DNA from: a virus | Virus genome (UHGV): UHGV-0024713 | Direction: 5' to 3' (one strand) | Length of the DNA stretch: 44,680 nt | Part shown: positions 1 to 44,680 of the stretch, in pieces | Layout of the letters: every line of letters begins with the position of its first letter | Position numbering within the stretch: position 1 is the first letter of the stretch | Notes under the pieces: model-generated | Database searches by the model: none | What the model was told of the DNA's origin: nothing | What the model saw: the letters and a program-made list of their open reading frames with translations, nothing else | Position numbers and translations under genes: made by a program

Positions 1-9
1 AAAAAAAAA

Positions 10-34
10 GCGCCGAAGCAAAATGCGACGGCGC
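10..34 (-). terminator. Terminator-like hairpin (GCGCCG-N13-CGGCGC) with A9 on its 5' side on the + strand, so it is hairpin plus U-run only when read on the minus strand
   Basis: Perfect 6-bp inverted repeat preceded by aaaaaaaaa at 1-9; no T-run follows on + strand. Confidence 0.25.
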
Positions 35-105
35 TAACCAATAAGAGACAATGAGACGGGGGTATTATTACACGCGTGCGCGCCCGTTTCAATATTCCAA
101 AGGAG

Positions 106-134
106 TTGACACCCTGCGGTTTTAGGTGTAGTTT
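106..134 (+). promoter_or_regulatory. sigma70-like promoter candidate upstream of 166..495
   Basis: TTGACA at 106-111, 17-nt spacer, TAGTTT at 129-134; GGAGA RBS at about 154-158. Confidence 0.35.
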
Positions 135-165
135 CGTTGGTCATTAACCAACCGGAGACAGAACA

Positions 166-495
166 ATGAATATCGACGACGCAATCGAAATGTTAACTAA
201 GACTGTTTGCAGTGAGACTAGCCGGTCATGGGCGTATACCGATGCCGTGGGTGCGGTGCTATTTGAAATCGAACGTCTGCGACTTACCGAAAAAGAATTG
301 CGCGCGAAGCTGGAATTACTCAACGGTACGGCAGCCAGCAAGCTGCAAAAGCACAATGAAGAAATGGAAGAATACAAAAAACAGGTTATCCGTCTACGTG
401 AGGAAGGTAAATCCTGGGCTATGATCGCCGAGCTAACCGGAATCAACCAGAGCACCGTGCGCTCCTGGGTACGCAATAATAAAACTTCCAAATAA
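166..495 (+). CDS. Small DNA-binding protein with coiled-coil centre and C-terminal helix-turn-helix; putative regulator
   Basis: 109-aa ORF with RBS; C-terminal segment SWAMIAELTGINQSTVRSWV has HTH character; antisense ORF 144..491 is low-complexity. Confidence 0.5.
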   Translation: MNIDDAIEMLTKTVCSETSRSWAYTDAVGAVLFEIERLRLTEKELRAKLELLNGTAASKLQKHNEEMEEYKKQVIRLREEGKSWAMIAELTGINQSTVRSWVRNNKTSK

Positions 496-499
496 GGCT

Positions 500-2770
500 A
501 TGACCATGAGTTTAATTAAATTCGCCGTAACAAGACCCGCTAAAAAAGGCGAAAAAGCCAGGGCGGAAAACTTCCAGATGACCACCGATGAATTTTTCGA
601 ATTTATCAATGACGCGAAAGAAATCTCCTCGGTGCATATCAACAAGACCGAGGATAAAGCCGAGTATGCGCGCCGCAAGCGTAAGGCCGATGGCATCGTA
701 GCGTATACCAGTGATGGCTTACGCCGCAAGACCAGCGCGGTGGACCGCTCGATCCTGTTCTTTGATATTGACCGCACCGACACTCGCACCTTGCGCCGCT
801 GCCGTAAGGCTTTCATCGACGCGGGTCTGGAACACGTATTTCACACCACTACCGGCGACCGCCACCCGCTGAAAGGAGGCACGCGTTGCGCTCGCTTCCT
901 GGTACTCACTGACAAGCCTGTACCGGCTGAAGACCTGGGCCGCGTCCAGTATGCACTATTACACCAACTGGGGCTGTCAGATGTGGACTTCGACGATTGC
1001 ACGAAAGACACAAACCGCCTTATGTACCTGCCTCACCAGCAATCGGTTGTTAAGTGTCACTATGGCAAGCGCGCCCGCGTCCGTCGTCTGCTCCGCCTGG
1101 CTGACAAGCTGGGGGTTGAGAAAGAGGAAGTTCGCCGCGAACTGACCCAGGGCGACGACGCAGTGGCAGACGGCATTCTGGACTGGTGCTTCCAGGCAGG
1201 ATTCGAGGAGTTATCTTCCGGTCGCGGTTATGAAGTGCCATGCCCTAACGAACACCTGCACAGCGGCGAAGGGTCGACGGCTATCATGGTCAAGGATGGC
1301 GAGATCCGTTTCAAGTGTATGCACACCGGCAACGAGTGTTGCTCGGAGCTAAATAGACACCAGCACCTGGCGCTACGTCTCATCGGGATACCGGACCACC
1401 TGAACGTCGAGCCACACAATATGTCCCGTAAGCAAATCGCCGCCATCCTGCCAGGTCTGGACGACGAGGAAGTCGAATCCTTATATGATCACATTGTTGA
1501 TGCGGTTGGCGACGGCGAAGAATACGGCGTGTGCACCGATGCGGATCTGGATAACGAGCCGGTCGCACTATTCAGTAAGCACGACCCGATTATCGAGGGG
1601 TTGATTAACTTTAAATCGACCTGGTACATGGCGGGTGAGTCGAATATCGGTAAATCGTTCTACGTGCTGGGCCAAATGGGCGCTGTTGCCGCCGGTATTC
1701 CGTTCGGCGGTGCGAAGGTTGTCCAGTCGCATTGCTTCTATTTCGATGCGGAAGGTGGCGAAGCCTCCCACCAGCGTAAGGAAGCATTGCAGATCAAATA
1801 TGAGCACGACCTGGACAAGCTGCACATTATCGACCTGCAATCTCGCGGCTGGGATATCACCAGCAAGTCCGGTTTGCGTGAAGTTATCAGCTTCATCAAC
1901 CGCACCGCTAACGGCGAACCGGTTGGCCTGGTGGCGTTCGACTCCCTCAACCAGACTGTTGCGCTGCGGTCTGCCGATGCTAAACCGTTTGACGAGAACA
2001 ACGCCAGCGATATGGGTGAAGTGGTCAAAGCGCTGAAGGCCATCGCGGAAAATACAGGTGGCAGTGCGGGCGTCATCCACCACCCGGCTAAAGGTGCAAA
2101 CGGCAGCAGAACCCCACGCGGGTCCGGCGCGCTGCATGGTGCTGTCGATTCTGCGTTCTTCCTGGAACAGCCGGACGACAACCAGCCCGGACAATTGAAC
2201 CTGTATCATGAGAAGTCACGTAACGGCATCAAGCAAGCGCCACGCGGCTTCGTCCTGCTCAAGTGCAAGGTTAAGGTGGATCTCCGCAAGTCCGAGGCGT
2301 TCGAGGCGCACCAGTCCACCAGCACCGGGCCAGACTTCGGCGACGTGGTCGCCGGATGGGACGTCAAGCCGATTGCCTCCACGCCACGCGACGAGACTCT
2401 CTATCTCGTACCGGTTGCCCTGGCACCGTTCGCTATTGAACAGGCGAAGGCAGCGGGCAAAGCAGCAGTTAAGGAAGAGAACACCGCCGGACCGCGCAAC
2501 GAAAAAGAGAAAGTGCTTTATGCGGCCCTGGAAAAACTGATGGAAGATAACCCGGACCATACCGGATTCAGTAAATCGGCAATTGTCCGCCAGGCGGGAT
2601 TGGCAAAAGGTGGCACATCGACGAAGGCAATCGACGATATGGTCGAGCGCGGCGTACTCGGTTTTTATACAGACCCACACACCGGGGCCATCTATGGGTC
2701 GTCTAATATCGTCATAAAAACGAATATACCCATCACGCTTTCAGCGACCGATGACGACCTGAGTGATTAG
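500..2770 (+). CDS. Primase-polymerase / helicase fusion (PrimPol-like N-domain, Zn-ribbon, P-loop helicase core, C-terminal extension)
   Basis: N-terminal ILFFDIDR acidic motif; Cys/His cluster CPNEHLHSGE...KCMHTGNECC; Walker A GESNIGKS, Walker B-like LVAFDSL, VIHHPAKG...GSGALHGAVD typical of RepA/DnaB-like P-loop helicases. Confidence 0.7.
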   Translation: MTMSLIKFAVTRPAKKGEKARAENFQMTTDEFFEFINDAKEISSVHINKTEDKAEYARRKRKADGIVAYTSDGLRRKTSAVDRSILFFDIDRTDTRTLRRCRKAFIDAGLEHVFHTTTGDRHPLKGGTRCARFLVLTDKPVPAEDLGRVQYALLHQLGLSDVDFDDCTKDTNRLMYLPHQQSVVKCHYGKRARVRRLLRLADKLGVEKEEVRRELTQGDDAVADGILDWCFQAGFEELSSGRGYEVPCPNEHLHSGEGSTAIMVKDGEIRFKCMHTGNECCSELNRHQHLALRLIGIPDHLNVEPHNMSRKQIAAILPGLDDEEVESLYDHIVDAVGDGEEYGVCTDADLDNEPVALFSKHDPIIEGLINFKSTWYMAGESNIGKSFYVLGQMGAVAAGIPFGGAKVVQSHCFYFDAEGGEASHQRKEALQIKYEHDLDKLHIIDLQSRGWDITSKSGLREVISFINRTANGEPVGLVAFDSLNQTVALRSADAKPFDENNASDMGEVVKALKAIAENTGGSAGVIHHPAKGANGSRTPRGSGALHGAVDSAFFLEQPDDNQPGQLNLYHEKSRNGIKQAPRGFVLLKCKVKVDLRKSEAFEAHQSTSTGPDFGDVVAGWDVKPIASTPRDETLYLVPVALAPFAIEQAKAAGKAAVKEENTAGPRNEKEKVLYAALEKLMEDNPDHTGFSKSAIVRQAGLAKGGTSTKAIDDMVERGVLGFYTDPHTGAIYGSSNIVIKTNIPITLSATDDDLSD

Positions 2771-2781
2771 TTTTTGCGCGC

Positions 2782-2826
2782 ATTGGTTGCCATTTTGAGT
2801 GTTTTTATCTGGCCGTATTGGTTGCC
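2782..2826 (+). promoter_or_regulatory. Direct-repeat pair of ATTGGTTGCC motif (copies at 2782-2791 and 2817-2826)
   Basis: Two identical 10-mers 35 bp apart directly after the primase-helicase stop; same motif recurs at about 10 other intergenic loci. Confidence 0.4.
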
Positions 2827-2876
2827 GTGTAGTGTGAGTATAGTGAATAGTTATGCAATAAATCTGCATAAACTAA

Positions 2877-2978
2877 GCGGGACAAAAAGCGGGACGGACC
2901 AGGGGCGGGACAAAGCGGGACAGCACCCCTGTCCCGCCCCGGATGACGCGGCCTGGCGGGGAGCGGGACAGCGGGACA
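2877..2978. repeat. Iteron array A: six direct GCGGGACA octamers plus one inverted copy, including palindrome GCGGGACAGCACCCCTGTCCCGC (2915-2937)
   Basis: Octamers at about 2877, 2889, 2905, 2915, 2963, 2971; inverted TGTCCCGC at 2930-2937; no credible ORF. Confidence 0.7.
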
Positions 2979-2984
2979 GCACCC

Positions 2985-3034
2985 CAGTCTTTCAGACTAG
3001 ACGGGGGGTCTGGCACCCCCCTCGTCTGAGACTG
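2985..3034. other. Long G/C-cored stem-loop A (CAGTCTTTCAGACTAGACGGGGGG-loop-CCCCCCTCGTCTGAGACTG), near-identical copy at 20035-20083
   Basis: Imperfect extended inverted repeat with G6/C6 core; partner differs mainly in the loop. Confidence 0.6.
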
Positions 3035-3097
3035 CATAAAATCCTGGACTGCATAACACACGGCAACATGATGCAAAGTGCGGTCGTCGATGAACTA

Positions 3098-3107
3098 GGC
3101 AACCAAT
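3098..3107 (-). promoter_or_regulatory. Single reverse-oriented copy of the recurring motif (GGCAACCAAT on + strand)
   Basis: Matches reverse complement of ATTGGTTGCC within the non-coding hub. Confidence 0.3.
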
Positions 3108-3188
3108 GCGAGTTGCAGAATGGTGGGTGAAAAATGCAGTTTGCAGTTACAGCAGATAGCGATCAACTTTTTCATACGCATGATTAAT

Positions 3189-3229
3189 ATTGGTTGCGTC
3201 CGCCCTGGCACCTTGCTATATTGGTTGCA
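3189..3229 (+). promoter_or_regulatory. sigma70-like promoter with embedded motif pair upstream of 3248..3556
   Basis: -35 TTGCGT (3194-3199) inside motif copy 1, 17-nt spacer, -10 TATATT (3217-3222) overlapping motif copy 2 ATTGGTTGCA (3220-3229). Confidence 0.5.
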
Positions 3230-3247
3230 CACCAACATGAGGACTGA

Positions 3248-3556
3248 ATGATGAAAGCGATTATCTGGAATTACTCCCTAGCCGTGGCAAAGTTGGACGA
3301 AGCGAAAGCACTGAACGGCAACATCGACCAGGCGCTTCAGGTTGCGATACTGGCCCACCAATCAATCCGTGATGCGCTCTACCGCATGGGCGCCAGCATG
3401 GACGAACTGAGGCCGTTGCGTATGGCAATCCACGAATACGCGCGGGCATTCTCCCGTGAGCGCCTGGCGTATCGCTTCGGTATTGGCGATAGGGCAGTGA
3501 CAAACGTCGCCAGGATTAAAGCCCAGCGCGAACTATTCGACCAGCTTGCGAAATAA
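3248..3556 (+). CDS. Hypothetical early protein (102 aa)
   Basis: ORF directly downstream of the promoter candidate; no recognisable motif. Confidence 0.5.
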   Translation: MMKAIIWNYSLAVAKLDEAKALNGNIDQALQVAILAHQSIRDALYRMGASMDELRPLRMAIHEYARAFSRERLAYRFGIGDRAVTNVARIKAQRELFDQLAK

Positions 3557-3565
3557 GGGGCCAAA

Positions 3566-3835
3566 ATGGGCCGCAGACGCGCTAAACAGCTTTCGTGGAG
3601 CATCCCACTGCATTGCATACGAATATGGGCTAAGAATGCGACTGAGGGCGATTCTGTATTCTGGTGCTATCGCGACGACGTGAAGCCACTGACGCAGACT
3701 CGCTACTTGCACCAGTTCGCGGCACAACACGATTTCAGGGTGCGGACTTCCTTGCAACCAATGGGAATACGTATTACATTACGCCGGAAGCCCGCCGTTG
3801 AGCGGGTAGGAAAACACTGGAGACTGAGCAAATGA
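3566..3835 (+). CDS. Hypothetical protein (89 aa)
   Basis: ORF in the same-strand early block, 10 nt after the preceding gene. Confidence 0.45.
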   Translation: MGRRRAKQLSWSIPLHCIRIWAKNATEGDSVFWCYRDDVKPLTQTRYLHQFAAQHDFRVRTSLQPMGIRITLRRKPAVERVGKHWRLSK

Positions 3836-3966
3836 TGATAGGCGGATTCTCGCAGGAGTTTATCTACCTGCATATGTGCGAACTTGACTACAAACAAAAC
3901 GGCATCGCTACGGTATGCGATGGCGACACGAAGACTATCGAAGAGATTGAGGAGACAGAGCAATGA
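3832..3966 (+). CDS. Small acidic hypothetical protein (44 aa), translationally coupled
   Basis: ATGA overlap with upstream stop and with downstream start at 3963; not in ORF track because under 60 aa. Confidence 0.35.
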   Translation: MMIGGFSQEFIYLHMCELDYKQNGIATVCDGDTKTIEEIEETEQ

Positions 3967-4580
3967 AATTACTATTCCGCCGTAAGCACGATGGTCGCAT
4001 CCTGAAGCCGATCCAGACCCTGGATTCCTACGTCCGCTTACAAAACGCGGCAGGCAATCGGGTCTGGTGGGCAGTGAAAAACAAGTTGCCGGAAAACTTT
4101 GAGGTACTCACTCACGATATTGAGCGCGGCGATGTGTTGCGTGATATTCGCGACGGTAGTATGTGGGTCGTCGAGTATGTCGGGCGTCATGGCCTGCGTA
4201 TGCAGAACCGCAAGGATGGCGTAGCGGGTATGACGTACTTCGGGCTAATCCACTACGAGCGCGTGGGGCGCAAATACAGCCTGCGTGCCCGCCAGCCGCA
4301 TGAGCGCGCGAACACCGAAGCGGATGCAGTTAACCGAGTAACGCGTGAGGTCGCACAGAAGACGCGCGTAGAGTTCCGCAAGTCACAGCCAGCCTATGCA
4401 ACCTACGACGCGAGCAAAGTGATGGAGCCGATCCGCCAGGCAACGCGTGAAATCATCAATCGCTTTGATGCCGTGACGAATGCACAGCGCCATGCGCAGG
4501 AATACGGCGTTGGATTCATCCGGGTAGAACGTGACGGCAGCATGAAAGCCATCGACCCGCGCTCGGTGATTCTGAAATGA
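3963..4580 (+). CDS. Hypothetical protein (205 aa)
   Basis: Long ORF, coupled to neighbours; no recognisable motif. Confidence 0.55.
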   Translation: MKLLFRRKHDGRILKPIQTLDSYVRLQNAAGNRVWWAVKNKLPENFEVLTHDIERGDVLRDIRDGSMWVVEYVGRHGLRMQNRKDGVAGMTYFGLIHYERVGRKYSLRARQPHERANTEADAVNRVTREVAQKTRVEFRKSQPAYATYDASKVMEPIRQATREIINRFDAVTNAQRHAQEYGVGFIRVERDGSMKAIDPRSVILK

Positions 4581-4714
4581 GTGCGACGATCCGTGATATG
4601 CTTCAGCATAACCGCTTTGAGATAGGCGGTCGGGTATTTCGCAATTACTTCGTGGCGCGTGCCTGGGCGCGCCATATTGGCAAACCAGAGGGGGCAATAC
4701 GATGCTACACGATG
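4577..4714 (+). CDS. Small hypothetical protein (about 45 aa)
   Basis: ATG overlaps stop of 3963..4580 (ATGA); ends overlapping start of 4702..4989. Confidence 0.3.
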
Positions 4715-4989
4715 TGATTTATTGGTTTGGCTTGGCCTGTGGGCTATCCCTGATCACGGCAGTGCTGGGCGCGATATGGGTATTCCTGATTTGGCCCGCG
4801 GGGGAAGCCGCCAGCATTACCCGCATGACGTTTCAGATGTACAAGCGCCGTGGCATCACGGAGCACCCGACCAGGTTGCGCATGTGGTGGCTGTGGTATC
4901 GCGATATGATAGGCGGGCGAACATTCGAAGCCGTCCGGTCGAGTGGATGGGAGTGGAAAGGCGTCGGCAAGTGGTCCATTTTCGATTAA
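4702..4989 (+). CDS. Small membrane protein (95 aa, N-terminal transmembrane helix)
   Basis: Hydrophobic segment FGLACGLSLITAVLGAIWVFLIW. Confidence 0.45.
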   Translation: MLHDVIYWFGLACGLSLITAVLGAIWVFLIWPAGEAASITRMTFQMYKRRGITEHPTRLRMWWLWYRDMIGGRTFEAVRSSGWEWKGVGKWSIFD

Positions 4990-5006
4990 TTATGCAAGCG
5001 TGATAT

Positions 5007-5042
5007 AGTCCCAGTGAGATAAAACTTACTGGGACTTTTTTT
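5007..5042 (+). terminator. Intrinsic terminator
   Basis: Perfect 9-bp stem AGTCCCAGT/ACTGGGACT followed by T7, ending one base before ATG at 5043. Confidence 0.7.
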
Positions 5043-5333
5043 ATGGATAAGCTAAACGAGTGGTTATTCGCCCTTGCGTGTCTTGCTGGTGGATTCGTGG
5101 GCGCACGCATTCATGGCGAGGCAACGAAAGGGCCGTTGAACTTCGTTTTATATGTAGTAGTTGGCTTCCTGTGTGCCATATTTGGTGCGCCAGCTATTGC
5201 CGAGTGGTCTGGCTTATCGGGCGAGCGCACTGTCGCCGGTTTGGGCTTCGTAACCGCAATCTTCTGGATGCCAATCGCCGACCGGATCAGGGAGACTATT
5301 GCGTCGTTCCGACTTCCGGGGGGTGCAAAATGA
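5043..5333 (+). CDS. Holin-like membrane protein (96 aa, about 3 transmembrane segments)
   Basis: Three hydrophobic helices; sits two genes upstream of the endolysin. Confidence 0.5.
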   Translation: MDKLNEWLFALACLAGGFVGARIHGEATKGPLNFVLYVVVGFLCAIFGAPAIAEWSGLSGERTVAGLGFVTAIFWMPIADRIRETIASFRLPGGAK

Positions 5334-5575
5334 TTATCTCCGTCCTGTTGTTTGTTATCATCGGGGCTTCGTCCCTGTTTAACGTGTATGCGCCGTCCGT
5401 CCGGGATGGCTTTTTCGGTCGGGTGCTGTATCTGTTAACGGCAATGGTCTGTTTTATCGGATTGTTGCAAACCGGAGACGTATCTGATACCACCTGGACC
5501 GCGTTAATCTGGCTGTTTGCATTGCGCACGCTGCGTAATGCTGTTTTGAATGGGGTAAAACATGCGATTCAGTGA
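5330..5575 (+). CDS. Second holin/antiholin-like membrane protein (81 aa)
   Basis: Internal ATG of track ORF 5060..5575 overlapping upstream stop (ATGA); 2-3 hydrophobic helices. Confidence 0.45.
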   Translation: MIISVLLFVIIGASSLFNVYAPSVRDGFFGRVLYLLTAMVCFIGLLQTGDVSDTTWTALIWLFALRTLRNAVLNGVKHAIQ

Positions 5576-6053
5576 CAACGGTCTACGATTTACGGCAGCA
5601 TGGGAGCAATTCAGCCCAGTGCCGTATTTTGCGACTAAGAAGGAGCAGGCACGCGGCCTGTACACCTGGGGTTATGGGCATACTGGCACAAATCCGCCGC
5701 GGAGCATTACCCGTGCGGAAGCACTGGAGCTACTCAAGCGCGATGTGGCGTATGCTGAGGACTGGGTGAATAAATACGCGCATAAGAGCATTAACCAGGC
5801 GCAATTCGACGCGCTGGTGGACCTGGTTATCAATGCCGGTCCTGGCCCGATCGTACCGGACCATATCGCCAATGACTTCGATGATGCGGTGCGCCTGGGT
5901 GACTGGGCGAAGGTCCGTGCTACTCTGCCGCAGTTCCGCAAGCAAGGCGGGGAAGTGCTGAAGGGATTAGTCCGTCGAGCAATCGGCAGGCAAGCGCTAT
6001 TCGATGGTAAGCAGTGGGACGTTGCCGAGAAGATCGGACGTAACGCGGCATAA
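5562..6053 (+). CDS. Endolysin, phage lysozyme (GH24-like muramidase)
   Basis: E...Y...GxxTxGYGHTG catalytic-region pattern (AAWEQFSPVPYF...GLYTWGYGHTG) comparable to T4/P22-type lysozymes. Confidence 0.8.
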   Translation: MRFSDNGLRFTAAWEQFSPVPYFATKKEQARGLYTWGYGHTGTNPPRSITRAEALELLKRDVAYAEDWVNKYAHKSINQAQFDALVDLVINAGPGPIVPDHIANDFDDAVRLGDWAKVRATLPQFRKQGGEVLKGLVRRAIGRQALFDGKQWDVAEKIGRNAA

Positions 6054-6069
6054 TACGAGGAGACACAAT

Positions 6070-6231
6070 ATGTTAAAAAGCATTCTTGATCATAACGCCG
6101 ACGCGCTCGCCGCGCTGGCTAAAACCGAAGACCCAGGCGCACGCGCCATTATCGCGGACACAATCAGTCATGCGGGTGTCTTTGATGCGAAGCTGCCGAG
6201 TCCGCCACCGCCCGCAGAGCCAGGGGAGTAA
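6070..6231 (+). CDS. Small proline-tailed hypothetical protein (53 aa)
   Basis: Internal ATG with GAGGAG RBS; C-terminal PSPPPPAEP; no lipobox Cys, so not called an o-spanin. Confidence 0.35.
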   Translation: MLKSILDHNADALAALAKTEDPGARAIIADTISHAGVFDAKLPSPPPPAEPGE

Positions 6232-6237
6232 ACCACA

Positions 6238-6262
6238 AGCCCGGTTAATTCCGGGCTTTTTA
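6238..6262 (+). terminator. Intrinsic terminator after the lysis cassette
   Basis: AGCCCGG-ttaatt-CCGGGCT followed by T5. Confidence 0.65.
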
Positions 6263-6266
6263 TTGC

Positions 6267-6305
6267 TTGACATGCAACCAACTATCAGACCATACTGCGA
6301 CCAAT
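6267..6305 (+). promoter_or_regulatory. sigma70-like promoter (TTGACA-18-CATACT) overlapped by two reverse-oriented motif copies
   Basis: TTGACA 6267-6272; TGCAACCAAC 6273-6282; CATACT 6291-6296; TGCGACCAAT 6296-6305. Confidence 0.45.
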
Positions 6306-6326
6306 CAACAAGAGGAGTATTACACT

Positions 6327-6419
6327 ATGGCACGTAATGATATTTGGGTATTGGCAATCTGGTCCGCCGCGGCATTTATTGGAATGGTAATTTGTGAGGT
6401 GACTTATGGCATTTAAACC
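6327..6419 (+). CDS. Tiny hydrophobic peptide (30 aa), speculative
   Basis: AGGAG RBS 9 nt upstream; hydrophobic core. Confidence 0.2.
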
Positions 6420-6579
6420 GCAACGCGATTCCCGCCCTATGGCGGCACGACCGCGGGCCTCCCAAATGGAGGCGTCATTCTTCCGGGGTCTTTCGTTCCT
6501 GACAAAGAAAGAGCAAGGAAAAGTTATGGGTGAGTTCCGTCGCATGATGGCGGAATTTAAACAGCAAGACAACTCATAG
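6406..6579 (+). CDS. Small basic protein (57 aa), speculative
   Basis: GAGGTG RBS; overlaps preceding tiny ORF. Confidence 0.25.
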   Translation: MAFKPQRDSRPMAARPRASQMEASFFRGLSFLTKKEQGKVMGEFRRMMAEFKQQDNS

Positions 6580-6639
6580 CGCACCGCAGTGTGGGCCGTG
6601 GTATATTGTCCCCGGTCCTCTCAATCAGGAAGATATACA

Positions 6640-7782
6640 ATGCACCCGCAAACTAAAATCACCGACGAGCAATTGATCGCCGAGTTGCAATACGGCACTA
6701 CCGCGAAAGAGATTGCGAAGAAGTACGGCCTTTCCCTACGAAACGTCTACATGCGCAAAGCCCGCCTGTCGAAGAAAGGTATTGGTCACGGTAACGATGC
6801 CGTAATCCGTAAGCGCGTTGCCGATGGCTTCGGCGTTAAGCGCGTATCCGCCCTGGTGCGCGGCAATGGCGAAGAGGTCATGTCGTGGGTTATCACTGAG
6901 CAGGACAAGGAGCGCCAGCTTGAAGCAATGCGCGCCGTTGTCGAAGGTATGAACAGCGAAATCACCCCGGCAGCACCAGTAAGCGCCCCGCCAGTCCCGA
7001 TCCAGGCACTTGACCTACTCAACCTGTACACCGTGTCAGACTTCCACCTGGGCATGTTGGCATGGGGTGAGGAGACTGGCGAGGACTGGGATATGGCAAT
7101 CGCTGAAGACCTGTTTTACCGCTGGTTTGTCGAAGCCTTCGCCCGCGCACCGGACGCAGGCACTGCCGTAATCAATATCCTCGGTGATATGGCGCATTTT
7201 GATAGCCTCGATGCCGTCACCCCAGCTAGTGGTCACATCCTGGACGCAGATACCCGATACCAGAAGTTGGTCCGCTACATGATTCGCATGGTGCGCAACG
7301 TGGTAGACCTGGCGCTGCAAAAACACCACAAAATCAAACTTCTAATCGTCCAGGGGAATCATGACGAGTCGGGCATGATTTGGCTGGCTGAAATGTTCAA
7401 TACTCTGTATGAGAACGAGCCGCGCGTCGATGTGGATACGTCGCCGGATGTCTACAAAATGGTGCAACACGGCAAGACCACGCTATTCTTCCACCACGGG
7501 CACAAAGCGCGCTTCGATGCTATCGAAACAGTCATGATTTCTAAATTCAGACAGGCTTTCGGGTCCAGCGAATACAGCTACGCGCATGTAGGCCACTTGC
7601 ACCACCAGAAGATTGTAGAATCCCGCAACATGATTGTTGAACAGCACAGGACGCTAGCAGCGAAAGACGCCTACGCCAGTCGTGGCGGTTGGATGTCCGG
7701 TCGCAGCGCCAACGTCATTACCTACAGCGCCAACTACGGCGAAGTAGCGCGCTTAACCATTAGCCCGGAAATGTTGAAGTAA
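6640..7782 (+). CDS. Metallophosphoesterase (calcineurin-like) with N-terminal helix-turn-helix
   Basis: Start chosen at internal ATG with AGGAAG RBS; HTH-like TAKEIAKKYGLSLRNVYMRK; phosphoesterase motifs SDFHLG, GDMAHFD, QGNHDE. Confidence 0.55.
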   Translation: MHPQTKITDEQLIAELQYGTTAKEIAKKYGLSLRNVYMRKARLSKKGIGHGNDAVIRKRVADGFGVKRVSALVRGNGEEVMSWVITEQDKERQLEAMRAVVEGMNSEITPAAPVSAPPVPIQALDLLNLYTVSDFHLGMLAWGEETGEDWDMAIAEDLFYRWFVEAFARAPDAGTAVINILGDMAHFDSLDAVTPASGHILDADTRYQKLVRYMIRMVRNVVDLALQKHHKIKLLIVQGNHDESGMIWLAEMFNTLYENEPRVDVDTSPDVYKMVQHGKTTLFFHHGHKARFDAIETVMISKFRQAFGSSEYSYAHVGHLHHQKIVESRNMIVEQHRTLAAKDAYASRGGWMSGRSANVITYSANYGEVARLTISPEMLK

Positions 7783-7803
7783 CGGCAGCCAGTAAGCCAC
7801 CCA

Positions 7804-7828
7804 GCCCGCCGATTTGGTGGGCTTTTTT
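7804..7828 (+). terminator. Intrinsic terminator; TATAAT hexamer just downstream at 7837-7842
   Basis: GCCCGCC-gattt-GGTGGGC (one G-U pair in RNA) followed by T6. Confidence 0.5.
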
Positions 7829-7912
7829 GTGCCTGTTATAATCCACCTTAGATGGCAGGGCCGTCTCCTATGTTGCCGATGGTCGGCGCATATGCACAAA
7901 AGGGCTTATATC

Positions 7913-8464
7913 ATGGCAGAAATCAAAGTTAAGGGCCGACGCGCCAAACTGGACGGACGAGTAGCAGTAACCCCGCGCCGTAAACCAGGCGAGCAAACCG
8001 AGCATACCAATCTCGGACCTGAAATCGAGTACGGAAAGCGCCGTAAAGGCGGCAAATGTGGACGCCCTACTGACTACCGATCCGTTTACTGCGACCAGCT
8101 TCGCCGCTATTTTGCCGACGCAGACGCCTGGCAGGTAAACTACTCCGATAAAGGCGCTGCACAAGTAATCCCCCGCAACAAAATGCCAACCTTCGGTCGA
8201 TTTGCCGCGGAAATCGGCGTGGGCGTAGCTTGCCTGTATCGCTGGGCGCGTGCGCATGAGGAGTTCGCCGAGGCGATGGCGGACGCTATGGAATTGCAGA
8301 AAACTTTCCTGATGGAAGCTGGCGGCGTGACCATCGCGGCAGGCTTCGCCACCTTCCTGCTTAAAGCCAACCACGGCGTCCGGGACGATGTTCCACTGGA
8401 TGACGACGAAGATGATAACGGCGACGTCGTTGTCGAACCTACCGGCAAAGGTCAGGGTGATTAA
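7913..8464 (+). CDS. Terminase small subunit (putative)
   Basis: 183-aa basic protein with HTH-like FGRFAAEIGVGVACLYRWARAHEEF and acidic C-terminus; stop overlaps the large-subunit start (TAATG). Confidence 0.5.
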   Translation: MAEIKVKGRRAKLDGRVAVTPRRKPGEQTEHTNLGPEIEYGKRRKGGKCGRPTDYRSVYCDQLRRYFADADAWQVNYSDKGAAQVIPRNKMPTFGRFAAEIGVGVACLYRWARAHEEFAEAMADAMELQKTFLMEAGGVTIAAGFATFLLKANHGVRDDVPLDDDEDDNGDVVVEPTGKGQGD

Positions 8465-9849
8465 TGCGTAACTATGCGGCAGAACATCGCGCCCTTGAAC
8501 GTGCGATCGCAAAGCGCAACCGACCACCACGCCCGACACGCGTTGCGCAGGCGGTGCGTCTTTACCAGCCTGATTGCCTACCGCACCAGGTCGAACTACT
8601 GCGGGACACGAAGACTAAAATCCTCGGCCTGTGTTCCGGCTTCGGCGGCGGCAAGTCATGGGTCGCAGCCCGTAAGGTAATCCAGCTTTTAACCCTGAAC
8701 CCGGGTCATGATGGCATCGTTACAGAACCGACTATTCCCCTCCTGGTTAAAATCATGTATCCGGAATTGGAAAAGGCATTCGACGAGGCTGGCTTCCGGT
8801 GGAAGTTCAATAAGCAGGACAAGATTTATAGCGTGCTGGTGAAAGGCAAATGGACCCGAGTTATCTGTGAGTCAATGGAGAACTACACACGCCTTATCGG
8901 GGTTAACGCCGCATGGATTGTTGCCGACGAATTTGACACCACGAAGCAAGACGTCGCGATGGCGGCATATCACAAATTGCTTGGTCGTCTGCGTGCTGGC
9001 TTGGTACGACAGTTCGTCATCGTGTCCACGCCTGAAGGCTACCGGGCGATGTATCAGATTTTCGAGGTGGAGAAGGATAGCCAGAAACGTTTGATCCGGG
9101 CGAAGACCACGGACAACCACCATTTACCGGCAGACTTTATCGACACGCTGCGCAGTCAGTACCCGGCGAACCTGATCGACGCGTACCTGAACGGCCTGTT
9201 TGTTAACCTTACGTCGGGCGCGGTGTACAAGATGTTTAACCGGGATGAGAACGCCAGCACCGAAGAAGTGCAGCCGGAAGACACACTGATTATCGGTATG
9301 GACTTTAACGTCACGAAAATGGCGGCGGTCGTGTACGTCAGACGGCAGCGCACTACCGAGAACAAGGAGTTCCGCGACGAGATTCACGCCGTGGATGAAT
9401 TCGTGGACTTGTTTGATACCCCGGCGATGATTGAGGCGATCGAGGAGCGCTACCCCGATCATTGTGCTGCCGGTCGGGTCGTCGTTTACCCGGATAGCAG
9501 CGGCAAGTCTCGCAAGACGGTCAACGCATCGTCGTCAGATATCGCGCAACTGGAAGACGCGGGCTTCGAGGTGGAATACGACAGCGTTAACCCACCTGTG
9601 AAAGACAGATTGATCGCGATGAATACGATGATGTGCAACTCGAAGGGTGTGCGCCAGTATTTTGTCAACCTGGATAAATGCCCTACACTAGCGAAATGTC
9701 TGGAACAGCAGGTTTACGACCTGAAGAAAGGCGAGCCGGATAAAACCGCCGGTGTGGACCACATGAACGATGCCGCGGGCTACCCTATTGCGCACTTGTT
9801 CCCTGTGATTCGTCCAATCGCCGTTGTTCCTACCGTAGATTTCTACTAA
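8464..9849 (+). CDS. Terminase large subunit
   Basis: Walker A CSGFGGGKS, Walker B WIVADEFD, C-terminal nuclease region (IIGMDFN...); canonical position before portal. Confidence 0.9.
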   Translation: MRNYAAEHRALERAIAKRNRPPRPTRVAQAVRLYQPDCLPHQVELLRDTKTKILGLCSGFGGGKSWVAARKVIQLLTLNPGHDGIVTEPTIPLLVKIMYPELEKAFDEAGFRWKFNKQDKIYSVLVKGKWTRVICESMENYTRLIGVNAAWIVADEFDTTKQDVAMAAYHKLLGRLRAGLVRQFVIVSTPEGYRAMYQIFEVEKDSQKRLIRAKTTDNHHLPADFIDTLRSQYPANLIDAYLNGLFVNLTSGAVYKMFNRDENASTEEVQPEDTLIIGMDFNVTKMAAVVYVRRQRTTENKEFRDEIHAVDEFVDLFDTPAMIEAIEERYPDHCAAGRVVVYPDSSGKSRKTVNASSSDIAQLEDAGFEVEYDSVNPPVKDRLIAMNTMMCNSKGVRQYFVNLDKCPTLAKCLEQQVYDLKKGEPDKTAGVDHMNDAAGYPIAHLFPVIRPIAVVPTVDFY

Positions 9850-9860
9850 GGAAACAGACC

Positions 9861-11381
9861 ATGACCGTTAACGTTGACAACCAGCACCCGCTCTATGCGC
9901 GCATCGCGCCAGAGTGGAAAATGATCCGTGACTGCGTAGCAGGGGAGCGCGCCGTGAAGGCGTGCGGGCCATTGTACCTGCCACACCCAGCCAGTGGCGA
10001 CACTACCGACCCGAAATCCCGGGCACGGTATAAGGCGTATAAGCAACGTGCTGTCTTCCTGAACGCCACCGCCCGCACACTGAATGCGCTGTTAGGCGTC
10101 GCCTTTGCGAAACCGGTAAGTCTGGACCTTTCCGGGGCTATGGCTGACCTGATTGACGACGTAGACGGTAGCGGTATGCCATTGCCGCAACTTCTGCGCG
10201 GTGCTATGTCGGAAGTGCTGCAATCGGGCCGCGCGGGCTTTATGGTGGACTACGACCGCCAGGCTAACTTTGATGAACTGGGTAACGTAGTGCCGCAGAC
10301 CGCCGCCGAGATGGCGTCACACCGCCCGCTTATCCGCCTGTATACGGCAGAGCAGATCATCAACTGGCGGCAGACCCACGGCGTCGACACGCTAATCGTG
10401 CTGAAGGAGACGGACGAAATCAGCACCGAAGACCCGGACGACTTCGCAAACCACGAAGTTACGATCTGGACCGAGCTTCGCATGATTAACGGTGCGGCAC
10501 ACGCCCGCCGCTGGTTTTACAACGCGGACACGTCCGAGGTGCAAATGGACTTGCCGCGGGGATTCACCCGCACCGACCTTGTACCACTGGTGGATGCCGC
10601 CGGTAACGCGCTTACGCAACTGCCTTTCTGTTGGTGTGGCGCGGTGGATAACAATGCAACACCAGATGCCGCACCGCTGGCGGATATCGCGTCAATCAAC
10701 ATTAAGCACTACAACGCCGAAGCAGACGTCGCCGAGATTGCGCACATTGTGGGTCAACCTACCCTCATTGCGACTGGTCTGACCCAATCATGGGCGGACA
10801 AGAACCTGAAGGGCGGCATTGCCCTCGGTGCGACTAAGGGCGTTATCCTTGGCCAGAACATGGACGCTAAACTGATTCAGGCCGAGGAGCGCAACTTGTC
10901 TGTAGCACTGTGTGAACGCCGAGAATTGCAAATGGCTAAACTGGGCGCGGCCCTGGTCGAGAAGGGGACCGCACCCAAGACGGCAACCGAGGCGGCCTAC
11001 GATGCGCAGACAGATAACAGTATCCTGTCACTGATTGCCGGTAACGTTGAGAAGGCTTTCAACCGTGCGCTGCAAATCGTTAAGCTGTTCACCGGCGACA
11101 CCGCCGACCAGCGCGTAACGCTGAACAAGTTCTACACTGAAATCACGGTTGATGCGCAGCTTATGACCGCGATGATGGCAGGTGTGCAGACCGGTACTGT
11201 CCGACTGGCTGACTTTATCAAGTGGATGATGGCCCAGGGCGTTATTGATGACTCGCAAACCGTCGAGCAGGTGGAAGACGAATTGCGAAATCAGAATCCA
11301 TTGCCTCAAATGTCCCCCGATGCGGTAGAATCTACCGAAGAAGACCCGGGCAAGGTAGCGGACAATGGCGAAGACAATTAA
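9861..11381 (+). CDS. Portal protein (putative)
   Basis: 506-aa ORF immediately after the terminase large subunit; call by synteny and size. Confidence 0.6.
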   Translation: MTVNVDNQHPLYARIAPEWKMIRDCVAGERAVKACGPLYLPHPASGDTTDPKSRARYKAYKQRAVFLNATARTLNALLGVAFAKPVSLDLSGAMADLIDDVDGSGMPLPQLLRGAMSEVLQSGRAGFMVDYDRQANFDELGNVVPQTAAEMASHRPLIRLYTAEQIINWRQTHGVDTLIVLKETDEISTEDPDDFANHEVTIWTELRMINGAAHARRWFYNADTSEVQMDLPRGFTRTDLVPLVDAAGNALTQLPFCWCGAVDNNATPDAAPLADIASINIKHYNAEADVAEIAHIVGQPTLIATGLTQSWADKNLKGGIALGATKGVILGQNMDAKLIQAEERNLSVALCERRELQMAKLGAALVEKGTAPKTATEAAYDAQTDNSILSLIAGNVEKAFNRALQIVKLFTGDTADQRVTLNKFYTEITVDAQLMTAMMAGVQTGTVRLADFIKWMMAQGVIDDSQTVEQVEDELRNQNPLPQMSPDAVESTEEDPGKVADNGEDN

Positions 11382-12468
11382 TCAATATATGGCGGATCGA
11401 ATGATTCGCCGTCACATCTTCACCCAGCGCCTGAGCAATGATCAGGCGCGGAGGGTGCTGGCTATGTGGGAGAAGTTCCGGCCCACTTTACTGGGTAAGC
11501 TGACCGAGTTACTTGATGGCAAAAAGTCCATGAACAACAAGGCACTTACCACTCTGTTAACGCAACTAGACAAGACCGTCAAAACGGAACTGCGCGCCGA
11601 GTTTAAGGCGCTGGCGGAGAACCTTCAGGAGTTCGCCGACACCGAGGCTGATTATCTCGCTGACACACTAACGGCAGCGATCCGGCCCGCTGTCGCCGTA
11701 CCGGCTGTTGAAGTAGTTGGCGTTGTTACCGGCGCGCAGATTGCAGCGACGGCAATGAAAAACCCGTTCCAGGGTAATACGATGATGCAATGGCCTGACT
11801 CACTCTCTGAGTGGACCAGGACGCAGATCGGTAATCAGGTGCGCGCTGGATTCATCCAGGGCAAGCCGACTATGGAAATTATTGCGGACGTGAGGCGCGC
11901 GCTAGGTGGTCGCAGTGCGCAAGCCATCTCGAGCGTTGTTAAATCCGCAGTCAACCACTATGCGGCTACAGCCCGCGAACTAATGGTAAAAGCAAATGAC
12001 GATATTCTCGAAGGTCGCCAGTGGTTATCTACATTGGACACGCATACTTCTCCCATGTGCCAGCTACGCGATCGCCTGTTTTATCCGGTTGATGTTACTC
12101 CCGACACCAAAGGAAAGCGCGGCGGTAAAGTGGTGGCGGGGTCACAATATGGCGCTGGTCCGGGCAAGTTGCATTATTGTTGCCGGTCGACGGAGACGTG
12201 GAAGGTTAAAGGCATGGAGGATTGGCCCAGTGGTAAGCGTCCAGCACTGAAGGCTGACGCAGGCCGATTGCTGAGTGAGCAGGTCGACGCGCAGACTGAT
12301 TTCTTCTCATGGGTGCAGCGCCAGCCGCGCCATATCCTGGAAGAATTATACGGAGTGCAACGCGCCGACCAGATTATGCGCGGCGTGAAAGTGCCGAAGA
12401 TGTTTACCGATTCTGGCGAACTGATGACTATCGCACAGCTTAAAAACCGGGGGTTATGGCGTGATTAA
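11365..12468 (+). CDS. Head morphogenesis / minor head protein (Mu F / SPP1 gp7-like position)
   Basis: 367-aa ORF overlapping the portal 3' end; call by position. Confidence 0.5.
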   Translation: MAKTINQYMADRMIRRHIFTQRLSNDQARRVLAMWEKFRPTLLGKLTELLDGKKSMNNKALTTLLTQLDKTVKTELRAEFKALAENLQEFADTEADYLADTLTAAIRPAVAVPAVEVVGVVTGAQIAATAMKNPFQGNTMMQWPDSLSEWTRTQIGNQVRAGFIQGKPTMEIIADVRRALGGRSAQAISSVVKSAVNHYAATARELMVKANDDILEGRQWLSTLDTHTSPMCQLRDRLFYPVDVTPDTKGKRGGKVVAGSQYGAGPGKLHYCCRSTETWKVKGMEDWPSGKRPALKADAGRLLSEQVDAQTDFFSWVQRQPRHILEELYGVQRADQIMRGVKVPKMFTDSGELMTIAQLKNRGLWRD

Positions 12469-12790
12469 ATATGCAGCGATAGGACTGGTTATCGGTCTGG
12501 TGGTAGGCTTCTGGCTGGGTGATTCCCACCGCGCTGCCGTTGTGGCGAAAGCGGCGCAACAAGCGCAAGCAAAAGCCCAGCGGCAGCAAACTAAGGTTGT
12601 CGAGCGATCCGTGCAGGCCGAACAGGCCCGCGACGTGGAATACCGGACTATCACGAAAGAGGTTGTTAAATATGTTACGCGTCCTAACCGCCCTGATTGT
12701 AGTTTTGATGCTGAGCGCGTGCGGATCAAGCAACGTGCCGTTGATGCCGCTAACGGAGTCGGCACTGCGACCGCCGTGCAAGTTCGATAA
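12461..12790 (+). CDS. i-spanin (Rz-like inner-membrane spanin)
   Basis: N-terminal signal-anchor helix AAIGLVIGLVVGFWLG followed by Ala/Gln-rich helical periplasmic domain. Confidence 0.6.
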   Translation: MIKYAAIGLVIGLVVGFWLGDSHRAAVVAKAAQQAQAKAQRQQTKVVERSVQAEQARDVEYRTITKEVVKYVTRPNRPDCSFDAERVRIKQRAVDAANGVGTATAVQVR

Positions 12791-12902
12791 CCCGTCCGCA
12801 GACCCCGACGAGGATTTGATGATTGACGTGAAAAATATGGAATGCGGGGCGAAGCTGAGGGCGCAGGTGTTGGAGTTGCAGCAAATAATTAAGGGGCCGT
12901 AA
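12672..12902 (+). CDS. o-spanin (Rz1-like outer-membrane lipoprotein), overlapping the i-spanin in another frame
   Basis: Internal ATG of track ORF 12519..12902; signal peptide plus lipobox LSAC; proline-rich mature part with Cys. Confidence 0.6.
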   Translation: MLRVLTALIVVLMLSACGSSNVPLMPLTESALRPPCKFDNPSADPDEDLMIDVKNMECGAKLRAQVLELQQIIKGP

Positions 12903-12916
12903 TGGCCCATTTTCCG

Positions 12917-13681
12917 TTATCGCGGAATACCGCAAATCTCGTTGAGAGTTTTCACGTCCAGCGCCACCGCCGTGGATTTTGGCTTGTCCGGGTATGGGAT
13001 GAATTGCTCAACTTCAGGCCACGCCTTAACCAGCTTCTTGTCAGTATTGTGCAGGTCCAGCACACCGGTAACGGTGAGTTTGAACGCATCATACTTCGCG
13101 CGCAACTCGCGACGGGCCTTGTCGTTACGGTCAAGGCGCTTACAGAAGTCATGGTCCGCCGGGTAGTCTACGCGACCGCGAGGGAGATATATCGGCAGCG
13201 CTTTCCCGTCCGCGTCAACTTCACATACTGACGCAAGCATAACCTCCTCGAACCCAGGTACGATATCGCCGAGATCGGGGGATAGCTTATTCATGTATTT
13301 ATATTCCCAGTATCCGCGATGTACGCGGTATTGGCGACCATCACCGCTCAAGGACAAGGTGCGAACATTTCCGCCTGCGTTGATTTCGAAAGTGGCGTCA
13401 TAAACGCGGCCTATACCCTTCGGGAGGCCTATGTCATAGCGATATGTTGCCTTGTTGGTGTAGACGCAGACGCAGTATATTGGCGACTTGGCACCTTCTA
13501 GTGCTTCGATGTGTGCGCGTAACTCGGCGAAAGTGCGAATGCCCTCCGGCATACAGTCCAGCGTGATTGCGTACGCCAGGTCGCGAGAGTCCATCATGAT
13601 TGATTTGGCTTCGGTAGCGATTTCATGGTCGCGCAGGATGTTAGCCAGAATCTGGTTTTTAATGTCTTTTGTCAGTCTCAT
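12917..13681 (-). CDS. Hypothetical protein (254 aa), antisense moron
   Basis: Start at internal ATG with GAGGA RBS; opposite strand to flanking structural genes; no recognisable motif. Confidence 0.6.
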   Translation of the reverse strand: MRLTKDIKNQILANILRDHEIATEAKSIMMDSRDLAYAITLDCMPEGIRTFAELRAHIEALEGAKSPIYCVCVYTNKATYRYDIGLPKGIGRVYDATFEINAGGNVRTLSLSGDGRQYRVHRGYWEYKYMNKLSPDLGDIVPGFEEVMLASVCEVDADGKALPIYLPRGRVDYPADHDFCKRLDRNDKARRELRAKYDAFKLTVTGVLDLHNTDKKLVKAWPEVEQFIPYPDKPKSTAVALDVKTLNEICGIPR

Positions 13682-13723
13682 TTTTGTGTCCTCGTGTTGG
13701 GGCTTTCGCCCCATTTGGCTTAG

Positions 13724-14131
13724 TTAAAGTGCTTCTAGAATCTCGTAAAACTTATTCGCCAGCGCCTGGCGGCGTTCGAATTTTTCAGTGATAACCAATT
13801 CCGGGCGGTTAAATAGCTTTGCGTGGGTGTTCCAATTGAGGATTTCCGTTTCCATTATTTTCTTCCGGTTGTAGTCGGTGTTTTTGATGCTAAATTCCTT
13901 GATAGCGTCATTAAGAAAATCAGTCATACACTCAACGTCTGTTCTCTTAACTTCGAACGAACGGGCCTCGATTGGGCTATTTGTGCGAAGTACGACGACT
14001 CCGCCGTGGTAGGTGTCGACTACCATATACTTATAAGTCACCCCATCCCACTCCGGATCGAAAGGGCGCCCAAATACGTCGTCGGCTTTCCACACTTTCT
14101 GGTACGGTGTTTCTTTGATTAATGTTGGCAT
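13724..14131 (-). CDS. Hypothetical protein (135 aa), antisense moron, AT-richer than surroundings
   Basis: AAGGA RBS; preceded on the minus strand by TTGCAA-18-TATATT with motif copies; visibly lower GC by eye. Confidence 0.6.
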   Translation of the reverse strand: MPTLIKETPYQKVWKADDVFGRPFDPEWDGVTYKYMVVDTYHGGVVVLRTNSPIEARSFEVKRTDVECMTDFLNDAIKEFSIKNTDYNRKKIMETEILNWNTHAKLFNRPELVITEKFERRQALANKFYEILEAL

Positions 14132-14160
14132 TTTGTTTTTCCTTCACGTCTCTGTTGGTG

Positions 14161-14184
14161 TGCGACCAATATATTGCAACCAAT
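14161..14184 (-). promoter_or_regulatory. Promoter candidate for the antisense cassette, with motif pair
   Basis: + strand TGCGACCAAT (14161-14170) and TGCAACCAAT (14175-14184); on minus strand TTGCAA-18-TATATT. Confidence 0.45.
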
Positions 14185-14287
14185 ACCAGGATTGCAAGCG
14201 AATTTTGCGATTATTTTTATCGCTGATAATATTAAAGGCGTGAAGTCGAGCGGGTGGCCCGCTCTGCCACAATCCCAGGGGGATAGC

Positions 14288-14992
14288 ATGAAACTTACTA
14301 AAGCTGAATATGACGCGTTGCCGGAAGGTATGAAGGCGCTTTTTGTTGCCGATGGTGACGGGTATAAATCAACGTTCATGACCGCCGAAGAAGTACAGGC
14401 GGAGATCAAGGGTCTGAAAGACAACAACGCGAAGCTGGTTAGCGAGAAGAAAGCAGAAGCCGAACGCCGCGCCGAAGCCGAGCGCCTTGCGAAAGAGAAA
14501 GAGGAAGCCGCCGCGCGCAAAAATGGCGACCTCGAAGCGATCGACAAGTCCTGGAAAGATAAGTTTGCGAAACACGAAGCAGACACATCGGGAAAAATCG
14601 AAGCCTACCGCAAGCAGATCCACGATCTAACCATCGGCAGCGCTGCCAAAGACCTGGCGTCGAAGCTGTTCGGTAAGAATGCCGGAATCATGCAACGCCA
14701 CGTTATGGACCGCCTAACGCTGGAAGACGGCGAAGACGGCAGCTTGAAAGTGCGTGTCTTGCAGGATGGCAAACCGTCCGCGCTGACAATGGAAGAGCTT
14801 GAAAAAGAGTTCCGTAATAACGCCGATTTTGCATCCGTCCTGGCTGGCACGCCAGCCGGTGGCGCGCCTAGCAAACCGACGCAGGTTGTCGAAGATGTGA
14901 AGTCGAAAATCACGATGGGCCACAGCTTCGGTATCACTGACCTTACGAAACAGGCGGGGGATATCATCGCGAAGATGGGCGACGACGAGTAA
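14288..14992 (+). CDS. Scaffolding protein (putative)
   Basis: Internal ATG with RBS; Ala/Glu/Lys-rich coiled-coil sequence immediately upstream of the major capsid gene. Confidence 0.55.
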   Translation: MKLTKAEYDALPEGMKALFVADGDGYKSTFMTAEEVQAEIKGLKDNNAKLVSEKKAEAERRAEAERLAKEKEEAAARKNGDLEAIDKSWKDKFAKHEADTSGKIEAYRKQIHDLTIGSAAKDLASKLFGKNAGIMQRHVMDRLTLEDGEDGSLKVRVLQDGKPSALTMEELEKEFRNNADFASVLAGTPAGGAPSKPTQVVEDVKSKITMGHSFGITDLTKQAGDIIAKMGDDE

Positions 14993-14996
14993 GCAG

Positions 14997-15022
14997 ATCG
15001 CCCGCGAAAGCGGGCGATTTTG
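14997..15022 (+). terminator. Hairpin with GAAA tetraloop and short T-tract (attenuator-like) between scaffold and capsid genes
   Basis: ATCGCCCGC-gaaa-GCGGGCGAT then TTTG. Confidence 0.4.
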
Positions 15023-15089
15023 CTAGTGCGGAAATCTAAGGTAACATTAACGTCACTGGGCGAATGCTCACAACTCAAAGGATTTCGAT

Positions 15090-16190
15090 ATGTCTTTAAC
15101 AGTGTTCCAGCGTAAACTCGTTACCGCGGTTACGCAAATGATCCCCGACAACCTGAACGTTTTCAACGCTGCCGCCAATGGCGCTGTTGTTCTCGGTACT
15201 GGTGAAGTGCTGAAGGATGTTGTAGAAAAAATGTCCGTAGGCTTGATCGCCAACCTCGTTACCGACCGTAATGCCTACGCCCCTGTCGGCACTCCGGCAA
15301 CCGCTAAAGTGCTGGCGCGTATGCTGACCAACTCGGTCAACCTTTCCGCGAAAGTGGGTCCGGTAGCAATCACTAAGGCTATGATGGCTAAGATCGAAAC
15401 CAACGTTAACAGCGTTGCGGCTGAGATTGCGGCACAGGCTACTCAAGCGATTATGCTGCACTACCTGAAAGCGGGTATCGGTGCGGGTAAAGCGGCGATC
15501 GAAAGCAACGCAGCGGCAAAATACACCCAACCGGCGCGCGTTGACGGCGTTGGCGGTCGTACCTTCCCGACCCTGGCAGACTTCCCGCTGGCGGCTTCTA
15601 AGTTCGGCGATCAGGCGTCTTTGATTAAGTCCTGGTTTATGGACGGCGTTACCTGGGCAAACTTCATTGCATACCAGGCGCTACCGTCTGCCGAGCAGGT
15701 ATTCGCAATCGGCGATCTGCAGGTAATGGGTGATGGCCTGGGCCGTCGTTTCATTATCTCCGATGCCGCTGCCGATGCTATGGGTACGGGTAACATGCTG
15801 GGTCTGGTCCCCGGCGCTGTTGCGGTTACCACCAACGGCCTCGATATGCTGGCGCAGGAAAAAGGCGGTAACGAGAACATCGAACGCTGGTGGCAGGGTG
15901 AGTTCGACTTCAACGTGGCTGTTAAAGGCTACCGTCTGAAGGCGTCCGCTCGTACCCCGATCGAAGGCGTCCGCTCGTTCAAGCTGTCAGATATCACCAC
16001 TAAGGATAACTGGGAGCTTGACCAGGGCCAGGTAGACAACGCACCGGCAACCGTGCAGGACGTTGGCGCTGTGGGCGATGGCGATACTAAAGGTCGCCGT
16101 AAAACCCAGGCCGCACAGGAAGTGCCTACCCGTCACATCAAGGAAACCGCTGGCGTACTGGTTACGCTGACGGCTACCACAGCGTCTTAA
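15090..16190 (+). CDS. Major capsid protein (putative)
   Basis: 366-aa ORF after scaffold, followed by a strong terminator; call by synteny. Confidence 0.6.
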   Translation: MSLTVFQRKLVTAVTQMIPDNLNVFNAAANGAVVLGTGEVLKDVVEKMSVGLIANLVTDRNAYAPVGTPATAKVLARMLTNSVNLSAKVGPVAITKAMMAKIETNVNSVAAEIAAQATQAIMLHYLKAGIGAGKAAIESNAAAKYTQPARVDGVGGRTFPTLADFPLAASKFGDQASLIKSWFMDGVTWANFIAYQALPSAEQVFAIGDLQVMGDGLGRRFIISDAAADAMGTGNMLGLVPGAVAVTTNGLDMLAQEKGGNENIERWWQGEFDFNVAVKGYRLKASARTPIEGVRSFKLSDITTKDNWELDQGQVDNAPATVQDVGAVGDGDTKGRRKTQAAQEVPTRHIKETAGVLVTLTATTAS

Positions 16191-16209
16191 TCGACGCACA
16201 TCCCAAATG

Positions 16210-16233
16210 GGCGGGCTTATGCCCGCCTTTTTT
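16210..16233 (+). terminator. Strong intrinsic terminator after the capsid gene
   Basis: GGCGGGC-ttat-GCCCGCC followed by T6. Confidence 0.75.
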
Positions 16234-16248
16234 ATAGGAGTGAATCTA

Positions 16249-16749
16249 ATGTATGGCGACCCGCAAACCTTTGTCGATTATGCCGCGGCGCGAGGCGTTG
16301 AAATTACGATAGGCGATGCAACGCGACACCTTACCATCGTCAATGACTTCCTTAACGGCATCAACTGGATCGGAGAACCAGCGGACCAGACAGGCATCGA
16401 CGCATGGCCCCGCATCAACTACCCATCAGACGGTAAGCCGGTACTGAACACGCTTACTGAAGATTTGGTAGTAGTCCCCGCTGGTCAGATTGTAGACTTT
16501 GCATCAATCCCCGTCGCCGTTGATCAAGCCGTTTACCGGCTGGCGCTGTTGGTGGCTGACGATGTTGATATTTCTCCGATCGGCGATGGTAAGGAGACTA
16601 TCCGCGAAACGGTTGGCCCGGTCACGATGGAGTATGACCCGGCGTCGATTGGTAGCGGGGTATCGTTCCCGTGGTGGGATGGCTTGTTAGGGCACTGGGT
16701 TGATTCTGGCGGTAACGCCGCAGGCAATTTCGACGTATTCAGGGGGTAA
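16249..16749 (+). CDS. Head-associated protein (lambda FI-like position), function unknown
   Basis: Internal ATG with AGGAG RBS; 166 aa. Confidence 0.45.
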   Translation: MYGDPQTFVDYAAARGVEITIGDATRHLTIVNDFLNGINWIGEPADQTGIDAWPRINYPSDGKPVLNTLTEDLVVVPAGQIVDFASIPVAVDQAVYRLALLVADDVDISPIGDGKETIRETVGPVTMEYDPASIGSGVSFPWWDGLLGHWVDSGGNAAGNFDVFRG

Positions 16750-16750
16750 T

Positions 16751-16876
16751 ATGAATCCTGCATTACTCGCGGCTATTATTGCTGCAAATACTAAACAGCC
16801 GCCGGAACAAGAACCGGAACCAGAACCAGAACCAGTACCACCGGCACAGGAGAGTGAAGAAGATGGCGGGCTTTAA
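16751..16876 (+). CDS. Small Pro/Glu-repeat ORF (about 41 aa), speculative
   Basis: ATG 2 nt after upstream stop; contains (GAACCA)n tandem repeat; overlaps the next gene start. Confidence 0.25.
   Translation: MNPALLAAIIAANTKQPPEQEPEPEPEPVPPAQESEEDGGL
16811..16840 (+). repeat. Tandem hexanucleotide repeat GAACCR x5
   Basis: gaaccg gaacca gaacca gaacca gtacca. Confidence 0.7.
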
Positions 16877-17216
16877 TTACGCAGGATTAAAGCGGAAAGT
16901 GAATCCGCTGATTAAAAAATTCGGCATGACGGCTACGGTGACGCGTCCGGGGTCGGTTGACCGCGTAGACGGCGACGAAGTGATAATCCCGCCAACGTCG
17001 TTCGACGTCATCGGTCTTCGAGAGGAGTACAAGCCGAGCGAGATCGACGGGACGCGTATCGTTGCCGGTGATGTGAAGTTTTTGTGTCAGGCCGTCAAGC
17101 AGGTAAAGGTCGGGGATTTGGTTAGCCTGAACAATACAGACTACCGGGTTATCAATCCCAACCCCCTGCAACCGGCGGGCCAGACCATGCTGTTTCAACT
17201 ACAGCTAAGGGGCTAA
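16863..17216 (+). CDS. Head-tail joining protein (lambda FII-like position)
   Basis: 117-aa ORF, internal ATG with RBS; call by synteny. Confidence 0.45.
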   Translation: MAGFNYAGLKRKVNPLIKKFGMTATVTRPGSVDRVDGDEVIIPPTSFDVIGLREEYKPSEIDGTRIVAGDVKFLCQAVKQVKVGDLVSLNNTDYRVINPNPLQPAGQTMLFQLQLRG

Positions 17217-17217
17217 C

Positions 17218-17811
17218 GTGGCTGAAGTCTACTCATTCGCCGCCACTATTGCTACATGGGTGGATAAGACGAAGGAGAACAACGATAAGGCGGTGCGGGC
17301 GTACGGGATGCAAATACTCGGACGCCTTATTGAGATCTCCCCGGTGGGCGACCCTCGCCGGTGGAAGATTAACAAGGCTTATGCAATGGCCCTCCAGCAC
17401 GCGAACAAGGTGAACGCCGCACAGCGTCGCAAGAATGGCGGCAAACTGAAGCGCGGGCAGAAGAAGCACGCCAGTGCGCTGGTATCATTCAAGACTAAAA
17501 ACGGCAACGTCACGTTCCGACAGCGTGGCTGGGCTGCGAAGAATTACACCGGAGGGCGCTTCCGCGGTAACTGGCAGGTTACGTTCGACCGCCCGGCTGT
17601 TGGCGCTATTGACCGCGTTGACAAGGCCGGAACGGCAACATTAGCCGCGGGACGTGAAGTGCTGGCGCATTACGATTCAAGTGAATACGGGTCGATCTGG
17701 TTTACTAACAATGTGCCGTATGCGAAACGACTTGAGTATGGCTGGAGTCTACAAGCGCCTGCGGGGGTTGTTCGCGTCGTAGCGGCAGAAATTAATTCGA
17801 AGGTGAAATAA
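17218..17811 (+). CDS. Tail completion protein (lambda Z-like position), GTG start
   Basis: 197-aa ORF starting 2 nt after the upstream stop; call by synteny. Confidence 0.45.
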   Translation: MAEVYSFAATIATWVDKTKENNDKAVRAYGMQILGRLIEISPVGDPRRWKINKAYAMALQHANKVNAAQRRKNGGKLKRGQKKHASALVSFKTKNGNVTFRQRGWAAKNYTGGRFRGNWQVTFDRPAVGAIDRVDKAGTATLAAGREVLAHYDSSEYGSIWFTNNVPYAKRLEYGWSLQAPAGVVRVVAAEINSKVK

Positions 17812-18233
17812 TGAGCAATACTCTAATCCGCAAGGCGCTTAACAGCGTAGTAGAAGAATTATCGGTTAGCCTGAGCACTAGCACGCGCCAGGTAAAGGTA
17901 AACTGGGAGAACGTGAGCGGCGACCACGCAAACGGCAGCGGTGTCTACTTGGAACCGTATCTGCTTCCGGCCCCGACCCAGTTTGTGGGATTCCAGCAGA
18001 AGGGCCGGATCTATGCAGGCGTGTATCAGGTTGCTGTGGTATTTCCTGCGGGCACTGGCACACAGTATGCGAGCGAACTGGCGGACGCCATCGCGACGTC
18101 TGACAAGTGGCAGGCCGTAAGGCTTACAGGCGCTGCATTCCAGCTTCAGGACGCGCCATACACCAGTTCCGTGATTGAGGATGTTGATCGCGCCCGCATC
18201 GTGGTTACAGTCCCCTACACCTGTTGCGCCTGA
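17811..18233 (+). CDS. Tail terminator protein (lambda U-like position)
   Basis: 140-aa ORF overlapping the upstream stop; call by synteny. Confidence 0.45.
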   Translation: MSNTLIRKALNSVVEELSVSLSTSTRQVKVNWENVSGDHANGSGVYLEPYLLPAPTQFVGFQQKGRIYAGVYQVAVVFPAGTGTQYASELADAIATSDKWQAVRLTGAAFQLQDAPYTSSVIEDVDRARIVVTVPYTCCA

Positions 18234-18294
18234 TTTGGCGCATTTCTGCGCGTGCTGTATCATTAATTCGTATATCTAAACAGGAGCGTTCATT

Positions 18295-19020
18295 ATGGGT
18301 TATCAACTTCCTAACGGGTCCAGCGTCCAGATTGGGTCCGTACTGGGCACCGGCATCGCTGTTACGGCAGCTTCCAACGCCACCGCGTCGATCTCCGACC
18401 TTACGCAAGGTTGCGTTATTACCTGTGCGGCTTCGCATGGTCTGGCTGTTGGCGACGTTGTTATGTTCACTAAAACCCCGTGGGTCCGAGCGCTTAACCG
18501 TGCCTTCATTGTGGGTAAAGTAGCCGAGAACGACGTGACGCTGGCGCGCTTCGACTCCTCTGACGTGACCAAATATCCTACCGGCGCGTTTGGTGTAGGC
18601 ACTCCGGGCGAAGTGGTGAAGGTGTCGAGCTTTATCGACTTCCCTTTCATTACTAACGTTGCCATATCTGGTGGTGATCAGCAGACGACCACCTTCCAGC
18701 CGTTGCAGGTGAACACCGCAATCAGCCTTAACACCACGAAAAACCCGTTGGTCCAGACTTACACCTTCACCCACGACGATGAAGACCCGATCCGCCCAAT
18801 CCTGGAAGAACTGGACGACACACAGAAAACCACTGTGATTAAGTTCACTAACCCAGCGGCAGCAAGCGGCAAGGGCGAGATCCGTATTTACCCAGCTAAG
18901 GTATCTTTCCAGAAGATTCCGTCCTCTGAAGTAAACAACGTGGAAACTGTGCAATCAACTCTGACCATGCAGTCTGATATGGTTATATACCGTAAGGATC
19001 TGGTCGAGGCATTGTCTTGA
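18295..19020 (+). CDS. Major tail protein
   Basis: 241-aa ORF with RBS, followed by a strong terminator and then the tail chaperone and tape-measure genes. Confidence 0.6.
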   Translation: MGYQLPNGSSVQIGSVLGTGIAVTAASNATASISDLTQGCVITCAASHGLAVGDVVMFTKTPWVRALNRAFIVGKVAENDVTLARFDSSDVTKYPTGAFGVGTPGEVVKVSSFIDFPFITNVAISGGDQQTTTFQPLQVNTAISLNTTKNPLVQTYTFTHDDEDPIRPILEELDDTQKTTVIKFTNPAAASGKGEIRIYPAKVSFQKIPSSEVNNVETVQSTLTMQSDMVIYRKDLVEALS

Positions 19021-19050
19021 TTTGGTCGCTTAAATAGCGAGTGATAATAT

Positions 19051-19073
19051 GGGGCCAGCACGGCCCCTTTTTT
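19051..19073 (+). terminator. Intrinsic terminator after the major tail gene
   Basis: GGGGCC-agca-CGGCCCC followed by T6. Confidence 0.7.
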
Positions 19074-19089
19074 ATTGGAGAATACTACA

Positions 19090-19452
19090 ATGGCTAAAGC
19101 ACCACTCTTTACACTTGACCCTAAGCCGACCTTTAAGCTGCCGATTGAGATCCCGCGCCCTGGCGAGAACGAACCAGGCAAGATGACGTTTACCGTACGC
19201 CACCGCCCGATCGATGAATTTTCGCAAACCATGCAGGACACCGAACGGAAGTTGTCGGAATATGACGACAATGACCCGGACGGCTTTAACGTTATGGTCG
19301 AGGCCATCATGCACGTCGCTGAAGGCTGGAATCTGCCGGACGAATTTAACGCGGAGAACGTCCGCCGCCTGGTGGTCAACTATCCTCGCGCGTTCGGTGT
19401 GTTCCACACGTCGTACTATCTCGAACTGATGGGATTGCGTGAAAAAAACTAA
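19090..19452 (+). CDS. Tail assembly chaperone (lambda G-like)
   Basis: 120-aa acidic protein between major tail and tape-measure genes; ends EKN* over slippery heptamer. Confidence 0.7.
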   Translation: MAKAPLFTLDPKPTFKLPIEIPRPGENEPGKMTFTVRHRPIDEFSQTMQDTERKLSEYDDNDPDGFNVMVEAIMHVAEGWNLPDEFNAENVRRLVVNYPRAFGVFHTSYYLELMGLREKN

Positions 19453-19766
19453 TTGAGGCGGCGCGGCGCTTTTATGGCCCGCCGCCACCCTCTGAAGATT
19501 TAGCCGCAAGTTTATGGGGTGCGTCCCCCGAAGATGTTTGTCCGCCTGTTGCGCTATGGCCCGACAACGCGAAGATAGTCGCAGTCTTCACAGATTGCTC
19601 CACGCAATGGCGCACCGGATTTGGTGGCGCATACGGCATAGACTACGGCGTGTTGGAGTGGTTATTTAAGATGCACGGTATCGAAAACGAGCAGCGCGCG
19701 TTTAAAGATATCAAGCTAATGGAACGAATCGCGCTTGATGAAATGGCGCAGCAGAACCCCGCATAA
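19090..19766 (+). CDS. Tail assembly chaperone frameshift fusion product (lambda G-T-like)
   Basis: -1 frame extension of about 105 codons (KKLIEAARRFYGPPPP...DEMAQQNPA) with no own start codon or RBS. Confidence 0.55.
19443..19449 (+). other. Programmed -1 ribosomal frameshift slippery heptamer A_AAA_AAC
   Basis: X_XXY_YYZ heptamer in the last codons of the chaperone gene; the -1 frame is open from here to a stop at 19764-19766. Confidence 0.6.
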
Positions 19767-19770
19767 TGAA

Positions 19771-20029
19771 GCGGGACAAAACGGGACGTCCCGTTTTGTC
19801 CCGCCCCTGCAAAACTGCATATACAATCACTTCAATTGCATAAACTCAAAGCGGGACAGGCGGGACACCCCGTTTTGTCCCGCCCTGTAAATGTGCATAC
19901 CTATGCAGATCTCGTGCATAAAGTAAGCGGGACAGAAAGCGGGACAAACAAGGGGCGGGACAGAGCGGGACAGCACCCCGTCCCCGCCAGTGCTGCCGCG
20001 GTTTTTAGTCGATCGGGACAGGCGGGACA
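19771..20029. repeat. Iteron array B: about 10 GCGGGACA-type octamers in both orientations, including a perfect 34-bp palindrome (19771-19804)
   Basis: GCGGGACAAAACGGGAC/GTCCCGTTTTGTCCCGC; octamers at about 19851, 19860, 19927, 19939, 19955, 19965, 20013, 20022; 19915-19988 is near-identical to 2865-2940. Confidence 0.7.
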
Positions 20030-20034
20030 AACCA

Positions 20035-20083
20035 CAGTCTTTCAGACTAGACGGGGGTCAACGGCCCCCCTCGTCTGAGACTG
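20035..20083. other. Stem-loop B, second copy of the 2985-3034 element
   Basis: CAGTCTTTCAGACTAGACGGGGG-tcaacgg-CCCCCCTCGTCTGAGACTG; stems conserved, loop differs. Confidence 0.6.
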
Positions 20084-20151
20084 AATAAGGTTTGTTTTAA
20101 AATCGCTGATACAATGTCAATCGGCAACTGCATAAAAAAGGGGACTGCATA

Positions 20152-22794
20152 ATGGCAGATCAAGCGGCAGGCATCACGCTCAAGGTCGATGCCTCACAAG
20201 TAAAAACGGCGAATACCGCGCTGGACTCGTTCGCGCAGAAGTCTGAGAACACCGAACGGAAAGTTAAGAAATTAAACGACACCCTCGGCAACTCGAAAAA
20301 GGTAACGAGTGACGCCGCTGGCGGGATGGAAAAGTTAGCGACTGAATCGCAGCGCGCCGCCGACGGCATGACGAAACAGGAGCGACTTGCCAACCGGTTA
20401 GGAATGTCGACCAAAAACCTGGGCTTTGCCTCACGCAACGCCGCATTCCAGTTACAGGATATCGCGGTTACGCTTGAGATGGGTATGCCGGTGCACCGCG
20501 TTATGCTTCAGCAGTTACCACAGCTTACTGGGGCGTTCGGTGGATTGGGTAACACGCTGCGTTATGTTGCTGGCTTCCTCGGTCCGGTAGGGATCGGCAT
20601 CGCAGCACTAACGGCAACGTTAGGCGTAGGAGTGGCGGTTACGTCCCGTGCCGAAAACCAGGTCGCAGCGCTTAACAAGACGCTGGCGCTGTCGGGTAAT
20701 ATCTCCGGCCTCACTGCAAACCAGATCCTGGTGCTATCCGAGAACGCCGAGCGCATGGGCGGGTCCTTCCGTAAGACGCGTGACACAATCCAGGCGCTGG
20801 CGGCGGCGGGTGTGAAAGCGGGTGCGGACTTCGGCACGCTGGCGAAAGTGGTGAATGACTTTGCGAAGGCGTCTAATCAGCCGATCTCTGACGTGGTTGA
20901 ATCCATCTCTAAATTGTCAAACGACCCAGTGGGCGGACTGCGTGCGCTGGCGGATAAGTATCATGTCGTAACCGAAGCGCAGATCCAGCAGGTGCAATCG
21001 CTTGTAGATATGGGGCGTGAAACGGACGCGGTTGCTCTGGCTAACAAAACCGCCGCCGCGTCGTTCGCCAGCATGACCAACGATGTCAAGGCCAACATGG
21101 GTACGCTTGAGCGGTCGATGAACGTCGTTACATCAGCAGCGAAATCTATGTGGGATGCCATCCTGGATGTGGGCCGCGCGCAGTCATCTAATGAGTCCGA
21201 GATGAAAGCGCGTGAGTCCTTGCAGCGCATGACCACGGCTTACTATGCCGAGATGAAAGCGGTAAACGCTGCCGGTGGGGTGGTGACCGAAGCGCAAAAA
21301 GCGCGTATTAACATGCTTTACAGCGAACTGGTCGCCCAGGAAAAGGTGGTGGCGACACTTACCCTGCGCAACCGTGCCGAGCGAGACAACGCCAGCGCCG
21401 CTGACGAAGCAGCAAAGGCGAACGAGGAGGCAAACCGCACCGCCCGCGACCGCGCCGCGTTTGAGAAGGAGTTCGCAACCAACGCGAAGAGGCGCGCCGA
21501 CGAGATCGCCCGCCTCAATTTGCTGAATAAGCGGGGCGTGATTAGCGAAAAAGAACTCGCCGAGGCGGTGAAGCAGGTAAACGAGCGCTACAAAGACCCG
21601 GCCCCGAAAAAGGCCGCGGCTGTTCGCGTGGATTCCGGTATGAAAATGCTGGAGGTTGCACGTAGCGAACTGGCACAGCTTCGAGAATCAGGCAAGCAGA
21701 TCGAAGCCAACGCGTCGACGCAGACCCGAGCGCAACGCGCTCAATCAGCACTTAACAAGCTGATCGCAGATCATGAACAGTTAATCGCAGCAAGCAAAGA
21801 AAGAGCACTAACGGCAGCGGAAAAGCAGCAAATTGCGGGTTTCGAGGCGGTTAAATCGGTACGCGAGCAGATCGTCGAAGAAGCCAAATTGCTGGACGCG
21901 AAAGAGAAGCAGATCAAGGCACATGCCCAGGTCGAGGCATTCATCAAGAACCAGAACGCCGAGCTAAAAGCCACCGCGGCGGGCTATGCGCTTTCTACTC
22001 GCGAAGCGGCTAACCTGCGCGAAGAATTGCAGCTAATTGACCGCCTTCAGCGTGTTGGTGCTAACGATACCGATATCGACAAGGCGGTGTCTAAGCTGCG
22101 TGAAGTTCAGGACGCACAGACCGGTGCTAACGCCTCGCTATGGGATGGATTCAGTCGCGGGCTTCGCGATAGTGTGGATGAAATGGGTAACGGCTATACG
22201 CAGATGACGTCACTCACAAAATTCACGTTCGGCGCTATGCAGGACACGATGAACGAGTTTTTCGAGACTGGCAAGCTGAACGCAAAGGATATGGTTAAGT
22301 CCATCCTGAGCGAATTAATCAAGCTGGCTACATCGCAGGCGTTCAAGTCCATCGTTAGCGCTTTCGGTGGCGACGGCGGCAAAAACGGATTGTTCGGCGC
22401 TATCTTTTCCGGCCTGACTAAGAACGCAGACGGCGGAGCGTACGCAGGGGGCAACCTCGCGGCCTATTCGGGGCAAGTGGTAAGCCAGCCCACCTTTTTC
22501 AGTTATGGCGTCCAGGCGTTCGCTAAGGGCGCAGGATTGATGGGTGAGGCCGGACCTGAAGCCATCATGCCACTGAAGCGCGGCCCGGACGGCAAACTTG
22601 GAGTTGCCGCTGCCGGAGGTGTCGGGGGAATGATTGTAACGACCAACGTTAACATGGGGACCGGTAAGACGGATACCAGTGTTAGCGGACCAGACCCGCG
22701 CACCGCGCAGGCGTTCGGAAAGCAAATCACCGAGTCTGTCAAGGCCGAGATCGTGAAGGCGACGAAACCGGGTGGTGTACTTTACAAACGATGA
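20152..22794 (+). CDS. Tail tape measure protein
   Basis: 880-aa Ala/Gln/Lys-rich helical protein after the G/T chaperone; Gly-rich C-terminal region. Confidence 0.9.
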   Translation: MADQAAGITLKVDASQVKTANTALDSFAQKSENTERKVKKLNDTLGNSKKVTSDAAGGMEKLATESQRAADGMTKQERLANRLGMSTKNLGFASRNAAFQLQDIAVTLEMGMPVHRVMLQQLPQLTGAFGGLGNTLRYVAGFLGPVGIGIAALTATLGVGVAVTSRAENQVAALNKTLALSGNISGLTANQILVLSENAERMGGSFRKTRDTIQALAAAGVKAGADFGTLAKVVNDFAKASNQPISDVVESISKLSNDPVGGLRALADKYHVVTEAQIQQVQSLVDMGRETDAVALANKTAAASFASMTNDVKANMGTLERSMNVVTSAAKSMWDAILDVGRAQSSNESEMKARESLQRMTTAYYAEMKAVNAAGGVVTEAQKARINMLYSELVAQEKVVATLTLRNRAERDNASAADEAAKANEEANRTARDRAAFEKEFATNAKRRADEIARLNLLNKRGVISEKELAEAVKQVNERYKDPAPKKAAAVRVDSGMKMLEVARSELAQLRESGKQIEANASTQTRAQRAQSALNKLIADHEQLIAASKERALTAAEKQQIAGFEAVKSVREQIVEEAKLLDAKEKQIKAHAQVEAFIKNQNAELKATAAGYALSTREAANLREELQLIDRLQRVGANDTDIDKAVSKLREVQDAQTGANASLWDGFSRGLRDSVDEMGNGYTQMTSLTKFTFGAMQDTMNEFFETGKLNAKDMVKSILSELIKLATSQAFKSIVSAFGGDGGKNGLFGAIFSGLTKNADGGAYAGGNLAAYSGQVVSQPTFFSYGVQAFAKGAGLMGEAGPEAIMPLKRGPDGKLGVAAAGGVGGMIVTTNVNMGTGKTDTSVSGPDPRTAQAFGKQITESVKAEIVKATKPGGVLYKR

Positions 22795-22830
22795 TAAAAT
22801 GGCCCTCACAAACAACGTGGGGGCTTTTTC

Positions 22831-23430
22831 ATGGCGCAAGGTACAATCACACTAACTAAAGGAAGTAAGACCGTCACGGGTGTGGGGACGGCGTTCCTGA
22901 GCGAGATCGGGAAGGTCCGCGTATTTACCCGCATCGACGGCAACGACTACACCGGAAAAATTGCAGCATTCAACTCTAACACCGTCATCACCCTGGCGGA
23001 TAACTGGGCAGGTCCGACAAAAGCCGGTGCGGCTTATGAGCTAATCGAAGCGCACGACCCGCGGTCAAACGAATGGCCTTATTACTGGCACATGCAATTG
23101 CAAGGCGGCGGAGACGTGCAGTTGGCTTTCCGGTCCGAGGAATTGCAGTTTGGTAACGGTTACGGTCAGAACATCGCGGACGGCCCGAACGCCGAAACGA
23201 AACAGTTCCCCGTGCAATTCATCGGGCTGACTACTGACAAGTGGTGCAACCCCAAACTGGTTTACAACTTCCTTCGCGGGCACTTCGTCAAGCCGTTTGT
23301 CGTCACCGCGCCGGATGGCGAAACAGGTTTATTCGTGGTCGAGCGTTCGAGCTTGTCGTACACCGACAACGGGCATAACACGGCAACGGTGTCCGCCACC
23401 CTTAAGACTGCTATTGGATTCGTAAGATGA
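22831..23430 (+). CDS. Minor tail protein M-like, with an extra N-terminal domain
   Basis: C-terminal part carries FGNGYGQ...G.NA..K pattern like lambda gpM (FGDGYSQ...); N-terminal 75 aa resemble the tail-fibre N-terminus at 30308. Confidence 0.65.
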   Translation: MAQGTITLTKGSKTVTGVGTAFLSEIGKVRVFTRIDGNDYTGKIAAFNSNTVITLADNWAGPTKAGAAYELIEAHDPRSNEWPYYWHMQLQGGGDVQLAFRSEELQFGNGYGQNIADGPNAETKQFPVQFIGLTTDKWCNPKLVYNFLRGHFVKPFVVTAPDGETGLFVVERSSLSYTDNGHNTATVSATLKTAIGFVR

Positions 23431-24215
23431 ATAAACTCTATCGTGAAGCGACGCGCTTTGACCCATCAGGACGCGTTCGCCTGATTCACATTGACGCTCA
23501 GGACGTGGAACCAGGCGACGGCGCGATCGGAGCGGGGCATCACTATTTTCACTACTGCTTTATTCCGCACACTGCCGAGGATATTGCTGCCGCCGGTGGT
23601 GACGAGGATAAGCTAAAACCTAAATCAATCTTCTTCGGCGGGCAGGAGTTCGAATTTTGGCCCTTCGATTTGTCCGGCCTTAACTTCTCCACATCTACGG
23701 CGGCAGAACCGCAACTAACAATCGTCGATATTGGCGGCATAATAACCCGGCTGTCGCTGAACCACGACCAGCTACTTGGCGCGAAGGTTGAGATCATTGA
23801 TACGTTCGCGAAGTTCCTGGATAACGGGACAGATCCAGACCCGACGCAGAAACGAGTTCAGGAGTATTACATCGACTCCCAGGTGGGCCGAAATCCGGGC
23901 AAGCAAATTACCTTCGCACTATCCTCGCCTGCGGATATGGAAGGGCAGGTCGTTCCCCGTCGCCAAATCATGAATATGTGCGAATGGGCGCTCAACGGGA
24001 AGTACGCCAGCGGGGACGGGTGCACCTGGAACCTTGCGAAGCCCGGTATCAAGTATTACGACGAGCGAGGTAATGAAGTCATTGCGATGGATATGGACCG
24101 ATGCGGCGGCTGTTTGTCCGACTGTTATCTTCGATTTGGGCAAGGGCTTGCGGACCCGAAAGCGGCGGTGCTGGACTTCGGCGGCTTTCCTGGGTCCAGA
24201 TTAATTAAGGGGTAG
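23427..24215 (+). CDS. Minor tail protein L-like
   Basis: Position after M; C-terminal Cys cluster CTWN...CGGCLSDC like the gpL Fe-S motif. Confidence 0.75.
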   Translation: MNKLYREATRFDPSGRVRLIHIDAQDVEPGDGAIGAGHHYFHYCFIPHTAEDIAAAGGDEDKLKPKSIFFGGQEFEFWPFDLSGLNFSTSTAAEPQLTIVDIGGIITRLSLNHDQLLGAKVEIIDTFAKFLDNGTDPDPTQKRVQEYYIDSQVGRNPGKQITFALSSPADMEGQVVPRRQIMNMCEWALNGKYASGDGCTWNLAKPGIKYYDERGNEVIAMDMDRCGGCLSDCYLRFGQGLADPKAAVLDFGGFPGSRLIKG

Positions 24216-24217
24216 CC

Positions 24218-24958
24218 ATGTTAACGAAAAAGGTTAAAAGCGATATCGCCGCGCACGTTGCGGCATGTCTGCCGGAAGAAGCCTGTGGGTTGGTAGTCAT
24301 GGTGGGTCGCAAGCAAGTATTCGTACCATGTCAGAACGTCTTCGAAGACCCGACCGGCGTGCGCTCGCGCAAAGACGCGTTTACAATTAGCGATATGGCC
24401 TGGATGGATGCCGAGGATATGGGCGACGTTGTGCGCGTAGTCCACTCGCACCCGGGTCAGCGCGAGCTAACCCCGTCATTGGGCGACGTTAACGGATGCA
24501 ACGGCAGCGGCGTCGTCTGGACAATTACCAATGAGTATGGCGACTTTATCGAGATCGACCCGGAAGACCCGCCACTGGTAGGTCGCCGATTTGTTCTCGG
24601 AATTACGGATTGCTACGGCCTCGTCATGGACTGGCACAAAAAGCAGGGCGTAAACCTGCCAGACTTCCGCGTACCATACAACTGGTGGGAGACAGGCGAA
24701 AACCTGTATATGGACAATTGGTATGGCGCGGGCTTCCGGGAGTGTGAGGAGAATACACCCGGGGCGATGGTCATCATGCAGATTAGCGCGCCAGTGCCTA
24801 ACCATGCCGGAATCTACCTTCCGGGCAACCAACTACTACACCATATCTACGGCAGCCTGTCGAGCGTCATCCCCTTCCGGGCAGGATTTTTCCGCGACAA
24901 TGTGGTTAAATGGGTACGTCATAAAGACCTACCGGGGAATATCACAGAATGGCAATGA
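24218..24958 (+). CDS. Tail assembly protein K-like (MPN/JAB plus NlpC/P60 domains)
   Basis: HSHP metal-site motif; Cys/His pattern (GITDCYGLV...WHKKQG, ...PNHAGIYL) typical of NlpC/P60. Confidence 0.8.
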   Translation: MLTKKVKSDIAAHVAACLPEEACGLVVMVGRKQVFVPCQNVFEDPTGVRSRKDAFTISDMAWMDAEDMGDVVRVVHSHPGQRELTPSLGDVNGCNGSGVVWTITNEYGDFIEIDPEDPPLVGRRFVLGITDCYGLVMDWHKKQGVNLPDFRVPYNWWETGENLYMDNWYGAGFRECEENTPGAMVIMQISAPVPNHAGIYLPGNQLLHHIYGSLSSVIPFRAGFFRDNVVKWVRHKDLPGNITEWQ

Positions 24959-25566
24959 CCACCTTTAAACTATACGGCGTCTTAGGACGTCGTTTCGGTA
25001 AAGTGCATAAGCTGGACTGCTTCACACCGGGCGAGGGAATCACCGGCCTGTGTGTGAAGTTACCAGGCTTACAGGACTTTCTAATGTCGGCCCACCTGGA
25101 CAACATGATGTTCAAGGTGCGCAAGGGTAATCACACAATGACCGGTTACGACGAGTTGGGCGAGTTCCACGGCAACCGCGTCGTGACCATCGCACCGGTT
25201 ATGACCGGCGCAAAACGCGGACTAGGCCAATTACTGGCGGGCGTAGCCATCGTGGTGGCGTCGTTCTACACCGGCGGCCTTGCGACTGCCGCCTTTGGTG
25301 CTTCCGCCGCTACCGCTGCCGCTATTGGTACGGCGACGTTCTCGTTCGGGATGTCGATGGCGCTGGGCGGTGCTATGCAATTGCTGTCGCCACAGCCGAA
25401 AGGATTGCAGACACGGCAGGACGTGGATAACAAAGCGTCGTATGCGTTCGGCGGACCGGTAAACACGACCGCACAAGGTACGGCACTTGGTGTATTATGG
25501 GGCGAGCGTGAGATCGGCGGCGCTATTATTTCAGCCGGAATCGTAACCGAGGACTTGAACGAATGA
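24949..25566 (+). CDS. Tail assembly protein I-like
   Basis: 205-aa protein between K and J with Gly/Ala-rich hydrophobic C-terminal half. Confidence 0.7.
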   Translation: MAMTTFKLYGVLGRRFGKVHKLDCFTPGEGITGLCVKLPGLQDFLMSAHLDNMMFKVRKGNHTMTGYDELGEFHGNRVVTIAPVMTGAKRGLGQLLAGVAIVVASFYTGGLATAAFGASAATAAAIGTATFSFGMSMALGGAMQLLSPQPKGLQTRQDVDNKASYAFGGPVNTTAQGTALGVLWGEREIGGAIISAGIVTEDLNE

Positions 25567-28500
25567 CGATTGTATACGACGTCACAGGCCATAAAGGCGG
25601 CGGAGGCAAACAGCACACCCCACAAGAGACGCCAGATAGCCTGCATTCGCTGGCTAAAATCCGCATCTTGCTCGCACTGGGTGAAGGTGAGTTCGAAGGC
25701 ATTCCCGACCCCAACGAATTACGGCAGCGCGTTTATTTGGACGGCACACCGATCCAGAACGCCGACAGATCCGAAAACTTCCCCGGCGCGCGCGTGGAGT
25801 TCCGCCCCGGCACACAGCACCAGGACGTGATTCACGGATTTTCCGCGGTGGAAAGTGAGCAAACCGTAGGCGTAAAACTGGAATACGGCACGCCGTGGGT
25901 GCGCCAGATTAACGACATCAGTCTTGACGCCGTGCGCATTCGAATCGGCATTCCGGCCCTGTACACCAACGAAGACAACGGCGACCTGGTGGGCGGGCGC
26001 ATCGACTACAAAATAGTTGTGTATACGGACAACGCTGATCCGCGAGAGTTTACCTTCGCTGCCGTTGGTAAAACAATGTCGCTGTACGAGCGCGATCACC
26101 GCATCGAGTTACCGCCGAACGTGAACGCCGGCTGGCGCGTGGAAGTGCACCGCACAACGGCAGATTCCACATCGGCGAAAGTGGTCAATGATATCCGGGT
26201 GCAATCCATTACGGAGATTATCGACGCCCGCCTGCGATATCCGCTAACCGCGCTGTTGTTCGTGGAGTTCGACGCTAAGGCGTTCCAGAATATCCCGCGC
26301 GTATCCATTAAGTGTAAAGGCCGCAAAGTGCTGGTTCCGAACAACTACGACCCGATTAATCATACCTATTCGGGCGACTGGGATGGCACGTTCAAACGCG
26401 CATGGACGGATAACCCCGCGTGGCACTGGTACGATATTTGTATTACTGAGCGCTTCGGCCTCGGTCGGCGTATCAAACCGCAAATGTTAAACCGGTACGC
26501 GCTCTACCAGATTGCGCAGCGCTGCGATCAACTGGTCAGCGACGGCAACGGCGGGCAGGAAATCCGATTTAAGAATGATATGTACATCCAGTCGCAGACA
26601 GACGCCTGGACCGTGCTTAAGGATTTAGCTGCCATCTTCGCCGGGATGACCTGGTGGGGAAACCAAATGTTGAATATCGTCAGTGACCAACCGGTCGCAG
26701 CAGTGTCGCACACTATCACCAACGCCTCGGTGATTGATGGTCGATTCGACTACGCATCTGGCAGCCAGAAAACGCGGTACTCCACTTTCGCGGTAGCATA
26801 CGGCAACCCGAAAAACCACTATGATGACGCTATCGCAACGGGCCAGCGCGTCGAACTGGTACGCCGCCATAAGATTAACCGTCTGGATATCACGGCGATC
26901 GGCTGTACGCGTGAATCAGAAGCGCAACGCCGGGGGCACTGGGCGCTAATCTCCAACCAGCTTGACCAGCAAGTTAGCTTTAAGGTTGGCATGGAAGGAC
27001 TATTCTTTATTCCGGGTAGTGTAGTCGCGATCGCCGATACAAACATTTCTGGCGGCTTCGAGACACGCGGCGGTCGCCTGTTGCCAGATCCTGGCACGCG
27101 GACGGTGCTGAACACAGACAGCGAAATCACGTTCCGCCCTGGCGATAAATTCCTGGTACGCACCGATAGCGGTAATGTGGAGACTCGCGAGATCGCCAGC
27201 GTCAACGGCAACAAGGTTACGCTAAAAACCGCACTGGATGCCGACCCGATTCCGGACCAGCCGTTTTGCGTTGATGGCGACGATATCCAGTTGCAGAAGT
27301 TCCGCATCACCGACCTGGAATATGACGACTCTACCAGCACTTTTTCAGTGCGCGGGATCGAGTACAACGATAGCAAATATGATGCCGTTGATAATGGCGC
27401 TCGCCTTGACCCTGGCATCTTCACGCAAGTGCCTGACGGCGTAATGAAGGGGCCGGAATCCGTGACCATCACCCCGTCGCAGATTTCATCGCAAGGCCAG
27501 CTAATCACCAACGTGGATATTGTCTTCCCGCCGGTGAAGGATGCCGTTGTGTATGAAATCCAGTGGCGACGTACCAGCTTGCAGAATATGGCGATCCAAT
27601 GGGGTAACGACTGGGTGAACATCCCCCGCACGGCATCGAACGGTGCGCACATCCCGAACGTGTTTTCCGGCAACTATCAGGCACGCGTCCGCGCGATCGG
27701 TATGGGCGAGATTTCATCCCCGTGGGTGTCGTCTGCCATCACGCCGATCGAAGGTCGTCTCGGCGGGCTTAACGCGCCTATCATCACCAACGCGATTTCG
27801 GGCCTCCACCAAATTTTGTGGAAGTGGAACCACAACAACGCCGCGACGGATATCTCTTACACCGAGCTTGAAGTGCGCAAGACTGGTGAAACGGAATGGA
27901 AGTTCTTAACCAACGTCCCATATCCGGGGGCGGAGTACGCCCAAACGTCGCTGGAGTTCGGCATCTACCAGCAGTTGCGCGCCCGTGTAGCGGATAAAAT
28001 CGGAAACCTGTCGGACTGGTCAGATCCGTTTGAAGGCCAGGTGAGTGACAAAGTTGACGAATACATGAAGGGGCTTGATGACGAGTTCTTGACTTCCGAG
28101 GATGGTAAACACTTCCAGGAAGCAATAGACACCATGCCGCAGGGTATTTACGAGGCCATGCTCACCGACGCACAGCAAATGTTTAACGCCCGCGCCGAAT
28201 ATCAAGGGATCTACGCAGAAATCAAGGTGGCGTATAACGTGGCGGTGGATGCTAACGAGGCCGTGGCGCAACTGGAGACGTTGATCGGCACGCGCCTTGA
28301 CGATGCGGAAGCGTCAATCCACACGTTGCAGACCGCGCAAAGCACGCACGAACAAGCGTTCGCCCAGTACCAGCAGACTGTTGCCGCTAAATTCGGGGAA
28401 CAGGAAGCTGCCATCCAGCAGGTACAAACGGCAACGGCAGACGTAGCTGGCGCACTGGCTGAGTATAAGACCCATGTAGCGGCGCAGTTCGGTCAGCAGT

Positions 28501-29009
28501 CCGCAGCTATTGAGCAGAAGATGACGTCTTCGTTTAACCATGCTGGGGGTAGCGCTACGTATAGCCTTAAGGCTGGCGTGACGTATAACGGGACTTACTA
28601 TGACGCCGGTATGCAGCTTTCGGTTGTAGCGGAAGGGGGCGCGGTTAAATCGCGTATTGCGTTCAAGGCTGACCAGTTCTACATCATGCACCCGTCAAAT
28701 GGGTCGCTTTCGTCCGCGTTTATCGTTGACGGGGGTCAGGTGTACATCGACACGGCACGCATCAAGAACGCGTCAATCAACTTTGCGCAGATCACAGACA
28801 CGCTCCAATCCAACAACTGGATTCCGGGGGCCAGGGGCTGGCGTATTGCGAAAGATGGCGGTGCTGAATTTAACGAGGTAACCGTACGCGGCAACTTGTT
28901 CGCGACTACTGGTAACTTCGGATTCTCTGGCGGGTCTGTGCAGATCGACGCTACAGGCGTAAACGTCCCATTACCTGGAGGGGGTCGGGTTAAAGTCGGT
29001 ACGTGGTAA
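25563..29009 (+). CDS. Tail tip / host specificity protein J-like (central tail fibre)
   Basis: 1148-aa protein following M-L-K-I, same order and size class as lambda J. Confidence 0.9.
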   Translation: MTIVYDVTGHKGGGGKQHTPQETPDSLHSLAKIRILLALGEGEFEGIPDPNELRQRVYLDGTPIQNADRSENFPGARVEFRPGTQHQDVIHGFSAVESEQTVGVKLEYGTPWVRQINDISLDAVRIRIGIPALYTNEDNGDLVGGRIDYKIVVYTDNADPREFTFAAVGKTMSLYERDHRIELPPNVNAGWRVEVHRTTADSTSAKVVNDIRVQSITEIIDARLRYPLTALLFVEFDAKAFQNIPRVSIKCKGRKVLVPNNYDPINHTYSGDWDGTFKRAWTDNPAWHWYDICITERFGLGRRIKPQMLNRYALYQIAQRCDQLVSDGNGGQEIRFKNDMYIQSQTDAWTVLKDLAAIFAGMTWWGNQMLNIVSDQPVAAVSHTITNASVIDGRFDYASGSQKTRYSTFAVAYGNPKNHYDDAIATGQRVELVRRHKINRLDITAIGCTRESEAQRRGHWALISNQLDQQVSFKVGMEGLFFIPGSVVAIADTNISGGFETRGGRLLPDPGTRTVLNTDSEITFRPGDKFLVRTDSGNVETREIASVNGNKVTLKTALDADPIPDQPFCVDGDDIQLQKFRITDLEYDDSTSTFSVRGIEYNDSKYDAVDNGARLDPGIFTQVPDGVMKGPESVTITPSQISSQGQLITNVDIVFPPVKDAVVYEIQWRRTSLQNMAIQWGNDWVNIPRTASNGAHIPNVFSGNYQARVRAIGMGEISSPWVSSAITPIEGRLGGLNAPIITNAISGLHQILWKWNHNNAATDISYTELEVRKTGETEWKFLTNVPYPGAEYAQTSLEFGIYQQLRARVADKIGNLSDWSDPFEGQVSDKVDEYMKGLDDEFLTSEDGKHFQEAIDTMPQGIYEAMLTDAQQMFNARAEYQGIYAEIKVAYNVAVDANEAVAQLETLIGTRLDDAEASIHTLQTAQSTHEQAFAQYQQTVAAKFGEQEAAIQQVQTATADVAGALAEYKTHVAAQFGQQSAAIEQKMTSSFNHAGGSATYSLKAGVTYNGTYYDAGMQLSVVAEGGAVKSRIAFKADQFYIMHPSNGSLSSAFIVDGGQVYIDTARIKNASINFAQITDTLQSNNWIPGARGWRIAKDGGAEFNEVTVRGNLFATTGNFGFSGGSVQIDATGVNVPLPGGGRVKVGTW

Positions 29010-29015
29010 TGCTAA

Positions 29016-29039
29016 GGGGCCATCCGGCCCTTTTTTTTT
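29016..29039. terminator. Bidirectional intrinsic terminator between J (+) and the convergent minus-strand gene
   Basis: GGGGCC-atcc-GGCCC followed by T9; the T-run overlaps the minus-gene stop. Confidence 0.7.
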
Positions 29040-30003
29040 AATACATGTTAGGGATGACTAGTAGCGGGGTTGGTACGGCAATATTTTTACTTGGCATCTG
29101 GAATTGCTGCCGTGAGTAGTTGCCAATGACGCGGTTTTTTGCTATGCGCACATTATTGCCCGCCATTCGTATCCCGTTCATGCGAACGTGGTTATAGCCG
29201 CCGTTGTTCTCAATGAGCGCGCCGGTGTATGAGAGCTGGATCAGACTATTACCGATGTACTGGTCACCACCACCGATAGTAATCGTGCGGTCGTAGACAA
29301 ACGGCTTGTTTACCGTCGAGAACGTGACCTGACCCTGGTTGTTTGTCATGGTGATACCGGCCCCCGGTGAAGGCGGCGTATTGTTGAATATTACAAGGTC
29401 CATATCCACCGCAGCCGCCACATCGTCAATGCCACCATAGGACGCGTTGCGGACTATAATACTGCCGCCGTCGAAGCCGACGGATACGTTGCCGTCATCC
29501 CAGCGTGCAAACGGGACACCGCTAACAGGCAAGGGCATACTACCGTTGACGCGCACGCGCTGTGCGTATCGGCAGGTCATTAGCTTAGCTACGTTGGATA
29601 TTGCGGTGAAGTCCGTCGAGTTAGCCACCAGTAAGCCCGCGTTGCGTGAACCAACCGGCAGCACTTCCATTATGACGCCCGCCCATTGTGGTAAACCAGA
29701 GTACGCGCCATACGCATCCTCCCCGCGCAGGGTGATACCACTATTACCGTTGCGAGTAACCGACGTAATGTAAAACGGGTCGGGTATTACCAGGGTCTGG
29801 TCGAATACCTCAATCACGTCAACCGGATTAGTGAGGGCAACGACCAGTTCGGACCCAGGCGTTAGCTGGGTGTTAATGGTCAGCGTCTTGTCAGACTGAC
29901 AGCGCTGATTAAAGGTAGTGCAAAACGACGGCGCGCGTAGCCCGGCGGTTATCTCCATAACCGGACGCCCGTCGTTGTAGTCGATAAGTATTCCAGCACC
30001 CAT
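29038..30003 (-). CDS. Gly/Asn-rich beta-helix-like protein, candidate receptor-binding protein or tail spike
   Basis: Start at internal ATG with GGGAG RBS; repetitive VGFDGGS / IGGGDQY / NNGGYNH segments; co-oriented with the upstream lipoprotein. Confidence 0.4.
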   Translation of the reverse strand: MGAGILIDYNDGRPVMEITAGLRAPSFCTTFNQRCQSDKTLTINTQLTPGSELVVALTNPVDVIEVFDQTLVIPDPFYITSVTRNGNSGITLRGEDAYGAYSGLPQWAGVIMEVLPVGSRNAGLLVANSTDFTAISNVAKLMTCRYAQRVRVNGSMPLPVSGVPFARWDDGNVSVGFDGGSIIVRNASYGGIDDVAAAVDMDLVIFNNTPPSPGAGITMTNNQGQVTFSTVNKPFVYDRTITIGGGDQYIGNSLIQLSYTGALIENNGGYNHVRMNGIRMAGNNVRIAKNRVIGNYSRQQFQMPSKNIAVPTPLLVIPNMY

Positions 30004-30005
30004 TA

Positions 30006-30227
30006 TTACCACTCCCGTGATTTAACTGAAACAGTGCCGGAAAAATTGCCGTCACTATCGGCAGACAGACCAGTGAAACGCATGTCCACATTTCCGGAAG
30101 GGACTTTTTGCCCGTCAACGTAGCGCAACATGCAGCTACCGTAAGCCGTCGTAACGCAATCGCCGTTGTTGCGCTCCACAGCACAACCGGATAAAAGAAC
30201 CGCACAAATCATAATTAAAGTTTTCAT
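30006..30227 (-). CDS. Small outer-membrane lipoprotein (73 aa), candidate superinfection-exclusion protein
   Basis: Signal peptide MKTLIMICAVLLSGC with lipobox LSGC; two further Cys in the mature part; GGAGA RBS; motif-bearing promoter region upstream. Confidence 0.6.
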   Translation of the reverse strand: MKTLIMICAVLLSGCAVERNNGDCVTTAYGSCMLRYVDGQKVPSGNVDMRFTGLSADSDGNFSGTVSVKSREW

Positions 30228-30281
30228 GGTATCATCTCCTATATTTGGTTGAGTTTTAGTATTACACCGCTCGATCAAGAA

Positions 30282-30291
30282 TGCAACCAAT
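30282..30291 (-). promoter_or_regulatory. Motif copy in the divergent region between lipoprotein and tail-fibre genes
   Basis: + strand TGCAACCAAT, reading ATTGGTTGCA about 55 nt upstream of the lipoprotein start on the minus strand. Confidence 0.4.
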
Positions 30292-30307
30292 TTATGAGGA
30301 TTCAGCT

Positions 30308-31903
30308 ATGGCAGCGGGTACACTATCCGTAACGAATAACAGCAAGGCGGTTGTAGGGGTGGGCACAACGTTTACCTCGTTTAACGCCGGCGACTTCTTA
30401 ACGCTGGTGGTAGGACAAGTCCCCTACACCGTAGCAATCGCGTCCATTGAAAGCGACACCGCGCTTACGCTGGTGTTACCGTTCGACGGCCCATCGGCAA
30501 CCGGCCTTGCGTGGGATGGAGTTAAGCGCGATACCATGTCACTGGCAACGATGGGCGTTACCGTACAGGCGCAGAAAGCACTACGCTTTATGATCGCGGA
30601 CGAAAACAACTGGCGCGCAATCTTCGGCGATGCGGAAGAAATCACGGTGACGCTGCCAAACGGGCAAGTAATGCAAGGCATGTCATGGGGATATCTGTCC
30701 TCCTTGCTCAAGGAAGTAGACCCGATTGAGATGCGCGACCTCGCAGCGCAAGCCGAAGCCTCAAAATCGGCAGCGCAAGGATTTCGTAATGAGGCCGAAG
30801 GCTTCAAGACCGAGACGGCTGGCATTCGCGACGCCACCAATCAGATTAAGGCGGATACGCAGGCGATCCACGACGCCACTAATACCATCAAGACGCAGAC
30901 TGACCAGATTAAGACTGATACGCAGGTCATCAAAGACCAGACGAACCAGATCAAGACCGACACCGGCGTTATGAGGGACGAGGCCAACATCGCGAAGACG
31001 GACGCGCAAGCTGCCAGCGCTGCCGCGCGGGGATTCCGTGACCAGGCCGAGGAGTGGGCGCAAAGCGTTAACGCGGATAACCTGCTAACCAAATCAGGCA
31101 ACCTGGCAGGTCTTGCGGATAAAACTGCGTCGTGGGCAAACCTTATGCCTACCGGCCCGCTTCGCGTTGGGGCAGACCCTATTGCCGATCTTGACGCTAC
31201 GACAAAGCGCTGGGTTGCCCTTAACACCAGAATGGACGAGCACATTGCAGGCCTTAATGTTGACGTGACAAGTACAAATATAAAAGTGTATCCGGGGGAA
31301 TGCTATCTTCCATCTGAAGATAAAATATTGCGCCTGGAGGCGCCGAAGACTATCGCGCACAGTGGCTTAACAGCGGCAACGAAGTATTATATTTACGCAT
31401 ATAATGAAAGCGGATCGTTGGGGATTGAAGTCTCAACAACCGAAAATGTCAAATACGGATATAAAGCCAGCACTAAAAAAGACGACCCAAGTCGACGCTT
31501 CATTGGAATGTTTTACTTCACTGGAGGGTCCGAGGTTGCTATTTGCAAATTAATTGACGGTGAGTGTGTGCATTTATTTCCCTGGGGAAGTATTGGGCGA
31601 GTATTAAACAATGGAAAAGCCACTACTGATGCACCTGTAGATTATGAAAAATTTGTCCCTTCGGCATCCTTTACTAGTGTTAAAGTTGCAGTGACTAACA
31701 CCGCAACTACGATTGTTGCCGCTGATATAGGACCGATTGGGTTTGACTATGTAACTAACGTTCAACCGTATTACTGTAAGTTTTTAATAGACATACTTCC
31801 TAATATTGCTGGTGGCGGCTCTCTTAAGTACAAGTATACTTCCGCCCCACAAGACGCAGGAGGTTTTTTCATAGATGTTGCGGGGTATAAATATGACCGG
31901 TGA
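30308..31903 (+). CDS. Tail fibre protein with repeat-rich shaft and AT-richer C-terminal domain
   Basis: Internal ATG with GAGGA RBS; IKxDTQ-type periodic repeats; 3' third visibly lower GC by eye. Confidence 0.7.
   Translation: MAAGTLSVTNNSKAVVGVGTTFTSFNAGDFLTLVVGQVPYTVAIASIESDTALTLVLPFDGPSATGLAWDGVKRDTMSLATMGVTVQAQKALRFMIADENNWRAIFGDAEEITVTLPNGQVMQGMSWGYLSSLLKEVDPIEMRDLAAQAEASKSAAQGFRNEAEGFKTETAGIRDATNQIKADTQAIHDATNTIKTQTDQIKTDTQVIKDQTNQIKTDTGVMRDEANIAKTDAQAASAAARGFRDQAEEWAQSVNADNLLTKSGNLAGLADKTASWANLMPTGPLRVGADPIADLDATTKRWVALNTRMDEHIAGLNVDVTSTNIKVYPGECYLPSEDKILRLEAPKTIAHSGLTAATKYYIYAYNESGSLGIEVSTTENVKYGYKASTKKDDPSRRFIGMFYFTGGSEVAICKLIDGECVHLFPWGSIGRVLNNGKATTDAPVDYEKFVPSASFTSVKVAVTNTATTIVAADIGPIGFDYVTNVQPYYCKFLIDILPNIAGGGSLKYKYTSAPQDAGGFFIDVAGYKYDR
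30760..31060 (+). repeat. Periodic in-frame repeats in the fibre shaft (ATNQIKADTQAI / TNTIKTQTDQIKTDTQVIKDQTNQIKTDT)
   Basis: Recurring cagattaag / cagatcaag / accgacacc units. Confidence 0.6.
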
Positions 31904-32015
31904 ATATTACGCGATTAAAGAGGATGGTAGTTGGAGAGCGATCGGGGACCCTAGTGAAATCATGGAAGACGAAACGCTATCTACGGTAATGCCCCCGAGC
32001 ACGGATGGCAGCTAA
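31893..32015 (+). CDS. Small acidic ORF (about 40 aa) overlapping the fibre 3' end, speculative
   Basis: ATG 9 nt before the fibre stop; ends just before the terminator. Confidence 0.2.
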   Translation: MTGEYYAIKEDGSWRAIGDPSEIMEDETLSTVMPPSTDGS

Positions 32016-32031
32016 TATAAGAGATAAGAGA

Positions 32032-32054
32032 AGGGCCATACGGCCCTTTTTTTT
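32032..32054. terminator. Bidirectional intrinsic terminator between the tail fibre and the end of the minus-strand operon
   Basis: AGGGCC-atac-GGCCCT followed by T8 overlapping the minus-gene stop. Confidence 0.7.
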
Positions 32055-32628
32055 AGTTTGAGTTTTCCCAGTCCATTTTGCGCCGCACCAGTGGGCTTTC
32101 GTAATATTCCTTTCCTTCCACTTCCACCAAAGGCCAGTCGTTCACAATCACGTACGGTTCTGCGATATCCTCAATCACGCCGTGCGCGCTATGTTGCCCG
32201 AACGACACACCAACCAGGATAACACCGGCAACGCGACGGGTCAGATATTCGCGAGCGCAACGGGCCTCAACCAGTCCGCGACGGATGCCGCTGGTGGCTT
32301 TCACCTCGTAGGTCCAAACGGCATCGATCATATGCTCGCGGTAGTCTGGGCCGGACTTAACCTTGCGTTTACCGACCATGATAATATCGCCGCGGTCAAT
32401 GGTATTGGCGCTAAACAGGCCGGTACGCATGAGTAAGCCTTGCGGTATGCAACTACGCCCGCCCGCCTGCCCCTCAAGGTACATGCCCGCAAACATCTCG
32501 CCCAGCACACCGACAAGACGGCTTTGCTTGCACGCGTCAGACTTTAAACGCCACTGGTCAAACTCGATGCTCGCTATCATTGCCGCCAGGTGGAATTGTT
32601 TACCAGATATTTCATATTCGCCGTACAT
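32053..32628 (-). CDS. Hypothetical protein with PD-(D/E)XK-like signature
   Basis: GPDYREHMIDAVWTYEVK (PD, 14 residues, EVK); last gene of the minus operon. Confidence 0.4.
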   Translation of the reverse strand: MYGEYEISGKQFHLAAMIASIEFDQWRLKSDACKQSRLVGVLGEMFAGMYLEGQAGGRSCIPQGLLMRTGLFSANTIDRGDIIMVGKRKVKSGPDYREHMIDAVWTYEVKATSGIRRGLVEARCAREYLTRRVAGVILVGVSFGQHSAHGVIEDIAEPYVIVNDWPLVEVEGKEYYESPLVRRKMDWENSN

Positions 32629-32670
32629 CGTGTGGCCCTCATTGATGCGGGCCGAAGCCCGCGATTAGAA

Positions 32671-33192
32671 TTATTTCAGTGCGCTACGTACCAGTGTTTT
32701 TTCCATGTTGCGGAAGTCTTCCGGCGTCATGAGGATTTTGGACCCATCTTCACCGGTGAGCACGACCATAGGCTGGACGTCTTGGGCTACAACTCCGAAA
32801 TTGGCGGCTTTAACCATCTTTCCCGCAGATGCCGAAGGATGCCACGCCACAGCGGTGGAGATGGGCCAACCTTTAAGGCTGTCGTATTGCGCTGCCGTTG
32901 TATCGATCTGAATCTCGTCATGCACGGTCATGTAAGACTCGCCCAGCAGGGCGGCATACGCTACCAGGTCGACGATATTGTCTTCCTGGTGCTTACGGTG
33001 CTGGCGCACCAGCTTCAGGCAGATCAAGAAGGTCCAGGCTTCTTGCTCGGTCAGGTCGCGACCGGTAAGCGCGTTAAACACGGCGGCGATTTGTTTAGCG
33101 ATGCGTTCTTCTTTCGCGTTGCCATAGCCGTTTTCTTTTCCGCGCTGTTCCATAGTGGTGGCGGCGTTTTTGCAGTATTCGTATGCTTTCAT
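32671..33192 (-). CDS. Hypothetical protein (173 aa)
   Basis: RBS-preceded ORF; no recognisable motif. Confidence 0.5.
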   Translation of the reverse strand: MKAYEYCKNAATTMEQRGKENGYGNAKEERIAKQIAAVFNALTGRDLTEQEAWTFLICLKLVRQHRKHQEDNIVDLVAYAALLGESYMTVHDEIQIDTTAAQYDSLKGWPISTAVAWHPSASAGKMVKAANFGVVAQDVQPMVVLTGEDGSKILMTPEDFRNMEKTLVRSALK

Positions 33193-33245
33193 TATGTGGT
33201 CCTTTTTATGGGGGGCCGTATTGCCTCCCGACGCGTTAACTATAA

Positions 33246-33267
33246 TGCAACCAACCTATTGGTTGCA
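33246..33267. promoter_or_regulatory. Inverted pair of the motif (TGCAACCAA-cct-ATTGGTTGCA) with adjacent TATAAT
   Basis: Palindromic arrangement between two minus-strand genes; minus strand reads TTGCAA-18-TATAGT. Confidence 0.45.
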
Positions 33268-33726
33268 AGTGAATTTTGCAACGTTTATTGCGTAAATTTT
33301 CGGGACCAAATCGCCGCACGCCCGACGAATTGCCGCGATGTTCTTCTCGCAGTCCTCAATGATGACCAGTTCAGACACGTCTGCATAGCAGACCATTTTG
33401 AACACAGCGCACGCCTTAAACTCTGGCGGCGGGGTGTCGTCCAGCATGTGGCGCATAAACAACCGGCCTGTCGGGAATACTTCCAGTTGCCCGGCGGTAG
33501 TCTCCCAGCATTCTCGCTGCCTGTTTGTCAGATACGCGATCTCGAAGCCTTGCTCTTTGTACATGCGCAACAGCGGCAGCATATCCATGTTCAGGTCTTC
33601 GCGAACGTGCGCTTTGTGCCACTTTGCCCAAAAGGTTGATTTCGTTTTTATTCCCGGCACCAGGTCGGCCCTCGCATCGCTTGAACCATTAATAACGCCA
33701 TCAAGATCACAAATCAGTAGTTTCAT
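33256..33726 (-). CDS. HAD-superfamily phosphatase (nucleotidase or polynucleotide 3'-phosphatase-like)
   Basis: N-terminal DLDGV HAD motif I, later Thr and IIED motifs. Confidence 0.65.
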   Translation of the reverse strand: MKLLICDLDGVINGSSDARADLVPGIKTKSTFWAKWHKAHVREDLNMDMLPLLRMYKEQGFEIAYLTNRQRECWETTAGQLEVFPTGRLFMRHMLDDTPPPEFKACAVFKMVCYADVSELVIIEDCEKNIAAIRRACGDLVPKIYAINVAKFTCNQ

Positions 33727-33947
33727 TTTAAGCTCTCAATAAGGGTATGTCGGGCGCTTCGCGCAGTAAAGGAGTTGCACACGAAATGGCAACGCTGAGT
33801 CATGACAAGCCAACCGGTGAGGTCAAGGCCCATGATGCGTCCGGGATGAGACGCGCGCACCACATGATTGCGCCGCGGGTCAATGCCGTAGTCTTTTTGC
33901 ATTCGGTCTACGACCGCAGGGTCGCGGTCAACGATTAAGATATTCAA
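33723..33947 (-). CDS. Hypothetical protein (74 aa)
   Basis: Coupled ORF between the methyltransferase and phosphatase genes, overlapping both. Confidence 0.35.
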   Translation of the reverse strand: MNILIVDRDPAVVDRMQKDYGIDPRRNHVVRASHPGRIMGLDLTGWLVMTQRCHFVCNSFTARSARHTLIESLK

Positions 33948-34413
33948 GGAGTTCTCCTTCGCTCATTATTTCAATTTGTGCGCTGCCGAGGGGCGGCGCT
34001 TCGTCAAATATTATCAATTGCTGGCACTTGTTGTTACTCGGCCCGACCTTACCGGTGACGGCGTGAATGAATCTCACCCGCCAGTCCAGAAGAATTATCA
34101 GGTTTGCAGTCTTCCTGGCCAACTTCGCCCACTTCGTCGACGTGTCCTGATTCAGTAACATGACAGTCCGGCGACCGTGCGCTGCGCATTCCACCCACGG
34201 CAGCGGGTCGGAATACGGCGGATTACACCACTTCCACCCTTTCAACTCTGCCCAGTCCACATCAAGCGCGCTTCGCTCCGCCGTGAAGTAACGTGGTAGC
34301 AGATGATTGGCGTCGCTCGCCGCCATATCGTAACGGAATCGGAACTTACGGCGCAGCGGTTTAAATAAAGCTGGCGGTGTGCGCCAGCTATCTTTCTGCT
34401 CACTCTTCTGCAT
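33928..34413 (-). CDS. DNA N6-adenine methyltransferase (phage Dam-like)
   Basis: NPPY catalytic tetrapeptide in WKWCNPPYSD; size and layout of small phage adenine methyltransferases. Confidence 0.8.
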   Translation of the reverse strand: MQKSEQKDSWRTPPALFKPLRRKFRFRYDMAASDANHLLPRYFTAERSALDVDWAELKGWKWCNPPYSDPLPWVECAAHGRRTVMLLNQDTSTKWAKLARKTANLIILLDWRVRFIHAVTGKVGPSNNKCQQLIIFDEAPPLGSAQIEIMSEGELLEYLNR

Positions 34414-34855
34414 GGTCTTGATCTATCGCGTACAGGGCAATTTTCTTACCACTGTTTAGAACGCGTTGCAGGCGCTTTGCACCCTCGATGCTAAGCGGTC
34501 GGCAATCGGAGTAGCCACCGTTTGTGCGCCACGCCATAAGCACCAAGTCTTTACGGTCGATCTTAGACTGGCGACCTTTAGGTCGTACGTACTCCTCGGC
34601 GCGTTTGCAATGCTCGCGCAGACCTTCGGCAGTGATGCGGTTTAGCGCCACGCTGGTGGTGTATCCTGTGCGCTGCATAATCCCCATCAGTTCGAAGAGA
34701 AGTCCGAAGCGTTCCGCTAACTCCTGGCGCACTTTCTTCTCTCCTTCATATAGCGCCTGGTTGGTGTCCGCTAGCGCGTTCGCGCGTTCGGCTTGTTCGC
34801 GGGCTTCGAGACACTGCGCGGCCCAGTATGCTTTTTCTTCTTGTAAGATTTTCAT
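34400..34855 (-). CDS. Hypothetical protein (151 aa), coiled-coil N-terminus
   Basis: ORF overlapping the methyltransferase start; no recognisable motif. Confidence 0.5.
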   Translation of the reverse strand: MKILQEEKAYWAAQCLEAREQAERANALADTNQALYEGEKKVRQELAERFGLLFELMGIMQRTGYTTSVALNRITAEGLREHCKRAEEYVRPKGRQSKIDRKDLVLMAWRTNGGYSDCRPLSIEGAKRLQRVLNSGKKIALYAIDQDHAEE

Positions 34856-35107
34856 TTATTTAATCTCCGTAGTGCGGATTTCATCGCGTGGGATAAATTT
34901 GCCGTCCATCTCCACCCAGCATACGCCGTAGCGCCATTGGGTGTTACGACCCGTTTGCTCTGTGTACACAGTCTCGCATTTGTAGCGGTCCGCGTAGTAA
35001 ACGCCCACGACACCCGCGATAGGTACGAAAACACAAACGGCAAGCATGAGGGTAAGAATTACCCAAAATCTAAGTTCGCCATAAATGTCGAAAAATAGGG
35101 ATTTCAT
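34856..35107 (-). CDS. Small membrane protein (83 aa)
   Basis: Internal ATG with GGAGA RBS; one hydrophobic helix. Confidence 0.45.
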   Translation of the reverse strand: MKSLFFDIYGELRFWVILTLMLAVCVFVPIAGVVGVYYADRYKCETVYTEQTGRNTQWRYGVCWVEMDGKFIPRDEIRTTEIK

Positions 35108-35155
35108 CGTGTCGTCTCCAGGTATTAAAAAGGGCGTCCAACCGGACACCCTCAA

Positions 35156-35187
35156 TATAATGCAACCAATATGATTAAGCAACCAAT
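35156..35187 (-). promoter_or_regulatory. Promoter candidate with motif pair upstream of 34856..35107
   Basis: + strand TATAAT-TGCAACCAAT...AGCAACCAAT; minus strand TTGCTT-17-TATATT. Confidence 0.45.
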
Positions 35188-35505
35188 TTACGCATAAAAA
35201 TTCGGGTCGCGCGATACGTCTACCAGGTAAAGGTTACTCATGCGGTTGCCGTAGTGCCCTGGTGTGCGCTGGCGACACACAACGGCGTAGCCCGGAGGGA
35301 TTGTATTGCCAGTCTCGATAATCCACGCCACGCGTGCGCCTGACAGCGTTTTGCCGTTGTATTCGATACGTGTGCCACCATCGGCGGTGTTGAGGTTGCC
35401 AATTTTGCAGCCAGTGGACTTCAGACGGATGACACCGGTCTTACTGTCGTAAGTGAAAAGCTGGTTAGTCATTGCAACCGAAAAATCGATGGCTTCGAAT
35501 GTCAT
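35188..35505 (-). CDS. Hypothetical protein (105 aa)
   Basis: ORF overlapping the methyltransferase-like gene stop. Confidence 0.45.
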   Translation of the reverse strand: MTFEAIDFSVAMTNQLFTYDSKTGVIRLKSTGCKIGNLNTADGGTRIEYNGKTLSGARVAWIIETGNTIPPGYAVVCRQRTPGHYGNRMSNLYLVDVSRDPNFYA

Positions 35506-36212
35506 TTTAAATTTTCCTCATTGACCGCTATTGCAAAGCCGCGCGGAGTGAGCGACCGGATTAATTTGGTGCGTGCTGATTTGCCTCCGAGGCGACTATA
35601 CTGCTTCGAGTACCCTTTTTCAACGAATACAGGCTTTTTCTCCGGCATACGGAAGCCGTTGCCGGTCCATAAGCAGGTCAGCTTCGGATACGAATCGCGA
35701 GCGTTGATATATTCCGGGAACAACGGGTGTACGTCATCCTCCGGTAGATAGCCGCCATACTCCCACGGGTCAAACGAGTGGTCTGGCTTACGCCACTGTG
35801 TGGAAAGCACACTGCGCGGATTCTCAATCATATACGGCACCTCAAAGAAGTCACCCAGAAAAGCGGCGATCTTCGCGGTGCGCACTGCCTTAAGCTGAAA
35901 GGCCGGATCTTTTGCACGCTTGCGCGGGAATGCTTGCGCACCGCTAACTGCCAGATCCGTACACGGCGGGAAAGCGTATATGATATCCGGCGTACCGAAA
36001 TCCCCATTCATCGCGCGGTCCACGAAATCCAGATCGATAAACTCATTACGGTATCGGATACCGCGACCATAAATACGGTAGTCCAGGTACGACCCATGAT
36101 CGGCTTCGGAGTAGTTGAAACAGTAGCATTTGTGCCCCATTTCGGCAGCACGCTCTATCATCAAGCCGCTGCCGTCAAACAACGACCAGATAGTCATTTT
36201 TGCAATAGTCAC
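35502..36212 (-). CDS. C5-cytosine DNA methyltransferase-like protein, unusually short (236 aa)
   Basis: Motif I-like LFDGSG, PC-motif FPPCTDLAVSG, ENV-like YMIENPRSV in canonical order. Confidence 0.55.
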   Translation of the reverse strand: MTIAKMTIWSLFDGSGLMIERAAEMGHKCYCFNYSEADHGSYLDYRIYGRGIRYRNEFIDLDFVDRAMNGDFGTPDIIYAFPPCTDLAVSGAQAFPRKRAKDPAFQLKAVRTAKIAAFLGDFFEVPYMIENPRSVLSTQWRKPDHSFDPWEYGGYLPEDDVHPLFPEYINARDSYPKLTCLWTGNGFRMPEKKPVFVEKGYSKQYSRLGGKSARTKLIRSLTPRGFAIAVNEENLK

Positions 36213-37633
36213 CTGCGCCCCTTCTTAGCTTTCATGTATTCCATCAAGTCGTCCTGAATATCTCGCTTACTGTCGCGACGCTCGGCGACCAATTCATCCA
36301 GTGTCCCGCGCGCCTGGATAATGTAGACGAATACCGGACGGGGGTGTCCTGCTTGCATCTGGCGAACCGGCCCTATACGCTCCACAATCTGCGAAAAGTG
36401 CTCATAGTTCCAGGTGTCTGAGAAGATAGCAAGGTGGTGTCCGCCGTCCTGCAGGTTAAGTCCGTGACCCGCCGATGCCGGGTGTGCAAACATGATGGGG
36501 ATCTCGCCCCTGTTCCACGCTTCCATATCCTTATTCCCTTGCTTACCCTTACCCATCGCTACGCCGTGCGGGAATTTCTTCTTGAGACGCGCCAGATCAT
36601 GCTTGTACTGGTATGCGACGAGCAACGGCGCGCCGTTCAACTCCTCCACGATACTTTCCAGCGCGTCCAGTTTGGCGTCGTGAATTTTCACCCATTCATC
36701 AGTGCGCTCGCCGTCTTCGTCGACTTTATACACGGCACCCGAAGCAAGCTGAAGGCACTTAATAGTCTTCGACGCAGCGTTCGCGGCCTCCACAGTTCCG
36801 CTTTCCAGTTCAGCAAATAGCTCCGCTTCGAACTGGTCGTATATTTTGCGGGCTTTCTTAGGCAGGTCCACAACAACAGGCGTATAGATTGGCTTGTCAC
36901 ATCCGAAGTATTCAGCCGCGTCAACGGTAAGGGATACGTCGGACAGACGTTGTTGTATTTCTTTCTCGGAGTTTTTTAGCGGGGCGTGCTGCATAGTGAA
37001 GCTGCCAGGCTTAACCGGCTTGCTAATAAACCAGCGGTCTGTGAATGCCTCATAACTACTGCCGAGGCGTTCGCCACCATCGACAAACCACGTCTGACCC
37101 CATAAGTCCTTCAGCCCGTTTGGTGCGGGTGTGCCGGTTAGGTTAATCCAGCGTTTGACGTGCTTATGCGCAATAGCCGCCAGGGCGCGGGCGCGCTTAC
37201 TGCCCTGCTTGCTGCGGTAGCCTTTCAGCTTAGTGGATTCATCGGCAACAACGACCGTAAAGGGCCACTCGTCGCCGCAATACTCGACAAGCCACTCAAC
37301 CACATCATAGTTAACACAAACCACGTTAGCGTCGCTCTCAAGCGCAGCTATGCGGTCCTTCTCTGGTCCGGTGCCGTCTACTACCAGCAGGGCAGGGAAG
37401 CGCCATTTTTCTTGCTCCGGGGGCCATGTACCGGACGCAACGCGCAGCGGGGCCAGCACCAGTACGCGGTCCTCCTGGTTGGATAGGATGCCGGTCTGGA
37501 ACATTTTATTCAGCGCCCACATAGTCGCGCCGGTTTTACCCGACCCCATTGTCGCCCATATATTGCATCGCTTATGCTTGAGGATGAACGCGGTTATCAA
37601 CTTCTGATATTCGCGACGTCGGAAACGTGCCAT
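36209..37633 (-). CDS. SNF2/DEAD-like superfamily-2 helicase
   Basis: Motif I MGSGKTGA, motif II VVVADESTK, motif III LTGTP; start at internal ATG. Confidence 0.8.
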   Translation of the reverse strand: MARFRRREYQKLITAFILKHKRCNIWATMGSGKTGATMWALNKMFQTGILSNQEDRVLVLAPLRVASGTWPPEQEKWRFPALLVVDGTGPEKDRIAALESDANVVCVNYDVVEWLVEYCGDEWPFTVVVADESTKLKGYRSKQGSKRARALAAIAHKHVKRWINLTGTPAPNGLKDLWGQTWFVDGGERLGSSYEAFTDRWFISKPVKPGSFTMQHAPLKNSEKEIQQRLSDVSLTVDAAEYFGCDKPIYTPVVVDLPKKARKIYDQFEAELFAELESGTVEAANAASKTIKCLQLASGAVYKVDEDGERTDEWVKIHDAKLDALESIVEELNGAPLLVAYQYKHDLARLKKKFPHGVAMGKGKQGNKDMEAWNRGEIPIMFAHPASAGHGLNLQDGGHHLAIFSDTWNYEHFSQIVERIGPVRQMQAGHPRPVFVYIIQARGTLDELVAERRDSKRDIQDDLMEYMKAKKGRR

Positions 37634-37637
37634 ATCT

Positions 37638-37871
37638 TTATTCCGCCTTTTTCCAGACTTCGGTTTCACTGTTCCAATTCCTTTTTGTGGCGTCGTAGTT
37701 GGTGCGGTGCCCGATGTGCACACCCGTCGCCCGGAAGCTCTTAAATTTTTGCCAGCATACCGTCAACGGCAGCGGGTCATTCATGCCCGCGATAAACCAT
37801 ACGCGATCGCCCGGTTTACATTCGCCCAGCTTGGTGAGTCGGTAATGATCTTTCATCGTCATGTCTCCCAA
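37638..37871 (-). CDS. Hypothetical protein (77 aa)
   Basis: Small ORF between the helicase and zinc-ribbon genes. Confidence 0.4.
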   Translation of the reverse strand: MGDMTMKDHYRLTKLGECKPGDRVWFIAGMNDPLPLTVCWQKFKSFRATGVHIGHRTNYDATKRNWNSETEVWKKAE

Positions 37872-37899
37872 AAATGGCGGGACAAGCCCGCCGTATTAG

Positions 37900-38073
37900 T
37901 TATTTTTGTTCCGCACGGTAGCGGCGCTGCCGTTCGCGCTCTTTCTTATTGCGGCACGATTTGCACTCGGCCCGATACCCGTCTGGACTGCGCGCAGTTT
38001 TACCGGTGTATTTGTGGAACTGGGATAGCGGCTTGACGCAGCCGCAGTTACTACAACGTTTTTCTTCAATCAT
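37900..38073 (-). CDS. Small zinc-ribbon protein (57 aa)
   Basis: CSNCGC...CKSC four-Cys pattern; start at internal ATG. Confidence 0.4.
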   Translation of the reverse strand: MIEEKRCSNCGCVKPLSQFHKYTGKTARSPDGYRAECKSCRNKKERERQRRYRAEQK

Positions 38074-38113
38074 CTCTAAAATCCTCGATATGGCTAACCG
38101 GCACACTATACCG

Positions 38114-38392
38114 CTACGCGACCAATTCAGCAACCAATAAATCACAGTCGGCTATGCTGTCGATGACGCGAACGTCAGCGCCTCGGCGGGCCATTCGCTC
38201 ATGTTCACGTACCTGGTGCGGCTTCGGTTTTCCTCCTGGGCGCTTCACTTCGACGAACACTATTTTGCCGTTGATGATGATAATCAGGTCGGGCGCACCT
38301 ACGCGCCCCTCCCAGGCCATTTTGCGGCAGAATCCGCCTACCTCTTTCACCCGTCGCATCAGGTGTCTTTGGATCTTGCCCTCGGGTGTCAT
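38114..38392 (-). CDS. VRR-NUC domain nuclease
   Basis: PDLIIIINGKIVFVEVKRPGGKPKPHQ (PD...EVK) and size typical of VRR-NUC; start overlaps the polymerase stop. Confidence 0.7.
   Translation of the reverse strand: MTPEGKIQRHLMRRVKEVGGFCRKMAWEGRVGAPDLIIIINGKIVFVEVKRPGGKPKPHQVREHERMARRGADVRVIDSIADCDLLVAELVA
38118..38138 (-). promoter_or_regulatory. Promoter candidate with motif pair inside the 3' end of the VRR-NUC gene
   Basis: Minus strand ATTGGTTGCTGAATTGGTCGCG then TATAGT; -35 TTGCTG, 17-nt spacer. Confidence 0.4.
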
Positions 38393-40683
38393 TATTTCCT
38401 GTACCTGTACATGATGTCGCCTTCCGCGGCAAGCGGGAAGCCTTTCGCCCAAACCGGCAGGTCGCACATCAGCGCGCACAACTCCTCGGTTGTGTAGTCG
38501 TCAGTGTCCGGAACTTCGGTGATCAGTTCATCGTGTACCGACAGTACGATCTCATAGCCAGCGGCCTCAACACCCGGCATGGACCATGCGAGAATATCGC
38601 GGCACAGCGCCTGCACTATGTTTTCCGTCAGTTTGCCGCCGTAGGTATACTGGAAGCCCCACTGGCGCGTAGTCTGATTCTCGCCCTGGTATTTGATGCG
38701 GGTACTGGTGCGCTTCTTGCCGGTGTCTTCGGCAATCTCGGTCGTGACAGACAGCGCAATGCCTGGATAACTCATAATACGCCCCGACGGCAACTCAATT
38801 TTAAGCCACCACCCCGCTGCGTTCGGGTCGTCGCGCTCCTCGTCGAAGGTTGGGTCATGCTTCGCCTTCGTGCGAACAATCTTGAGCGCTTTCTTGCCAT
38901 CAGGGCGAACGTGCGCGCCAGCCCAGTATGCCTTGCCAGGGTTGCGAATTGCGCATAACACCGCATACTCAAGCTCGGCCCAAAATGCTACGGTCTTCGG
39001 GTGGGCCTCACGCCACATGCGTTTGATCGCGTCGCATGTCAGCCACACGTTTTTAGGCAGTATGTAGGTTGGACGCTCGTCTTTCTTGCCAGGCTTCGGC
39101 GGGCGCTTCGCTTCGTTAATGCGAGCGTACTCATAACCACGCTTCGCCGCCGCCCAAATGTGATCCGGGAATGTGCCCTTCATGACGTCTGCCATCGCGT
39201 ACAGGTCCAGGCCCAGGTTTTTAGCGAACTGCAAGAACGCCGCGACGCCGCCACCGTAGCCCAGGCCAAGCTCGCAAGCCTTCCCGATCTGACGTAAATC
39301 CTTGCGGTTGGCTTTAATGTATTCCGGATCGAGGCCGAACATCTTACCGGCAGTCTCACAATAAATATCGCGACCGGCCCTAAACACCATTAGCGCGGTT
39401 TTCTCGCCAGCGATCCAGGCAAGCCCGCGCCCTTCCACGTTGGAGTAATCCGCTACGACAAACTTCTTACCCTTAGCAGGGATAATGCACCCGCGAACGG
39501 TTGAGGCGGTTAACTTCGATATGTCATACGCCCAGTGCGCGGTGCCGCGTAACAGGGAGTTGATACCGTTGGTGAGCATGTGCGACCGGACCCAAAACGA
39601 GACGTCGCTTTCTCCTTCGCGGCGTTTAATCTTCCCTTCGTGGTCGTCACTATAATCGCCGCGCGCCAGGTTTTGAGGCTGAAAGCCTTTACCAGCCCAG
39701 CGCAGCGTGCGCTTTGCTCCTCCATACTGAAGACAACCACGGCGGCGACCGTCGGCAGACAGACCATTTACGAGCGGATTGTACTTAGTCGATGCCGTTG
39801 ATGACGCACCGAGACGCATCTCAATCAGCGCTTTGCCCTCGTCGGGGAAGTCCGGGTCTTCAAGCAAATCGTTCAGCGTGGATTTCTGCGCGTTATGGAT
39901 CGTGAACGCCGGGGCGATATCACGCAGGATTGGCAGGAAGTCGTTGCCTGTTAGCTTACCGCCGAACCGCTCCCATGCCTCCTCCTTCAATTCTTCCTTA
40001 TGCGCCTGCACCGCCTTGATCGCGGCGTTCGCCAGGTCAACGTCCACATGGAAGCCGCGGTCATTAATCAACTGGTCGATGAGCAGGATTTCGTCTTCTT
40101 TCGGAGAGTTGCCCCAGTCCGGTATGCGCCAGTAGACTTCGCGCATTGCCACAATATCCAGCGCGGCGTAGCGCAGGAATTTGGCCCACTCTTCAGGGTG
40201 TGTCTCGCGCGTGTAACGGCGGATTTTGTAGGTTTTAGGGGTAGGCTTACAGAACCGTTTGATCAGCGCCTTGCCGGCCTTATCCTTTGCGTGTTCCGCG
40301 TCAACGCCCAGTACCTGACACTGCATATCGAGGCTACCCGGCAGCGCGTGGCGGAATGCCATAATCATGGTATCCTCGATCTGGCTTACCGGCAGGTCGA
40401 TGCCCCACTTCTCACGGATAACCAGGCGGTCGAACAGGAGGCCGTTAGCCATCACTATTTTAGCCTTCTTGCGCGATACCCGGCGCAGCGCCTTGCGTAG
40501 TTCGCGCGGCATTGTGGGGGACTCAGTGGCATCCCATGTCTGCACGCGGCCCTCGTCGATGGCGTAGGTGCAAATCATAATCTCGGTTGATGGGTGTTCT
40601 GCGTAGGCGTACGCGCCTACTTTCTTCAGGTCCACACCGCTAAATGTCTCGGTGTCGAGAAACAGGCGTTCGAAGTCTTTCAT
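38392..40683 (-). CDS. Family A DNA polymerase with 3'-5' exonuclease domain
   Basis: Exo I FLDTETFS; motif A DYSNVEGR; motif B RQIGKACELGLGYGGG; motif C VLSVHDEL. Confidence 0.9.
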   Translation of the reverse strand: MKDFERLFLDTETFSGVDLKKVGAYAYAEHPSTEIMICTYAIDEGRVQTWDATESPTMPRELRKALRRVSRKKAKIVMANGLLFDRLVIREKWGIDLPVSQIEDTMIMAFRHALPGSLDMQCQVLGVDAEHAKDKAGKALIKRFCKPTPKTYKIRRYTRETHPEEWAKFLRYAALDIVAMREVYWRIPDWGNSPKEDEILLIDQLINDRGFHVDVDLANAAIKAVQAHKEELKEEAWERFGGKLTGNDFLPILRDIAPAFTIHNAQKSTLNDLLEDPDFPDEGKALIEMRLGASSTASTKYNPLVNGLSADGRRRGCLQYGGAKRTLRWAGKGFQPQNLARGDYSDDHEGKIKRREGESDVSFWVRSHMLTNGINSLLRGTAHWAYDISKLTASTVRGCIIPAKGKKFVVADYSNVEGRGLAWIAGEKTALMVFRAGRDIYCETAGKMFGLDPEYIKANRKDLRQIGKACELGLGYGGGVAAFLQFAKNLGLDLYAMADVMKGTFPDHIWAAAKRGYEYARINEAKRPPKPGKKDERPTYILPKNVWLTCDAIKRMWREAHPKTVAFWAELEYAVLCAIRNPGKAYWAGAHVRPDGKKALKIVRTKAKHDPTFDEERDDPNAAGWWLKIELPSGRIMSYPGIALSVTTEIAEDTGKKRTSTRIKYQGENQTTRQWGFQYTYGGKLTENIVQALCRDILAWSMPGVEAAGYEIVLSVHDELITEVPDTDDYTTEELCALMCDLPVWAKGFPLAAEGDIMYRYRK

Positions 40684-40850
40684 TGCTTTATCCTCACTAC
40701 GGCGTCAGCGTTGCCGATCATGGAGAAGATGCCGTCGGAAAGGGTTATCTCCTCGCCGTTGTTGCGAATCTCGGCAACGGTGAAATATTCGCCCAGCAAT
40801 TTGGACCACACCTGCATTCCGACTTTTACTTCGCTGGCTTTAATACGCAT
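40680..40850 (-). CDS. Small hypothetical protein (56 aa), coupled to the polymerase gene
   Basis: Stop overlaps the polymerase ATG (ATGA); under 60 aa so absent from the ORF track. Confidence 0.4.
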   Translation of the reverse strand: MRIKASEVKVGMQVWSKLLGEYFTVAEIRNNGEEITLSDGIFSMIGNADAVVRIKQ

Positions 40851-40862
40851 TTTTCATTGTCC

Positions 40863-40889
40863 TATTAAAAAGCCCGCATTAAGCGGGCT
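40863..40889 (-). terminator. Intrinsic terminator (minus strand) after the SSB-like gene
   Basis: Minus strand AGCCCGC-ttaa-TGCGGGCT followed by TTTT. Confidence 0.6.
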
Positions 40890-40908
40890 TGAATAGAGGG
40901 CTTTGCCC

Positions 40909-41691
40909 TTAACGGCGGCGACGTTTACGTGGTGCTTCGTCGTCGTCTTCGTCCTCATCTTCGTCATCGCGGGGCTTACGACGCTTGCGAGGTTTTGCAT
41001 CTTCCTCATCGTCATCGTCATCGCGGCGCTTTGATTTTTTGGACTTGCGCGGCTTGTCATCTTCGTCATCGTCATCACGACGTTTTGACTTCTTAGACTT
41101 GCGCGGTGCTTCGTCTTCGTCGTCGTTGTCCAGGTCTTCATCAGAGCAAGAAGACCCGCCACCCCCGAAGGCTTCCCCGTCTTCACGGAAGCGCAGCCCC
41201 AGCAATCCCGCACCGAGTCCCTTGCCGTTGGTGTTGTTCCACGCCCAAATATCGAGTGACACGTTGCAATAGCAACCGGAATAGATTTCCTGGCCTTCGA
41301 TCTCGTCGCCTTCAACCGTCAGACCTTGTTCAGTCTGCTTCTCGCCAAGTGACGTTTGGATGTTCGGCTGTTTGAACGATTTGGCGTTGATGTACAACAT
41401 GCCTTCAAACTCTTCGGTTACTTCGTCGCGCTCGTCACCGTCGCGAACTGCGCATTCCTTAGAGTCCTGTGCGTAATGGCGGTCCATCCACTTATCGGCA
41501 TTCTTCTCGGATTTCAGCTTGTCGGTGAGCACTGCGCGCGCTGCCGCTTCCACTTTGTCCACCTGCGGATCTTCTTTATCCAGAAGAATCACGGCACGGT
41601 ATGCCGGTTTTTGTCCATCCTGTTTAGGGGTGTCACGTTCCCAAATTTTCAGGAAACATACGCGCACATTTTTCAGGTTGACTTTAGCCAT
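40909..41691 (-). CDS. ssDNA-binding-like protein (DUF2815-type by recollection) with long alternating acidic/basic C-terminal tail
   Basis: Start at internal ATG with GAGGA RBS; N-terminus MAKVNLKNVRVCF; C-terminal 85 aa made of PRKSKKSKRR / DDDDEDD repeats; position beside the polymerase. Confidence 0.45.
   Translation of the reverse strand: MAKVNLKNVRVCFLKIWERDTPKQDGQKPAYRAVILLDKEDPQVDKVEAAARAVLTDKLKSEKNADKWMDRHYAQDSKECAVRDGDERDEVTEEFEGMLYINAKSFKQPNIQTSLGEKQTEQGLTVEGDEIEGQEIYSGCYCNVSLDIWAWNNTNGKGLGAGLLGLRFREDGEAFGGGGSSCSDEDLDNDDEDEAPRKSKKSKRRDDDDEDDKPRKSKKSKRRDDDDDEEDAKPRKRRKPRDDEDEDEDDDEAPRKRRRR
41005..41120 (-). repeat. Tandem DNA repeats (about 55-57 bp units) encoding the charged C-terminal tail
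   Basis: tcatcgtcatcgtcatcgcggcgctttgatttttt... repeated with variation. Confidence 0.6.
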
Positions 41692-41746
41692 TTTCCAATT
41701 CCTCATTTTCACATGTATCGGGGTTATTGTGAGCCACCCCGTTCGG

Positions 41747-41772
41747 CTTGGTTGCCAATCTACTTGGTTGCG
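41747..41772 (+). promoter_or_regulatory. Direct pair of CTTGGTTGC(C/G) motif variants upstream of the SSB-like gene
   Basis: CTTGGTTGCC (41747-41756) and CTTGGTTGCG (41763-41772). Confidence 0.35.
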
Positions 41773-41781
41773 CCTAAGCGG

Positions 41782-42024
41782 TCAAGCATTTTCATTAAAA
41801 AGATTTCGGGTCACGTAGTTGGTGGCGTTCTCGATCCAGCTTAGCGGCGGGCGTTCGATGTTCTTTTCCACCCAGGCGACGGCAACTTCGCTATAGCCGT
41901 CATCCAGCCAGCGGGTCGGATGGCGAATCATCCACGCCACCATTAACACGCCTTGCACGCAATGCAGGATAAAGCCCAGCGCGCCGAGCAAAAACATCAA
42001 TAAGATTGCGAATACTTTATTCAT
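41782..42024 (-). CDS. Small membrane protein (80 aa)
   Basis: N-terminal hydrophobic helix; overlaps the upstream gene stop. Confidence 0.45.
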   Translation of the reverse strand: MNKVFAILLMFLLGALGFILHCVQGVLMVAWMIRHPTRWLDDGYSEVAVAWVEKNIERPPLSWIENATNYVTRNLFNENA

Positions 42025-43447
42025 TGCTTAAGTCCTCGTCAGTAGCTTCCGACCACGCAGGGCGAGGGTCGTCGATTGGTGCTAATACCGGTTTGGCGGG
42101 TGCGCGCGTGATTTTATCACACAGCTTCGCCCACACTTTTGGTTTTTCGTCCTTCAATACCTTCTCTGCATCCGTAGGGCTGAGCAATGTTTCTTTGTAC
42201 ATCACATCGCGCTTGATCCGTGCCTTCGTGAAGATTTCAATCACTTCGCTCTCGTCCGCCCACTTGCGGATTCCTTCCTTACCGGCAACCATCTTGAGGC
42301 CAAGCGATTCGCCATCACCCGCCATTACAGCCTTAAACACCGCGGACTCGATAGCCTTGATGTGCTGGCGCATTGCGTCCAGGCCTTCATAAGCCTTGCG
42401 CAGTTCCGCGGCGGTCATAGCGCCTGGTGTGGCTTCCTTCTTGCCACGCTTCGCACGTCGTGCCGCCTTCCTGGCTTCGCGGGCCATATTGCGGTCATGG
42501 TTGGCGCATTCTTCCTCTGTCGCAATACTCACGTCGTCGCCCAGGTCTTCGTCGGTTGCCGTTGGGGGTGTCATAGTGTCGATTGCGGCCTTAGCGCGGG
42601 CACTACACTGATCCGCAAATCGGCACCACTGGCACGCATCAACGCTGGGACGGAAGTCGGCACGGGTAAGTCCCCTCTTGCCTCGGGAATACGCCTCCAG
42701 TGAGGCAATAGCGCGCTTGGATGCAAACTTCGCGAATATCTCCAGCGCTTCTACCGAAATATCCCACTCCGACGCCCCGCCGCAATACGGCTGGAAGATA
42801 ACCAGGCGAACGGTCGTAATGTCGTACATAGTTTGCAGCTTGCGCAGCAGTCCGAGCGCGTACAACATAAGCTGTTTGTTCTCTTTCGCCTCGACCTTAT
42901 GCCGCCCGGTCTTCAGGTCGCCAACAATCAGCATGTACGTCCCATCGGTCTTTTTCATGACCATGACCATATCGGCAGTACCGAACGTTTTAATCCTGTT
43001 GCCGTCGATCTCGTAGCCTGAGTGAAGGACGCGGGTCAGATCGGCGCGCATCTCAAGCTGGACAAACTCCGCCACTTCGAGGAGCGGTCGCCAGTGGTCG
43101 ATGTACGCGTCGCACTGTTTCACCATGTCGTCGTTGACCAGTACGCCGCCTTTCGGTGCTTTCGGGTGTGCCTTTACCGGCCCCTTTCCTTCGTTCTCGA
43201 CGTAGCACCCTTTATACGTCTTCGCGGTTATCAGCTTCTCACCGGCGATAATGCGGTTTAGCACCACTTCAGATACGGTGTGCATACTCGTACCGTTAAT
43301 CGCGGCTTGCCCGGATTCGTTCGGGATATCTTTTTCCACCACCAGGGCCGCAGGGCAACCCATCCACTTTTTAGCACCGGATGGCCCAAGTAATGAGTGT
43401 TCTGTATTGCTACCGGATTGCGTTTTACGTTTTGGTTTAATCGCCAT
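42017..43447 (-). CDS. PD-(D/E)XK nuclease, Cas4/RecB-like (DUF2800-type by recollection) with C-terminal Cys cluster
   Basis: 476 aa; CQWCRFADQC Cys cluster typical of Fe-S Cas4-like nucleases; position in the replication operon. Confidence 0.6.
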   Translation of the reverse strand: MAIKPKRKTQSGSNTEHSLLGPSGAKKWMGCPAALVVEKDIPNESGQAAINGTSMHTVSEVVLNRIIAGEKLITAKTYKGCYVENEGKGPVKAHPKAPKGGVLVNDDMVKQCDAYIDHWRPLLEVAEFVQLEMRADLTRVLHSGYEIDGNRIKTFGTADMVMVMKKTDGTYMLIVGDLKTGRHKVEAKENKQLMLYALGLLRKLQTMYDITTVRLVIFQPYCGGASEWDISVEALEIFAKFASKRAIASLEAYSRGKRGLTRADFRPSVDACQWCRFADQCSARAKAAIDTMTPPTATDEDLGDDVSIATEEECANHDRNMAREARKAARRAKRGKKEATPGAMTAAELRKAYEGLDAMRQHIKAIESAVFKAVMAGDGESLGLKMVAGKEGIRKWADESEVIEIFTKARIKRDVMYKETLLSPTDAEKVLKDEKPKVWAKLCDKITRAPAKPVLAPIDDPRPAWSEATDEDLSNE

Positions 43448-43626
43448 TATTCCACCCGTGTAAACTGGACAATTACATATTTCACATTTGCCAGGCCCGC
43501 TTTTTCGACTCGGCGCTTAACTTCATTTTGCGCGTCCACAAAGCAATTGCTTGCGTTGGTGTTTTCAACAATAAAAGAAGTGTGGTCGTTTAATTCGTGG
43601 CATGTTGCCAGCACGAAGAATTTCAT
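43447..43626 (-). CDS. Small hypothetical protein (59 aa), translationally coupled
   Basis: Start overlaps upstream stop and stop overlaps the nuclease ATG (TAATG). Confidence 0.4.
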   Translation of the reverse strand: MKFFVLATCHELNDHTSFIVENTNASNCFVDAQNEVKRRVEKAGLANVKYVIVQFTRVE

Positions 43627-43877
43627 TATTTCGTCTCCCAGCGGTCAATCGTTCTTGCTTCGGATGCAACCGCAAAGCGAACATATTCCAGATTGGAGTC
43701 CGCCCAAATATAAAAGTCGGGGTTAGTAAAGGTGGTGCGCTTAATTTGCGCGGGGGTGTTACGGCGTTTATCTATTACGGCAACTCGTGACTGAAAGCTG
43801 CCGATGCGTTCGAATAGCCAATAGTACGGGCGCTGGTCGCGGGAGTCCACCGCCTCAATTAGCGTGAAGCGTGCCAT
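43626..43877 (-). CDS. Hypothetical protein (83 aa)
   Basis: GAGGA RBS; first gene after the upstream terminator. Confidence 0.5.
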   Translation of the reverse strand: MARFTLIEAVDSRDQRPYYWLFERIGSFQSRVAVIDKRRNTPAQIKRTTFTNPDFYIWADSNLEYVRFAVASEARTIDRWETK

Positions 43878-43890
43878 TGTCTCGTCCTCT

Positions 43891-43917
43891 AAAAATAGGC
43901 CCGCAGATTAGCGGGCC
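43891..43917 (-). terminator. Intrinsic terminator (minus strand) after the charged-repeat protein gene
   Basis: Minus strand GGCCCGC-taatct-GCGGGCC followed by TATTTTT. Confidence 0.6.
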
Positions 43918-43925
43918 GGATAATA

Positions 43926-44441
43926 TTAATCTTCCAGTTCGAAATAAGTTTCGACGATTTCTTTAAGATCTTTGTGGAAGTCTTCGACGTCTTCATCTTC
44001 CAGCTTGGCGATTGATTTGATCTCGAACGATTCCAGCAGGTCGTCAAATTCGTCGTTCGCGTCGTCGTCGTCACCACCGGCAATAATAGCGGCATATTGT
44101 TTGATTTCGTCGCGCATCTCCGCCAGCGGATCGGCATCTTTCTTGCCTTTGCCTTTCGCCGGGGCTTTTTTAGATTTAGCCGGTTTTTCGTCTTCGGCAT
44201 CATCGTCGTCATCTTCTACGACTTCTTTTTTGGCCTTACCTTTCGCAGGGGCTTTTTTAGATTTAGCCGGTTTTTCGTCTTCGGCGTCATCGTCGTCATC
44301 TTCTACGACTTCTTTCTTGGCCTTAGACGGCTTCTTGTCTTCCTGCTTACCAACGGCAGCGCCAACGGTTTCATAATGCTTAGCGATGGTTTCCAGTGCT
44401 ACTACGCCGCGAGTAATCAGGTTTACGATTTGTTCAAACAT
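43926..44441 (-). CDS. Highly charged tandem-repeat protein (171 aa) with alternating poly-Asp/Glu and Lys/Ala-rich blocks
   Basis: Two near-perfect 28-aa repeats KKEVVEDDDDDAEDEKPAKSKKAPAKGK; GGAGA RBS; own terminator. Confidence 0.65.
   Translation of the reverse strand: MFEQIVNLITRGVVALETIAKHYETVGAAVGKQEDKKPSKAKKEVVEDDDDDAEDEKPAKSKKAPAKGKAKKEVVEDDDDDAEDEKPAKSKKAPAKGKGKKDADPLAEMRDEIKQYAAIIAGGDDDDANDEFDDLLESFEIKSIAKLEDEDVEDFHKDLKEIVETYFELED
44150..44320 (-). repeat. 84-bp tandem duplication (2 copies) inside the charged-repeat gene
   Basis: ...cgccggggcttttttagatttagccggtttttcgtcttcggcatcatcgtcgtcatcttctacgacttc... repeated with 2-3 substitutions. Confidence 0.7.
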
Positions 44442-44646
44442 GTTTTATATCTCCGATTGGTTAAGTTTAGGTGTCGGCAGTTAACTTCGTCGGTGGCCTT
44501 AACATATTGCCAGGTTACGCGTTCTCCCGTTCGGGTAGTGGACCTGGTTATATAATCACGGTTGGGAATCCTGACACTTCGATCCGGCCCCTGCGTTGCC
44601 CCTCTCCAGTTTGCGTCCTGCATCCTGTCGACGAGGTGCATATTAG

Positions 44647-44656
44647 ATTGGTTGCA
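44647..44656 (+). promoter_or_regulatory. Motif copy ATTGGTTGCA near the window end
   Basis: Exact 10-mer; a variant GATTGGTTAAG also at about 44454-44464. Confidence 0.35.
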
Positions 44657-44680
44657 TGAGGGAGTCAACAACTAATTTCA

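Follow-up and report, generated by a model that had tools for sequence, protein, structure and literature searches.

A phage helicase-primase with a C-terminal winged helix, followed by lineage-specific repeats, is a candidate replication initiator of Dhillonvirus-like phages

The window analyzed here, the 44,680-nt viral genome UHGV-0024713, carries on its plus strand an open reading frame at 500..2770 that encodes 756 amino acids when read from the ATG at 500, exactly as an earlier sequence-only reading had described it. A Shine-Dalgarno AAGG stands 2 nt ahead of this ATG and 8 nt ahead of the ATG at 506, and because of this spacing, the 754-residue length of the 99% identical homolog P0001, and the many relatives whose alignments begin at query residue 3, the true start is probably M3 (ATG-506), giving a protein of 754 residues. 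The product matches the profile PHROG 3228, "replicative helicase-primase", over its full length with 1149 bits, and the locus is common to 161 phage records at the nucleotide level, most at 90-95% identity and mostly annotated as a replicative helicase-primase. About 160 near-identical Dhillonvirus genomes carry the gene, and the protein is 97-99% identical to many Dhillonvirus records, 88% identical to that of HK578, and 43-46% identical to those of Tsm2, Shemara and phiEap-2. GenBank members of the family include Dhillonvirus HK578 gp46, SO-1 gp48 and EK99P-1 gp50, all with the same synteny, as well as proteins of the related enterobacterial siphophages of Cornellvirus (Shemara, FSL SP-031), Serratia phage Tsm2 and Enterobacter phage phiEap-2. 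No substantive difference separates the window's protein from the PHROG 3228 family, to which it belongs; judged by these matches, the gene is not new and its family is already annotated in PHROG and GenBank, and a replicative helicase-primase role is very probable. The public records give the family a name only, leaving the archaeo-eukaryotic primase (AEP) fold, zinc module, winged helix, acidic tail and cognate repeats described below unannotated, and a literature search found no biochemical study of the family. NCBIfam returned nothing usable for the whole protein, searches of PDB sequences with the single sequence and with a profile gave only a weak RepA match plus spurious BurrH and homeobox matches, and a plasmid collection yielded one match, 34% identical, to a 44-kb record that probably represents a phage genome; this lends no support to plasmid use of this replicon.

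The helicase-primase gene is preceded by a small helix-turn-helix (HTH) gene (166..495, plus strand), the first of the operon, which encodes a 109-residue ortholog of HK578 gp45 with a Pfam HTH_23 / Sigma70_r4_2 match at residues 65-105. The order small HTH gene, then helicase-primase gene, is kept in the related loci examined, and in HK578 gp45-gp46 has been described as an operon (bioRxiv 10.64898/2026.07.10.737580). The adjoining replication module encodes PolA (a family-A polymerase), an Enc34-type SSB, an SNF2 helicase and a PD-(D/E)XK nuclease, and no separate initiator gene was recognized among the replication-module open reading frames scanned.

Residues 1-205 (500..1114, plus strand) make up the AEP catalytic domain, for which two independent structure comparisons agree on the fold. 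The acidic motif ILFFDIDR, from which a primase-like domain had been proposed, lies at residues 85-92, and its aspartates D89 and D91 show no exception among 32 homologs, which reach down to 45% identity, or among 14 relatives more distant still. AEP motif I is hhhDhD, with a metal-binding DxD (PMC4538821), a pattern matched by ILFFDID at residues 85-91; motif III (hD/E) is matched by D165, which is invariant and is followed by conserved R173 and P178 in both the family and its distant relatives. At motif II (sxH, nucleotide binding), T117-G-D120-R-H122 of the family aligns with T/S-G/S-H of relatives, the histidine being shifted two residues later with an invariant aspartate occupying its column. 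Because the structure comparisons return an AEP primase fold and not a non-primase one, and with motifs I and III invariant, the proposal of a primase-like N-terminal domain stands. The label "PrimPol" given to it proved over-specific, however, as motif II is non-canonical, the phage encodes a separate family-A polymerase, and a Pfam search of residues 1-207, even at E <= 10, matched no family, including Prim-Pol PF09250 (the clade of pRN1 ORF904 and BFK20 gp43). Since the phage has its own family-A polymerase, we infer that polymerase activity in the AEP domain would be dispensable. An exhaustive search with residues 1-344 found only 25 clusters among 1.84 billion representatives, and some relatives of the N-terminal domain carry SF3 helicase modules (D5_N, DUF5906, VapE).

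Downstream of the AEP domain lies a zinc-binding module with a helical region (1157..1504, plus strand; residues 220-335), consistent with the Cys/His segment that had been noted from the sequence. Its conserved pattern is C-x5-H...C-x-H, the likely ligands are C248, H254, C273 and H275, and neither these four residues nor C281, H287 and H289 vary within the family. The model of this region shows three short strands and then helices, with pLDDT of 65-82 per 10-residue block. The module is retained in distant relatives having other helicase classes, and it sits in the slot held by PriCT_2 in other relatives. Pfam gave nothing usable on residues 201-345 at E <= 10, and no Toprim, zf-CHC2 or Prim_Zn_Ribbon match was obtained in the helicase-primase. 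The helicase core follows at residues 350-600 (1547..2299, plus strand) and is a RepA-like RecA-fold P-loop domain, in agreement with the RepA/DnaB-like core proposed earlier. It matches Pfam AAA_25 (PF13481) at residues 359-533 with E 1.2e-19 and 71.2 bits against a curated cut-off of 27, and its Walker A (GESNIGKS, 379-386), Walker B D481 and HHPAKG (527-532) are invariant in the family. Among PDB sequences, the best specific match is RSF1010 RepA (1g8y), at the HH..K motif, a weak match with E 0.53 for the single sequence and 0.08 for the profile. No match to the SF3 helicase families D5_N, DUF5906 or VapE was found in the window's helicase.

About 156 residues (601-756) follow the helicase core. 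A C-terminal extension of some 130 residues had been put forward as a possible DNA-binding domain, and a winged helix is indeed present, but the DNA-binding-type fold accounts for only about 75 of the 156 residues. The extension begins with a linker (2300..2491, plus strand; residues 601-664) containing an invariant P-R-D-E-T-L-x-L-x-P-V...F (629-644) and then an Ala/Lys-rich segment; its invariant columns are P624, P629, R630, T633, L634, L636, P638 and F644, and model confidence in it is low when it is modelled cut off from the helicase. The winged-helix domain (2492..2719, plus strand; residues ~665-740) consists of H1, a short strand, H2 (692-699), H3 (705-717) and a two-stranded wing, and Pfam gave nothing usable on residues 651-756 at E <= 10. 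The protein ends in an acidic tail (2720..2767, plus strand) terminating in D-D-D-L-S-D, with D753 and L754 invariant across all lineages. Binding of DNA by the winged helix is inferred. The fold is generic and also includes protein-interaction domains such as RPA32C, and helix 3 bears acidic residues (DDMVE); the winged helix might be a protein-protein module that recruits polymerase, SSB or host factors and does not read DNA. We consider this quite improbable, as the H2-turn-H3 face carries a net positive charge in almost every lineage, partners could already dock on the invariant acidic tail, and the winged helices of the functionally analogous P4 alpha and ORF904 bind DNA. Taken together, the protein almost certainly has the architecture AEP primase, zinc module, RepA-like helicase, winged helix and acidic tail.

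The DNA after the stop codon contains repeats of the word GCGGGACA; the window has 19 copies in all where 2.05 are expected, a ~9-fold excess reached in 0 of 100 shuffles. An iteron array had been reported to start 100 bp past the helicase-primase stop; the first GCGGGACA is at 2877, 107 bp past it, and the array is one of two clusters. Cluster A (2876..2979) holds six exact copies, five direct and one inverted, plus a 7/8 copy at 2889, mostly paired 8-12 bp apart, and the inverted copy forms a hairpin with 11-bp arms (2902-2912 / 2930-2940). Immediately upstream lies an AT-rich stretch (2840..2876, 30% GC), a candidate unwinding element, and downstream a conserved 50-nt imperfect hairpin (2985..3034) with a minimum free energy of -28.4 kcal/mol. 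This hairpin was found in all Dhillonvirus-like loci examined that reach far enough, with a loop that varies freely and a few compensatory changes. Because covariation is thin, with two-sided changes in three pairs and a covariation term of about 0, the structure rests mainly on conservation and the variable loop. Rfam assigned no family to the gap or to the 50-nt hairpin, and its sub-threshold miRNA match was taken as chance.

Cluster B, the larger one, lies 17 kb away at about 19770..20030, with ten exact GCGGGACA copies plus variants, and is followed by a second copy of the conserved hairpin (20035..20083). It occupies the gap between the tail assembly chaperone and tape-measure genes, within the tail operon, and has equivalents at the same position in HK578 and LM40P1. 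A replication origin within a tail operon would be unexpected. The layout is iteron-like in that an over-represented word is clustered beside a candidate initiator gene with AT-rich DNA adjoining, but the regular helical-phase spacing of ~17-22 bp iterons is lacking: the units are 8-9 bp, in mixed orientation, and the start-to-start spacings in cluster A are 12, 16, 10, 15, 33 and 8 bp. The short sites of the P4 type are a closer likeness than classical plasmid iterons, and P4 alpha binds short repeats grouped at two separate sites, ori and crr, an arrangement comparable to clusters A and B. A literature search for the repeat word returned unrelated primer sequences only. GC skew was tried as a map of the origin and was rejected, since its profile seems to be governed by one reversal of trend near 31 kb that we attribute to a change in gene orientation.

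The words found directly after the helicase-primase stop differ by lineage and comprise GCGGGACA, ACGGGACA, GTGTGGCA, GTGTGCCA, GGTGCCA, ACTCGCAA, TGTGCGGAA and GGGGGAGA; the same repeat layout with other words was seen in eight other lineages or loci. Dhillonvirus, Tsm2 and locus L007 each have a second, distant cluster made of the same lineage-specific word, and in LM40P1 both clusters change together toward ACGGGACA, a joint change that gene conversion between the two modules, which are homologous, could explain without a shared reader. These observations bear on whether the repeat and hairpin modules are instead transcriptional elements at operon boundaries (terminators, insulators or promoter/operator regions), whose location would merely mark the end of the early operon. 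Both clusters do lie in intergenic gaps between co-directional genes, they contain GC-rich palindromes, one of which the HK578 annotators labelled a rho-independent terminator, and regulatory-looking CTGCATAA and ATTGGTTGC motifs surround them. A terminator, however, would not need one 8-mer to be present in six to ten direct copies, the stems have no T-runs after them, and the word itself, beyond pairing, stays constant inside each lineage and is exchanged completely from one lineage to another. A scan of positions 1-4000 for sigma-70 promoters and terminators gave counts not above shuffled expectation, with none in the gap. A transcriptional function, which could coexist with an origin, is in our view an improbable explanation of the modules, and we lean slightly towards the GCGGGACA repeats marking a replication origin.

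The small HTH protein could be the one that binds GCGGGACA at the origin and recruits the helicase-primase, a part played for RepA and RepB' by RepC in RSF1010. It is co-transcribed with the helicase-primase, and deletion in the promoter of HK578 gp45 gives partial escape from the OLD defence (10.64898/2026.07.10.737580). The HTH segment, however, does not co-vary with the word: L005 and L015 have GCGGGACA and L006 and L010 have GTGTGGCA, yet the HTH of their small proteins is essentially the same (SWAMIAE[IL]TGINVSTVRSWVRNAK), while HK578 and L012 have a diverged HTH, SWNQIAEMTGINRSTIRQWAK, yet share the window's word GCGGGACA. No column of the small protein partitions with the repeat word, and it was rejected as the GCGGGACA reader, a role that we now regard as highly improbable for it. 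The small HTH gene product is probably a regulator, and its conserved HTH would better fit the dispersed ATTGGTTGC motif, found in all Dhillonvirus-like loci examined, than GCGGGACA.

In the winged helix of the helicase-primase, helix-2 residues do track the word (FSKSAI, FSRRAI, FSARQI or FSKAAI), though not significantly. A test for specificity-determining columns, based on about five independent lineages, found four winged-helix columns against 3, 2 and 0 in control partitions, which is no better than the controls. The proposal that the helicase-primase is the prime candidate reader of the repeats has nevertheless gained from the lineage-specific words and from the neighboring HTH that does not co-vary with them; the protein is still a candidate, and the chances that it is the reader appear evenly balanced.

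The order primase, helicase, C-terminal winged helix is shared with P4 alpha and pRN1 ORF904. [quoted passage not shown] The pRN1 operon also has a small DNA-binding repressor gene (orf56) upstream and an essential stem-loop of ~100 nt in the non-coding DNA just downstream (PMC4234260, PMC2777425), and the gene order and the placement of a structured element in the window are alike. ORF904, however, belongs to Pfam Prim-Pol PF09250 and has a 3'-5' SF3 helicase, and pRN1 has yielded no iterons, whereas the window's protein has no Prim-Pol match and a RecA-fold, RepA-like helicase, and is accompanied by prominent iteron-like repeats. Since its helicase is AAA_25 / RepA-like without an SF3 family match, the protein is functionally like the P4 alpha / ORF904 class and is not a homologous member of it. 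In the RSF1010 / IncQ replication system, which has iterons and ssiA/ssiB sites, the three functions reside in separate RepC, RepA and RepB' proteins, RepB' being without a zinc motif; the window's protein has them fused and includes a zinc module. T7 gp4 likewise joins a zinc element, a primase and a hexameric RecA-fold helicase in one chain. The T7 primase is of the DnaG/TOPRIM type, whereas the window's protein has an AEP-fold primase, an appended winged helix, and no TOPRIM or DnaG-type Zn-ribbon by Pfam. T7 gp4 is not known to have an origin-binding domain.

The locus most likely encodes a self-contained initiator along the lines of P4 alpha and pRN1 ORF904, with a helicase of another class, and we put the chance that the gene provides both the phage's replication initiator and its fork enzyme at somewhat better than even. 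In such a scheme, the winged helices of an oligomer would bind paired GCGGGACA sites and load the helicase ring at the AT-rich DNA next to them, with no need for host DnaA, DnaB or DnaC. Unwinding would bare single strands, and the hairpin might serve as a primase entry site like ssiA/ssiB of RSF1010. The AEP domain would make primers with the help of the zinc module, and the phage family-A polymerase would extend them, perhaps recruited through the acidic tail, as the acidic C-terminal tail of T7 gp4 contacts its polymerase. The same protein would read the module at 19.8-20.1 kb, which could be a second origin or a cis-acting enhancer comparable to P4 crr.

The protein might instead act at the fork only, like T7 gp4, with another phage or host protein reading the repeats and the winged helix having another job. 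The RepA-like helicase class is a class of fork helicases, the specificity-column result was not significant, and, of the phage's DNA-binding proteins, the immediate neighbor alone has been excluded as a reader. Against this, in all lineages examined the helicase-primase gene is directly followed by repeats, whose word differs from one lineage to the next; it is hard to see what a pure fork enzyme would do with a conserved C-terminal winged helix that has a basic H2-H3 face; and the replication-module scan yielded no recognizable initiator. A fork-only role is a possibility to be taken seriously, albeit an unlikely one. Building on the self-contained initiator, a speculative and rather doubtful extension would unite three RSF1010 functions in one polypeptide (RepC-like recognition, RepA helicase and RepB'-like priming), with initiation from two repeat and hairpin modules, one of them inside the tail operon, whose hairpins are ssi-type primase entry sites, replication specificity groups arising among phages otherwise nearly identical through point changes in the winged helix together with wholesale replacement of the 8-mer, and swapping of AEP cassettes under defences that sense initiation, such as OLD. 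The AEP domain can be 34-60% identical within an otherwise mostly 94-100% identical protein.

New here are the two GCGGGACA and hairpin modules, the words that each lineage has of its own after the helicase-primase gene, and the finding that the word is followed, though not significantly, by winged-helix residues and not by the small HTH protein. Among phages of E. coli and Salmonella, Dhillonviruses and related Guernseyvirinae are common and serve in model collections, BASEL among them, and in therapy candidates, and a literature search found no description of an origin or initiator for them. The locus offers a testable pair, with the winged helix on the primase-helicase as the initiator candidate and the two GCGGGACA-plus-hairpin modules as origin candidates. 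It also offers a natural specificity series at one position (GCGGGACA, ACGGGACA, GTGTGGCA, GTGTGCCA or GGTGCCA), and swap experiments would be straightforward because related phages carry different words there. In evolutionary terms, the primase-helicase-winged-helix initiator layout would have been built a third time, with AEP and a RecA-fold helicase as opposed to DnaG or AEP with SF3. The locus also touches on phage defence, as OLD-escape mutants of HK578 map to gp46 and to the gp45 promoter and have been described as related to replication initiation, and OLD is reported to sense hairpin-forming origin repeats in lambda (10.64898/2026.07.10.737580, a 2026 preprint). The palindromic repeats adjoining the helicase-primase gene are an obvious candidate for the OLD trigger.

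The open-reading frame at 500-2770 on the plus strand encodes 756 amino acids, as the sequence-only reading had described, and contains two in-frame ATG codons, at 500 and 506. The spacing from an AAGG ribosome-binding site is 8 nt for ATG-506 and just 2 nt for ATG-500, a 99%-identical homolog (P0001) is 754 amino acids long, and the alignments of many phage relatives begin at query residue 3. These observations favor ATG-506 as the probable true start, a minor correction to the ORF (residues are counted here from ATG-500). Region 400-3300 has nucleotide-level matches to 161 phage records, 140 of them at 90-95% identity, identifying the window as a Dhillonvirus-type E. coli siphophage. Among the matches listed, most label the gene "replicative helicase-primase" or similar, and the protein is, as judged by a full-length match of 1149 bits, a member of the annotated family PHROG 3228 of the same name. 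The gene family is already annotated and widespread in phages, and its architectural class is established; new here are the structural assignment of three unannotated segments, the finding that the repeat array belongs to a pair of co-evolving modules, and comparative grounds for placing the helicase-primase ahead of its helix-turn-helix (HTH) neighbor as candidate reader of the repeats.

Only the helicase was detected by sequence profiles, as a match to Pfam AAA_25 at residues 359-533 (E 1.2e-19), which bears out the RepA-like P-loop core proposed earlier; Pfam at E <= 10 returned no family in the N-terminal, zinc or C-terminal segments, and NCBIfam gave no match to the protein. Searched exhaustively with residues 1-344, 1.84 billion representatives yielded only 25 clusters, the more distant of which combine PriCT_2 with VapE, DUF5906, DUF3987 or AAA_25 helicase modules. 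PriCT_2 joined to such helicase modules is the layout usual among AEP proteins of bacteria and phages. Residues 1-345 were modelled with AlphaFold from 18 homologs; the model reaches a pLDDT of ~90 over residues 1-205, and two structure comparisons assigned this domain an AEP fold, with Foldseek matches to the S-2L PrimPol (E 8e-5) and to chain 9ycv_C of the HSV helicase-primase complex (6e-4). By the AEP motif definitions (PMC4538821), motif I, ILFFDID (D89, D91), and motif III (D165, followed by R173 and P178) show no variation, distant relatives included, and the predicted fold together with these motifs places the N-terminal domain in the AEP superfamily, with a non-canonical motif II (T-G-D120-R-H122 in this helicase-primase family compared to s-x-H in relatives). 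A primase-like domain had been read from ILFFDIDR, and where a non-primase fold would have spoken against it, the structure comparisons found the AEP fold instead. By its sequence the protein is not a member of Pfam Prim-Pol, and the PrimPol label is too specific.

Comparison of window 500-1114 with L002:36014-38275 and L012:1501-3744, two related loci, revealed that the AEP domain is mosaic. Phage HK578 and the window share 60% identity in this domain, 95-100% in the zinc, helicase, linker and winged-helix parts, and 75% in the 16-residue tail; for L012, the corresponding values are 34%, 94-100% and 81%. The break falls in a low-confidence linker near residues 209-219, and the pattern suggests that the primase domain is exchanged as a cassette among near-identical phages.

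The Cys/His zinc segment noted from the sequence appears in the alignment and model at residues ~243-275 as three short strands bearing the conserved C248, H254, C273 and H275, followed by helices. This module is also found joined to helicases of other classes in relatives and fills the slot held by PriCT_2 in some relatives. After the helicase core, a C-terminal extension comprises an invariant PRDETLxLxPV...F motif (residues 629-644), an Ala/Lys-rich linker, a winged helix and an acidic tail. The overall charge of the winged helix is close to neutral, with a net +2 to +5 on the H2-turn-H3 face in nearly all lineages. In the tail (window 2750-2767, residues 751-756), D-[DE]-D-L-x-[DEN] is kept in every lineage and D753-L754 is invariant, reminiscent of acidic tails docking polymerases or SSBs. 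Between helicase core and winged helix, PRDETLYLVPVALAPF (window 2384-2431, residues 629-644) is almost invariant down to 44% identity and better conserved across lineages than the winged helix itself; our guess is an arm that bridges subunits or a peptide for partner docking.

The word GCGGGACA occurs 19 times in the window compared to 2.05 copies expected, and 0 shuffles reached 19. Six copies form cluster A (2877-2978), which begins 107 bp past the stop codon, in agreement with the array described earlier just after the gene; this array is, however, just one of two modules, the second being cluster B, ten copies at 19771-20029, where a gap separates the tail assembly chaperone (Phage_TAC_4) from the 880-aa tape-measure ORF. 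The remaining three copies stand singly, scattered over the window. In each cluster, direct pairs 8-12 bp apart occur alongside inverted copies able to form hairpins, CTGCATAA motifs flank both clusters, and both are directly followed by the same ~50-nt imperfect hairpin, CAGTCTTTCAGACTAGACGGGGG...CCCCCCTCGTCTGAGACTG, whose MFE is about -27 to -28 kcal/mol; a 30%-GC stretch lies just before cluster A. The hairpin matches no Rfam family and is kept in all Dhillonvirus-like loci examined that reach far enough, with a variable loop, few compensatory changes and thin formal covariation. The gap at 19770-20151, 380 non-coding bp in the middle of the tail operon, holds three repeat-built palindromic hairpins and the second 50-nt hairpin copy besides the larger GCGGGACA cluster, and part of the corresponding HK578 region is annotated as a terminator. 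On the flanks of both clusters, (C)TGCATAA is found at 2864-2872, 3032-3040, 3049-3057, 19815-19822, 20129-20136 and 20146-20153, one copy overlapping the tape-measure start codon (20152); in HK578, 8 of 13 TGCATAA copies are within the two equivalent regions.

The gene order of small DNA-binding gene, helicase-primase and non-coding gap is kept in the related loci examined, the gap measuring ~400-580 bp in those reaching far enough and starting with a clustered word own to each lineage. The window, HK578, L012, L005 and L015 carry GCGGGACA, LM40P1 (L011, L016) ACGGGACA, L006 and L010 GTGTGGCA, L013 GTGTGCCA, L014 GGTGCCA, L007 ACTCGCAA, Tsm2 and L009 TGTGCGGAA in palindromic copies, and Shemara GGGGGAGA. 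A second, distant cluster of the lineage's own word is present in Tsm2 and L007. Both LM40P1 clusters have shifted together toward ACGGGACA (4/5 and 5/9 copies, compared to 0/6 and 0/10 in the window), and this joint shift points to a single trans-acting reader serving both clusters; alternatively, the same shift could have come about by gene conversion, the two modules being homologous.

As to which protein reads the repeats, the informative contrast lies among Dhillonvirus-like loci with helicase-primases equally distant from that of the window (66-70% identity). The small protein that opens the operon has virtually the same HTH in L005/L015 (GCGGGACA) as in L006/L010 (GTGTGGCA), and a clearly different one in HK578 and L012 despite their sharing the window's word; varying independently of the word, this protein was rejected as the repeat reader. 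Helix 2 of the winged helix is FSKSAI in 6/6 GCGGGACA/ACGGGACA loci, FSRRAI in both GTGTGGCA loci, FSARQI in L013 and FSKAAI in L014. In a column-wise test, nine columns partition with the word, eight within residues 601-756, including four in the winged helix (N667, S693, T706, S735) and none in the small protein; the test is not significant with ~five independent lineages, since 3, 2 and 0 winged-helix columns came out of the control partitions, compared to 4 for the word. As a comparative argument rather than proof, this favors the helicase-primase over the HTH neighbor as candidate reader, and the sequence-only reading was essentially right in observation and interpretation.

Another motif, ATTGGTTGC, has 13 dispersed sites (2782, 2817, 3099, 3189, 3220, 3754, 14176, 30283, 33258, 35162, 35179, 38130 and 44647), often intergenic and in closely spaced pairs 12-17 bp apart, or inside the palindrome TTGGTTGCACACCAA just ahead of the RBS at 3240; TTGGTTGC occurs 19 times in the window compared to 1.3 expected. 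Every Dhillonvirus-like relative examined has the ATTGGTTGC motif, whichever GCGGGACA-type word it carries. It is probably regulatory, not origin-specific, likely an operator or promoter element to which the small HTH protein (166..495) may bind.

P4 alpha and pRN1 ORF904 also carry primase, helicase and C-terminal winged helix in one polypeptide, with origin binding proposed or shown for the winged helix (PMC2777425), and in pRN1 a small repressor gene and the replication protein gene are followed by an essential stem-loop (PMC4234260), the same layout as the small gene, replication gene and downstream structured element of the window. The window protein would work alike but is non-homologous, given a helicase that is RecA-fold and RepA-like rather than SF3. 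Compared to RSF1010, it resembles the RepA and RepB' functions fused with a RepC-like function, and it is without the TOPRIM domain of T7 gp4 and thus a different enzyme type. What the analysis shows is the domain architecture, an operon and gap conserved among related loci, repeat clusters with lineage-specific words, and the neighboring HTH protein excluded as their reader. We propose that the winged helices of an oligomer would bind paired repeat sites, the RepA-like ring would self-load at the AT-rich flank, the AEP domain with the zinc module would prime, and the primers would be extended by the phage's own family-A polymerase (38392-40683). The hairpin may act in priming as an ssi-like entry site, by analogy with RepB' and its ssiA and ssiB, and the acidic tail may hold the polymerase. 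HK578 mutants escaping the OLD defence affect gp46 and the gp45 promoter, both linked to replication initiation in preprint 10.64898/2026.07.10.737580, which also reports that OLD binds lambda origin repeats able to form hairpins; gp46 is the counterpart of the window helicase-primase.

In L005, the gap after the helicase-primase gene holds a (CGCACA)n microsatellite (12590-12615) that the window does not have. Dozens of NCBI Salmonella enterica isolate assemblies include 42-44 kb contigs encoding a 44%-identical Cornellvirus-type helicase-primase (P0026-P0103), labelled 'AAA family ATPase', which suggests that Cornellvirus-type phages are often carried by, or co-sequenced with, Salmonella enterica host isolates.

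Follow-up and report, generated by a model that had tools for sequence, protein, structure and literature searches.

A nine-base word within predicted promoters of a Dhillonvirus genome and a candidate early regulator

Genome setting and the recurrent word

The window, i.e., the whole stretch of 44,680 bp analysed here, is a complete Dhillonvirus (HK578-like) genome, a virulent E. coli siphophage. It was matched by 185 phage records, and the identity to Shigella phage 1b, phage bob, SECphi18, and YD-2008.s was approximately 91% over 20 kb. The gene map was carried over from YD-2008.s by tblastn. The rightward genes, 166 to 29009, comprise the HTH protein, helicase-primase, small genes, lysis, phosphoesterase, terminase, head, and tail genes. 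The leftward genes, 44441 to 32053, comprise exonuclease, SSB, DNA polymerase, helicase, methylases, and small genes. The opposite strand is used by a few accessory genes, and the intergenic share of the genome is 7.2%. Two iteron arrays, 2877-2978 and 19771-20030, use the word TGTCCCGC. In GenBank records of relatives, the annotation of such elements is limited to consensus-type promoters at one locus (HK578) and two iteron regions (SO-1). No Rfam covariance model matched at gathering score across the whole window.

A second short word, ATTGGTYGC, recurs in the genome. Counting both strands, the exact form ATTGGTTGC has 13 copies, whereas 0.57 would be expected from 100 dinucleotide shuffles, none of which had more than 3. 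With one mismatch allowed, there are 27 matches against 12.4 expected. In a k-mer scan without prior assumptions, GCAACCAAT was the top-ranked 9-mer of the window (z=17), and also the top 9-mer in YD-2008.s, HK578, SO-1, and LM40P1. The recurrent motif of the first-pass annotation is thus confirmed, and every locus listed there exists. The motif had been given as 10 bp with a final R, which has to be shortened. In the alignment of 21 copies, information was limited to 9 positions, A-T-T-G-G-T-(T/C)-G-C, with about 15 bits in total. The tenth base was A in approximately half of the sites and carried only 0.29 bits, so that the R is unsupported. Minus-strand copies had been placed off by one and are corrected to 3099, 6274/6297, 14162/14176, 30283, 33247, 35162/35179, and 38130. 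Two copies had been missed, i.e., 3754 on the minus strand and a weak one, 19021, on the plus strand.

With a weight matrix, 22 sites scored at least 13, against 2.2 in simulated genomes. Sixteen of them are strictly intergenic and three lie over the last codons of a gene, so approximately 19 of the 22 fall in non-coding DNA or gene ends, which make up 7% of the genome. This agrees with the earlier description of copies lying almost only between genes or at gene ends. The leftover coding copies, three or four, correspond to chance frequency, and the enrichment is intergenic; a refutation would have required copies at chance level in ORFs and no enrichment outside them. One-mismatch variants, with G/C at position 1 or C at position 7, were found at 6274, 6297, 14162, 33247, 38118, 41747, and 41763. 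The sites form 12 loci and are usually paired at spacings of 12-35 bp, mostly in a single or direct-repeat layout. When viral contigs were scanned for ATTGGTTGC-N3-25-ATTGGTYGC pairs, mostly unrelated tandem repeats were returned.

Position of the sites in predicted promoters

Promoters of sigma70 type were scored around each motif locus and genome-wide. All 21 sites were located within -41..+3 of a promoter prediction facing downstream genes. The genes behind these predictions are replication, recombination, methylase, and superinfection-exclusion genes, and small genes without assigned function. At 11 motif loci the prediction scored at least 9.5 and faced the next gene, and the predictions at locus A and 3099 were weak. 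The sites, the predictions, and the related features are as follows, with site positions given relative to the predicted transcription start.

106 to 134, plus strand: promoter prediction TTGACA-17-TAGTTT of the HTH and helicase-primase operon, without canonical site
137 to 151: variant palindrome TTGGTCATTAACCAA (TTGGT-N5-ACCAA), spanning about -5..+11 of the promoter of the HTH gene itself; conserved in four of five genomes
166 to 495, plus strand: gene of the candidate binding protein, 109 aa, with a long helix (26-79) and a C-terminal HTH (residues 65-108)
2782 to 2790, plus strand: site ATTGGTTGC, locus A, upstream copy just past the helicase-primase stop codon; kept in five genomes
2817 to 2825, plus strand: site ATTGGTTGC, locus A, at about -34..-26 (or -41..-33) of a weak promoter prediction, TTGGTT-15-TATAGT / TTGCCG-18-AATAGT, which points into the TGTCCCGC iteron array
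3099 to 3107, minus strand: single site ATTGGTTGC on the other side of the iteron array; the nearby promoter prediction is poor
3189 to 3197, plus strand: site ATTGGTTGC at -40..-32; its own TTGC makes the -35 hexamer TTGCGT
3220 to 3228, plus strand: site ATTGGTTGC at -9..-1, over the -10 hexamer TATATT and within the palindrome TTGGTTGCACACCAA (3221-3235)
3194 to 3222, plus strand: promoter prediction TTGCGT-17-TATATT, score 11.5, facing gene 3248-3556
3754 to 3762, minus strand: site ATTGGTTGC inside gene 3566-3835; invariant in five genomes, while neighbouring codons vary
3752 to 3780, plus strand: promoter prediction TTGCAA-17-TACATT for gene 3963; its -35 is site 3754 read as TTGCAAccaat
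6274 to 6282, minus strand: reversed site GTTGGTTGC, at -29..-21 within the spacer of promoter 6267
6297 to 6305, minus strand: reversed site ATTGGTCGC, covering -6..+2 of promoter 6267
6267 to 6296, plus strand: promoter prediction TTGACA-18-CATACT, just past the terminator 6237-6258, facing the phosphoesterase gene 6640-7782
7803 to 7823: terminator following the phosphoesterase gene 6640-7782
14162 to 14170, minus strand: site ATTGGTCGC at -9..-1, over the -10 and within a TTGGT-N5-ACCAA palindrome (14155-14169)
14176 to 14184, minus strand: site ATTGGTTGC in the spacer (-23..-15)
14168 to 14197, minus strand: promoter prediction TTGCAA-18-TATATT for leftward accessory genes 14131-13724 and the Nmad5 gene 13714-12917
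19021 to 19029, plus strand: weak variant TTTGGTCGC, matrix score 10.8; conserved, of doubtful membership
19022 to 19050, plus strand: promoter prediction TTGGTC-17-TAATAT, with its -35 hexamer TTGGTC from the weak variant
30283 to 30291, minus strand: site ATTGGTTGC at -40..-32 of the next prediction
30286 to 30258, minus strand: promoter prediction TTGCAT-17-AATACT, facing Cor-like and DUF6453 genes
33247 to 33255, minus strand: site GTTGGTTGC in the spacer (-23..-15)
33258 to 33266, plus strand: site ATTGGTTGC, inverted partner (GCAACCAAccTAttGGTTGC); its minus strand gives the -35 hexamer TTGCAA
33239 to 33268, minus strand: promoter prediction TTGCAA-18-TATAGT, facing the DUF6378 gene 33192-32671
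35162 to 35170, minus strand: site ATTGGTTGC in the spacer (-23..-15)
35179 to 35187, minus strand: site ATTGGTTGC at -40..-32, giving the -35 hexamer TTGCTT
35154 to 35182, minus strand: promoter prediction TTGCTT-17-TATATT; a terminator hairpin begins 1 nt past the -10
38118 to 38126, minus strand: site ATTGGTCGC in the spacer (-28..-20)
38130 to 38138, minus strand: site ATTGGTTGC at -40..-32, giving the -35 hexamer TTGCTG; over the last codons of the VRR-NUC gene
38105 to 38133, minus strand: promoter prediction TTGCTG-17-TATAGT, facing Lar-like, SNF2 helicase, and C5-methylase genes
41747 to 41755, plus strand: site CTTGGTTGC, reverse relative to transcription, at -5..+3
41763 to 41771, plus strand: site CTTGGTTGC, reverse orientation, in the spacer (-21..-13)
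41757 to 41785, minus strand: promoter prediction TTGACC-17-TAGATT, facing SSB and DNA polymerase genes
44647 to 44655, plus strand: reversed site ATTGGTTGC, at -22..-14 within the spacer of the leftward early promoter, where a promoter is also annotated in the HK578 record
44640 to 44668, minus strand: promoter prediction TTGACT-17-TAATAT, facing the leftward early operon (44441 to exonuclease)

Two of the hexamer pairs quoted in the first-pass annotation, 3194-3222 and 6267-6296, are confirmed, while the third lies at 14197-14168 on the minus strand and not at 14161-14190. The word is present in 11 of the 36 best promoter-like matches of the genome. Such matches were no commoner genome-wide than in shuffles; therefore, the promoter assignments rest on position, orientation, and conservation, and hexamer matches by themselves count for little.

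Both orientations occur, as reported earlier, with 13 sites directed with transcription and seven against. In the forward sites at -40..-32 (3189, 30283, 35179, and 38130), TTGC forms the -35 hexamer, exactly 17 bp from the -10. The other forward sites are placed at -23..-15 (14176, 33247, and 35162), -28..-20 (38118), or -9..-1 (3220 and 14162). The reverse sites at -33..-25 (3754 and 33258) give the -35 hexamer TTGCAA, and the remaining reverse sites lie in the spacer (6274, 41763, and 44647) or at -6..+3 (6297 and 41747). The near-consensus promoters 6267 (TTGACA), 41785 (TTGACC), and 44668 (TTGACT) have reverse sites only, all downstream of the -35. Such variation in orientation and in distance from the hexamers is better explained by an operator than by a fixed promoter element.

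The canonical word is absent from the predicted HTH/helicase-primase promoter and from the predicted structural-gene promoters 7814, 14205, and 18235. The palindrome TTGGT-N5-ACCAA was found in three copies (3221, 14155, and 137), each just past a -10 hexamer, and the copy at 137..151 is a candidate autoregulatory site of the HTH gene. Terminators are located directly upstream of some site-bearing promoters (6237-6258, and a hairpin with U-run at 35-1 of the minus strand), or start one nucleotide past the -10 (at 35154 and 19050). Because terminators stand before or inside several promoters, each unit would be insulated from upstream transcription and would rely on its local promoter.

Conservation of the word and the candidate binding protein

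For a quantitative test, the 12 loci were aligned from five genomes. Fully conserved columns made up 86% of the motif and 58% of the flanks, although the flank columns include the hexamers and ribosome-binding sites (Fisher p=8e-15). As judged from these alignments, the sites are under purifying selection across the genus. The copies also change in number. In LM40P1, a third copy was gained at locus A, a second copy was gained at locus G (30283), 17 bp downstream of the first and in the architecture of 35179/35162, and one copy at locus H was shifted, with pairs maintained.

In a metagenomic relative, L135, the helicase-primase is 68% identical in amino acids and the neighbouring genes are largely different. 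TTGGTYGC was counted nine times there against 1.1 expected, in architectures as in the window. Four copies lie past the helicase-primase gene, and a 17-bp pair ends 2 nt before TATATT. At another place TTGACG-t-GCAACCAAT follows a terminator, and the canonical TGCAACCAAT lies at about +8 of the HTH gene's promoter, where the window has the variant palindrome. The iteron word TGTCCCGC becomes GTGTGCCAA in L135, changing with the helicase-primase, while ATTGGTYGC is unchanged. Contigs with the HK578-type version of the HTH protein contained 16 copies of the word against 1.5 expected, and HK578-type genomes are without the variant site at the HTH promoter. The motif sought in relatives was thus found as invariant 9-mers at 12 loci of five genomes, and also in L135 and HK578-type contigs. 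Outside the genus, Kagunavirus St162, the next-nearest group by helicase-primase identity (44%), infects Salmonella. The word was at chance level there (two copies), and no 9-mer was dominant. It is very likely that ATTGGTYGC is a selected, promoter-embedded cis element. The earlier proposal, that the copies form a family of operators or promoters specific to the phage and mark early and accessory units, is supported by the promoter placement, the motif-free structural promoters, and the genus-wide conservation.

Two HTH proteins had been named before as possible binders. The one at 166..495 stands, with the Pfam domains HTH_23 and Sigma70_r4_2 above gathering score at residues 65-105. The product of 6640-7782 was rejected as an HTH protein; it is a calcineurin-like phosphoesterase (Metallophos) / DNA repair exonuclease. 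Among the proteins tested, mainly gene products without assigned function, the 166-495 protein was the only one with a Pfam-detectable DNA-binding domain. Among 5.8 billion proteins, its family amounts to approximately 36 clusters, and apart from two serine recombinases these are all Dhillonvirus-like. The two recombinases match only in the C-terminal HTH, with 67-71% identity, and their short contigs were not enriched for the word.

The N-terminus of the protein is hypervariable, or fully replaced in the HK578 type. Almost no change is seen in the block LRxEGxSWxxIAxxTG(I/V)NxS/T-T-V/I-RxW, which includes the recognition-helix core S/T-T-V/I-R-x-W. In relatives down to 39-59% HTH identity, this core and the word were both unchanged. 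In the AlphaFold model (pLDDT 85), a short helix is followed by one of 54 residues, probably used for dimerisation, and by a tri-helical HTH; there is no catalytic domain. Foldseek on the model matched the HTH only (IstA, Sin/Tn3 resolvase, LuxR/GerE, DeoR, and sigma region 4; E>0.4). Together with a PDB profile search, it returned generic HTH matches, one of them a designed repeat protein, and no functional homologue. By analogy, this HTH type belongs to a class whose domain would read one short asymmetric site.

The word and the HTH gene co-occur in eight of eight genomes or contigs and are both absent from St162, all within one clade and with a constant recognition helix. Because the co-occurrence is within a single clade, the link between HTH and motif is a correlation only. 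In St162, the gene syntenic to 166-495, upstream of the primase-helicase, encodes a Cro/CI-type HTH. An invariant recognition helix beside an invariant word, with iterons that shift with the helicase-primase in L135, is consistent with reading of the word by the 166-495 protein. On these sequence patterns, this assignment is modestly favoured. The real binder could be one of the small proteins without assigned function.

Possible function of the sites

It was inferred that the predicted promoters are used, that the 166-495 protein binds the sites, and that the effect is repressive. The 166-495 gene is the first of the rightward immediate-early operon, and each HTH of its product would read one asymmetric 9-bp site. 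Early in infection every promoter would fire. As the protein accumulates, it would fill the sites over the -35, spacer, -10, or +1, and the early and accessory units would be turned down. Its own promoter would be dampened through the weaker TTGGT-N5-ACCAA site, and the structural-gene promoters, which are without the motif, would remain on. Occlusion of RNA polymerase is the simplest mechanism, because the sites overlap promoter cores in either orientation, usually twice per promoter. The spacer and +1 copies lie where sigma70 reads no sequence, and a protein bound there would exclude the polymerase. A net repressive effect is put forward tentatively, at somewhat less than an even chance. The whole model, i.e., dispersed operators in about a dozen promoters of the host RNA polymerase (sigma70 type) read by the early 166-495 regulator in a Cro-like early shut-off, is the preferred reading, although it falls just short of evenly balanced. 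Two points speak against it: if the first gene encodes a repressor of replication-gene promoters, some delay must be built in, and the variant site at the HTH promoter is missing from HK578-type genomes. The regulator is probably repressive or Cro-like, and possibly dual.

The likeness to lambda Cro lies in a small early HTH gene that opens the rightward early operon beside a divergent promoter region, with operators overlapping early promoters. By this analogy, its role would be to turn down early transcription and to regulate itself. The Cro/CI-type gene of St162 holds the same genomic position. However, lambda operators are 17-bp pseudo-palindromes in two clusters, while the sites here are at 12 loci and mostly single or direct repeats, and the HTH of 166-495 is of another class (HTH_23 / Sigma70_r4_2 / resolvase-like).

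The sites may instead be activator or middle-promoter elements. The 166-495 protein or another phage factor would bind the word at the -35 of promoters with poor hexamers (TTGCnn) and recruit or re-target host RNA polymerase, like T4 MotA boxes or lambda CII sites (TTGC-N6-TTGC), and spacer and +1 sites would repress consensus TTGAC-type promoters, giving a position-dependent early-to-middle switch. In T4 middle promoters, the MotA box, an asymmetric word of 9 bp, takes the place of the -35 element ahead of a good -10; its orientation and position (-30) are fixed, and AsiA is required. The likeness here is a 9-bp asymmetric word at the -35, with 4-6 sites in one register relative to the -10, and a proposed reliance on an early phage protein. 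Forward sites begin exactly 28 nt before the -10 at 3189, 35179, and 38130, and 27-28 nt before it at 30283, and the same -40..-32 register was found in L135 and in the copy gained by LM40P1. The motif imposes C at position 4 of these -35 hexamers, which is suboptimal for sigma70. The restriction of the three near-consensus promoters (6267, 41785, and 44668) to reverse sites downstream of the -35, and the regulator's own consensus-like promoter without canonical site, would also be expected. The 4-6 sites in this fixed register, with TTGC as a weak -35, fit an activator equally well. However, a single orientation at a fixed distance from the -10, as in MotA boxes, was not found. Only those 4-6 of the 21 sites share the register, and the others range from -40 through +3 in both orientations, far more variably than MotA boxes. 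Another copy lies in the spacer or over the -10 in most promoters with a site at the -35, and a protein bound to that copy should obstruct polymerase. No MotA-like or AsiA-like protein was detectable among the proteins tested, and TTGCnn with a good -10 and a 17-bp spacer already scores as a usable sigma70 promoter. Activation is considered rather unlikely. A dual switch, in which one small early protein acts as a global transcription switch with the outcome set by the position of single 9-bp sites, is given a slightly smaller chance. If true, it would repress 6267, 41785, 44668, and its own promoter via spacer and +1 sites and activate the TTGC-type promoters from -40..-32, with the hypervariable N-terminus adjusting the switch to host factors or host defence.

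The remaining explanations are less likely than activation. Binding of the word by a host E. coli protein (GntR/FadR-type, PdhR-like, or a nucleoid protein) would couple phage transcription to the physiology of the host. The boxes of PdhR and FadR, GntR-family proteins, have TTGGT...ACCAA-like half-sites, which the three N5 palindromes at promoter starts resemble, and the motif is identical in phages isolated on E. coli, Shigella, and Sodalis. However, PdhR-type TTGGT-N3-ACCAA boxes are absent from the genome, a dimeric palindrome reader would not account for the invariance of G8 and C9 or for sites that are mostly single or in direct repeat, and the word co-occurs perfectly with a genus-specific HTH gene. 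Its lack in St162 argues only weakly against a shared enterobacterial factor, because that phage infects Salmonella and not E. coli. A host reader is thus improbable. Nor is a separate factor required if the word is a shared piece of duplicated, paralogous sigma70 promoters, kept as promoters are kept. A -35-like hexamer is available from both orientations (TTGCnn forward and TTGCAA reverse), and clear paralogy over longer stretches is seen between promoters 14197 and 33268 (AAAATTCRCTTGCAA) and between 3220 and 14162 (TATATTGGTYGCACACCAACA). Paralogy as the whole explanation is quite improbable: the information is limited to 9 bp with unrelated flanks, many copies lie in the spacer or past the -10, outside what sigma70 reads, the 9-mer is conserved better than the flanks that contain the hexamers, and copies turn over while the word remains exact. 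A replication, recombination, or transposition site, i.e., helicase-primase iterons or transposase/resolvase-type sites, is very improbable. In its favour, five copies flank the non-coding region just past the helicase-primase gene, the HTH is annotated as transposase or resolvase in many records and is 67-71% identical to that of the two serine recombinases, and the fold matches include the HTH domains of IstA and Sin/Tn3 resolvase. Against it, arrays beside an initiator gene and co-varying with the initiator, as replication iterons are, were not found; the sites are scattered among 12 promoter positions, all conserved, and border no mobile unit. The 166-495 protein has no catalytic domain, the recombinase contigs are not enriched for the word, and it is the array word, TGTCCCGC in the window and GTGTGCCAA in L135, that changes. 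As origin iteron, ATTGGTYGC was rejected in favour of TGTCCCGC.

The sites also have parallels beyond lambda. P1 C1, a 283-aa repressor of a temperate phage, has 17-bp asymmetric operators scattered over many operons, overlapping promoters and sometimes paired, which serve lysogenic immunity. The dispersed, non-palindromic, promoter-overlapping, and sometimes paired sites are alike, but the Dhillonvirus is virulent, its site has a length of 9 bp, and the candidate reader is an unrelated 109-aa protein with coiled coil and resolvase-type HTH. The stoperators of mycobacteriophage L5 gp71 are short asymmetric sites, found in tens of copies and following the direction of transcription, and their effect is on elongation. 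The sites here are likewise short, asymmetric, and in short intergenic regions, with a single phage HTH as candidate reader. However, an orientation tied to transcription was not found (13 co-oriented and seven opposite), and all sites lie over promoter cores. NarL/LuxR heptamers and resolvase/Hin half-sites are read by HTHs of the same fold class, with one domain per short asymmetric site and variable orientations and spacings. Those proteins carry receiver or catalytic domains, while 166-495 has only the variable N-terminal helix and the long helix.

A search of the available literature found no description of the motif, of Dhillonvirus promoters, or of Dhillonvirus transcriptomes, and a search with the motif string returned unrelated primers only. 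No earlier description of ATTGGTYGC was thus found, but the kind of element is familiar and not surprising in principle. Dispersed operators and phage-specific promoter words are already well known, and no new principle is involved. Dhillonviruses, which are common E. coli phages, belong to the BASEL collection and serve in work on defence systems and phage therapy. The motif gives a testable map of approximately 12 transcription units and one candidate regulator gene. It may be useful for portable promoters and operators in phage engineering, for reading defence-system triggers that depend on early-gene timing, and for annotation of roughly 150 sequenced relatives. In these roughly 150 relatives, homologues of the 166-495 protein are mislabelled as transposase, resolvase, or Gam.

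Module junctions and the leftward cassette

Two leftward accessory genes were found embedded within the head-gene module.

12917-13714, minus strand: gene of a protein with an Nmad5 (nucleotide-modification-associated) domain
13724-14131, minus strand: gene without family match

This cassette (12917-14131) is driven by a predicted promoter at 14197-14168, which bears the 9-bp operator word ATTGGTYGC. In relatives, unrelated genes take the place of its first gene, e.g., a RusA-like gene in phage SO-1. By comparison with relatives, mosaic junctions were recognized at 6220-6350, 14110-14160, 33180-33240, and 44440-44600, where the sequence abutting motif-bearing promoters differs from genome to genome without any relatedness and the promoter and operator block itself is retained. 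These blocks may also serve as conserved linkers for the exchange of gene modules.

Intrinsic-terminator hairpins were located next to two promoter predictions.

35131-35153, minus strand: hairpin starting 1 nt past the -10 of the promoter prediction 35182-35154
19051-19073, plus strand: hairpin starting directly past the -10 of the promoter prediction 19022-19050

Because the hairpins start right behind the -10 elements, terminator and promoter overlap in both cases. A transcript initiated at either predicted promoter would lack the hairpin's 5' arm and would escape termination, and read-through from upstream would be stopped.

Candidate small RNA and the HTH protein in the early region

A strong promoter (score 13.8) was predicted between the two divergent early promoters.

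92-1, running on to 44680 if the genome is circular, minus strand: unit headed by the predicted promoter TTGAAA-17-AATAAT, which has a TG upstream

Approximately 55 nt downstream of it lies a hairpin followed by U9 (-16.2 kcal/mol, z = -3.6), and the unit is a candidate small RNA. The 92-1 region shows nearly no variation across the genus. The divergent metagenomic relative L135 keeps this arrangement of promoter and terminator as well as the blocks UCUCAUUG and UUAUUGGUU; its hairpin differs in sequence.

Among homologs of the HTH protein (166-495), the HTH is nearly invariant, whereas the first approximately 45 residues are hypervariable; in HK578-type phages the N-terminal part is swapped for an unrelated segment of 80 residues. 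The labels given to this gene in public records, i.e., transposase, resolvase, and "nuclease inhibitor gamma", were all unsupported.

Iteron-like arrays and other over-represented words

Besides ATTGGTYGC, a second over-represented word was TGTCCCGC; the window has 19 copies where 1.4 are expected. The copies make up two iteron-like arrays.

2877-2978, both orientations: array directly 3' of the helicase-primase gene
19771-20030, both orientations: array in the non-coding gap 5' of the tape-measure gene

Their counterparts are "repeat regions B and A" of the SO-1 record, and in L135 GTGTGCCAA replaces TGTCCCGC in the array 3' of the helicase-primase gene. Phage P4 has an ori and crr layout. 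By analogy, the two arrays look like an origin and a second cis-replication region. In both arrays, inverted repeats of the TATGCA-N7-TGCATA type (2851-2870, 19810-19850, and 19895-19925) repeatedly adjoin the iterons, and may be an additional protein-binding element of the presumed origins.

Both GCTGCCGT and similar words of the form G(C/T)TGCCGT are intragenic (e.g., 328, 2100, 4534, 7782, 9342, and 11671) and over-represented in every Dhillonvirus examined, with 24 copies against 2.9 expected in the window. They are biased to the minus strand (17 minus, 7 plus), with 14 to 3 in the rightward gene block.

Follow-up and report, generated by a model that had tools for sequence, protein, structure and literature searches.

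Genomic context and organization of the block

The DNA that we analyzed, UHGV virus genome UHGV-0024713, is a stretch of 44,680 nucleotides (the window in what follows) and represents the complete genome of a Dhillonvirus (HK578/SSL-2009a-like) coliphage, which is virulent. The block of interest (3248-4989) is flanked on one side by the helicase-primase gene and its iteron-rich intergenic region and on the other by the lysis cassette. The helicase-primase gene and a GCGGGACAG iteron cluster lie directly upstream, and the block shares its strand with the lysis and structural genes. It had originally been described as six co-directional ORFs, and all six are present, each with a full-length match to a PHROG profile:

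3248..3556, + strand: ORF1, 102 aa, phrog_9839 (E = 2e-51)
3566..3835, + strand: ORF2, 89 aa, phrog_12533 (E = 7e-58), very basic (pI 11.3)
3832..3966, + strand: ORF3, 44 aa, phrog_15977 (E = 6e-25), acidic (pI 4.1), ATGA-coupled at both ends
3963..4580, + strand: ORF4, 205 aa, phrog_10243 (E = 1e-102)
4577..4717, + strand: ORF5, 46 aa, phrog_13628 (E = 5e-38), basic peptide, ATGA-coupled to ORF4
4702..4989, + strand: ORF6, 95 aa, phrog_2531/VOG4863 (E = 1e-34)

The matches cover essentially the whole profile in each case, and the families are of unknown function. ATGA stop/start overlaps are found at the ORF2/3, ORF3/4 and ORF4/5 junctions, ORF5 and ORF6 share a 16-nt overlap that is not of the ATGA type, and ORF1 and ORF2 are separated by 9 nt. 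The original prediction of two ORFs shorter than 60 aa coupled through ATGA overlaps was right about the genes and their coupling, but it ended ORF5 at 4714, which omits the stop codon; the true end is 4717. It also held that none of the proteins has a recognizable motif, in agreement with our searches of Pfam, NCBIfam, PADLOC and the PDB sequences, which returned no significant match for any of the six ORFs.

The same gene order, junctions and full-length matches are found in HK578 (gp49-gp54), Sodalis phage SO-1 (gp50-gp53) and SECphi18 (gp08-gp12), and the nucleotide identity over the block is 85-89% in 103 of the 159 matching phage records. In this well-sampled group of E. coli phages, over 150 genomes already carry the block genes with the annotation of hypothetical proteins. 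Nothing essential sets this phage apart from its Dhillonvirus relatives; it carries the ORF3-type slot gene and has neither the 59-aa gp48-like gene nor the 33-aa membrane peptide present in some of them.

Coding evidence for the six ORFs

We compared the block with the corresponding loci of 17 distinct relatives. The substitutions are biased toward the third codon position in every ORF, with in-frame dN/dS values of 0.11 (ORF5), 0.18 (ORF2), 0.22 (ORF6), 0.24 (ORF3), 0.37 (ORF4) and 0.44 (ORF1); the other + strand frames of the block gave values of 0.9-2.4, and the minus-strand ORFs across it contain in-frame stops in 4 to 13 of the 17 relatives. We saw no positive selection in the divergent portions of ORF1 and ORF4: the sliding-window dN/dS reached a maximum of 0.62 and no window exceeded 1. 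In these divergent segments the synonymous sites are saturated and dN/dS is 0.5-0.6. A published mass-spectrometry data set from SECphi18 infection contains the homologs of ORF1, ORF2 (6 peptides, 68% coverage), ORF4 and ORF6 (3 peptides) (bioRxiv 10.1101/2024.01.31.578182, Table S2).

The homologs of ORF3 and ORF5 are absent from the same table (bioRxiv 10.1101/2024.01.31.578182, Table S2), an observation that would suit the explanation that these two ORFs, or even the whole block, are chance frames or coupling spacers yielding no functional peptide. The fact that ORF5 is unannotated in several relatives, including SECphi18, and that ORF3 is lacking in approximately one third of the genomes could be read in the same way. 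The substitution data argue strongly against it. Conservation within the block is highest in ORF5, which has 89-100% protein identity in 17 of 17 loci, variable sites distributed 6/7/27 over the three codon positions and the lowest dN/dS given above, and it is present in 152 records. For ORF3, the in-frame dN/dS contrasts with 1.1-1.4 in the other frames, the variable sites are distributed 19/14/34 and the C-terminus is conserved (GIATVCDGDTKTxxEIEETEQ). Each of the two also has a PHROG family of its own. Loss of the reading frame in relatives had been proposed as the observation that would refute the tiny ORFs; both frames are kept, under purifying selection. Judged by the codon-position data the chance-frame explanation is largely refuted, and we consider it highly improbable. 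Both tiny ORFs are genuine genes, and the block is an ordinary accessory operon of a known kind. ORF3 is found in 12 of the 17 loci, missing from three and replaced by an unrelated gene of 50-54 aa in two, and it occurs in 100 phage records (about 100 of 157 genomes); by these patterns it is a real yet facultative gene.

The same analysis rejected two further ORFs as genes. The ORF at 3120-3251, an apparent seventh member that is ATGA-coupled to ORF1 and that the annotations of SECphi18 and HK578 include, lacks any codon-position bias (variable sites distributed 16/12/11) and has a dN/dS of 0.67; neither its start nor its stop is conserved, and it overlies the promoter candidate described below. 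The ORF at 2774-3130 has a dN/dS of 1.06.

A promoter candidate and its recurrent box

The region immediately upstream of ORF1 contains two elements that could direct its expression:

3189..3228, + strand: promoter candidate with ATTGGTTGC boxes, a -35 and an extended -10, read from the sequence
3239..3243, + strand: GAGGA, the Shine-Dalgarno of ORF1, belonging to a reusable 5'UTR cassette, TATATTGGTTGCACACCAACA..GAGGA

The first ATTGGTTGC box (3189-3197) contains the -35 hexamer TTGCGT (3194-3199), which is followed by a 17-nt variable spacer, the extended -10 TGcTATATT (3214-3222) and a second ATTGGTTGC box (3220-3228). A promoter candidate ahead of the block had been part of the original prediction. 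The conserved extended -10 and the pattern of conservation in the 17 relatives, where conserved hexamers flank a variable spacer, favor it, but the candidate matches the sigma-70 consensus at just 8/12 positions, under the threshold of our scan.

The window contains 13 ATTGGTTGC boxes where 0.57 would be expected, and 3 of the 13 exact boxes have a -10 with a match of at least 5/6 at 17 nt, against a background of 0.6%. Two of the genes that are associated with the box correspond to characterized Dhillonvirus functions:

12917-13714, - strand: Nmad5, outside the block
34400-34855, - strand: anti-Tmn homolog, 78% identical to SM_S22 CDS0035

The box upstream of the anti-Tmn homolog has a 5/6 -10 at 17 nt, and the one upstream of the phrog_5558 'Lar-like' gene also has a 5/6 -10; for the box upstream of the genes for a Cor-like phage lipoprotein and a DUF6453 membrane protein the -10 matches at only 4/6. 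At Nmad5 the box falls inside the spacer of a candidate promoter that we read by eye, and this minus-strand operon is preceded by the same TATATTGGTTGCACACCAACA cassette, with one box mismatch and GAAGGA for GAGGA; the cassette is found ahead of the Nmad5 operon of SM_S22 as well. We found no terminator between the upstream replication operon and the block, and the literature that we searched yielded no Dhillonvirus transcript or transcriptome data.

The terminator and its junction with the holin gene

The block had been predicted to end at a strong terminator, and the sequence bears this out:

5007..5042, + strand: intrinsic terminator with a 12-bp stem and a 6-nt loop (5007-5036) and a run of seven T (5036-5042)

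The first T of the run doubles as the last base of the stem. The hairpin has a folding energy of -22.2 kcal/mol (z = -7.2 against shuffled sequences) and is nearly invariant in the 17 relatives, where the stem does not vary and all variation is confined to the loop and to the length of the T-run. By its stem and T-run it qualifies as an intrinsic (Rho-independent) terminator; no Rfam family scored above threshold at this position. The ATG of the holin gene (5043) follows immediately after the T-run and lacks a Shine-Dalgarno, and conservation over the 77-nt terminator-holin junction is far above that of the flanking genes.

This exceptional junction raises the alternative of a block that governs late genes or the timing of lysis, either through a product that regulates the passage of RNA polymerase through the terminator or through modulation of the holin by ORF6. 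The layout mirrors that of lambda Q, tR' and S, and the relatives of ORF6 point in the same direction: among the 482 phage records that match it, approximately 300 are Jerseyviruses (31-36% identity), in which the gene is located between lysozyme/NinH-like ORFs and terS, that is, in the lysis/terS neighborhood. Against this alternative, ORF2 showed no similarity to lambda N and was rejected as an arginine-rich antiterminator of that type (BLASTP E = 89), none of the block proteins has a Pfam match, Q-type antiterminators included, and no nut- or qut-like element was identified, our look for nut-like elements in the block transcript being non-exhaustive. An extended -10-like sequence, TGATATAGT (5001-5009), lies within the 5' arm of the terminator and could start holin transcripts with no need for an antiterminator. 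ORF6 itself combines an N-terminal transmembrane helix with a Trp-rich C-terminal domain; considered as a holin, antiholin or spanin, it offers just this one hydrophobic helix and no testable holin or spanin features, and the terminator separates it from the two annotated holins. We regard control of lysis timing as distinctly unlikely.

Predicted properties of the block proteins

Profile and structure-based searches had been recommended for the block. Modeling gave folds for ORF1 (a four-helix bundle) and ORF4 (Tudor/SH3-like barrels), and the sequence searches gave no family of known function. The C-terminal helical hairpin of the modeled ORF1 bundle (residues 56-102) is invariant and its N-terminal half is mosaic; ORF1 and ORF4 both occur as divergent mosaic alleles among the relatives. 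The conserved start of ORF1 is probably the second ATG, at 3251. A role of ORF1 as a helix-turn-helix DNA-binding regulator was rejected, as we found neither a compact HTH fold nor a match to an HTH family. ORF2 is confined to the genus (157 records), is 75-97% identical among the local relatives and is truncated N-terminally in the slur05/06 type; the protein is probably nucleic-acid-binding.

ORF4, also very basic, is the most elaborate protein of the block. The model places two tandem five-stranded Tudor/SH3-like barrels at residues 4-50 and 57-103, followed by a variable helical linker and then a conserved C-terminal helix and beta-hairpin (approximately residues 150-205). The C-terminal module is always kept among the relatives, and the barrels, together with most of ORF4, are missing through natural deletion from phages JL1 and BF9, which are viable. 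The modeled barrels have the five-stranded small beta-barrel fold of the Tudor domain of UvrD/PcrA and of the RNA-polymerase-interacting domains of CarD/TRCF, and they would resemble the Tudor-like domains with which UvrD/PcrA (PDB 7egs, 5dma) and CarD (4l5g) dock on RNA polymerase; a Pfam search did not place ORF4 in any of these sequence families. An exhaustive HMM search with ORF4 gave only 23 hits, (nearly) all of them full-length or fragmentary members of its own family, and the most distant were proteins of 114 and 87 aa. A fold search of BFVD returned its own family and otherwise only low-TM matches (TM 0.2-0.27), too weak for use. A Bacillus phage 'host shutoff protein' is among these low-TM matches. 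Neither an internal sequence repeat in ORF4 nor a relationship between its barrels and the small slot genes was supported (hhalign probability < 2% in both cases).

With two very basic proteins, ORF2 and ORF4, and with the helicase-primase gene and the GCGGGACAG iterons directly upstream, the block could also comprise replication or recombination accessory factors, in which ORF2 binds DNA and the ORF4 barrels dock on a helicase or polymerase; the strong constraint on ORF2 and ORF5 and their presence throughout the genus would agree with such a role. Set against this, no homology of the block ORFs to replication or recombination families was found, the block comes with a promoter candidate and a terminator of its own, and the proteins on which the explanation relies are reduced in natural phages (the ORF4 barrels in JL1 and BF9, the ORF2 N-terminus in the slur05/06 type). 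We consider this explanation rather unlikely.

Proposed expression and role of the block

We propose that host sigma-70 RNA polymerase starts near 3229, using an extended -10 promoter with its -35 within the ATTGGTTGC box. Because no intervening terminator was found, transcription of the block may be supplemented by read-through from the replication operon upstream. Translation from ORF2 through ORF6 would proceed by ribosome re-initiation, which would explain why the frame and the junctions are kept in the natural deletions and fusions of the relatives. The products resemble binders rather than enzymes: ORF1 would be a four-helix bundle in which the N-terminal hairpin can be swapped, ORF3 an optional acidic peptide, ORF4 a modular adaptor with a constant C-terminal module and two dispensable Tudor/SH3-like barrels, ORF5 a tightly constrained basic 46-aa peptide and ORF6 a single-pass inner-membrane protein.

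The closest parallel that we recognize is the nin region of lambda, which lies between the replication gene P and Q. Like the nin region, the block is a series of small ORFs, all in one direction and with stops that overlap starts, located between replication and late/lysis genes and partly dispensable, and the Jerseyvirus relatives of ORF6 adjoin NinH-like ORFs. The likeness is one of position and architecture only: Pfam and NCBIfam searches gave no match of the six ORFs to Nin proteins (NinB/Orf, NinG/Rap, NinH and others), and the block differs in having a promoter candidate and a terminator of its own and in belonging to a virulent phage. Our preferred reading, to which we give an even chance, is that of a nin-like, non-structural accessory operon, probably pre-late, whose products act on host or phage nucleic-acid machinery and on the envelope. 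The variable members (the N-terminal half of ORF1, ORF3 and the ORF4 barrels) would then be the candidates for host takeover or counter-defense.

Support for early expression or an anti-defense role of the block, as the original prediction had it, is only circumstantial. For host takeover or anti-defense it comes from the ATTGGTTGC box of the promoter candidate, the facultative gene slots, the mosaic alleles of ORF1 and ORF4, and the viability of phages from which most of ORF4 is deleted. ORF2, ORF5 and ORF6, near-universal in the genus and strongly constrained, fit core development functions better than counter-defense. The characterized counter-defense and trigger genes of Dhillonviruses, anti-Tmn and Nmad5 (PMC11846954) and Ksap1 (PMC11564622), are likewise small, genus-restricted and present as sequence-variable alleles, but their sequences are unrelated to those of the block. 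We equate SM_S22 CDS0035 with ORF35 (anti-Tmn) of PMC11846954 by its number and its compatible size and sequence. In SECphi18, Ksap1 has a methyltransferase gene on one side and a phosphatase gene on the other, and the block genes show neither homology nor an orthologous position to anti-Tmn or Ksap1. Anti-Tmn, Ksap1, Nmad5 and the 56-aa protein beside the DNA polymerase gene all map outside the block, as does the RAZR trigger, a portal-like structural protein.

What the block does have in common with these genes is a ATTGGTTGC box ahead of it, as found ahead of the anti-Tmn homolog and the Nmad5 operon. This suggests a bolder but tentative reading, unlikely in our estimate, in which the block belongs to a phage-specific regulon of at least five units, marked by a ATTGGTTGC box at the -35 or adjoining it, its genes are new counter-defense or host-takeover effectors, and the exchangeable Tudor-like heads of ORF4 target host RNA polymerase or a defense sensor. 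The other units would be those of the anti-Tmn homolog, the Tmn trigger nmad5, the 'Lar-like' gene and the Cor-like lipoprotein gene, and a sigma-region-4-like HTH protein that the phage itself encodes (166-495) may read the boxes. The sharing of a promoter motif with counter-defense genes is, as an argument, guilt by association.

The analysis establishes the genuine nature of the tiny ORFs, the modularity of ORF4 with its dispensable Tudor-like heads, and a promoter motif in common with experimentally validated counter-defense genes. These points narrow the candidates for deletion and defense-panel screens to a short, concrete set, and the Dhillonviruses SECphi18, SECphi4 and Bas14-18 are standard test phages in defense-system research. 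If host range is unaffected by all of the candidates, what remains is a nin-like accessory region of routine interest.

Genomic setting

The window is a whole genome, closed as a circle, of a virulent E. coli siphophage of the genus Dhillonvirus (HK578/SSL-2009a-like), and its ends are contiguous when mapped on the related phage SM_S22. Region 2771-5045 matches 159 phage records; in 103 of them at least 80% of its length is covered, with a nucleotide identity of 85-89%. The block of six ORFs (3248-4989, +) lies in the following surroundings:

166-495, sigma-region-4-like HTH gene, upstream of the block
500-2770, replicative helicase-primase gene, upstream of the block
Repeat-rich intergenic region of 478 nt, after the helicase-primase gene and before the block
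3' of the block, all + strand: two holin genes, an endolysin gene, then packaging and structural genes

GCGGGACAG-type repeats, both direct and inverted, form two clusters that are candidate iterons or origins: one at 2877-2979, in the DNA that separates the block from the helicase-primase gene, and one at 19771-20030. In the Sodalis phage SO-1 annotation these correspond to 'region B' and 'region A', respectively.

Organization and coding status of the block

The six co-directional ORFs of the original prediction were all found as described, and each has a full-length match to its own function-unassigned PHROG family. The ATGA coupling proposed for the tiny ORFs (ORF3, 44 aa, and ORF5, 46 aa) is present at the ORF2/3, ORF3/4 and ORF4/5 junctions; between ORF5 and ORF6 the overlap is 16 nt, and a 9-nt gap separates ORF1 from ORF2. 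ORF1, 2, 4 and 6 have good Shine-Dalgarno sequences and those of ORF3 and ORF5 are weak, in keeping with translational coupling. Substitutions were counted by codon position in an alignment of 17 distinct relatives.

Block ORFs (all +), variable sites by codon position and in-frame dN/dS; the ORF3 values are from a family-restricted codon alignment
ORF1, 3248-3556: 60/53/85; 0.44
ORF2, 3566-3835: 28/23/58; 0.18
ORF3, 3832-3966: 19/14/34; 0.24 (other frames 1.1-1.4)
ORF4, 3963-4580: 129/105/174; 0.37
ORF5, 4577-4717: 6/7/27; 0.11
ORF6, 4702-4989: 29/20/55; 0.22

Among the 17 relatives, dN/dS in the other + strand frames is 0.9-2.4, and stops interrupt minus-strand ORFs in 4 to 13 of them. Codon-position bias and low in-frame dN/dS therefore show that both tiny ORFs are conserved in frame, a point on which the original prediction could have failed. 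Two other + strand ORFs, annotated in some relatives (e.g. SECphi18 gp06 and gp07), overlie repeat and promoter DNA; both 2774-3130 (dN/dS 1.06) and an apparent seventh coupled ORF at 3120-3251 (dN/dS 0.67) were rejected as genes, having no coding signature.

Homologues of four block genes are listed in a pull-down/MS data set from SECphi18-infected cells (bioRxiv 10.1101/2024.01.31.578182, Table S2): ORF1 (5 peptides, 52% coverage), ORF2 (6, 68%), ORF4 (9, 52%) and ORF6 (3, 23%), with intensities at 30 min about 10 times those at 0 min. The homologues of ORF3 and ORF5 are not in that table. ORF5, which several relatives' annotations leave out, is present in 17/17 loci with 89-100% protein identity and has homologues in 152 records. 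ORF3 is facultative (12/17 loci, 100 records), being missing from three loci, swapped for an unrelated basic gene of 50-54 aa in two and truncated in HK578. Extra genes were also seen: a 33-aa hydrophobic peptide gene (MLYVFAVVCGGSLAALVLL...) between the ORF5 and ORF6 homologues in six of the 17 loci (L004, L007, L008, L009, L014, L018), and a 59-aa gp48/gp49-like gene 5' of the ORF1 homologue in four (L001, L011, L014, L018). We conclude that the six ORFs form a genuine operon, whose products we read as non-enzymatic small proteins.

Promoter candidate and ATTGGTTGC boxes

A consensus scan did not find the promoter candidate placed before ORF1, but its hexamers are conserved in relatives: the sequence here has TTGCGT (3194-3199), a spacer of 17 nt and TGcTATATT (3214-3222), and the relatives keep the -35 and -10 with a variable spacer. 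The -35 lies within a ATTGGTTGC box, a 9-mer with 13 copies in the window against 0.57 expected, often paired (2782, 2817, 3099(-), 3189, 3220, 3754(-), 14176(-), 30283(-), 33258, 35162(-), 35179(-), 38130(-) and 44647). It also occurs at orthologous sites in SM_S22, which has 16 copies. A box followed after 17 nt by a 5/6 -10 occurs at three sites, the block, 35187(-) and 38138(-), with a background frequency of 0.6%. ATTGGTTGC may serve as an operator, or mark a class of promoters specific to the phage. In several copies upstream of accessory genes, it contributes the -35 (TTGCNN) of a sequence that resembles a promoter.

Other units behind ATTGGTTGC boxes
35187(-), -10 of 5/6 at 17 nt: 83-aa membrane protein and 151-aa protein
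38138(-), -10 of 5/6 at 17 nt: 57-aa phrog_5558 'Lar-like' protein
30291(-), -10 of 4/6 only: phage lipoprotein and DUF6453 protein
14184(-), box in the spacer of a candidate promoter read by eye: 135-aa protein and Nmad5

The 151-aa protein (34400-34855, -) belongs to phrog_10530, a family labelled 'DNA ligase', and shares 78% identity with SM_S22 CDS0035, probably the same protein as the anti-Tmn ORF35 of PMC11846954; the 83-aa gene (34856-35107, -; phrog_18961) is extra here, inserted between the gene of the 151-aa protein and its promoter. The 'Lar-like restriction alleviation' protein (37903-38073, -) is a zinc-ribbon protein, and unit 29038-30227 (-) encodes the lipoprotein (PF24052, weak Cor match) and the DUF6453 membrane protein. 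The two-gene unit 12917-14131 (-) lies inside the + strand head module, behind a ATTGGTTGC box and 5'UTR that nearly duplicate those of the block. Its products are the 135-aa protein, without a family match, and a 265-aa Nmad5 (PF18757, E = 2e-55), the Tmn trigger of PMC11846954.

Terminator and holin junction

The strong terminator predicted at the block's end consists of a 12-bp stem and a run of seven T (folding energy -22.2 kcal/mol, z = -7.2), and the terminator-holin junction (4975-5051) shows almost no variation among 17 genomes. The 5' arm of the stem shares bases with an extended -10-like TGATATAGT (5001-5009). No Shine-Dalgarno sequence precedes the holin ATG (5043), which comes directly after the T-run. 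Holin transcripts could start inside the hairpin, from a putative promoter nested in the terminator.

Block proteins and possible roles

As originally noted, the six ORFs have no recognisable motif: Pfam, NCBIfam, PADLOC and PDB-sequence searches gave no match. ORF4, 36-91% identical within the genus, is an orphan family with 23 matches among 1.84 billion representatives. Its predicted structure has two confident five-stranded barrels (residues 1-105), followed by two long helices and a beta-hairpin of low confidence. Both barrels are deleted in frame in phage JL1 (L022 2183-2452), and in phage BF9 (L021 1937-2517) an ORF3-like N-terminus is fused to the C-terminal ~50 residues of ORF4, with a new 56-aa ORF in addition; the C-terminal module is thus constant and the barrels dispensable. 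These natural rearrangements preserve reading frame and coupling. In sliding windows dN/dS stays at or below 0.62, and the divergent parts have saturated synonymous sites. The divergence therefore traces to long-standing alleles reassorted by recombination; positive selection could not be demonstrated. ORF2, a very basic protein with a pI of 11.3, keeps 75-97% identity across the genus.

The original prediction holds as an observation and in part as an interpretation. An anti-defence or host-takeover role of this putatively early block has circumstantial support in three features: the promoter motif that it shares with other units, its facultative slots, and modules that are both divergent and dispensable. 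The near-universal, strongly constrained ORF2, ORF5 and ORF6 weaken that reading. The four placed Dhillonvirus counter-defence or trigger genes (anti-Tmn, Ksap1, a 56-aa protein and Nmad5) all map outside the block. The block, which has no homology to the lambda nin region, is similar to it in position and architecture. Its products could conceivably be replication accessory factors, or act in late-gene or lysis control.

ORF6 has a single N-terminal transmembrane helix, and its family (VOG4863) also occurs in ~300 Jerseyviruses at 31-36% identity; it is a conserved membrane protein common to two siphophage groups. In Salmonella Jerseyviruses (3504-3803 in both L019 and L020), the ORF6 relative lies between lysozyme/NinH-like small ORFs and terS.

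Follow-up and report, generated by a model that had tools for sequence, protein, structure and literature searches.

A probable holin–endolysin–spanin lysis pathway encoded in two places in a Dhillonvirus-type siphophage genome

The phage genome UHGV-0024713 (referred to here as the window, the whole stretch of 44,680 nt that was analysed) is that of a Dhillonvirus-type phage of Escherichia coli, with 90-96% nucleotide identity to ∼150 Dhillonvirus records. It is likely, with a probability of roughly 80%, that the phage uses the standard holin–endolysin–spanin pathway of a Dhillonvirus siphophage, with the genes for it encoded in two places. Gene content, family matches, synteny and conservation are the observations that carry this reading; from them we infer that a hole is formed, what part hol1 and hol2 (the two membrane proteins) each play in it, how transcription is divided into units, and that a hairpin has a regulatory role.

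In this pathway, the cassette at 5043-6053 would provide a GH24 muramidase located in the cytoplasm and, for the inner membrane, two small holin-like proteins; overlaps of 4 and 14 nt would couple the translation of the three genes. A canonical holin would open the inner membrane at a programmed time and give the endolysin access to the peptidoglycan. An i-spanin/o-spanin pair, produced from the packaging/head operon (12461-12902), would meanwhile build up across the periplasm and break the outer membrane after murein degradation. Such an arrangement is the rule in annotated genomes of Dhillonvirus and of the related Guernseyvirinae, and carries little weight as a discovery. The point of interest is narrower, namely how hole formation is assigned between the two membrane proteins, in genera (Dhillonvirus, Jerseyvirus, Kagunavirus) that are now widely used for therapy and biocontrol.

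Gene content of the two loci

The genes of the cassette and of the spanin locus are as follows.

5043..5333, + strand: hol1, a holin-like membrane protein of 96 aa with three predicted helices/transmembrane (TM) segments
5330..5575, + strand: hol2, a holin-like membrane protein of 81 aa with two strong TM segments and an amphipathic third helix
5562..6053, + strand: GH24 lysozyme-type endolysin, 163 aa, soluble
6070..6231, + strand: Pro-rich open reading frame (ORF) of 53 aa, an N-terminal module plus linker, ending in PSPPPPAEPGE
12461..12790, + strand: i-spanin (Rz-like) of 109 aa that starts with GTG and has Cys80 and an N-terminal TM segment
12672..12902, + strand: o-spanin (Rz1-like), 76 aa, with the signal MLRVLTALIVVLMLSAC, the lipobox LSAC and Cys17

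The cassette runs in the order hairpin with T-run, hol1, hol2, GH24 lysozyme, 53-aa Pro-rich ORF and second terminator, and the five elements from the hairpin to the 53-aa ORF lie where the initial annotation had placed them. Its reading of the region as a cassette in which a lysozyme-type endolysin follows a pair of holin-like membrane proteins agrees with the ORFs and their family matches. Across 13-14 related loci, the codon differences are predominantly synonymous (synonymous/non-synonymous 246/54 for hol1, 85/49 for hol2 and 487/77 for the lysozyme), so that these are genuine genes and not chance ORFs.

The endolysin is assigned to PF00959 with 75 bits (cut-off 22.3; 8.7e-21) and to phrog_7 at 1.7e-36, and its nearest solved structure is 8hp8, 'Endolysin mtEC340M' (1.9e-31). 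Residue E15, in the motif AAWEQF, aligns with the glutamate of AAFEGF in 8hp8, as expected for the catalytic Glu of GH24 enzymes. By hydropathy, the N-terminus (MRFSDNGLRFTAAWEQF...) contains no TM segment, SAR, signal or hydrophobic stretch of the kind that a pinholin/SAR system calls for. An endolysin lacking an export or SAR signal requires a large-hole (canonical) holin for its release.

The spanin genes lie 6 kb from the cassette, as had been proposed, and both the ORFs and the PHROG matches bear this out. The last 8 nt of the head-morphogenesis gene are shared with the i-spanin gene, whose product matches phrog_2536 'Rz-like spanin' at 4.1e-35, with the N-terminal TM segment expected of an i-spanin at residues 1-23 (hydropathy). 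The o-spanin gene starts within the i-spanin gene in another frame, overlaps it by 119 nt and extends 112 nt beyond it, an overlapped architecture. Its product has the features of a lipoprotein, with Gly18 (no Asp) at the +2 position and further cysteines at Cys36 and Cys58, and matches phrog_5672 at 2.5e-26 and phrog_1267 at 6e-12. These features are those of the overlapped 'Jersey' spanins catalogued by Kongari et al. 2018 (PMC6139136), whose Jersey families of i-spanins and o-spanins include phages HK578, EP23, JL1, SSL-2009a and SO-1. Two opposite-strand genes, one of them Nmad5, come after the spanins. The cassette was said to be devoid of spanins, and in the list of + strand ORFs for 5000-6600 none combines a signal peptide with a lipobox.

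The 53-aa ORF, which the initial annotation counted in the cassette, is present, but a role in lysis is improbable. It matches phrog_11068 (function unknown) at 8e-38. Longer alleles of 133-137 aa (loci L007-L010, L012, L013, L018 and L019), found in other Dhillonviruses, carry a C-terminal Big_2 Ig-like domain (PF02368, 2e-11 to 2e-9); as a short allele of a Big_2-bearing protein, the ORF probably stands outside the lysis machinery. Pfam and NCBIfam scans place neither this ORF nor the two spanins in a curated family. A 95-aa membrane protein at 4702-4989 was considered as a further cassette member and rejected: the K1H gene at that position is not homologous, and the Jerseyvirus homologues are located elsewhere in the interval that runs from the lysis cassette to the terminase genes.

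This layout is already annotated in RefSeq, is conserved in the genus and is shared by more than 100 related phages. Dhillonviruses in RefSeq/GenBank (YD-2008.s, NC_027383; EP23; SO-1; BASEL phages such as Oekolampad) have the same genes in identical order and spacing; YD-2008.s, for example, reads holin, holin, endolysin, small ORF ... DNA repair exonuclease, terminase, portal, head morphogenesis and two Rz-like spanins. The differences from these annotated phages are only allelic, with the short 53-aa allele here in place of the Big_2 allele; over the cassette region, the best nucleotide identity to Dhillonvirus records is ∼92%. Guernseyvirinae (Kagunavirus K1H and Jerseyvirus wksl3) have a homologous hol1-hol2-endolysin triplet upstream of the terminase genes and homologous overlapped spanins in the head module, after the head-morphogenesis gene, as here. 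Protein identity to these phages is only 26-55%; they have no homologue of the 53-aa ORF, and their scaffold gene directly follows the spanins, whereas opposite-strand genes intervene here.

Transcription units

The candidate signals around the two loci are as follows.

5001..5009, + strand: extended -10-like TGaTATAGT overlapping the 5' arm of the next hairpin; hypothetical cassette promoter
5007..5036, + strand: intrinsic-terminator-like hairpin with a 12-bp stem and a T7 run; its end is 6 nt from the hol1 ATG
6237..6258, + strand: intrinsic-terminator-like hairpin closing the lysis cassette (fold -18.6 kcal/mol, z = -3.95)
6267..6296, + strand: sigma-70-like promoter TTGACA-18-CATACT of the next unit; consensus match only
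7803..7823, + strand: intrinsic-terminator-like hairpin that separates the lysis cassette from the packaging/head/spanin unit
7834..7842, + strand: perfect extended -10 TGtTATAAT just after the preceding terminator; sequence match only
12894..12908, both strands: short GC-rich palindrome separating the spanin stop codon from the convergent gene Nmad5

The stem-loop followed by a T-run that is typical of intrinsic terminators is present at 5007-5036, 6237-6258 and 7803-7823, and phage PTXU06 has an annotated terminator at the site equivalent to 6237..6258. With two + strand terminator-like sites (6237-6258 and 7803-7823) between the cassette and the spanins, it is plausible that the two loci belong to separate transcription units. 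The element at 7834..7842 is a candidate promoter for the terminase–portal–head morphogenesis–spanin unit, and the palindrome at 12894..12908 may be a weak bidirectional terminator.

An alternative is that the split is not real in expression: if the terminators are leaky, the holins, endolysin and spanins would all be expressed from + strand read-through transcripts. The genes from 500 to 12902 are all on the + strand with short gaps, and by the criteria of the scan there is no strong sigma-70 match before hol1 or the terminase genes, both of which would suit read-through. Set against this are the three strong hairpin-plus-T-run sites at 5007, 6237 and 7803, two of them followed by promoter-like elements (6267-6296 and 7834-7842), and read-through is on balance doubtful, if with an appreciable minority chance. 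A literature search for a Dhillonvirus transcriptome found none.

Roles of the two membrane proteins

Both hol1 and hol2 have the characteristics of the holin class, being small, with TM segments and a charged C-terminus, and both are encoded next to the endolysin gene, an adjacency kept in relatives. For hol1, which matches phrog_2359 'holin' at 1.3e-31, hydropathy gives three hydrophobic stretches and the AF2 model (pLDDT 82) has helices at 2-23, 31-56 and 61-74/76-88. The protein is acidic at the N-terminus and carries a net positive charge at the C-terminus, with four basic and two acidic residues in 80-96 and a terminal motif RLPGGAK. For hol2, which matches phrog_2508 'holin' at 1.4e-27, hydropathy gives two strong hydrophobic stretches and a weak one; the AF2 model is of low confidence (pLDDT 64), with helices at 2-26, 28-49 and 51-80, and the C-terminus is basic (R66, R69, K77 and H78). 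The hol2 gene overlaps hol1 by the 4 nt ATGA and the endolysin gene by 14 nt. A dual start of the lambda type is found in neither, with a single Met before M75 in hol1 and before M39 in hol2.

Neither protein has a Pfam match at E <= 1 or an NCBIfam match, and hence neither is covered by a curated holin HMM; the family matches are to PHROGs 2359 and 2508 only, whose 'holin' labels are propagated annotation and not experiment. An exhaustive search with hol1 returned 11 cluster representatives at E <= 1e-3, ten of them 95-106 aa long; the exception, a protein of 356 aa, aligns in seven stretches only to hol1 residues 65-91. None of the 11 leads to a known non-lysis family, and the homology to non-lysis proteins that would have spoken against a lysis role is not seen for hol1 or hol2 in Pfam, in NCBIfam or in the exhaustive hol1 search. 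A word-indexed protein search with both proteins returned close relatives only, with uninformative names. Against viral structures, Foldseek matches the hol1 model mostly to holin-annotated proteins, including LydA-like ones, with weak E-values beyond the hol1 family, a result that supports a holin but is not diagnostic. Judged by its three predicted helices and a fold matching holin-named proteins, hol1 looks as holin-like as hol2. It is 100% identical to hol1 of YD-2008.s and is present in 290 phage records, against 640 for hol2 (tblastn); its labels vary across records between class II holin, holin/antiholin and hypothetical.

The assignment we favour, tentatively and at slightly less than even odds, is that hol2 is the holin that would form the hole and hol1 a co-holin, antiholin-type or timing partner that would tune when it opens. 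It is the wider spread of hol2, its overlap with the endolysin gene, its basic C-terminus and toxicity data from Jerseyvirus S10 that point this way. In S10, expressing the gene at the hol2 position reduced viability ∼100-fold and expressing the one at the hol1 position did not (PMC9677904), in a weak experiment that used trigger-factor fusions at 16 °C (PMC9677904) and with S10 orf22 equated with hol1 from gene order. The homologues that this experiment bears on are 26-37% identical in the related Jerseyvirus wksl3. Searches of the literature on lysis-gene genetics or transcriptomics in Dhillonvirus, Jerseyvirus and Kagunavirus yielded this single, weak expression study and, besides it, only a few descriptions of genomes.

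The roles could be reversed, with hol1 as a canonical, three-TM, class-I-like hole-former and hol2 as an antiholin or timing modulator. The confident model with three clear helices, the terminal charges (consistent with an N-out/C-in topology) and the fold match to holin-named proteins, LydA-like ones included, would all suit hol1 in this role, as would a tightly controlled translation start, which befits a lethal effector. The hol1 family also opens the lysis cassettes of distant phages: in Pantoea phages MED16 and LIET2 and in Erwinia phage RF1, the first gene of the pair encodes a distant relative of hol1 (25-37% identity), and the second, which overlaps it, a multi-TM protein with a basic tail and no detectable homology to hol2. 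(The MED16 cassette also includes Rz/Rz1, which separate the membrane-protein pair from the endolysin gene, whereas here the spanins are outside the cassette.) Two observations make reversed roles unlikely: in the weak S10 experiment, the toxic gene was the one at the hol2 position and the non-toxic one that at the hol1 position; and hol2, the more widely spread of the two, is always coupled to the endolysin gene, the overlap being present in all three genera examined (Dhillonvirus, Kagunavirus and Jerseyvirus).

Two holin-like genes in one cassette are also found in P2 (Y/LysA) and SPP1 (gp24.1/gp26). These cassettes, like those of P1 and the mycobacteriophages, are made of protein families unrelated to those here, and the Gram-positive cases differ in host envelope. 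In P1 (LydA/LydB/LydC/LydD, PMC9025707) and the mycobacteriophage F1 cluster (LysF1a/LysF1b, PMC13056207), small TM proteins adjoin the endolysin gene, as here, and would share hole formation and the control of timing between them. A further explanation builds on such cases (SPP1, the mycobacteriophages, the multiple holins of P1): hol1 and hol2 would be an obligate two-component holin forming hetero-oligomeric holes, neither being an antiholin. The strict order and translational coupling of the pair in Dhillonvirus, Kagunavirus and Jerseyvirus are in keeping with it, as are the overlapping multi-TM partner that always accompanies the distant hol1 homologues and the joint action of two holin-like genes described in the literature (PMC13056207, PMC9025707). 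It is nonetheless improbable, because the S10 hol2-position protein lowered viability by itself. That one of the membrane proteins has a non-lysis function, such as superinfection exclusion or membrane remodelling, and only happens to neighbour the holin is very unlikely: the missing Pfam/NCBIfam holin match and the unverified, inconsistent labels would allow it, but the position and the holin/endolysin overlap are kept in at least four phage lineages and the hol1 family is narrow, with no pointer to a non-lysis family among its 11 representatives.

The favoured assignment, with hol2 as the holin, shares its logic with the S-R-Rz/Rz1 cassette of lambda, a canonical holin with a soluble endolysin and a two-component spanin, and a Pfam comparison gives no sequence-family relation between the two cassettes. 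In lambda a single holin gene also gives the antiholin, through a dual start, whereas the present pair consists of two genes and lacks a dual-start motif; the lambda spanins are embedded and within the cassette, whereas here they are overlapped and 6 kb away. Unlinked spanin genes are a textbook feature of phages such as T4, whose lysis genes are t, e and pseT.3/pseT.2. According to a figure legend (PMC6139136, Fig. 8), the T4 spanin genes lie apart from those for holin and endolysin, as here; the latter two are also apart from each other in T4, whereas here they are together.

The hairpin before hol1

The region 4990-5060 folds at -24.1 kcal/mol (z = -4.9), and none of 200 shuffled sequences is equally stable. 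The 3' arm of the hairpin contains the sole Shine-Dalgarno-like element of hol1 (GGGA, 5031-5034), and the outer helix of the fold pairs the AUG at 5043-5045 with 4999-5003. The hairpin is kept in all Dhillonvirus loci, and related genera have analogous hairpins of different sequence before hol1, some without a T-run. In these relatives hol1 begins with a weak start codon (Kagunavirus, TTG; Jerseyvirus, GTG). A hairpin that hides both the Shine-Dalgarno element and the AUG, with counterparts in the relatives, is a hint of translational control; from its predicted fold, such a buried start would make the translation of hol1 low or dependent on where the transcript begins.

In lambda, a structured RNA, the sdi stem-loop, lies at the translation start of the holin. 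By a similar logic, the hairpin before hol1 could be a conserved translational switch as well as a terminator, a device common to Dhillonvirus and Guernseyvirinae. Read-through transcripts would have the hol1 Shine-Dalgarno element and start sequestered, the hol1:hol2 ratio would be low or conditional, and lysis would be timed through hol1 as a separate antiholin or co-holin. In Dhillonvirus, the extended -10 promoter over the 5' arm would give hairpin-less transcripts from which hol1 is translated. Taken as a whole this proposal is speculative and rather unlikely. Every Dhillonvirus locus has the element TGaTATAGT, even that of the divergent LM40P1, and TGNTATAAT-like matches occur in the window as often as expected by chance, which gives no statistical support to a promoter at 5001..5009. 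Even so, a structured translation start common to the genera offers a small, testable handle on lysis timing.

Comparison of the hairpin region with Rfam gives sub-threshold matches only (NsiR1, 27.5 bits against 39; Trp_leader, 20.5 against 41). Covariation analysis within Dhillonvirus, where the sequences are too similar, finds no double-compensatory pairs; in the Guernseyvirinae-like group, two pairs of the hairpin are compensated.

Two locations for the lysis genes

The lysis cassette of this Dhillonvirus lies between two hairpins:

5007-5036, + strand: hairpin with a 12-bp stem followed by seven T, ending 6 nt before the ATG at 5043
5043..5333, + strand: hol1, the first holin-like gene, 96 aa, overlapping hol2 by ATGA
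5330..5575, + strand: hol2, the second holin-like gene, 81 aa
5562..6053, + strand: lysozyme (endolysin) gene, 163 aa, with a 14-nt overlap with hol2
6070..6231, + strand: 53-aa ORF after a 16-nt gap, with the C-terminal end PSPPPPAEPGE
6237-6258, + strand: second, strong hairpin with a T-run

The initial annotation had described here a hairpin, two small membrane-protein genes, a lysozyme gene and a Pro-rich 53-aa ORF with no spanin, and all of this stands: in the ORF list for 5000-6600, no + strand ORF combines a signal peptide with a lipobox or has an i-spanin-like layout. Synonymous codon differences clearly exceed non-synonymous ones against 13-14 related loci (246/54 for hol1, 85/49 for hol2, 487/77 for the lysozyme gene), so these three are real genes. 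The spanin pair is found where it had been placed, at 12461-12902, as supported by ORFs, PHROG matches and a lipobox:

12461..12790, + strand: i-spanin gene, GTG start, with an 8-nt overlap with the end of the head-morphogenesis gene
12672..12902, + strand: o-spanin gene, 76 aa, matching phrog_5672 (2.5e-26) and phrog_1267 (6e-12)
12917-13714, - strand: Nmad5 (nucleotide modification associated domain 5) gene, PF18757 (2e-55), convergent with the spanins

The i-spanin has 109 aa, an N-terminal transmembrane segment and a match to phrog_2536, 'Rz-like spanin' (4e-35). The o-spanin carries the signal MLRVLTALIVVLMLSAC, a lipobox Cys17 with Gly at +2, and further cysteines at 36 and 58. Its gene begins within the i-spanin gene and extends 112 nt beyond its end, an overlapped architecture; Kongari et al. 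2018 (PMC6139136) assign HK578, EP23, JL1, SSL-2009a and SO-1 to their 'Jersey' families of overlapped i- and o-spanins. Many Dhillonvirus records annotate one spanin or none, and the RefSeq o-spanin of Escherichia phage YD-2008.s (26394-26552, corresponding to window 12744-12902) is a 52-aa product from an internal Met (Met25 in the window), a start that leaves out the lipobox Cys together with the lipoprotein signal. The Nmad5 gene separates the spanins from the scaffold and major head genes; this head module is unbroken in Guernseyvirinae.

The endolysin is a GH24 lysozyme (PF00959, 8.7e-21). Among solved structures, 8hp8, 'Endolysin mtEC340M', is the nearest (1.9e-31), and E15 aligns with its conserved Glu. 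Hydropathy reveals no hydrophobic segment at the N-terminus; the enzyme is therefore cytoplasmic and requires a large-hole holin, and the same absence rules out a SAR endolysin with a pinholin. The canonical lysis pathway is the best-supported reading for the holin(s), endolysin and spanins: the holin(s) would build up in the inner membrane and then trigger, the soluble muramidase would reach the murein, and the spanin complex would disrupt the outer membrane.

Conservation and transcription of the split arrangement

The arrangement is shared widely. Nucleotide identity to Dhillonvirus genomes is 88-92% in the cassette region (154 matching records) and up to 96% in the spanin region (158 records). 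YD-2008.s, whose hol1 protein is 100% identical, has the same gene order and spacing as the window; its RefSeq record lists holin, holin, endolysin and hypothetical protein, and later DNA repair exonuclease, terminase, portal, head morphogenesis and two 'Rz-like spanin' genes. Cassette and spanins are 5-7 kb apart in every locus compared. In the Guernseyvirinae, Kagunavirus K1H (hol1 47%, hol2 47% identity) and Jerseyvirus wksl3 (26% and 37%) likewise keep hol1-hol2-endolysin homologues in this order upstream of the terminase genes, with homologous spanins that follow the head-morphogenesis gene inside the head module. A large group of siphophages thus inherited the split from its common ancestor. 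In T4, too, the spanin genes lie apart from those for holin and endolysin (Kongari et al. 2018, PMC6139136), and a 2025 paper on Dhillonvirus vB_EcoS_P78 reports 'endolysin, two holins and an Rz-like spanin' (PMC12677095). The initial observation is thus confirmed and its interpretation essentially right; a cassette with remote spanins is a conserved, already annotated organisation of this genus and its relatives. Some freshness attaches to three points: the roles of hol1 and hol2, the cross-genus hairpins over the hol1 ribosome-binding site and a longer Big_2 allele of the 53-aa ORF.

That cassette and spanins belong to separate transcription units is plausible from the elements between them, which include the 6237-6258 hairpin; the second such hairpin and the extended -10-type motifs are these:

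5001-5009, + strand: extended -10-like TGaTATAGT, overlapping the 5' arm of the 5007-5036 hairpin
7803-7823, + strand: strong hairpin with a T-run
7834-7842, + strand: perfect extended -10 TGtTATAAT, right after the 7803-7823 hairpin

A promoter-like element follows each of the two hairpins between cassette and spanins, and the depositors of PTXU06 annotated terminators at the equivalents of the 5007 and 6237 sites. The overall count of extended -10-type motifs in the window equals chance expectation, and a literature search found no transcriptome for these phages. Further one-mismatch copies lie a short way upstream of ORF starts, at 3214 (ORF 3248), 20107 (ORF 20152) and 30227 (ORF 30281). 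The first ORF past the promoter-like site at 6267-6296 encodes 29 aa (6327-6416; MARNDIWVLAIWSAAAFIGMVICEVTYGI), nearly all one transmembrane segment, and overlaps a basic 57-aa ORF (6406-6579); in Shigella phage 1b each of the two carries a hypothetical-protein annotation.

The two holin-like proteins and the hairpin before hol1

Hydropathy gives hol1 three hydrophobic stretches, and hol2 two strong ones plus a weaker, amphipathic one. AlphaFold models place helices at 2-23, 31-56 and 61-74/76-88 in hol1 (pLDDT 82) and, with low confidence (pLDDT 64), at 2-26, 28-49 and 51-80 in hol2. Pfam and NCBIfam gave no curated model for either protein; PHROGs 2359 and 2508, which they do match, carry the label holin through propagated annotation. 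Of 1.84 billion cluster representatives searched exhaustively by HMMER, hol1 matched only 11 at E <= 1e-3. Ten of these are 95-106 aa long; in the outlier, of 356 aa, the match is confined to hol1 residues 65-91 and recurs in seven stretches. Structurally, the hol1 model best matches viral proteins that bear the name holin, some of them LydA-like (weak E-values). No homology of hol1 or hol2 to non-lysis proteins was found, and the relatives' gene pairs, the narrow family and the structural matches support both as lysis proteins independently of the PHROG labels.

The most distant phage homologues of hol1 (Pantoea MED16, Pantoea LIET2, Erwinia RF1; 25-37% identity) each open an overlapping gene pair. 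The second gene encodes a 113-116-aa multi-transmembrane protein with a basic C-terminal tail and no detectable relation to hol2. In MED16 (2477-4169) Rz/Rz1 and then the endolysin gene come after the pair, so the hol1 family occurs with both in-cassette and remote spanins.

We lean towards hol2 as the hole-former. It is the more widely spread (640 phage records vs 290 for hol1), its gene runs into that of the endolysin in each of the three genera examined, and its C-terminus is basic, as typical of holins. In Jerseyvirus S10, expression of the gene at hol2's position cut viability about 100-fold and that of the gene at hol1's position did not (PMC9677904), a weak test that used trigger-factor fusions at 16 C. 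Gene order suggests that S10 orf22 is the equivalent of hol1; its naming as an endolysin (PMC9677904) is doubtful. The reverse assignment, with hol1 as the hole-former, is quite possible, as is an obligate two-component holin made of both. In the divergent Dhillonvirus LM40P1 (L019), hol2 (2788-3051) has a 13-residue N-terminal extension, absent from the window phage, with codon 14 giving another in-frame Met; it could have a dual start, yielding 88 or 75 aa.

The 4990-5060 region folds at -24.1 kcal/mol (z = -4.9). Across Dhillonviruses the hairpin stem is invariant and the loop variable; in the divergent LM40P1 one arm has an extra C and the other an extra G. Within the 3' arm lies GGGA, the sole Shine-Dalgarno-like element for hol1, 8 nt upstream of the ATG, and in the minimum-energy fold the AUG is paired as well, the structure covering 4999-5045. 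Relatives (L022-L069, about 1455-1503) have at the same position a stable hairpin of unrelated sequence, with GGAG or GGAGGA in the 3' arm:

Kagunavirus: UCCUCCAG...CUGGAGGA-UUCAUC-UUG, without T-run
Jerseyvirus: ...CUUUCGGAGAUU-UUUUAUU-GUG, with T-run
Third Guernseyvirinae-like group: CUCCGUA...UACGGAG-UCCUCxCACCG-AUG, without T-run

Two stem pairs of the third group show compensatory changes, and weak hol1 start codons (TTG, GTG) occur in relatives. By local folding energy, the initiation region of hol1 comes 1st among 62 genes in YD-2008.s, 5th of 46 in K1H and 3rd of 63 in wksl3, which is suggestive, not unique, because other top-ranking genes also follow terminators. Rfam holds no family for this hairpin. 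We hypothesise that it occludes hol1 translation, and hairpins over the hol1 start may regulate how this first holin-like gene is translated.

The 53-aa ORF and the upstream neighbour

Big_2-type Ig-like domains are typically found in phage proteins that are virion-associated or accessory. The first ~45 residues of the 53-aa ORF are conserved across Dhillonviruses, and eight loci (L007-L010, L012, L013, L018, L019) carry a longer allele of 133-137 aa with a C-terminal Big_2 domain (PF02368, 2e-11 to 2e-9; for example L018 2875-3288, L007 7402-7800, L019 3539-3943). The short window allele consists of the N-terminal module and the Pro-rich linker. It has no transmembrane segment or lipobox, and no homologue in the Guernseyvirinae loci compared; a lysis effector role appears unlikely.

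Just before the 5007 hairpin lies one further gene:

4702-4989, + strand: 95-aa protein with an N-terminal transmembrane hairpin, phrog_2531

The equivalent position in K1H has no homologue. About 300 records of Salmonella Jerseyvirus contain homologues with 31-36% identity, and gene sizes suggest that the likely homologue in wksl3 sits downstream of the lysis cassette, before the terminase genes.

Follow-up and report, generated by a model that had tools for sequence, protein, structure and literature searches.

An HTH-metallophosphoesterase upstream of the Dhillonvirus terminase genes resembles Mre11/SbcD-type nucleases

Introduction

The protein analysed here belongs to the same family as gp16 of coliphage T1 (ST16, YP_003929), which is 45% identical to it over residues 4-379, the helix-turn-helix (HTH) included. 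T1 gp16 and its orthologs in Drexlerviridae, Guernseyvirinae and Dhillonvirus are full-length homologs that have the same length and the same motifs. The family has already been catalogued as PHROG 704 'DNA repair exonuclease', as pVOG VOG9929 and as T1 gp16, and its members appear in GenBank as 'metallophosphoesterase', 'calcineurin-like phosphoesterase', 'winged helix-turn-helix domain-containing protein' and even 'oxidoreductase' or 'DNA polymerase II'. We found no experiments behind these names and no functional or essentiality data in the literature, the database names being transferred annotations, and term searches of the CRISPRi-ART and transposon papers gave no mention of these phage groups or of this gene.

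Among cellular enzymes, Mre11 and SbcD have the same two-metal core, and the variants SDxHLG, GDxxH, GNHD and GHxH are present in the phage protein, but sequence identity is just 12-18% and the phage protein has an N-terminal HTH and beta-hairpin module instead of the C-terminal capping domain of Mre11/SbcD. No Rad50/SbcC-type partner is annotated in the closely related SM_S22 genome, and none was found when neighbouring genes were compared across 160 loci, whose 59 groups (70% protein identity) share no conserved neighbour family. Because it is without both the capping domain and the Rad50/SbcC partner gene, the phage protein is not an Mre11/SbcD ortholog. A precedent for DNA cutting without Rad50 is the stand-alone bacterial 'Nuclease MPE' (PdeM), reportedly shown by the Shuman laboratory to be a Mn2+-dependent ssDNA endonuclease. 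This enzyme (6nvo; NCBIfam TIGR04123, ligase-associated DNA damage response endonuclease) differs from the phage protein in its length of about 216 aa, the absence of an HTH and the place of its gene in a ligase-helicase repair cluster, and the profile matches to it around motif III were not significant (E=0.11 and 1.3).

Two further phage systems invite comparison. In lambda, the metallophosphoesterase NinI (lambda protein phosphatase) is encoded beside the small DNA-binding protein NinH, in the part of the nin region that lies after NinG and ahead of the late genes; the PPP motifs of NinI are absent from our protein, the folds are much less alike and profile comparison revealed no similarity. 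Genes for HNH endonucleases of the HK97 gp74 type likewise lie immediately before the terminase genes, where the genome map ends, but their products have an unrelated fold, and the HTH-metallophosphoesterase differs in that its adjacency to terminase is not family-wide and a terminator precedes the small terminase subunit gene (TerS).

Results

The gene and its family

The window, a stretch of viral DNA of 44,680 nucleotides (UHGV-0024713), is a Dhillonvirus genome. Its gene order agrees with that of a complete Dhillonvirus genome, and the 1143-bp gene matched 179 phage records by megablast, the best of which (93-95% identity, full length) all belong to Dhillonvirus siphophages of E. coli, Shigella or Sodalis, namely SM_S22, welsh, PaulFeyerabend, HK578 and SO-1. 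The features of the locus are collected in Table 1. An alternative GTG start at 6589 would give a longer protein; we preferred the ATG because relatives of 97-99% identity are 380 aa long and align from residue 1. The window copy is an ordinary catalogued gene whose product is nearly identical (99%) to deposited proteins, with 99.2% identity to that of phage PaulFeyerabend, and it matches PHROG 704 with E=5.2e-160 (residues 5-380 against profile positions 2-390 of 390). Mass spectrometry of lysates identified the ortholog of phage EE09 (380 aa, 42.8 kDa) from 3 peptides that cover 11% of it (PMC10673088), and, judged from this ortholog, the HTH-metallophosphoesterase is made during infection.

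Table 1. Features of the HTH-metallophosphoesterase locus in window coordinates.
Feature	Position	Strand	Remarks
Upstream terminator-like hairpin	6237..6258	+	Sequence scan
Sigma-70-like match TTGACA-18-CATACT	6267..6296	+	Best promoter match of the region; such matches occur at chance frequency
Shine-Dalgarno-like AGGAAG	6627..6632	+	7 nt upstream of the ATG; sequence reading
HTH-metallophosphoesterase CDS	6640..7782	+	ATG at 6640, stop codon 7780-7782; 380 aa plus stop; T1 gp16 ortholog, PHROG 704 member
Three-helix HTH, putative LuxR/GerE/sigma-70 region 4 type	6664..6771	+	Residues about 9-44; model and profile matches in relatives
Middle module, two long beta strands and a helix	6829..6960	+	Residues about 64-107; G77 and W83 near-invariant
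Metallophosphoesterase catalytic core, motifs I-V	7006..7779	+	Residues about 123-380; motifs, alignment and model
Intrinsic-terminator-like hairpin	7803..7829	+	Stem of 9 bp (6 G-C pairs) followed by TTTTTT; just past the stop codon
TGTTATAAT, extended -10-like element ahead of TerS	7834..7842	+	Read by eye; the promoter scan made no call
Small terminase subunit TerS	7913..8464	+	Context only
Large terminase subunit TerL	8464..9849	+	Terminase_6N/6C with its own RNaseH-like nuclease domain; context only

An exhaustive HMMER search returned 4651 cluster representatives (50% identity clusters) at E≤1e-3, including 1133 at E≤1e-30, and nearly all of these matches were 350-450 aa long and aligned over almost the whole query. 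By tblastn, the gene was present in 2055 of 50,697 cultured phage records (about 4%), which by organism name comprise 560 from Escherichia, 468 from Klebsiella, 373 from Salmonella and 254 from Vibrio, with Campylobacter, Rhodobacter, Flavobacterium and others also represented. Many Alpha-, Beta- and Gammaproteobacteria carry homologs too, on large contigs of chromosomal DNA, and the one such locus that we annotated, from Pseudomonas fluorescens, is a lambdoid prophage. The gene is near-universal in T1-like Drexlerviridae, Dhillonvirus and Jersey-like Guernseyvirinae, three much-used groups of enterobacterial siphophages, and common in proteobacterial prophages; its reported persistence in 508 of 522 Drexlerviridae (PMC13164509) is as expected for a core function.

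Catalytic core and N-terminal module

The original prediction described an HTH fused to a calcineurin-like metallophosphoesterase, and both parts are present, with the metal ligands intact. The motifs that it quoted were all found in the 380-aa protein, far beyond chance: SDFHLG at residues 133-138, GDMAHFD at 182-188 and QGNHDE at 238-243. They are followed by HHGH at 285-288 and GHLHH at 318-322, so that the five two-metal-site motifs of the calcineurin-like superfamily (DxH, GD, GNH(D/E), H and GHxH) are all represented, by D134/H136, D183 (with H186), N240/H241, H286 and H319/H321. Careful alignment, on which loss of the metal-ligand residues was to count against the assignment, decisively kept them: the residues of the five motifs are invariant or more than 90% conserved among relatives of 32-55% identity. 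Across 82 relatives of 32-47% identity, D134, H136, G182, D183, T194, N240, H241, H286, G318 and H321 are invariant, and H186, D188, D202, R206, D242, R262, H285, H288 and H319 are more than 90% conserved; in an alignment of 112 sequences H319 is invariant as well.

The window protein also has the metallophosphoesterase fold, although it falls short of the Pfam gathering thresholds for Metallophos_2 (PF12850 / PF00149 superfamily; 22.8 bits vs 27) and Metallophos (20.1 vs 21.5), the latter being matched at E≤0.01 by just 21 of the 82 relatives. HTH-metallophosphoesterases are too divergent for the Pfam models, and their superfamily membership rests on motifs and fold. Two near-invariant stretches lie outside the classical motifs and are specific to the family, VTPxSxHxLDxDxR (residues 193-206, window 7216-7257) and EQHRTLAxxDAYAxRGG (residues 334-350, window 7639-7689). 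Both map to the loops that the model predicts with least confidence, and they could putatively bind a substrate or a partner.

An AlphaFold2 model built from 112 sequences (mean pLDDT 82.7, pTM 0.70) placed the HTH helices at residues 9-18, 22-29 and 33-44, with pLDDT 80-85, and resolved the middle module into strands 64-73 and 79-88 and a helix at 90-107, followed by a linker. The query alone gave sub-threshold matches to Pfam HTH models (GerE, E=0.041). When the 82 relatives were scanned one by one, matches were obtained to HTH_1 (16/82), Sigma70_r4_2 (12/82, best 1.5e-9), HTH_50 (11/82), HTH_8 (10/82) and GerE (6/82, best 2.4e-8), and GerE 1fse was the top PDB match of the family profile, a weak one (E=0.015). 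The N-terminal HTH is therefore well supported, its LuxR/GerE or sigma-70 region 4 subtype being putative. The fusion had been called not standard, a view that the wider family contradicts: of 141 sequences (the query and 140 diverse representatives), 99% have 60 or more residues ahead of the conserved Trp83. An HTH joined to the catalytic core is what defines this very large family, and it is no oddity of the window phage.

Phosphatase or nuclease

The choice between phosphatase and nuclease had been said to need a structure, and the model favours the Mre11/SbcD-type nuclease side. Its best structural matches were Mre11/SbcD proteins, such as T. maritima Mre11 (3qg5) and S. aureus SbcD (7dog). 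The next tier of the fold ranking held the small subunits of DNA polymerases delta and D (13.0-13.9) and MJ0936 (13.9), together with more Mre11 and SbcD entries, LpxH, Vps29 and YfcE (12.7-13.1); PPP-type protein phosphatases reached just 8.5-9.3. In an independent Foldseek search, M. jannaschii Mre11-DNA complexes ranked top, so that nucleases came first in both fold searches.

The motif variants agree with this ranking. E. coli SbcD has TSDWHLG, AGDVFD, AGNHDS and LGHIH where the window protein has VSDFHLG, LGDMAHFD, QGNHDE and VGHLH. The corresponding Mre11 motif is GDLFH, and the GDMAH (GDxxH) of the family has its His at +3, with the same spacing, His186 being nearly invariant. Lambda NinI carries the PPP signatures GDLHG, GDLVDRG and GNHE, and we looked for GDxHG, GDxVDRG and GNHE in the window protein and found them absent. 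Among PDB matches of the family profile at E≤10, the only metallophosphoesterase chains were Thermotoga SbcD, Thermotoga Mre11 and 'Nuclease MPE' (6nvo/6nvp), all of them DNA nucleases and each individually insignificant. Against the single sequences of E. coli SbcD and lambda NinI, the family alignment gave short motif matches with probabilities of 3% and 0.5%, and phmmer of the query against PDB sequences returned spurious repeat-protein matches alone. The CpdA, ApaH and LpxH families gave no specific match in Pfam, NCBIfam or PADLOC, and the PADLOC scan as a whole no match. A DNA nuclease of the Mre11/SbcD class is the best-supported assignment, though not a proven one, with a modest margin over small non-nuclease phosphodiesterases. 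The annotation that we consider best supported is accordingly an Mre11/SbcD-like nuclease with an N-terminal HTH, and neither a protein phosphatase nor a terminase component.

Genomic position across lineages

In the window, the gene follows the holins, the endolysin and two to three small ORFs and precedes TerS and then TerL, as had been predicted. The further claim that a place beside the packaging genes is not standard found no support: the gene precedes TerS in all Dhillonviruses, and the adjacency is specific to some lineages. Relatives were to be compared for the same fusion at the same position, and the fusion proved family-wide while the position differs in T1, Jerseyvirus, Bonnellvirus and mEp021.

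Among 64 IMG/VR relatives, which are the matches closest to the window phage and hence a sample biased towards its relatives, 38 have a large terminase gene at most 5 kb downstream on the same strand, and these terminases belong to four unrelated Pfam types (Terminase_6, Terminase_3, TerL_ATPase/nuclease and GpA). This link suggests a function at first sight, but the annotated genomes of other lineages break it, linkage to terminase being absent in T1, Jerseyvirus, Bonnellvirus and mEp021, and in Dhillonvirus the conserved terminator ahead of TerS speaks against co-transcription. In T1, gp16 follows the helicase, Dam and small genes, precedes the lysis cassette, is annotated with a terminator of its own and lies 15-33 kb from the terminase genes; other T1-like phages share this layout, with helicase, VRR-NUC and Dam neighbours. 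The ortholog of Jerseyvirus LPSE1 sits in a small island among tail genes, that of the T7-like Bonnellvirus mellemsur between exonuclease/endonuclease and polynucleotide kinase genes; in the temperate phage mEp021, the ortholog has replication genes on one side and the gene for the replicative helicase on the other. In the Pseudomonas fluorescens prophage the order is NinB, NinG, two small ORFs, HTH-metallophosphoesterase, one ORF, holin, TerS and TerL, which is the lambda ninH-ninI place.

The most recurrent neighbours in the 59 groups encode a Phage_lysozyme endolysin (17 groups), dNMP kinase (8), integrase (8) and NinG (6), and less frequently a GH108 endolysin (5), SSB (4) and dATP/dGTP diphosphohydrolase (4). 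In general, the gene stands at the far end of a nin-like block of early or DNA-metabolism genes, close to the lysis genes, and abuts whatever module follows. Across lineages, the next downstream ORF is often small (55-100 aa) and translationally coupled, the window being without one, and no homology was found among the immediately downstream ORFs, hence no conserved partner gene. In two of six Dhillonvirus loci (L006 5648-5860 and L009), an extra helix-rich ORF of 70 aa, absent from the window, lies between the gene and the terminator, and its start codon overlaps the stop codon of the HTH-metallophosphoesterase (ATGA).

Local transcription signals

An intrinsic terminator directly after the gene is common to T1 and the window, and position alone distinguishes the two genes, that of T1 lying before the lysis cassette and that of the window after lysis and before TerS. 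The hairpin is kept in six aligned Dhillonvirus loci, with an invariant T-run and, as the sole difference, a left-arm C/T change in three of the six that turns a G-C into a G-T pair. The promoter-like TGTTATAAT starts 4 nt past the hairpin and is identical in the five aligned Dhillonvirus loci that reach that far. Given this terminator and promoter-like element, the HTH-metallophosphoesterase is the last gene of its transcription unit, and transcription of the terminase operon appears to begin anew; 7803-7842 looks like the boundary between a lysis/middle unit and the late structural operon. Upstream, the hairpin and promoter match at 6237-6296 might, as a weak possibility, mark the start of a short unit of two small ORFs and the HTH-metallophosphoesterase.

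The cos site of Dhillonvirus EE09 has a 10-nt 5' overhang, ATCTTAAGGG (PMC10673088). The window holds one copy of ATCTTAAGGG with one mismatch, at 23399-23408 (-), far from the HTH-metallophosphoesterase and at chance level, and for this reason the window sequence does not settle cos versus pac packaging.

Discussion

We favour, with a probability of roughly 0.55, a stand-alone two-metal DNA phosphodiesterase of the Mre11/SbcD class that would be held on DNA by its HTH and would act in phage DNA metabolism. The catalytic core would be an exo- and/or endonuclease using two metals, probably Mn2+, and the LuxR/sigma-r4-type HTH together with the beta-hairpin/helix module would hold this core on DNA, thereby replacing the capping domain and the Rad50/SbcC clamp of cellular Mre11/SbcD. 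Domain architecture, active site, fold ranking, motif variants, gene contexts and expression are observed, whereas DNA as the substrate, tethering by the HTH and the process served are inferred, DNA-metabolism and nin-type genes being recurrent neighbours. The enzyme's job may be to process ends, hairpins or branches, by trimming or cutting, in the course of recombination-dependent replication and concatemer handling, and/or to break DNA down to nucleotides that feed salvage, a role that fits the recurrent dNMP kinase and polynucleotide kinase neighbours. In the window phage, the gene would be the last of the lysis-gene transcription unit and would stand outside the terminase operon. If the enzyme is a self-targeting Mre11-like nuclease that needs no Rad50, it would be a new and compact system in which to study how nucleases of the metallophosphoesterase fold engage DNA, and some of the DNA processing or host-DNA breakdown of these phages could be due to it. 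The gene itself will not surprise a specialist, but its wide conservation among phages makes it worth a first study by biochemistry and genetics.

By analogy with HK97 gp74, the protein might instead be an accessory nuclease of packaging, its HTH recognising the pac/cos region and its core helping terminase to make or trim the initiating cut. The place directly upstream of TerS/TerL in the window and in all Dhillonviruses speaks for this, as do the 38 IMG/VR relatives with a nearby terminase of one of four types, yet that sample is biased, and a gene that ends an early/lysis block will abut any packaging module that follows. The conserved terminator and the promoter-like element separate the gene from TerS, the window TerL has an RNaseH-like nuclease domain of its own, the T1 ortholog is remote from terminase and separately terminated, and the orthologs of Jerseyvirus, Bonnellvirus and mEp021 lie among tail genes, DNA-metabolism genes and a replication module, so that a packaging role is improbable. 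A looser version, in which a sequence-directed DNA-maturation nuclease works with any following terminase and cuts or trims DNA near the packaging start or clears branches ahead of the motor, is likewise a long shot. If true, it would be a metallophosphoesterase-fold counterpart of the HNH proteins needed by HK97-like terminases, and, among stand-alone Mre11-like enzymes, the first whose targeting relies on a DNA-binding domain of its own and not on Rad50.

Other activities of the same core have to be weighed as well. The protein could be a regulator or a small-molecule phosphodiesterase, its HTH acting as a late-gene transcription factor and its core hydrolysing a nucleotide signal or cap, in the manner of CpdA or ApaH, and not DNA; the place just upstream of late or lysis genes is indeed like that of lambda Q or Mu C. 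Such a role seems unlikely to us: nucleases led both fold searches, the CpdA, ApaH and LpxH families gave no specific match, and in Bonnellvirus and mEp021 the gene lies inside DNA-metabolism blocks and not before late genes. Its core status across phage families is also untypical for counter-defence genes. Least probable of all is a DNA-tethered protein Ser/Thr/Tyr phosphatase, the fused counterpart of lambda ninH and ninI. NinI and the window protein are both metallophosphoesterases and the Pseudomonas prophage gene occupies the ninH-ninI place, but the PPP signatures of NinI are absent and PPP-type phosphatases rank low by fold.

Two published leads turned out to concern other genes. The 74-aa Ksap1 of Dhillonviruses, which triggers KpAvs2, is encoded between methyltransferase and kinase/phosphatase genes (PMC11564622), and the Ksap1-adjacent 'phosphatase' is a different gene from the HTH-metallophosphoesterase; a Ksap1 homolog should be present in the minus-strand early region of the window. 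In the Metis paper, 'calcineurin-like phosphoesterase' refers to a defence protein of bacteria and not to a gene of a phage.

HNH homing-endonuclease genes adjoin the gene in several unrelated lineages, namely EC3-1 and NTEC3 (Kagunavirus), mEp021, Vibrio phage 98E28-4 and T1 (loci L089, L093 and L175), and in two Kagunavirus records they lie partly under the HTH-metallophosphoesterase match. This is consistent with the HTH-metallophosphoesterase gene being a conserved target for homing elements. In one relative (L026, 10483-12771), the large terminase ORF encodes 762 aa, against the usual 430-495 aa or so, and includes a GIY-YIG domain, which points to a homing endonuclease that has been fused to the terminase or inserted into its gene.

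Follow-up and report, generated by a model that had tools for sequence, protein, structure and literature searches.

The 44,680 bases of the window analysed here make up the complete genome of a Dhillonvirus-type siphovirus (coliphage). Its DNA is ~92% identical to that of EP23, PEC14 and bob. Over 97-98% of its length, the first 25 kb aligns at ~91.5% identity to bob, SECphi18 and Shigella phage 1b, and the region 11365-13714, which covers the spanin pair described below, matches 158 phage records at ~92% identity, nearly all of them from Escherichia or Shigella phages (such as EP23, PEC14, bov phages and JLBYU60).

Two short plus-strand genes, predicted to encode the two subunits of a spanin (i-spanin and o-spanin), lie at the end of a block of terminase (TerS and TerL), portal and head-morphogenesis genes (Table 1). 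On their 3' side two minus-strand genes are followed by the head scaffolding gene, which is the next head gene after the pair, and by the gene for the major head protein. The scaffold ORF was called by the program from a TTG at 14174 to 14992; its likely start is the ATG given in Table 1.

Table 1. Features of the spanin locus, the lysis cassette and the neighbouring genes in the window (base positions; E values refer to profile matches)
Feature	Position	Strand	Evidence or remark
Terminator-like hairpin before holin, strong	5007-5036	+	Consensus scan
Holin 1	5043-5333	+	phrog_2359 'holin', E 1.3e-31
Holin 2	5330-5575	+	phrog_2508 'holin', E 1.4e-27
Endolysin (phage lysozyme)	5562-6053	+	phrog_7, E 1.7e-36; PF00959, E 8.7e-21
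Terminator-like hairpin after holin-endolysin unit	6237-6258	+	8-bp stem, 6 GC pairs, T-rich tail; consensus scan
Promoter-like site after the preceding hairpin	6267-6296	+	10/12
Terminator-like hairpin just before terminase genes	7803-7823	+	9-bp stem, 6 GC pairs, tail TTTTTG; consensus scan
Portal	9861-11381	+	
Head morphogenesis (SPP1 gp7-like), 367 aa	11365-12468	+	phrog_241, E 4.6e-117
GGGGG, Shine-Dalgarno-like	12449-12453	+	7 nt before i-spanin GTG, within end of head-morphogenesis gene
i-spanin, 109 aa	12461-12790	+	GTG start; phrog_2536 'Rz-like spanin', E 4.1e-35
AAGAGG, Shine-Dalgarno-like	12657-12662	+	9 nt before o-spanin ATG, within i-spanin gene
o-spanin, 76 aa, +1 frame	12672-12902	+	ATG start; phrog_5672, E 2.5e-26, and phrog_1267, E 6e-12, both 'Rz-like spanin'
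Doubly coding overlap, 119 nt	12672-12790	+	'Overlapped' spanin architecture, as P2 lysB/lysC
Weak palindromic hairpin across o-spanin stop, between convergent genes	12894-12908	both	GGGCC-GTAAT-GGCCC; short stem
Nmad5-domain gene, 3' of spanin pair	12917-13714	-	
Second minus-strand gene 3' of spanin pair	13724-14131	-	
Head scaffolding	14288-14992	+	phrog_206, E 3.1e-51, residues 39-271
Major head protein	15090-16190		After scaffold gene
Terminator-like hairpin after major head gene, strong	16209-16228	+	Consensus scan

The two overlapping genes

The GTG start of the i-spanin gene shares 8 nt with the 3' end (stop) of the head-morphogenesis gene, which places the pair immediately after that gene, as the preliminary description of this DNA had it. 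The i-spanin begins MIKYAAIGLVIGLVVGFWLGDSHRAAVV, and its residues 4-20 (YAAIGLVIGLVVGFWLG) are hydrophobic and uncharged and form a predicted N-terminal signal-anchor. The protein is 91-95% identical to the i-spanins of the EP23, JL1 and HK578 type, and its conserved core, RTITKEVVKYV..P.R..C.FD, contains the single periplasmic cysteine (Cys80). A single-sequence AlphaFold model of low confidence (mean pLDDT 59) shows helices at residues 5-72 and 84-97, split by a conserved linker that contains the cysteine, and weakly suggests that the periplasmic domain is mostly helical. The signal-anchor that had been attributed to this protein is thus present, whereas for the helical periplasmic domain attributed to it the backing is this model and is correspondingly weak.

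The open frame around the o-spanin gene spans 12519-12902, and the plausible start within it is the ATG at 12672. An alternative start, the TTG at 12663, would have zero spacing to the AAGAGG element. The o-spanin begins MLRVLTALIVVLMLSACGSS; read from the ATG, its N-terminal region is MLRVLTALIVVLMLSAC followed by GSS, with the lipobox L-S-A-C and the lipobox cysteine at position 17, so that the earlier reading of this ORF as a lipoprotein with an LSAC lipobox stands. The lipoprotein signal (MLRVLTALIVVLMLSA, then the cysteine) has a basic N-terminus (Arg3) and a hydrophobic core, and the residue at +2 is a glycine. The mature part of 60 residues contains seven prolines and two further conserved cysteines (Cys36 and Cys58). 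The start of the o-spanin gene is offset from that of the i-spanin gene by 211 nt, i.e. by +1 in frame. The overlap in different frames that had been proposed for this region was confirmed, and 12461 and 12902 are the exact outer ends of the pair.

We searched both strands of the window for lipoprotein-signal patterns and obtained four distinct ORFs, compared with a mean of 0.57 in 30 mononucleotide shuffles. Among the four, only the o-spanin ORF overlaps the end of a membrane-anchored ORF. Two others (27238-27444 and 13596-13727) overlap larger genes in alternative or antisense frames and were taken as chance matches.

Conservation and selection

We retrieved 80 related IMG/VR loci by alignment of the i-spanin alone, which makes them an independent test of o-spanin conservation. 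An ORF with a lipobox cysteine lies beside the i-spanin gene, at its 3' end, in all 80 loci, down to ~30% i-spanin identity. In 79 of them this ORF occupies the +1 frame, whereas one distant locus (L086) has a separated +2-frame gene instead. The o-spanin was detected by a heuristic signal-plus-lipobox pattern in 70 of the loci and by direct translation of the +1 frame in the other ten, all of which are of the Jersey type with an LLNGC box that the pattern excluded. A lack of conservation of the +1-frame ORF had been named beforehand as a result that could refute the pair, as had a missing lipobox cysteine in homologues; both features proved to be retained. In the aligned sequences of Dhillonvirus, Jerseyvirus (SETP3) and Kagunavirus (K1ind2), no variation occurs at i-spanin Cys80 or at o-spanin Cys17, Cys36 and Cys58.

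The o-spanin ORF is open in each of 18 distinct Dhillonvirus sequences, with zero indels across the 442 nt of the pair. In the part of the i-spanin gene upstream of the overlap, nucleotide diversity is concentrated at position 3 of the i-frame codons (0.216, versus 0.078 at position 1 and 0.038 at position 2), and in the part of the o-spanin gene downstream of the overlap it is concentrated at position 3 of the o-frame (0.216 versus 0.094 and 0.038). Within the 119-nt overlap, diversity is constrained in both frames. As judged from these codon-position profiles, the comparison shows purifying selection on the i-frame upstream of the overlap and on the o-frame downstream of it.

These data bear directly on the possibility that the 109-residue gene alone is real and that the +1 frame is open by chance. 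Existing annotation could be read in that sense, as RefSeq EP23 gives only a 52-residue version of this ORF that is devoid of the signal peptide and many GenBank records carry no spanin call for it. The absence of indels, the open frame in all 18 sequences, the third-position diversity in the o-frame, the lipobox ORF at all 80 loci, the phrog_5672 match and the low number of lipobox ORFs expected per shuffled genome all speak against it. We consider the probability of a chance frame to be next to nil, the 80-locus conservation and the codon-position diversity having, on comparative grounds, already refuted it. In automated annotation, overlapped o-spanin genes often go uncalled or come out too short, and the EP23 record is a case in point; in many GenBank records both genes of the pair are labelled 'hypothetical'.

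Transcription and distance from the lysis cassette

The holin-holin-endolysin cassette (5043-6053) is on the same strand as the spanin pair, which is located 6.4 kb downstream of it. Between the endolysin and the spanins are a 53-residue ORF, a DNA-repair exonuclease gene (6589-7782) and the TerS, TerL, portal and head-morphogenesis genes. The position given in the preliminary description, between head genes and outside the lysis cassette, was borne out, with the head-morphogenesis gene upstream of the pair, the scaffold gene downstream and the holin-endolysin genes at the distance stated. Among the ORFs that follow the endolysin gene, no spanin-like gene was found. The 53-residue ORF (6070-6231) was considered as a second spanin and rejected, as it has neither a hydrophobic segment nor a lipobox and matches phrog_11068 (unknown function). 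The minus-strand ORF 30006-30227, the only other credible lipoprotein ORF in the genome, was considered as a unimolecular spanin of the T1 gp11 type and was also rejected; it lacks a hydrophobic segment at its C-terminus and weakly resembles Cor.

The terminator-like hairpin just before the terminase genes suggests that the genes from TerS to the o-spanin form a transcription unit separate from the lysis cassette. On the plus strand between 7823 and 12894, the consensus scan found no strong terminator-like hairpin and only weak candidates; together with the 8-nt stop/start overlap, this suggests that the spanin genes are the last in a TerS-TerL-portal-head-morphogenesis transcript and are translationally coupled. 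Hence, we infer co-transcription of the pair with the head genes from the gene overlap and the consensus terminator scan. The palindrome across the o-spanin stop possibly acts as a bidirectional terminator.

It is unlikely that the spanin genes, although real, depend for expression on a promoter of their own or on read-through from the lysis cassette instead of the packaging/head transcript. Such expression would fit the outcome of the promoter scan, in which no promoter for the block from TerS to the o-spanin was found and which overall did not exceed shuffles (nine sites in the window versus 8.6), and the terminator-like hairpins are consensus matches only. Arguing for the packaging/head transcript instead are the 8 nt shared with the head-morphogenesis gene, inside which the ribosome-binding site of the i-spanin gene also lies, the lack of any promoter-like plus-strand site within 11365-12461 in the consensus scan and the strong terminator-like hairpins at 6237-6258 and 7803-7823, both located between the endolysin gene and TerS.

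Spanin assignment and gene order in relatives

The pair was compared with the functional class of two-component spanins set out by Summer et al. (2007) and Kongari et al. (2018). The i-spanin has a single N-terminal transmembrane domain and a C-terminal periplasmic domain that is largely helical in the low-confidence model. The o-spanin has a lipobox cysteine that is not followed by Asp at +2, according to the pattern-based check. Periplasmic cysteines that could form intermolecular disulfides are available in both proteins (Cys80 of the i-spanin; Cys36 and Cys58 of the o-spanin). The genes of the class are adjacent (embedded, overlapped or separated), and here they are overlapped, an arrangement that is kept in relatives. 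Both subunits are significantly similar to members of the overlapped 'Jersey' family and to PHROGs 2536 (i-spanin) and 5672/1267 (o-spanin). The assignment of spanin function to the pair draws on sequence features, homology and genomic context.

Kongari et al. (2018; PMC6139136), in their census of spanins, assign EP23, HK578, JL1 and SSL-2009a to the overlapped 'Jersey' family, which also includes Jersey, SETP3, K1G, K1H, K1ind1-3 and others. In the supplement of the census, the EP23 entry gives an i-spanin of 109 residues at 4624-4954 and an o-spanin of 76 residues at 4835-5066, with a 119-nt overlap in the +1 frame, and HK578 has the same lengths and overlap; for both phages a GGGGG ribosome-binding element (agcttaaaaaccGGGGGttatggc) is recorded (PMC6139136). 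The EP23 and HK578 sequences of this supplement match the pair in the window. The Dhillonvirus members of the 'Jersey' family have the same proteins as the window, whose o-spanin is 95-99% identical to other Dhillonvirus copies, and agree with it in the lengths, the overlap, the +1 frame, the GGGGG element and the location behind the head-morphogenesis gene. The Jersey and Kagunavirus members, in contrast, are ~40-45% identical to the pair in the window and have a longer i-spanin (128-129 residues) and often the unusual LLNGC lipobox.

Several annotated records agree with this assignment. The Dhillonvirus records Oekolampad and TheodorHerzl carry an 'i-spanin' and an 'o-spanin' at the same position, the JLBYU60 record has a 76-residue 'putative spanin', and RefSeq EP23 has two 'Rz-like spanin' genes. 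In published genome notes, proteins of the same PHROGs carry gene numbers far from those of the lysis genes in the Jerseyvirus SeF1 (spanins Gp_009 and Gp_010 versus holins/endolysin Gp_063 to Gp_065; PMC9409062) and in the Dhillonvirus vB_EcoS_P78 (spanin gene 0040 versus endolysin gene 0033; PMC12677095). The pair and its position among head genes are therefore already catalogued for this phage group, and the present finding is an ordinary and correct one.

The prototype of the overlapped architecture, LysB/LysC of P2, has the same gene arrangement as the pair in the window: the o-spanin gene begins within the i-spanin gene, in the +1 frame, and extends beyond its end. The P2 pair lies within the P2 lysis cassette. 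Rz/Rz1 of lambda has the same inferred topology, with a helical inner-membrane protein, an outer-membrane lipoprotein and periplasmic cysteines for disulfides. However, the lambda o-spanin gene is embedded and the lambda pair directly follows the endolysin gene, whereas the pair in the window is overlapped and remote from the endolysin. The lambda i-spanin has 153 residues, compared with 109 here, and the mature lambda o-spanin has 40 residues and is more proline-rich than the mature part of 60 residues here. The overlapped architecture as a class was defined by Kongari et al. (2018; PMC6139136).

In a Pfam scan at E <= 0.1, the only match of the i-spanin was to DUF7904 (13 bits, with a cut-off of 30) and the o-spanin had none; an NCBIfam scan of both proteins returned nothing relevant. 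With no spanin match in Pfam or NCBIfam, the pair is not filed under the lambda Rz/Rz1 families and, as far as these profile comparisons can tell, is not a sequence relative of lambda Rz/Rz1.

We conclude that the two ORFs very probably encode a two-component spanin of overlapped architecture, whose genes close the terminase-portal-head-morphogenesis block and would be expressed from the late packaging/head transcript. The transmembrane anchor of the i-spanin would place its C-terminal part in the periplasm. The o-spanin would be processed at its signal peptidase II lipobox (LSA/C), lipidated on Cys17 and, according to lipoprotein sorting rules, transported to the outer membrane by the Lol system. 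In the lambda Rz/Rz1 model, complexes that span the periplasm fuse both membranes once the wall has been degraded (PMC6139136). By analogy with this model, the C-terminal parts of the i- and o-spanin would meet and form disulfide-stabilized complexes across the periplasm; after holin triggering and digestion of the wall by the endolysin, these complexes would fuse the inner and outer membranes, allowing phage release. Both spanins would be translated, with coupling, from this late mRNA and not from that of the holin-endolysin unit upstream. The pair would complete the lysis set of this phage (two holins, endolysin, i-spanin and o-spanin), which is useful for therapy assessment and engineering.

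The gene order around the pair is widely kept. The head-morphogenesis gene is upstream of the pair in 68 of the 80 related loci, both Dhillonvirus-like and Jersey/Kagunavirus-like, and the scaffold gene is downstream in most of them; these neighbours are retained even at ~25-30% identity to the genes of the window. In SETP3 (Jerseyvirus) and K1ind2 (Kagunavirus) the order is TerL-portal-head morphogenesis-(decoration)-spanins-scaffold-capsid; both records label the pair as spanins, and in Jersey and Kagunavirus records the scaffold gene comes directly after it. In eight remoter loci, the homologous pair is situated just downstream of an endolysin gene: immediately 3' of holin and endolysin genes in four (L023, L026, L029 and L035) and just downstream of the endolysin gene in the other four (L082-L085). 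The endolysins next to the remote pairs belong to five enzyme families (Phage_lysozyme, GH19, Hydrolase_2, Amidase_2 and GH108). Between L026 and the window, the i-spanin cores are 61% identical (E 1e-18) and the o-spanins 34% identical (E 2e-11). The location of these remote homologues after endolysin genes supports a lysis role, and their gene context appears to be the strongest functional evidence in this analysis.

The same context weighs against a role of the pair outside lysis. In principle, the two proteins could form an envelope module of another kind, such as a superinfection-exclusion or receptor-masking lipoprotein with its membrane partner, or could be accessories of head assembly, and their position would then reflect that role. 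The distance from the holin and endolysin genes and the location inside the head gene block would suit such a function, the curated Pfam and NCBIfam spanin models give no match, and we found no experimental test of this spanin family in the literature. However, homologues of both proteins occur after endolysin or holin-endolysin genes in the eight remoter loci, the genome has no other spanin candidate although the host has an outer membrane, and the pair possesses every topological hallmark of two-component spanins, including the conserved periplasmic cysteines. Spanins remote from the lysis cassette are, moreover, well known; the pseT.3/pseT.2 genes of T4, for example, are described as being away from it (PMC6139136). 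A non-lysis role is therefore very improbable, and a two-component spanin remains the preferred assignment.

The synteny and the canonical position of the remote homologues are also the observed parts of an evolutionary reading, in which the spanin module moved from a site after the endolysin into the head operon in an ancestor of Dhillonvirus and Guernseyvirinae (Jerseyvirus and Kagunavirus), stayed between the head-morphogenesis and scaffold genes while these neighbours diverged to ~25% identity, and was selected for this placement, which would then be no accident. We regard this reading, taken as a whole, as tentative and rather unlikely. As a speculation on what might be selected, translational coupling to a scarce head protein could set a late and low dose of spanin, decoupled from the terminator-flanked unit of holins and endolysin.

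With its conserved site among head genes, the pair is a modest case of dispersed lysis genes, a phenomenon already documented for T4. PseT.3/PseT.2 of T4 and gp18.5/gp18.7 of T7 provide precedents for spanins unlinked from holin and endolysin genes, although they belong to other sequence families and have other neighbours. The T7 genes 18.5 and 18.7 lie between two terminase genes, and the T4 pair has a separated architecture, unlike the overlapped pair in the window.

Spanin gene boundaries and lipobox

In most close relatives an in-frame TTG lies 30 nt 5' of the i-spanin GTG, at the equivalent of window position 12431–12433, and the ORF heuristic took it as the start in those relatives, giving a product of 119 aa. 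The codon at this position is TCG in the window, and the relatives L017 and L020 likewise have no start codon there, which supports the GTG at 12461 as the true start of the predicted i-spanin. At the other end of the gene, a Dhillonvirus subgroup comprising Oekolampad (L006), L007 and L018–L020 places the stop seven codons earlier (window equivalent 12770–12790); the i-spanin is then 102 aa long and the overlap 98 nt, with the o-spanin unaltered.

The Jersey-type o-spanins of loci L027, L030, L037, L038, L041–L043, L046, L052 (SETP3) and L059 carry the box L-L-N-G-C. The usual lipobox consensus is not known to permit Asn, which these boxes have at position −2. The Cys and the remainder of the protein are conserved in these o-spanins.

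Database annotation and species placement

Both spanin genes are listed as 'hypothetical protein' in many GenBank Dhillonvirus records. The RefSeq o-spanin of EP23 (EP23p06, 4380–4538 of locus L001; window equivalent about 12744–12902) is only 52 aa long, and its annotated start falls beyond the lipobox, so that the signal peptide is missing. The profile of PHROG family phrog_5672 (47 positions) is likewise limited to the C-terminal part of the o-spanin. The closest phage-collection records show only about 91.5–92% identity, covering 97–98% of the first 25 kb of the window. Since this is below the usual species line of 95% identity, the window may represent a Dhillonvirus species absent from the phage collection searched.

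Accessory genes and the lysis cassette

Two antisense genes occupy the slot that separates the spanins from the scaffold gene. One encodes a 265 aa product carrying an Nmad5 domain (PF18757, E = 2e-55); the other is a 135 aa ORF for which family searches gave no match. Dhillonvirus genomes differ in the contents of this slot, with Nmad5 alone, the 135 aa gene alone or neither, and EP23 carries Nmad5 and a RusA-like gene. Jersey and Kagunavirus records lack the slot, and in them the spanins are followed directly by the scaffold gene. The slot looks like a hot spot for accessory-gene insertion.

The holin–holin–endolysin cassette is bracketed by two strong terminator-like hairpins, the second directly followed by a promoter-like match, an arrangement that suggests a separate transcription unit.

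Another lipoprotein ORF is flanked by the large tail-tip gene (25563–29009) and a tail-fibre gene (30281–31903). It matches phrog_4281, a family labelled unknown function, with an E value of 1e-32; a match to the Cor superinfection-exclusion family is weak (E = 2e-4) and confined to the signal peptide. Its product is probably a receptor-blocking exclusion lipoprotein.

Window coordinates of features outside the spanin pair
Feature	Position	Strand	Detail
Terminator-like hairpin, first	5007–5036	+	strong
Terminator-like hairpin, second	6237–6258	+	strong
Sigma-70-like promoter match	6267–6296	+	10/12
Two antisense genes	12917–14131	−	
Lipoprotein ORF	30006–30227	−	73 aa, MKTLIMICAVLLSGC...
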